DNA from: Azolla caroliniana
Taxonomy: Eukaryota > Plantae > Polypodiophyta
Direction: 5' to 3'
Assembly: GCA_043228905.1 (NCBI GenBank)
Contig: JBHGNT010000995.1
Location: 1-13,113, forward strand
Length of the DNA stretch: 13,113 nucleotides
Shown: positions 1 through 13,113 of the stretch, in pieces
Layout of the letters: every line of letters starts with the position of its first letter
How positions within the stretch are numbered: the first letter of the stretch is position 1
Program-made: the position numbers and the translations under genes
The notes under the pieces: generated by a model
Told to the model about the DNA's origin: nothing
Seen by the model: the letters and a program-made list of their open reading frames with translations, nothing else
Database searches by the model: none

Positions 1-48
1 ATGCTTATTATATACCTTAGATTCTAATTTTTTCTTTACTTTCATCAG

Positions 49-2145
49 TTGCGTAGTCCAAGGGAAGTGACCAAGGAGGAATACCATGCATTTTACAAGA
101 AGACTTACAATGAGCATCTTGAGCCCATGGCTTACACACACTTCAATACAGAAGTACATATCTTAACCTTATATAGTGTCGATGAACTCCATGCTGGTGT
201 ACCAGAAAAATTCTAAAAGATAAGCATTAGTTAAAGTTGCCCATGCAAATGTGTCTCTTGTAGGGTGAGGTGGAGTTCAAAAGTTTAATTTATGTACCAG
301 GCATGGCTCCTTTTGCATCAGAAGAAGCAGGAAAGATGAAAAACATCAAACTTTATGTGAAAAGAGTTTTCATTTCAGATGATTTCAATGGTGAGCTGGT
401 AAGTAGTTTTGAAATGTACCAGCAATAAATAAAAACTCAAAAGAGGGCATGCTGATTGAGTATTGTAATTGTGTGCAGTTTCCACTCTACCTTAGCTTCA
501 TGAAGGGTGTTGTGGATTCCAATGATCTTCCGCTCAATGTATCACGAGAGCTCCTCCAAGAGAGCCGCATTGTATGTGACTGATTGGTCAATAGATTTTC
601 AATGTCTGGTTCTGTCTTTATGGAATTTGTCTCATGATTTTTTCATTTATGACATAGGTGAGGCTAATGAAAAAGAGGCTCGGCAAGAAATGCCTTGATT
701 TATTTGAATCTATTGCGAACCGAGAGAATTCAGAGGTAGTCTATTATAAGCCTATGAATTCTATTTTATTTTTTGCTGTGAATCATTAAAACGGGTGACT
801 CCTCCTTGACTTCAGGATTACAAGAAGTTCTATAGAAACTTCGGAAAGTATCTTAAGTTTGGTATCTCCCAAGAAGAGGGTCCCAATCAAAAACGTCTTG
901 CCAACTTACTCCGCTTCTATTCATCAAAACACCAAGAAGAGATGATAAGCTTGAGAGAATATGTGGCAAATATGAAACCAGGCCAGAAAGCGATTTATTA
1001 TTTCTCATCGGAGTCGGTTAAGAGTGCAAGAAATGCACCATTCCTAGAGCAACTGTACAATAAGGATCTTGAAGTTCTATTCATGACTGAAACCTTGGAC
1101 GAGGTGACTGCCCAACATCTCAAGTACTATGAAGGAAAGAAGTTCGTTGACGTGAGCAAGGAAACCTTTAATTTAGGTAACCTAGATCAACCTGTAAAGT
1201 GTTTCCTGTCCTACATTCCTACACATTGAATGCAAACTATTGTTGTATGTCAGGTGATGATGAAAAGCAAAAGCAATTAGCAACTGAATTCAGTTTACTT
1301 TGCAATTGGATGAAGAAAAAAATGGGAGACAAAATCTCCAAGGTGCAAGTATCAAAACGGCTGAGCTCGTCTCCATGTGTCCTTGTATCTGGCAAGGATG
1401 GTTGGTCTGCTAACATGGAAAGGTGCTTGCATTTAAACTTACTTTAGGCCTCTAGCACAGAAATCTAATGGAGGCATAAGATCACTAATCTAACTGGGCA
1501 TGTCAATGCAGGATTATGAGGGCTCAGAGTCTTGGAGATACACCAGGATTAAAAGAATTTATGTACTCTACTAGAGTGCTAGAAATCAATCCAAATCATC
1601 CAGTCATTTTAGACCTCGATGTGCGCATTAAATAATTTATTTTGCACTTAGTTTGCTTCAAATGTATATATATATATTAGGAACATTTTCTTGATGTTCA
1701 TAATAGAATCTTAAGCTGTAGAGGAATTGTTCTTCCAGGATGCACGGAAAACTGGCCGACCTGGAAGCAAGGAAACAATTGAACTCCTATATGAGACAGC
1801 TCTGATGTCTAGCGGTTTTGTTGTAAGTTTTTCATTACATCTCTGTTTGTAAACTATGGAGAGTAGAATAGGATACAATAAGAGAAAACGTATAATATAT
1901 ACACTAAAATATAAATACATATAGAATATGACTGCATGTATATATGATGTGTATGAGGTATATGCTGTTCACATGTATATAGAGAGGTCTGATGTGTGTT
2001 TCAGCCTGAAGATCCCGCTACCTTTGGGTCAAAAATATATAACCTGGTTGCCTCGACATTGGCTCGTGAACGGACAGCAACATTGCCAACACAAACTGAA
2101 GCTGAAATTTTGGAACATGTGAAACCTCAGAGTGCCACTGCATAA
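49..2145 (+). CDS. HSP90: Organellar-type heat shock protein 90 (plastid/mitochondrial HSP90-5/HSP90-6 clade); 5'-partial, middle and C-terminal domains, 424 aa visible
   Basis: Manually spliced with GT-AG sites and consistent phases. Exons: 49-153, 264-398, 479-571, 658-735, 816-1176, 1254-1422, 1512-1620, 1739-1822, 2005-2145 (TAA 2143-2145). Translation contains HSP90 motifs [50 protein letters not shown] (catalytic Arg loop), [30 protein letters not shown] and [29 protein letters not shown] and [11 protein letters not shown] are characteristic of plant organellar HSP90s. N-terminal ATPase exons lie upstream of the window. Confidence 0.95.
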
Positions 2146-3275
2146 GTCATCAAAGTATTATATCTTCTTTGGTGTGATGTTCGCATATCTCCACTACCTA
2201 TCTATTTTACTCCTAAGTGTCCTCTTGCAGCTTTTTAAGTAGTTATCCTTTCTAGTTATTGGCTTTGGAGGCTGGCTATTGCTAGTCTAGTCTTGCCTTT
2301 CTCTTGGAATGCGGTAATATGAAATTTGATAGAGACTCTTCTAGGTGTTGGCAGAATTGTTAACTTCTATAAGGTGTGTACAAATGACTATTTAATTGCG
2401 AATTATACAAGTTTTTCTCCAAATAGGTTAAGTTTTTGGTTATTAATGTATCTGAAACCAAATTTCTAGTGCATCCTGATCGTATTTTGTATTTCGTAAG
2501 TATGTGTTCGGTAGTAGATGCGTTTCTCCTGATATTTTTACTCACTGCTTAACAGTCTTCAGAAAATACAATTGGTACTTATAAAACAAATGGCCCATTT
2601 GTCAAAATATGTAAAAGAATTTTGAGAGTATAAAATGTTAAAACTTTCATCACTTTCCATTTTAGATTTTCTCAAATTTATAACTTCTCTTTTTAACTCC
2701 ACATCTATACTTCTGAGGAACTGCATGTGCTGTTGTAAAATATGATGAGATGGAATATGGGAAAATGTGTTTCATATTGTAAATTGGAATATGCGGGTAT
2801 TTGAATCTCTGAGTATATATATATATGGTTTATTGAAACCTGCTTTGATACATAGAAATGAAGTGCTGCTATATATATAATTTCTTGTTTGAAGATTCGT
2901 TTCCAAAACTACCTGGCTGCAGTTCTAGCTGCAGTTCTATAGTCTGCATAGTTAAATGTGTTGTTGGCATCTACATCTATGCAATGATTATTTTTGCAAC
3001 TAATACCCTGATCCGAGAATTCTAGTGATGATTTGTGGGTGACAAAAATGGAATTATGTCAGCGTATTCATTTTGTGAAAAAAGCAATATCAAATCATTT
3101 CGAAACAAATAGGTTGGCGAACATACAAATTTAACTCTTGTTATAACCGTTTTGTGACAGATTTGTCCACTGCATGTTCTGATTGTGAAATTCCTTTATG
3201 CGCTATTAGTTTATGATATGTAGTGGTGTTTGCATCAGAGTTATCCCATTATGTTAAGAGATTTATTTCAAACAA

Positions 3276-3450
3276 ATTTGGGTGGTTTTAATACAAGTAT
3301 TAGTGTAAAACGGATTGATATTTGAACATGCGGATTTGATAGTAGTCATTATTAATGGGAGCAATATATATGCCCACAGAATATGATTTTAGTGGTTTTG
3401 AAGTTCCAATGTTAAACTGATTGATTTGAACATGCAAATTTGACAATTGT
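3276..3450. repeat. Old ~110-bp tandem duplication
   Basis: GTGGTTTT...TGTAAAACGGATTGATATTTGAACATGCGGATTTGATA (to ~3341) versus GTGGTTTT...TGTTAAACTGATTGATTTGAACATGCAAATTTGACA (to ~3445). Confidence 0.6.
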
Positions 3451-3705
3451 GTGAGCAAGATTGACGTCACAATGATTGTAGAATCCCACGACTCAGAAGA
3501 GCAGTTTGTAGAATCCTCAAATCTTGTCATTTATTGTGCAATGACCTAACACATCAAATCTCTCAATAAGTTTTGGAACGTACATAGTGCTTGTTGTATC
3601 CTGAGGTCCATTATGTAGTTCATCCAAGTGTGTTTGTAAGCATTTTATAAGTGCTATAAGAACAATATCATATGCATATAAAATCCTCACAAACTAAACA
3701 CCTCT

Positions 3706-4015
3706 ATCCCTGTCTCAACTTACTCAAAAATCTTGTAAACTAGAGGCCAAAGTGTCAATAGGAGATTGTGATGGCATGAATATCTATGCACTTTCTTTGT
3801 AAAAGAGTGCTTCAAAAGCAACGAGGCATATCTCAATCAAACTTTCAAGTTTTATGAGTTTGGGGCAAGAGAGAAAATTACCTTTTGTTGCACTTGAATA
3901 AAACTCCTAAATTAGGACCAAGAACCCAACCAACCTAACCACTTCTTGTTTGTAAACCAAGCGAAATGGTATGCAATGCCTAGCTATCTTATGGGATGTG
4001 TAGAAAGTCCATAAT
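3706..4015 (+). mobile_element. Possible heavily decayed LINE (L1-type) ORF2 C-terminal fragment
   Basis: 3986-4015 reads ILWDV*KVHN, resembling the LINE W.(I/V)W..RN motif if TGG>TAG and CGT>CAT. About 60 codons upstream, in another frame, HEYLCTFFVKEC loosely resembles the end of zf-RVT. Confidence 0.25.
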
Positions 4016-4265
4016 GTCACGTGTAGTATTTAGCTTCAATATTACTAGATGGCTCTATTGTGTTTGTGAGGATGTTACAAAGAATTTTATTAGAACTCTT
4101 TGCATTAAGACCGTCTTAGTAGCGTGAATGTAGACACATCAATATGTATCCCAATGATGAAAGTCGAGTATCCCAATTTGGTGACCTTACAATGGCTGCT
4201 TTCGTGAAGCACTCTTGGATTAATTCAAAAGACTTTGTTTAGTTCTCTGTCCACTAACTCTTTGA

Positions 4266-4308
4266 AAGGATTTCTCAAGGATTTCTCAAGGATTTCTCAA
4301 GGATTTCT
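4266..4308. repeat. Perfect 11-bp tandem repeat (AAGGATTTCTC) x3.9
   Basis: Units at 4266, 4277, 4288 and 4299 (last one truncated by 1 nt). Confidence 0.95.
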
Positions 4309-4775
4309 AAATGGGTGCATCACGCTGCACAATGAAACTATATCTAAGTTTGGAATTTGTTTTTCTTGGGGCGTTGGCAACACCTTGTGATCCAAAAGCT
4401 TGTTTCTACTTGGAGATCTTACAAGTTGGTGGAATGTTTATTGTGTAAGACTTTCTCTTGCATATTGATATAAGGGTGGGGTGGCCACACTTTTTAATGA
4501 TGTTACATTGGCATATATGTATATTTTGGATCCTTACCTATTTGATCTTGGTGCACACAAAGTTGCAAGTGTTTTGTTGTTAGGATGTTGTTAGTTTCCT
4601 AGGTACTTGAAAAAGTACAAAACATAGTTTTAAAAGTAAAATGTCCCATTCTTTGAAGTAGGAAATTTTTAATAGATGTGTATCTTTTACTGTTTTTATC
4701 TTATTATGTTTAACCTTATCATGATGTCACTAATGGTTATATGTGAAAAGCTTATAAAAGGTTGATGTTTTGAAA

Positions 4776-4797
4776 CCCCCCCCCTCTCTCTCTCTCT
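4776..4797. repeat. C9 run plus (CT)n microsatellite
   Basis: CCCCCCCCCTCTCTCTCTCTCT read directly. Confidence 0.85.
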
Positions 4798-5280
4798 TTC
4801 ATAATTACCTCGTGACACTACTAGCACTACATCTTGGGGGGTTTGAAACCTAAATTTCTCACCTTGTTATTACTCTGTTGATATCTCTTAAACTCATCAC
4901 CTCATGGTCTCCATTGGGCAACCTTACCAATTGTGCTACATCCATTTCGGCTCAAAAATGATGGTGGGGCAAATTCTTCAAAATGAGTTCCCATATACTT
5001 AGATGGACACCATGATAGATATTGTTACAACCCGACAATTGTATGAAAGATAGTGAGGTTTTTTTGCTCACCAACCTTACGACAATTATATATTAGATAT
5101 TACCTCATTGTTACCTCTTATATCATGAATGTTGTCTTCTCACATTAAGATAATAATGACTTACCAAAAACAATCATGCCCAACCTCATATATGCCTCCA
5201 TATTGTCAATGTTGCCATCGAGTTGCACTTGTCATTGGGCCATTGTGTCCATAAGGATACTTCTATAAAAGGGCTATATA

Positions 5281-5633
5281 ATTGTTGTTACGCCACCATT
5301 GACACCACCATTGTCATTGGCACAATGCCATCAATGAGACATACTCACCAATGAAGACACCCTTAATGACATAACTGATTGAGGAAAGGGCAAAGAAAAA
5401 GTGGATTGATCAAGAGGGTGAAGAGTGAAGAGAATAGATGTTCATGAAACATCACAAAATAAAAACATGCGGCAACAATGGCAAATCATTGAGACAAGCT
5501 AAGAGTCTAGTGATGGTCAATATTTGATTGCTAATTGGAGTCCAAACTCAATTTGTGGAAAATATATCTAGGATGAGCATGAAGAGGACAATCAAAATGA
5601 GGATGAACAGTTACAAGTGAGTAAAGAGTGATA
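5281..5633 (+). pseudogene. Decayed coding remnant, probably TE-derived (GKGKEKV motif, acidic tract)
   Basis: One frame reads ...ILTNEDTLNDITD*GKGKEKVD*SRG*RVKR...YI*DEHEEDNQNEDEQLQV. The interspersed stops are compatible with C-to-T decay of CGA/CAA/CAG. Confidence 0.35.
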
Positions 5634-6215
5634 AAAGATCAATGGATGTAAAAAATTATGGATATACATAAAGGTACAACTAACATTTGTCTCTTGACTA
5701 AATGGACGATGCACTAGATGGTTTGCCAAGGCAGCCACATGAACATGCTAGTTATCACCAATTTGATTGAATTTCTCAAAAGAGTTGGAGAGCTGCCCAT
5801 GCCTTCTTCCCCTCCAACATTCCTTTCTTCCAACTTGAGTTGAATTTATTGGGATACCTTGGATGAACATCTTGCCCTTGACTTACATGTTAATTTCGCT
5901 CGTCATTCCCTCTCTATAAGGGAATTAAAGTTTAACTAAATCAACAAACTTACACTCGCAGAGCATATGTATGATTGACAACACTTCAACAAGACAAATA
6001 CTAAAGCAATCACTTTAATTACGATAGAGATGAGATACAACATTCAATTTAACATTCATCGGTATATAATGGCGATTACACTCTTGTTAAAAATATGTAA
6101 CTTGGGGTTATAGCCAAGGGCAACATGGAATCGTTATTTAACCCTCAAAAACTAAATTTTGGTCCCTTGCTAAATATCATGTGTTGGGTTTTACATTTAT
6201 ACTACTTGTAAGGTG

Positions 6216-6556
6216 TGTTGACTACCGAATGTTATGTGCCCATCACCATATGACTAAAAAGAATCTCGCTCTTTTGCTATGTTCCTCTTCCAAACTATTC
6301 AAAGCAACGTGACCGGGCTCCGGTCGACGGCTCACCAATCATCAGGTCACCAACTCCCTTAACATTGTGGCACTGAGCAAACATCAACTATAGGGTCCAC
6401 ATTCCTATTTATAGAATGTGTCCTTCCAAAAAACTATTTTCAGACCCTTCACCAGATGATGTGCAAGAGTGAAACCTCACTCTTGTATTCTCCAAAGTCT
6501 TGTAACTTAGCGTGTTGCCAATCCAAGCTCTATGTCACAACATTCCCTTATCTCCC
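6216..6556 (-). mobile_element. Probable LTR-retrotransposon 3' LTR remnant with polypurine tract
   Basis: On -, purine-rich GGGAGATAAGGGAA (6556-6543) abuts TGTTG (6542-6538). A TATA-like CTATAAATAGG lies at 6414-6404. A closing CAACA lies at 6220-6216 (alternative 6186-6182). No TSD or second LTR is visible. Confidence 0.4.
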
Positions 6557-6672
6557 ATGTTCATAATTCAATCTTATTCAGCACCTAGTCTTTTATTATT
6601 CTCTACTTTAGAACACTTTCCAAAACTCATAATTGCTTATTTTAGGTTTAGGCTTAGATAAGCTACATTGGA

Positions 6673-7263
6673 TGTGGGCATTAAACAATAATGATTAATT
6701 GAAAGGAAGAGAAAGAAACCATACAAAATACAACCATACCAAAGACAAATTAACATGCAAAGATTAAAAATGAACCAAACATTGCTCCATAAAGGATGGA
6801 GCCTTGGAATTCATGTTTATGTATGAAATAGTTATCATCAATGTTTTTGGGATTAAACAATAATGACTAATTGAAAGGAAGAGAAAGAAACGATAAAAAT
6901 ACCACCAAAAAATACAACCATAAGACAAATTAAAATGCAAAGAATAAAAATGAACCAAACATTATAAAGGATGGGGCTTTGGAATTCATGTTTAAGTGCA
7001 AAATAGTTATAGTCAATGAAAATGAACCAAACATGACCATGTTAACAGATGGAGCCGTGGAATTCATGTTTATGTATGAAATAGTTATAGTCAATGTTGT
7101 GGGTATTAAACAATAATTACTAATTGAAAGGAAGAGAATGCAACCATAAAAACACAATACAACCATACCAAATACGAATTAAAATGCAAAGAACGAAAAT
7201 GAACCCAAAAAAACACTTTAAACAATGGAGCCTTGGATTTCATGTTATGTATTTTAGTCAAAG
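6673..7263. repeat. Degenerate tandem repeat, ~172-175 bp monomer (A-B-A-B-B-A-B organisation)
   Basis: Sub-unit A, ATTAAACAATAAT...TAATTGAAAGGAAGAGAA, occurs at 6680, 6852 and 7105. Sub-unit B, AAAATGAACC...ATGG(A/G)GC..TGGA(A/T)TTCATGTT, occurs four times, with GAATTC at 6807, 6982 and 7060. Confidence 0.9.
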
Positions 7264-7909
7264 TTGTTTTTCTGTAATTTAATGATGAAACAAGTTTCAA
7301 TAAACTTATGATGAGTACGTATGATTTATTTTCGAAAGGAACAAGAGTATGAATTGAACTACAATTCTACAATGTCAGATAACTATTAAGCATGTTATCA
7401 CTTGAGTATTTCACATGAAGTAGTCAATTGTGTGAACACACCAAGGTCTAGTGCTTTTACTTATATAAGGAGGCTTAAGTTATGTTAAGACTATCAGTGT
7501 ACAGTGTATAGTGTACCATGTCACTATGGCTCTTGCTAGCTAAGCATGTACCATCCTTGCAAAACCCAATGTACGACCAACATCAACACTCAATGGTATG
7601 GGACATCAAAAGATCCAAATGTCTCGCACTGTTACTAATGGGTGGTTAGGTGATTTGTCACCAACTCTCTCTTCTTTGCTCTATAATTCCTTATATTTTC
7701 CTTAAATAGTTAGTTAAGAGACTAAGACTAACACATGTGAAAACATTTAGATACACACAATAAAGACACCATAGCACACTCAAAAACCTTAAAAAATATG
7801 TGGACCATAACCGACACATTATTTACAAACTAGTTACATTCCCTCTTCATATAAAGAACAAAATCATATCCTCTAGATATTATGTTCTTTAATAGGTCAC
7901 TTGTAAAGA

Positions 7910-10900
7910 TTAAATGAGCTGCCTGAGCACATACTGGAGTATTCCACCATGGTCAAAGTATGTTAACTCCACCTGTTCAAATGCAAGAAAATATTTCAGA
8001 AAATTGTTCAATACCAAAAATCTAATCGATTTTCGTTTGACACCATGAAGGTACGACTAAATCATAAGTCAATACTTCAATCAATTTTCTATACCAAAAC
8101 TTCACATATATTTGAGCCAATTTTGAGTAGCAAAGACGAGACCGAATCACTAAATAATGCTCTTTTGAGTTCATACCAAAAGCAACATCCAAAACAAGAA
8201 ATTAATTATTCAATATCAAGCACACCGAGAGATATCACCAATTCATATAAAAAAGCATTGAACCAAAACCAGAAGTCAATATTTCAGCACTCATTTTCAC
8301 TAACAAAAGGCAAGAACAAATCATTGAATATATCAAGCAAGAACAAATCATTAAATATCTCAAGCAAGAACACATCATTGAATATATCGAGTTAGGTTCC
8401 CAAAATTTACCTGTGTGTCAAATCGAAGGGTGCATGTAAAACTCTTTCCATTGTCGGTAACCACTTCGATATCCTGTCCAGGAGTAATTAACTTGATATC
8501 TGAGGGAAGATCTATTGTGTATCTCTCATAGCCTGTCAGGCCAAGGGATTCAGCATCCTGACCAGGTTTGAAACATAGGGGAATAATTCCCATTCCCACC
8601 AAGTTACTGCGATGTATACGCTCAAAACTCTTTGCAATCACAGCTTTAACTCCCTACCCCATATGTGCACACCAATTAGAAGATCGAAAAATTAAATAAA
8701 TATGCATGCATATTTAGTTTCATTACTACATGTCTCCTATTTACATCAAATATATATAATATACATATATACCTGAAGGTAAGGACCCTTTGCAGCCCAA
8801 TCCCTTGAGCTTCCACTACCATATTCTGCTCCTGCTAATATGATGGTATCAGCACCTTCAGCTTTGTATTTCTGGAAATAGAAGACAACTTTGTTAGCAG
8901 AGGCTTTCAAAAGTAGAGGAAAAAGAAGTCAATGGAAAATTTATGGCCTATACATCTCCCTTTACTTTTATTTGAGGTTGACAAAGATGTTTTGGGCAAA
9001 TAACAAAAACTAAGGGCATTTAGGAAAATAGAAGACGATTTATGAGATTTTCCCCATAATTATGACAATGCAAGGCCTAGAATAAGAATATAATGATGAT
9101 GATTTTCTATTCAACTTTCTCAAGCTGTTTTTCTTTACCATTGCACATCATAGACATATAGCTTCCCTCCAGACAGTACATGAATAGTATTGGGACCTAC
9201 TTCATTAGGGTGAAGTAGGTCCCAAGACTATTCATGTGTTGTACGGAGATTTTTCCTCATCGTAATGACAATGCAAGGCTTAGAATAAGAATATAACGAT
9301 GATGATTTTCTATTCAACTTTCTCAAGATGTTTTTTTTACCATTGCAGCAACGTAGACAGATATAACTTCTCACCGAACGGCACATGAATAGTTTCGGGA
9401 CCTACTTCACCCTAATGAAGTAGGTCCCAATACTATCATGTGCCATCCGGAGATATTTCCCCATAGTAATTGCAATGCAAGGCCTTGAATAAGAATATAA
9501 CGATGATAAATTTTCTATTCAACTTTCTCAAGCTGTTTTTTTTACCATTGCAGCATCGTAGACATATAGCTTCTCTCCGGACGGCACATGAATAGTCTTG
9601 GGACCTACTTCACCCTTCAAAAACCTATTGACAATGCGGATATTAGCAAATGTTCCTCGTGCCATTATCTCATCATTACCACGTCGGCTCCCATAGGAAT
9701 TAAAATCTCTTCGGTCTACTCCATGCTCAATTAAGTACTTTGCAGCAGGGCTGTCTTTGTGGATGTTACCAGCTGGAGATATATGATCAGTTGTGATACT
9801 ATCACCAAAGTTGAGCAAACAGTAAGCATCCTTCACTCCATGTGCTCCTGGAGGTTGAAGAGACATGGATTTGAAGAACGGTGGATCGTGAACGTATGTA
9901 GACTTCTCATCCCATAAATACAGAGCACCAGTAGGGGATGATAACTCATTCCACATAGGATTTCCGTTAGAGATAGATTCATAGGTAGATTTGAACATTT
10001 CGGGCAAGACAGATGATTCCATTACCTACAACATCCAATAAGTTTATATCACACACTACTATTTGCCCTTCAGTCTTTAAAGGAAAAATTTGTAAACCAG
10101 TTAAAACAAAGTATCTTACCTCAGTAATTTCCTCACTTGAAGGCCAGATATCGCTAAGGAAAACCTTTCGTCCATCTTCACCAGTACCAATAGGCTCCTT
10201 CTCAAAGTCAATATCAACCTAGTGTAGTGTCAAAAAAAATAGAACATTAAAATTGTAATAAGAATATTCTGAGAGTAGCAGTAGGTGCAGAAAAAGCATA
10301 CGTTATTTCATTCATACTCACAGTTCCTGCCAGAGCATATGCCACCACCAGAGGTGGAGACGCTAAGTAATTCGCCCGAGTTAATGGGTGCACCCTGCCC
10401 TCAAAATTACGATTTCCAGAAAGGACAGCCGCAGCAACGATATCTACACACATGTTCAGTTGTCATAAATATGCATAGAGAAATGGGTCATATAAATTTT
10501 ACTGAGATTTTTTCCTAAACCATTTTTGAATAAAGGGGCAGCATAAATTCTGCTGAGAAAAGAAAGTATAAAAAGTTACCGAGGAAAAATAAAAGCAGCA
10601 AAGTCAGGCTCCTCCTATGAAGGAGAACTATTTTTACCTTTATCGATTATGGCTTCCGCCACGGCCTCATGTATCTCTCCAGAATTTCCTATGCATGTAG
10701 TGCAGCCATAACCAACTAAACTGAAGCCTTGCAAATTTAAGAAATGGTCTAGCCCACTGTGAAAACAAGAAGCAGCTTATGTGAAATGAATAATGATGGT
10801 AATTTAGGAAATCTCTTAATTCCAGAAATCATAGAAACATTGGACAAAAGACCTCTTGTTCAAATATTTTGTTACGACTCCAGATCCAGGAGCTAGACTT

Positions 10901-12605
10901 GTCTTGATCCATGGTTTCACCTGCAATTTAATTATGAACAAATGAGTATGAATTTTCAAATTTCATTATATAAACAATACATAAAACGCAAAATGAGAAG
11001 AATGATTAATACCTTTAGACCCAATTCAAATGCTTTCTTTGCAACAAGTCCAGCTCCCAGCATGACACTGGGATTGGAAGTATTTGTACAGCTAGTGATA
11101 GCAGCTATCACAACATCTCCATGTCTTAATTCCTCAGGCTTCCCATCAAAAGAAAATCCTGCTACCAAGCCTTGTTTGTCCTTAGGAATGGCAAAACCCT
11201 GCAAAAATAAACATGAATGTATGAATCAATAAAATGCCCATAAATGTATTCGCTATAAATAATGAAATTGGAAGAATAAATGAGTATCTACTATCCATTA
11301 ATAAAATGGATAAATGTGTGACTTATATATTACATGAATATTTGGACGCTGAAACTATTATCACATTATAACATTTACCTTAAACCCGACTCTGCTGTCT
11401 AGGCAAGAGTGCCAATCATCCTTCATGTCCTTCAGTGAGACTCGATCATGAGGCCTGTACTAGATTGTTTATACCAATATTTTGGTAAACAAATATGCAA
11501 CTGCCAGGGGTCAATTATAACACATTTATACTTACCGTTTCGGTCCAGAAACGGATGGCTCTACACTCGCAAGATCAAGCTCAATGTATGATGAGTATTT
11601 CTTATCTACTGTAGGCTGTAAAAGTTTCAATGATGATAGCTCAAATGTCCATCACTTTTCTCAGATAAACAGTTGTGAACAGAAGAAACCTAAAAAGAGT
11701 TCTAAGAACAGATCAATAATCACCTCATTGTAATCAACAAATAGTTTGTTGGCACGTAAATAAGCCTCGATCATCTTGATCTATAAACACAATCAATACT
11801 AAGGCTATGAGTGACCAGACACACAAACAGGAAAGAAACTAACATAATTTGTACACTCAAAAACACATATAATATTAGAATTTAGATCATAGAAACGCCC
11901 ATCAGCAAAATTTTCACCTTTTCTTCATCTCTTCCTGTTAACCTCAGGTATTGTAAGGTAACATGGTCAACTGGGAAGAAACCCATTGTAGCTCCATACT
12001 CAGGAGACATATTTGCAATAGTGGCACGATCAGCTAGTGACAATGCAGACATTCCCTCACCTGCATTTTGGTACATGTCTTACATCATCCTTTAGCATTC
12101 TGCATTCTTATCACGCCTTATATCATGCTTTAGCATTACACAAACAGGAAGGATAATTCATTTTTGGTATCCCTAGGAAGGATGTGGTTTAGTTATACCG
12201 TAAAACTCAACGAATTTTCCAACCACGCCATGTTTCCTAAGCATTTGGGTCACTGTAAGCACTAAATCAGTTGCTGTAACCCCTGTCTGCAATTTTCCAT
12301 TCAGCTTAAAACCCACAACACCAGGAAGGACCATACTCATAGGCTGTGCAAGAAAAATGTACATTTAATCATTTTGAATCTACAAATCCAAACCCCAAGA
12401 GTACATTACATGAAAAAACAATAAGCAACCAGTAGAGACTAACTTGACCAAGCATTGTTGCCTCTGCTTCAATACCACCAACTCCCCATCCTGCAACCCC
12501 AAGTCCATCTATCATCGTGGTGTGTGAATCAGTTCCAACAAGACTATCAGGATAAAGAATTCCATCAGTGTTAAACACCACTCTAGCCAGATATTCGAGA
12601 TTCAC
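7910..12605 (-). CDS. ACO: Aconitate hydratase (aconitase, AcnA/IRP1 family); 5'-partial, 713 aa visible
   Basis: Manually spliced on -. Exons: 12605-12444, 12343-12199, 12060-11918, 11780-11724, 11615-11536, 11454-11379, 11198-11013, 10920-10853, 10756-10638, 10443-10322, 10218-10120, 10025-9546, 8871-8773, 8653-8411, 7972-7910 (TAA 7912-7910). All are GT-AG with an open frame. Conserved motifs: [20 protein letters not shown] and [12 protein letters not shown] (three Fe-S Cys), [40 protein letters not shown]-terminal [13 protein letters not shown]. Confidence 0.97.
8310..8390. repeat. 27-bp minisatellite x3 in the last aconitase intron
   Basis: GCAAGAACAAATCATTGAATATATCAA at 8310-8336, 8337-8363 and 8364-8390, with 2 substitutions per copy relative to the first. 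Confidence 0.92.
9167..9248. other. Exon-derived hairpin 1 (38-bp stem, 6-nt loop TTAGGG on +)
   Basis: Arms 9167-9204 and 9211-9248, loop 9205-9210. The inner 27 bp have one mismatch (9189/9226); there are 5 non-Watson-Crick positions in total. Confidence 0.92.
9371..9453. other. Exon-derived hairpin 2 (~38-bp stem, 6-nt loop CCCTAA on +)
   Basis: Arms 9371-9409 and 9416-9453, loop 9410-9415. The inner 13 bp are perfect; there is one bulge and a few mismatches further out. Confidence 0.9.
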
Positions 12606-13113
12606 CTGTTCATTATAATAGTTAGTGATCTTGAATTGTAGGTAAAACATCTGGAAAGGATTTTTACAAGATTTGATTTGAAATCTTGTAAATGGACACC
12701 AAGGGAAAGTTACACAAACACAATTTTGTACATAACTTTGATGAGTTCTGTAAATAATGAAAAGGATTTGTATAACTCGTTGATTTTTCAATACAAGTAT
12801 ATTAATGGTGAATTAGGGTCCGCAAATTTTGTGCAGAGCAGGCTATTACAATTTGTGAAAAAGCCACAATTATCTCACTCAAATTCATTTAGTACTCATG
12901 GTTTGCTGATGACCTATAGGCCAAAACACTTCTTGAACTTATTATCCTAAGTCAAAAAATTAAATCCAAGTGCATATATGAACAATGGGATACAAACATC
13001 ATGCTATTGCAAAGTTTATTAGATTCTTTCAGTTATCATGATTTGCAGTAAAAAACCTTATAAACTCCTGAACTAAGTCACTCCAATTTATCAAGTAATA
13101 ACAGGAATGTCTT

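Follow-up and report, generated by a model that had tools for sequence, protein, structure and literature searches.

Hairpins built from an aconitase exon in the intron of the same gene: probable scar of a templated insertion

In this study, we found that two strong hairpins in an intron of an aconitase gene of Azolla caroliniana are built from the end of the adjoining exon, and that they are probably the scar of a templated insertion into this intron. The window, that is, the whole stretch of DNA analysed (13,113 nucleotides), carries the gene on its minus strand. The original prediction held that two tandem hairpins of ~38 bp lie in the intron after exon 10025-9546, that their arms are copies of codons of that exon, and that 9207-9238 is a perfect 32-nt antisense of exon positions 9585-9616. 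The arms and folding energies bear out the hairpins, alignment to the end of exon 10025-9546 confirms the origin proposed for the arms, and the 32-nt segment is an exact reverse complement, so that the pre-mRNA carries antisense to its own mRNA. The alignment of the arms to the exon end also supports the proposal that an inverted duplication of exon sequence from the host gene itself gave rise to the hairpins.

The hairpins are the joints of a tandem array at 9044-9616, in which a unit of 203 bp is present in 2.8 copies (TRF score 840). In each unit, the sense exon end and its GT donor are followed by ~91 nt of intron and then by an antisense exon copy of 38-43 nt. By this arrangement the array makes two extra copies of the 5' splice site. 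Neither the 203-bp array nor its splice-site duplication appeared in the original prediction. The parts are as follows, in window coordinates.

9546-10025, minus strand: aconitase exon with the Aconitase_C domain (Pfam PF00694); an RNA contig covers 9546-10027.
8872-9545, minus strand: intron with the array, 674 nt, GT..AG, excised whole in the mRNA contig.
9044-9616, minus strand: tandem array of sense exon piece, intron start and antisense exon piece (TRF; repeat families D1 and D2; alignment).
9454-9545, minus strand: I1, first intron-start copy, after the real donor 9546|9545.
9416-9453, minus strand: A1, antisense exon copy, opening with the TCTC that it has in common with the intron; the 2-nt filler 9414-9415 comes next.
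9341-9413, minus strand: S2, sense exon-end copy, decayed: frameshifting 2-nt insertion, duplicate GT donor at 9340-9339.
9250-9340, minus strand: I2, second intron-start copy.
9207-9249, minus strand: A2, antisense exon copy holding the perfect 9207-9238; the 2-nt filler 9205-9206 comes next.
9139-9204, minus strand: S3, sense exon-end copy, decayed: 1-nt deletion, 3 of 3 CpGs gone, duplicate GT donor at 9138-9137.
9048-9138, minus strand: I3, third intron-start copy, continuing into the native intron remainder and nearest to the array-less relative (6.6% different).
9371-9453, minus strand: hairpin 1 (A1, loop TTAGGG, S2).
9167-9249, minus strand: hairpin 2 (A2, loop CCCTAA, S3), whose central part and that of hairpin 1 are reverse complements (66-nt inverted match).
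8772-8871, minus strand: next aconitase exon, joined to 9546 in the mRNA (RNA contig).

Protein and domain searches were run on the exons singly. The source of every exon copy is the final 71 nt of exon 10025-9546 (9546-9616). The antisense arms, 38-43 nt long, match exon 9574-9616 at 93-100% and copy codons for 13 residues at the end of the exon; in A2 the match extends beyond the exact 32 nt to 43 nt at 93%. The hairpins lie 90-450 nt from their source, inside the founder gene's own intron. Beside both loops the stems share a 13-nt core, which occurs 5 times in the window (0.29 expected by chance) and is there confined to the exon and the array. A 52-aa ORF inside unit 2 (9231-9386) had no relative in the protein collection searched.

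Nearby templates explain the whole insert. All inserted bases, part of them as reverse complement, can be traced to the end of the adjacent exon or the start of the intron; the only exceptions are the 2-nt fillers at the two apices. There is also microhomology of 4 nt at the switch point: the intron piece ends in TCTC, its complement GAGA lies exactly at the start of the antisense copy, and TCTC is present in the array-less intron as well. Strictly local sequence, 2-nt fillers and 4-nt microhomology together read as the signature of template-switch or snap-back repair. In documented cases, template switching has made entire hairpins in a single event, homogenised arms and inverted spacers (PMC5453318, PMC8794818, PMC10710096, PMC8604942). 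The loop sequences TTAGGG and CCCTAA were considered as telomere-related and rejected, because each is a single unit and equals AGGG of the exon plus the 2-nt filler.

These features suggest the following course. In the ancestor, a plain intron of ~270 nt would have come after the exon end. About 100 nt into this intron, a stalled nascent strand or a DNA end terminating in TCTC would have folded back onto GAGA, which lies 130-170 nt upstream in the exon. It would then have copied ~40 nt of exon backwards, and after release and the addition of two bases, forward copying would have restarted at the exon piece and run through the intron start. Two rounds, whether two cycles within a single repair event or one event plus a tandem duplication, would have added ~404 nt in the order A1-S2-I2-A2-S3-I3. 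The units are 8-10% apart and nearly star-like, yet I1 and I2 share two derived bases, which bears on the question of a single event. Later, the centre of one palindrome may have been inverted via a template switch or by recombination between its arms. We infer both this order of events and the enzymology, which would be replicative template switching or snap-back synthesis of the polymerase-theta type.

The direction of the change can be read from a close relative, the exon of which differs by 1.7%. In this relative (contigs L005-L008, assembled from four ENA samples with two programs, one of them MEGAHIT at k = 141; assemblies of ~1-2x coverage), the sequence runs from the exon through a single intron unit into the intron remainder, the core is present once, and the intron has 270 nt versus 674 nt in the window. 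At positions 9923 and 9762 the carriers of the array, namely the window and the V allele of X3/X8, share a derived C against the array-less type and the paralogues Y and Z. These two exon sites group the carriers as a clade, which points to the array as a gain of ~404 nt, with array-less contigs of low coverage (~1-2x), and to a sister lineage that retains the insertion-free ancestral state (L005-L008; ~1-2x assemblies).

Other contigs from the same sample series are chimeric: L001, L002 and L012 mix three paralogues, and L010 and L011 misroute through the palindromic core. L002 had been considered as an array-less intron on a paralogue exon, but it was dropped because the ~1x contigs of these series are mosaics.

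The insertion is wholly intronic, and normal splicing that starts at the original donor removes it. After its origin the array appears to have decayed like neutral intron DNA. Between the V allele and the window, 15 of 275 and 10 of 204 sites differ in the array, 12 of 207 in the flanking intron and 7 of 527 in the exon; that is, the array diverges between the two alleles at the rate of the flanking intron, ~5% versus 1.3% in the exon. In the V allele, 7 nt are deleted at the hairpin 2 loop. Frameshifts have arisen in the exon copies; of the 17 changes that these copies carry, C>T or G>A accounts for 10, and 5 of the 10 fall at CpG. Outside the 13-nt core, most mismatches between the arms arose by independent changes, many of them through CpG decay, and only one site is altered in both arms, by parallel transitions at a CpG. 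We considered whether the surplus of C>T in the arms might be a sign of RNA-directed methylation and set this aside: the counts are too low, and G+C and CpG are more frequent in the arms than in the intron pieces. The core itself has not changed at any of 52 sites in the four copies, versus 17 of 158 sites outside it; the nominal P value of 0.003 is for a core that was picked after seeing the data and that contains no CpG. This invariance could reflect arm homogenisation or weak constraint. Taken together, a young neutral scar that needs no regulatory role is the most likely reading, and the pattern of decay suggests a lack of function.

The original prediction gave the hairpins such a role. 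Dicer-like enzymes would cut them to RNAs of 21-24 nt, and the products of A1 and A2 would cleave or methylate the host aconitase and its paralogues in a transcription-coupled negative feedback. We consider this unlikely, although a number of features speak for it. Folding of the hairpins gave strong predicted stems. Hairpin 2 has arms at 9167-9204 and 9211-9248 (38 nt, 87% complementary, 6-nt loop) and a predicted fold of -51.5 kcal/mol (z = -9.6); hairpin 1, with arms at 9371-9409 and 9416-9453 and one bulge, has a predicted fold of -60.1 kcal/mol (z = -10.7). The two regions can also pair together in a predicted foldback of ~85 bp (-142 kcal/mol). Their geometry conforms to the structural definition of plant MIRNA loci, which allows ≤5 mismatched positions in the duplex, ≤3 of them asymmetric (10.1101/213314): hairpin 2 pairs over 38 bp with 5 mismatches and without a bulge, hairpin 1 over ~39 bp with one bulge. 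A perfect antisense of 32 nt in A2 and the invariance of the core point the same way. In addition, introns are a favoured home of template-switch hairpins that turned into miRNAs (PMC10710096), and rice intronic miRNAs are able to target their own host genes (PMC3661559).

Against this stand the absence of the array from the close relative, a rate of change equal to that of the flanking intron, and arms that changed at different sites save for the one parallel CpG, with the loop deletion in one allele. The RNA assembly points to clean splicing and holds no contig derived from the intron, and efficient splicing, according to what Christie et al. reportedly found in 2011, tends to shield transcripts from silencing pathways. 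Among Rfam miRNA families the hairpins matched with 18-34 bits versus gathering scores of 140-330, all as generic hairpin matches; the best, MIR2606, had 33.7 bits against a gathering score of 139.7, and none reached a quarter of its gathering score. The 32-nt match was examined as a sign of selection and rejected, as a given stretch of 32 nt stays perfect with P = 0.03-0.19 at 5-10% divergence between copies. A search of the literature on aconitase as a miRNA target found nothing relevant. Thus, a maintained feedback loop is unlikely. Small RNAs may nevertheless be cut from the hairpins incidentally, because young MIRNA-like loci also evolve neutrally. If the small-RNA role were real, this would be a newborn self-targeting source, made in one step from the gene's own exon, and the close relative would provide the natural control, the same gene without the insertion.

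It is more doubtful still that the array acts on splicing. In such a case, the antisense copies would base-pair to the exon end, looping out the real donor, and the AG in the TTAG of the hairpin 1 loop together with the duplicate donor at 9340 would define a 71-nt poison pseudo-exon, 9341-9411, which would shift the frame and create a TGA at the junction with the next exon. The sequence offers the parts for this: an AG at 9413-9412, duplicate donors at 9340-9339 and 9138-9137, a length of 71 nt that is not a multiple of 3, and an exon end predicted to be able to pair with A1 or A2, while the flipped loop of hairpin 2 has no AG. The putative acceptor, however, draws no support from polypyrimidine-tract or branch-site analysis, and the arguments for neutrality given above for the small RNAs apply here equally. 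Moreover, the sole RNA contig uses the original donor and skips the whole array, though contigs drop rare isoforms. This contig joins 9546 directly to 8871, and the exon and intron borders are therefore confirmed; it represents the V allele, for which the array has been seen in one other run, X3, only. No intron-derived RNA contig was present in the RNA assembly examined.

Insertion of a mobile element of the foldback or MITE type is very improbable. The array does contain inverted repeats and lies in an intron, and the intron part 8940-9028 is common to other loci, but this shared stretch falls outside the array, the arms copy the adjacent exon, the spacer copies the adjacent intron start, and there are neither foreign termini nor other foreign sequence nor a target-site duplication; in the window the core is found only in the exon and the array.

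The array DNA is real and not an assembly artefact, a possibility for which the original prediction had left room. The comparison covered two DNA runs of one organism, one of a second organism and one RNA run. Unitigs of X1 and X2, from two studies of the same organism, cover every joint at ~100% identity and normal depth, and each joint falls within a single unitig in both independent studies. The independent contig L009 spans the exon, I1, A1 and S2, that is, hairpin 1, at 99.7%, and the ~5% diverged V allele in a second organism (X3) has both hairpins. Mis-assembly of a palindromic repeat can hardly account for this; low-coverage assemblies do turn wrongly in the palindromic core of 32-39 nt (L010, L011), but the units differ by 8-15% and therefore cannot be expanded or collapsed copies of one sequence. 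As the core misleads short-read assemblers, gene models and low-coverage contigs in this region need care.

The locus would be a clean case in which one replication or repair accident places a complete strong hairpin in a transcribed intron, with the direction of change established. Part of the hairpin is antisense to the host's own coding sequence, the empty site is kept in the close relative, the microhomology that probably primed the event is visible, and the later spacer inversion can be read. Carriers and non-carriers offer a natural comparison that could tell a silent structure from one that makes small RNAs or disturbs splicing. If it is a neutral scar, as we deem most likely, it is an instructive yet ordinary structural mutation.

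DUP-TRP/INV-DUP rearrangements, FoSTeS/MMBIR and polymerase-theta snap-back insertions have the order a-b-c-a'(inverted)-a-b-c. The aconitase array shares this order, in which duplicated stretches enclose a piece that is inverted and triplicated, and it also shows short fillers and microhomology at the switch. It differs in scale, tens to hundreds of bases instead of kilobases to megabases, and in that the cycle was repeated.

Template-switch hairpins (Loytynoja and Goldman 2017, PMC5453318; Monttinen and Loytynoja 2022, PMC8794818; Monttinen et al. 2023, PMC10710096) are likewise lineage-specific events in which a nearby reverse-complement copy in a transcribed intron gives a ready stem and a relative shows the ancestral state. 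In the aconitase gene, however, the return jump would land upstream and not at the departure point, so ~165 nt are also duplicated in direct orientation, and this twice. In addition, the template is the host's own coding exon, the organism is a plant and not a primate, and the hairpin is a candidate only. Short inverted repeats (Abraham and Hazkani-Covo 2021, PMC8604942) provide a parallel for the later inversion: the loops TTAGGG and CCCTAA are exact reverse complements, the arm variants next to the loops are swapped, and the core is perfect. The inverted segment of ~46 nt (loop plus inner arms) is intronic, whereas the published cases concern 2-5 nt in yeast coding sequence.

Some intronic miRNAs resemble the aconitase hairpins in being transcribed together with a host gene from within its intron, where they might in principle act on that gene. 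Among them, miR838 sits in intron 14 of DCL1. Rice in-miRNAs have been described (PMC3661559), as has an intron-derived miRNA with correct splicing of the host (PMC6151947). Unlike the aconitase hairpins, the hairpins of these intronic miRNAs are not built from a host exon, and their products have been sequenced.

In the model of MIR161 and MIR163, which is said to go back to Allen et al. 2004, plant MIRNA genes arise by inverted duplication of target-gene sequence. For miR163 such an origin has been described (PMC5388894). The aconitase locus agrees with the model in that it is young and lineage-specific, and in that its founder-derived arms resemble a protein-coding founder well beyond the length of a small RNA (21 nt). 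MIR161 and MIR163 are separate transcription units with sequenced small RNAs; the aconitase arms, a putative source of small RNAs, are only ~40 nt long and lie in the founder's own intron instead of at a separate locus. The array would thereby link two ideas on the birth of small RNAs, the inverted duplication of target genes in plants and the template-switch hairpins of primate introns.

An aconitase gene lies on the minus strand, and its exon products match Pfam Aconitase_C. HSP90 gene exons (Pfam PF00183) at 1-2150 on the plus strand are tail-to-tail convergent with it. In an assembly of the RNA run X8, one contig joins 9546 directly to 8871, and also 8772 to 8652; the intron of interest is therefore 9545-8872, spliced from the original donor. 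Both tandem hairpins of the original prediction were found in this intron, where their inverted-repeat arms were located as follows.

10025-9546, minus strand: aconitase exon, with the GT donor next to it at 9545
9545-8872, minus strand: array-bearing intron, 674 nt, borders from the X8 RNA contig
9371-9409 and 9416-9453, minus strand: arms of hairpin 1, with one bulge
9167-9204 and 9211-9248, minus strand: arms of hairpin 2, 38 nt, 87% complementary, 6-nt loop

Compared with shuffled sequence, the folds are strong for both hairpin 1 (-60.1 kcal/mol, z -10.7) and hairpin 2 (-51.5 kcal/mol, z -9.6). The hairpins are not free-standing, however, but are parts of a larger tandem array, in which Tandem Repeats Finder detected a 203-bp unit in 2.8 copies (9044-9616, score 840). 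In gene sense the array runs E0 (the exon end), I1, A1/S2, I2, A2/S3, I3 and the remaining intron, and each hairpin is one A/S joint. The pieces are of three kinds.

S piece: sense copy of the exon's final 66-73 nt together with the donor GT
I piece: about 91 nt from the intron start
A piece: the exon piece copied in antisense, 38-43 nt

S2 and S3 are dead as coding sequence because of a 2-nt insertion and a 1-nt deletion, respectively. We consider it likely that the array is a young, lineage-specific templated insertion, by which hairpins derived from the exon came to lie in an intron of the same gene, and that it is drifting neutrally.

The original prediction also claimed a perfect 32-nt antisense match, and 9207-9238 is indeed the exact reverse complement of exon positions 9585-9616. 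A perfect match of this length is within chance expectation (P = 0.03-0.19). Since each joint is a palindrome, the two hairpin regions can also pair mutually; the foldback so formed is near-perfect, about 85 bp long, and encloses a loop of 121 nt (-142 kcal/mol, z = -12). The structural preconditions for Dicer-like processing are present, and A2 would yield RNAs perfectly antisense to the aconitase mRNA. However, Rfam gives nothing beyond generic hairpin matches below threshold, the X8 RNA assembly is cleanly spliced with no intron-derived contig, and a close relative manages without the array. Self-targeting small RNAs from the intron hairpins are unlikely.

An effect of the array on splicing is quite improbable. 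The sequence features of a candidate 71-nt pseudo-exon (9341-9411) are present: the AG lies in the hairpin 1 loop, and S2 contributes a duplicate donor at 9340. Inclusion of the pseudo-exon would shift the frame and lead to a TGA at the next junction. The flipped loop of hairpin 2 is without AG. However, no RNA evidence backs use of the pseudo-exon. The spliced RNA contig derives from the V allele, a carrier allele about 5% diverged from the window, and the array of this allele was seen in a different run, X3 (DNA of a second organism). Because V-allele RNA and V-allele array come from separate runs, normal splicing of a carrier allele is what we infer. The V allele, in X3 DNA as in X8 RNA, also has a 3-nt in-frame insertion at 8471, within the coding exon 8409-8652.

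That the array is an assembly artefact, which would have undone the original prediction, is very improbable. Unitigs from X1 and X2, DNA runs of one organism from two studies, tile it at about 100% identity and normal depth, and each of the joints I1-A1, A1-S2, S2-I2, I2-A2, A2-S3 and S3-I3 lies within a single unitig. An independent ENA contig (L009, 99.7% identity across 1115 nt) links the exon to S2 by way of I1 and A1, and X3 contains window-like pieces together with the about 5% diverged version, which covers both hairpins. The units are 8-15% apart and therefore are not one sequence expanded by an assembler. That the array is a mobile element is hardly credible; all bases of the about 404 extra nt map to the adjoining exon end or intron start, except a 2-nt filler at each apex.

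The orthologous intron was compared in a close relative, as the original prediction had proposed, and it is array-less. Contigs from four ENA samples, assembled with SPAdes (L005 and L006) or MEGAHIT (L007, k = 141; L008, k = 119), carry the same aconitase gene, differing from the window by 1.7% in the exon and 3.2% in the upstream intron. In them a single intron unit follows the exon and leads directly to the remaining intron and the exon after it; this intron measures 270 nt, and the sole copy of the 13-nt hairpin core is exonic. Changes private to I1 or to I3 are all absent from the intron unit of these contigs, so this unit does not resemble a collapsed array. A derived C at exon positions 9923 and 9762 is common to the window and the V allele, as judged against the array-less type and the paralogues Y and Z; the same outgroups mark as ancestral the state that the V allele and the array-less type have in common at 9966 and 9627. 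The carriers are therefore a clade, on whose stem the array arose. The array is apparently a gain and not a loss, as read from array-less assemblies covered at only 1-2x. In these sample series, further contigs (L001, L002 and L010-L012) either combine sequence from three paralogues or are misrouted at the palindromic core; they were excluded from structure inference.

Three aconitase paralogues are mixed in ENA contigs of about 1x coverage: W, Z and Y, whose intron at the corresponding position is short, about 115 nt. Other contigs reverse direction within the palindromic core of 32-39 nt, a sequence by which short-read assemblers are misled. Outside the array, intron segment 8940-9028 is common to other loci of the same organisms, after which they diverge, with loose ends at 9011 and 9028 and raised depth in X1, X2 and X3. 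A dispersed repeat and the intron of a paralogue are possible readings of this segment. The intron directly after exon 8409-8652 has a 27-bp tandem repeat in 2.9 copies (8310-8388), which in X1, X2 and X3 contigs has another arrangement or copy number, with 15 extra letters between 8388 and 8350. Intergenic repeats are a perfect 11-bp repeat in 3.9 copies (4266-4308) and a 78-bp repeat in 2.1 copies (6943-7096).

TCTC closes each intron piece, and the complement of the exon GAGA (...GGAGAGAAG) is the exact point at which the antisense copy begins. This 4-nt microhomology is already there in the array-less intron. By snapping back, a 3' end in TCTC could anneal to GAGA in the same strand and be extended along the exon in reverse, yielding A. 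About 40 nt later the end would be released, two bases added, and forward copying restarted at the exon piece through the intron start, yielding S and I. Because the new end would also be TCTC, the cycle could recur. The array may have been built by two cycles within a single event or by tandem duplication after an insertion; the units are near-equidistant, but two derived bases are common to I1 and I2.

The loop sequences are TTAGGG (hairpin 1) and CCCTAA (hairpin 2), and 39 nt across the former match hairpin 2 exactly in reverse complement. Variants in the arms have changed places too: AAT...AAT is common to A1 and S3, whereas the exon's AGGG...AAG is retained in S2 and A2. In short inverted repeats, template switching from arm to arm inverts the spacer and homogenises the arms (PMC8604942), and a flipped hairpin centre is their known behaviour. 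The flipped centre with swapped arm variants shows that the DNA palindrome has acted as a structure.

The V allele departs from the window at 15/275 and 10/204 array positions, 12/207 positions of the flanking intron and 7/527 exon positions; it also carries a 7-nt deletion at the hairpin 2 loop. Outside the core, the four copies differ from the exon by 17 substitutions at 158 sites (10.8%), 10 of them C>T or G>A, including 5 at CpG. Mismatches between paired arms are about the sum of independent hits per arm. The first CpG of hairpin 1 is a G-U wobble in the window but a C-A mismatch in the V allele, and therefore its changes are not compensatory. In hairpin 2, one CpG site is changed in both arms with pairing kept, which we read as probable parallel CpG decay. 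The 13-nt core beside both loops (9192-9223, 9397-9428 and 9600-9612) has five occurrences in the window, where 0.29 would be expected, and is identical in all five copies. It has 0/52 changes in the four copies relative to the exon (nominal P = 0.003, for a core picked post hoc that contains no CpG), and arm homogenisation would also account for this invariance.

The order a-b-c-a'-a-b-c, repeated, corresponds on a small scale to DUP-TRP/INV-DUP rearrangements and snap-back templated insertions. The array pattern also fits the template-switch model, in which entire hairpins are created in one step (PMC5453318, PMC8794818, PMC10710096). The array follows both the template-switch route to intronic hairpins known from primates and the inverted-duplication route to plant MIRNA genes; here, however, the template is the gene's own exon, the home is its own intron and the cycle is repeated.
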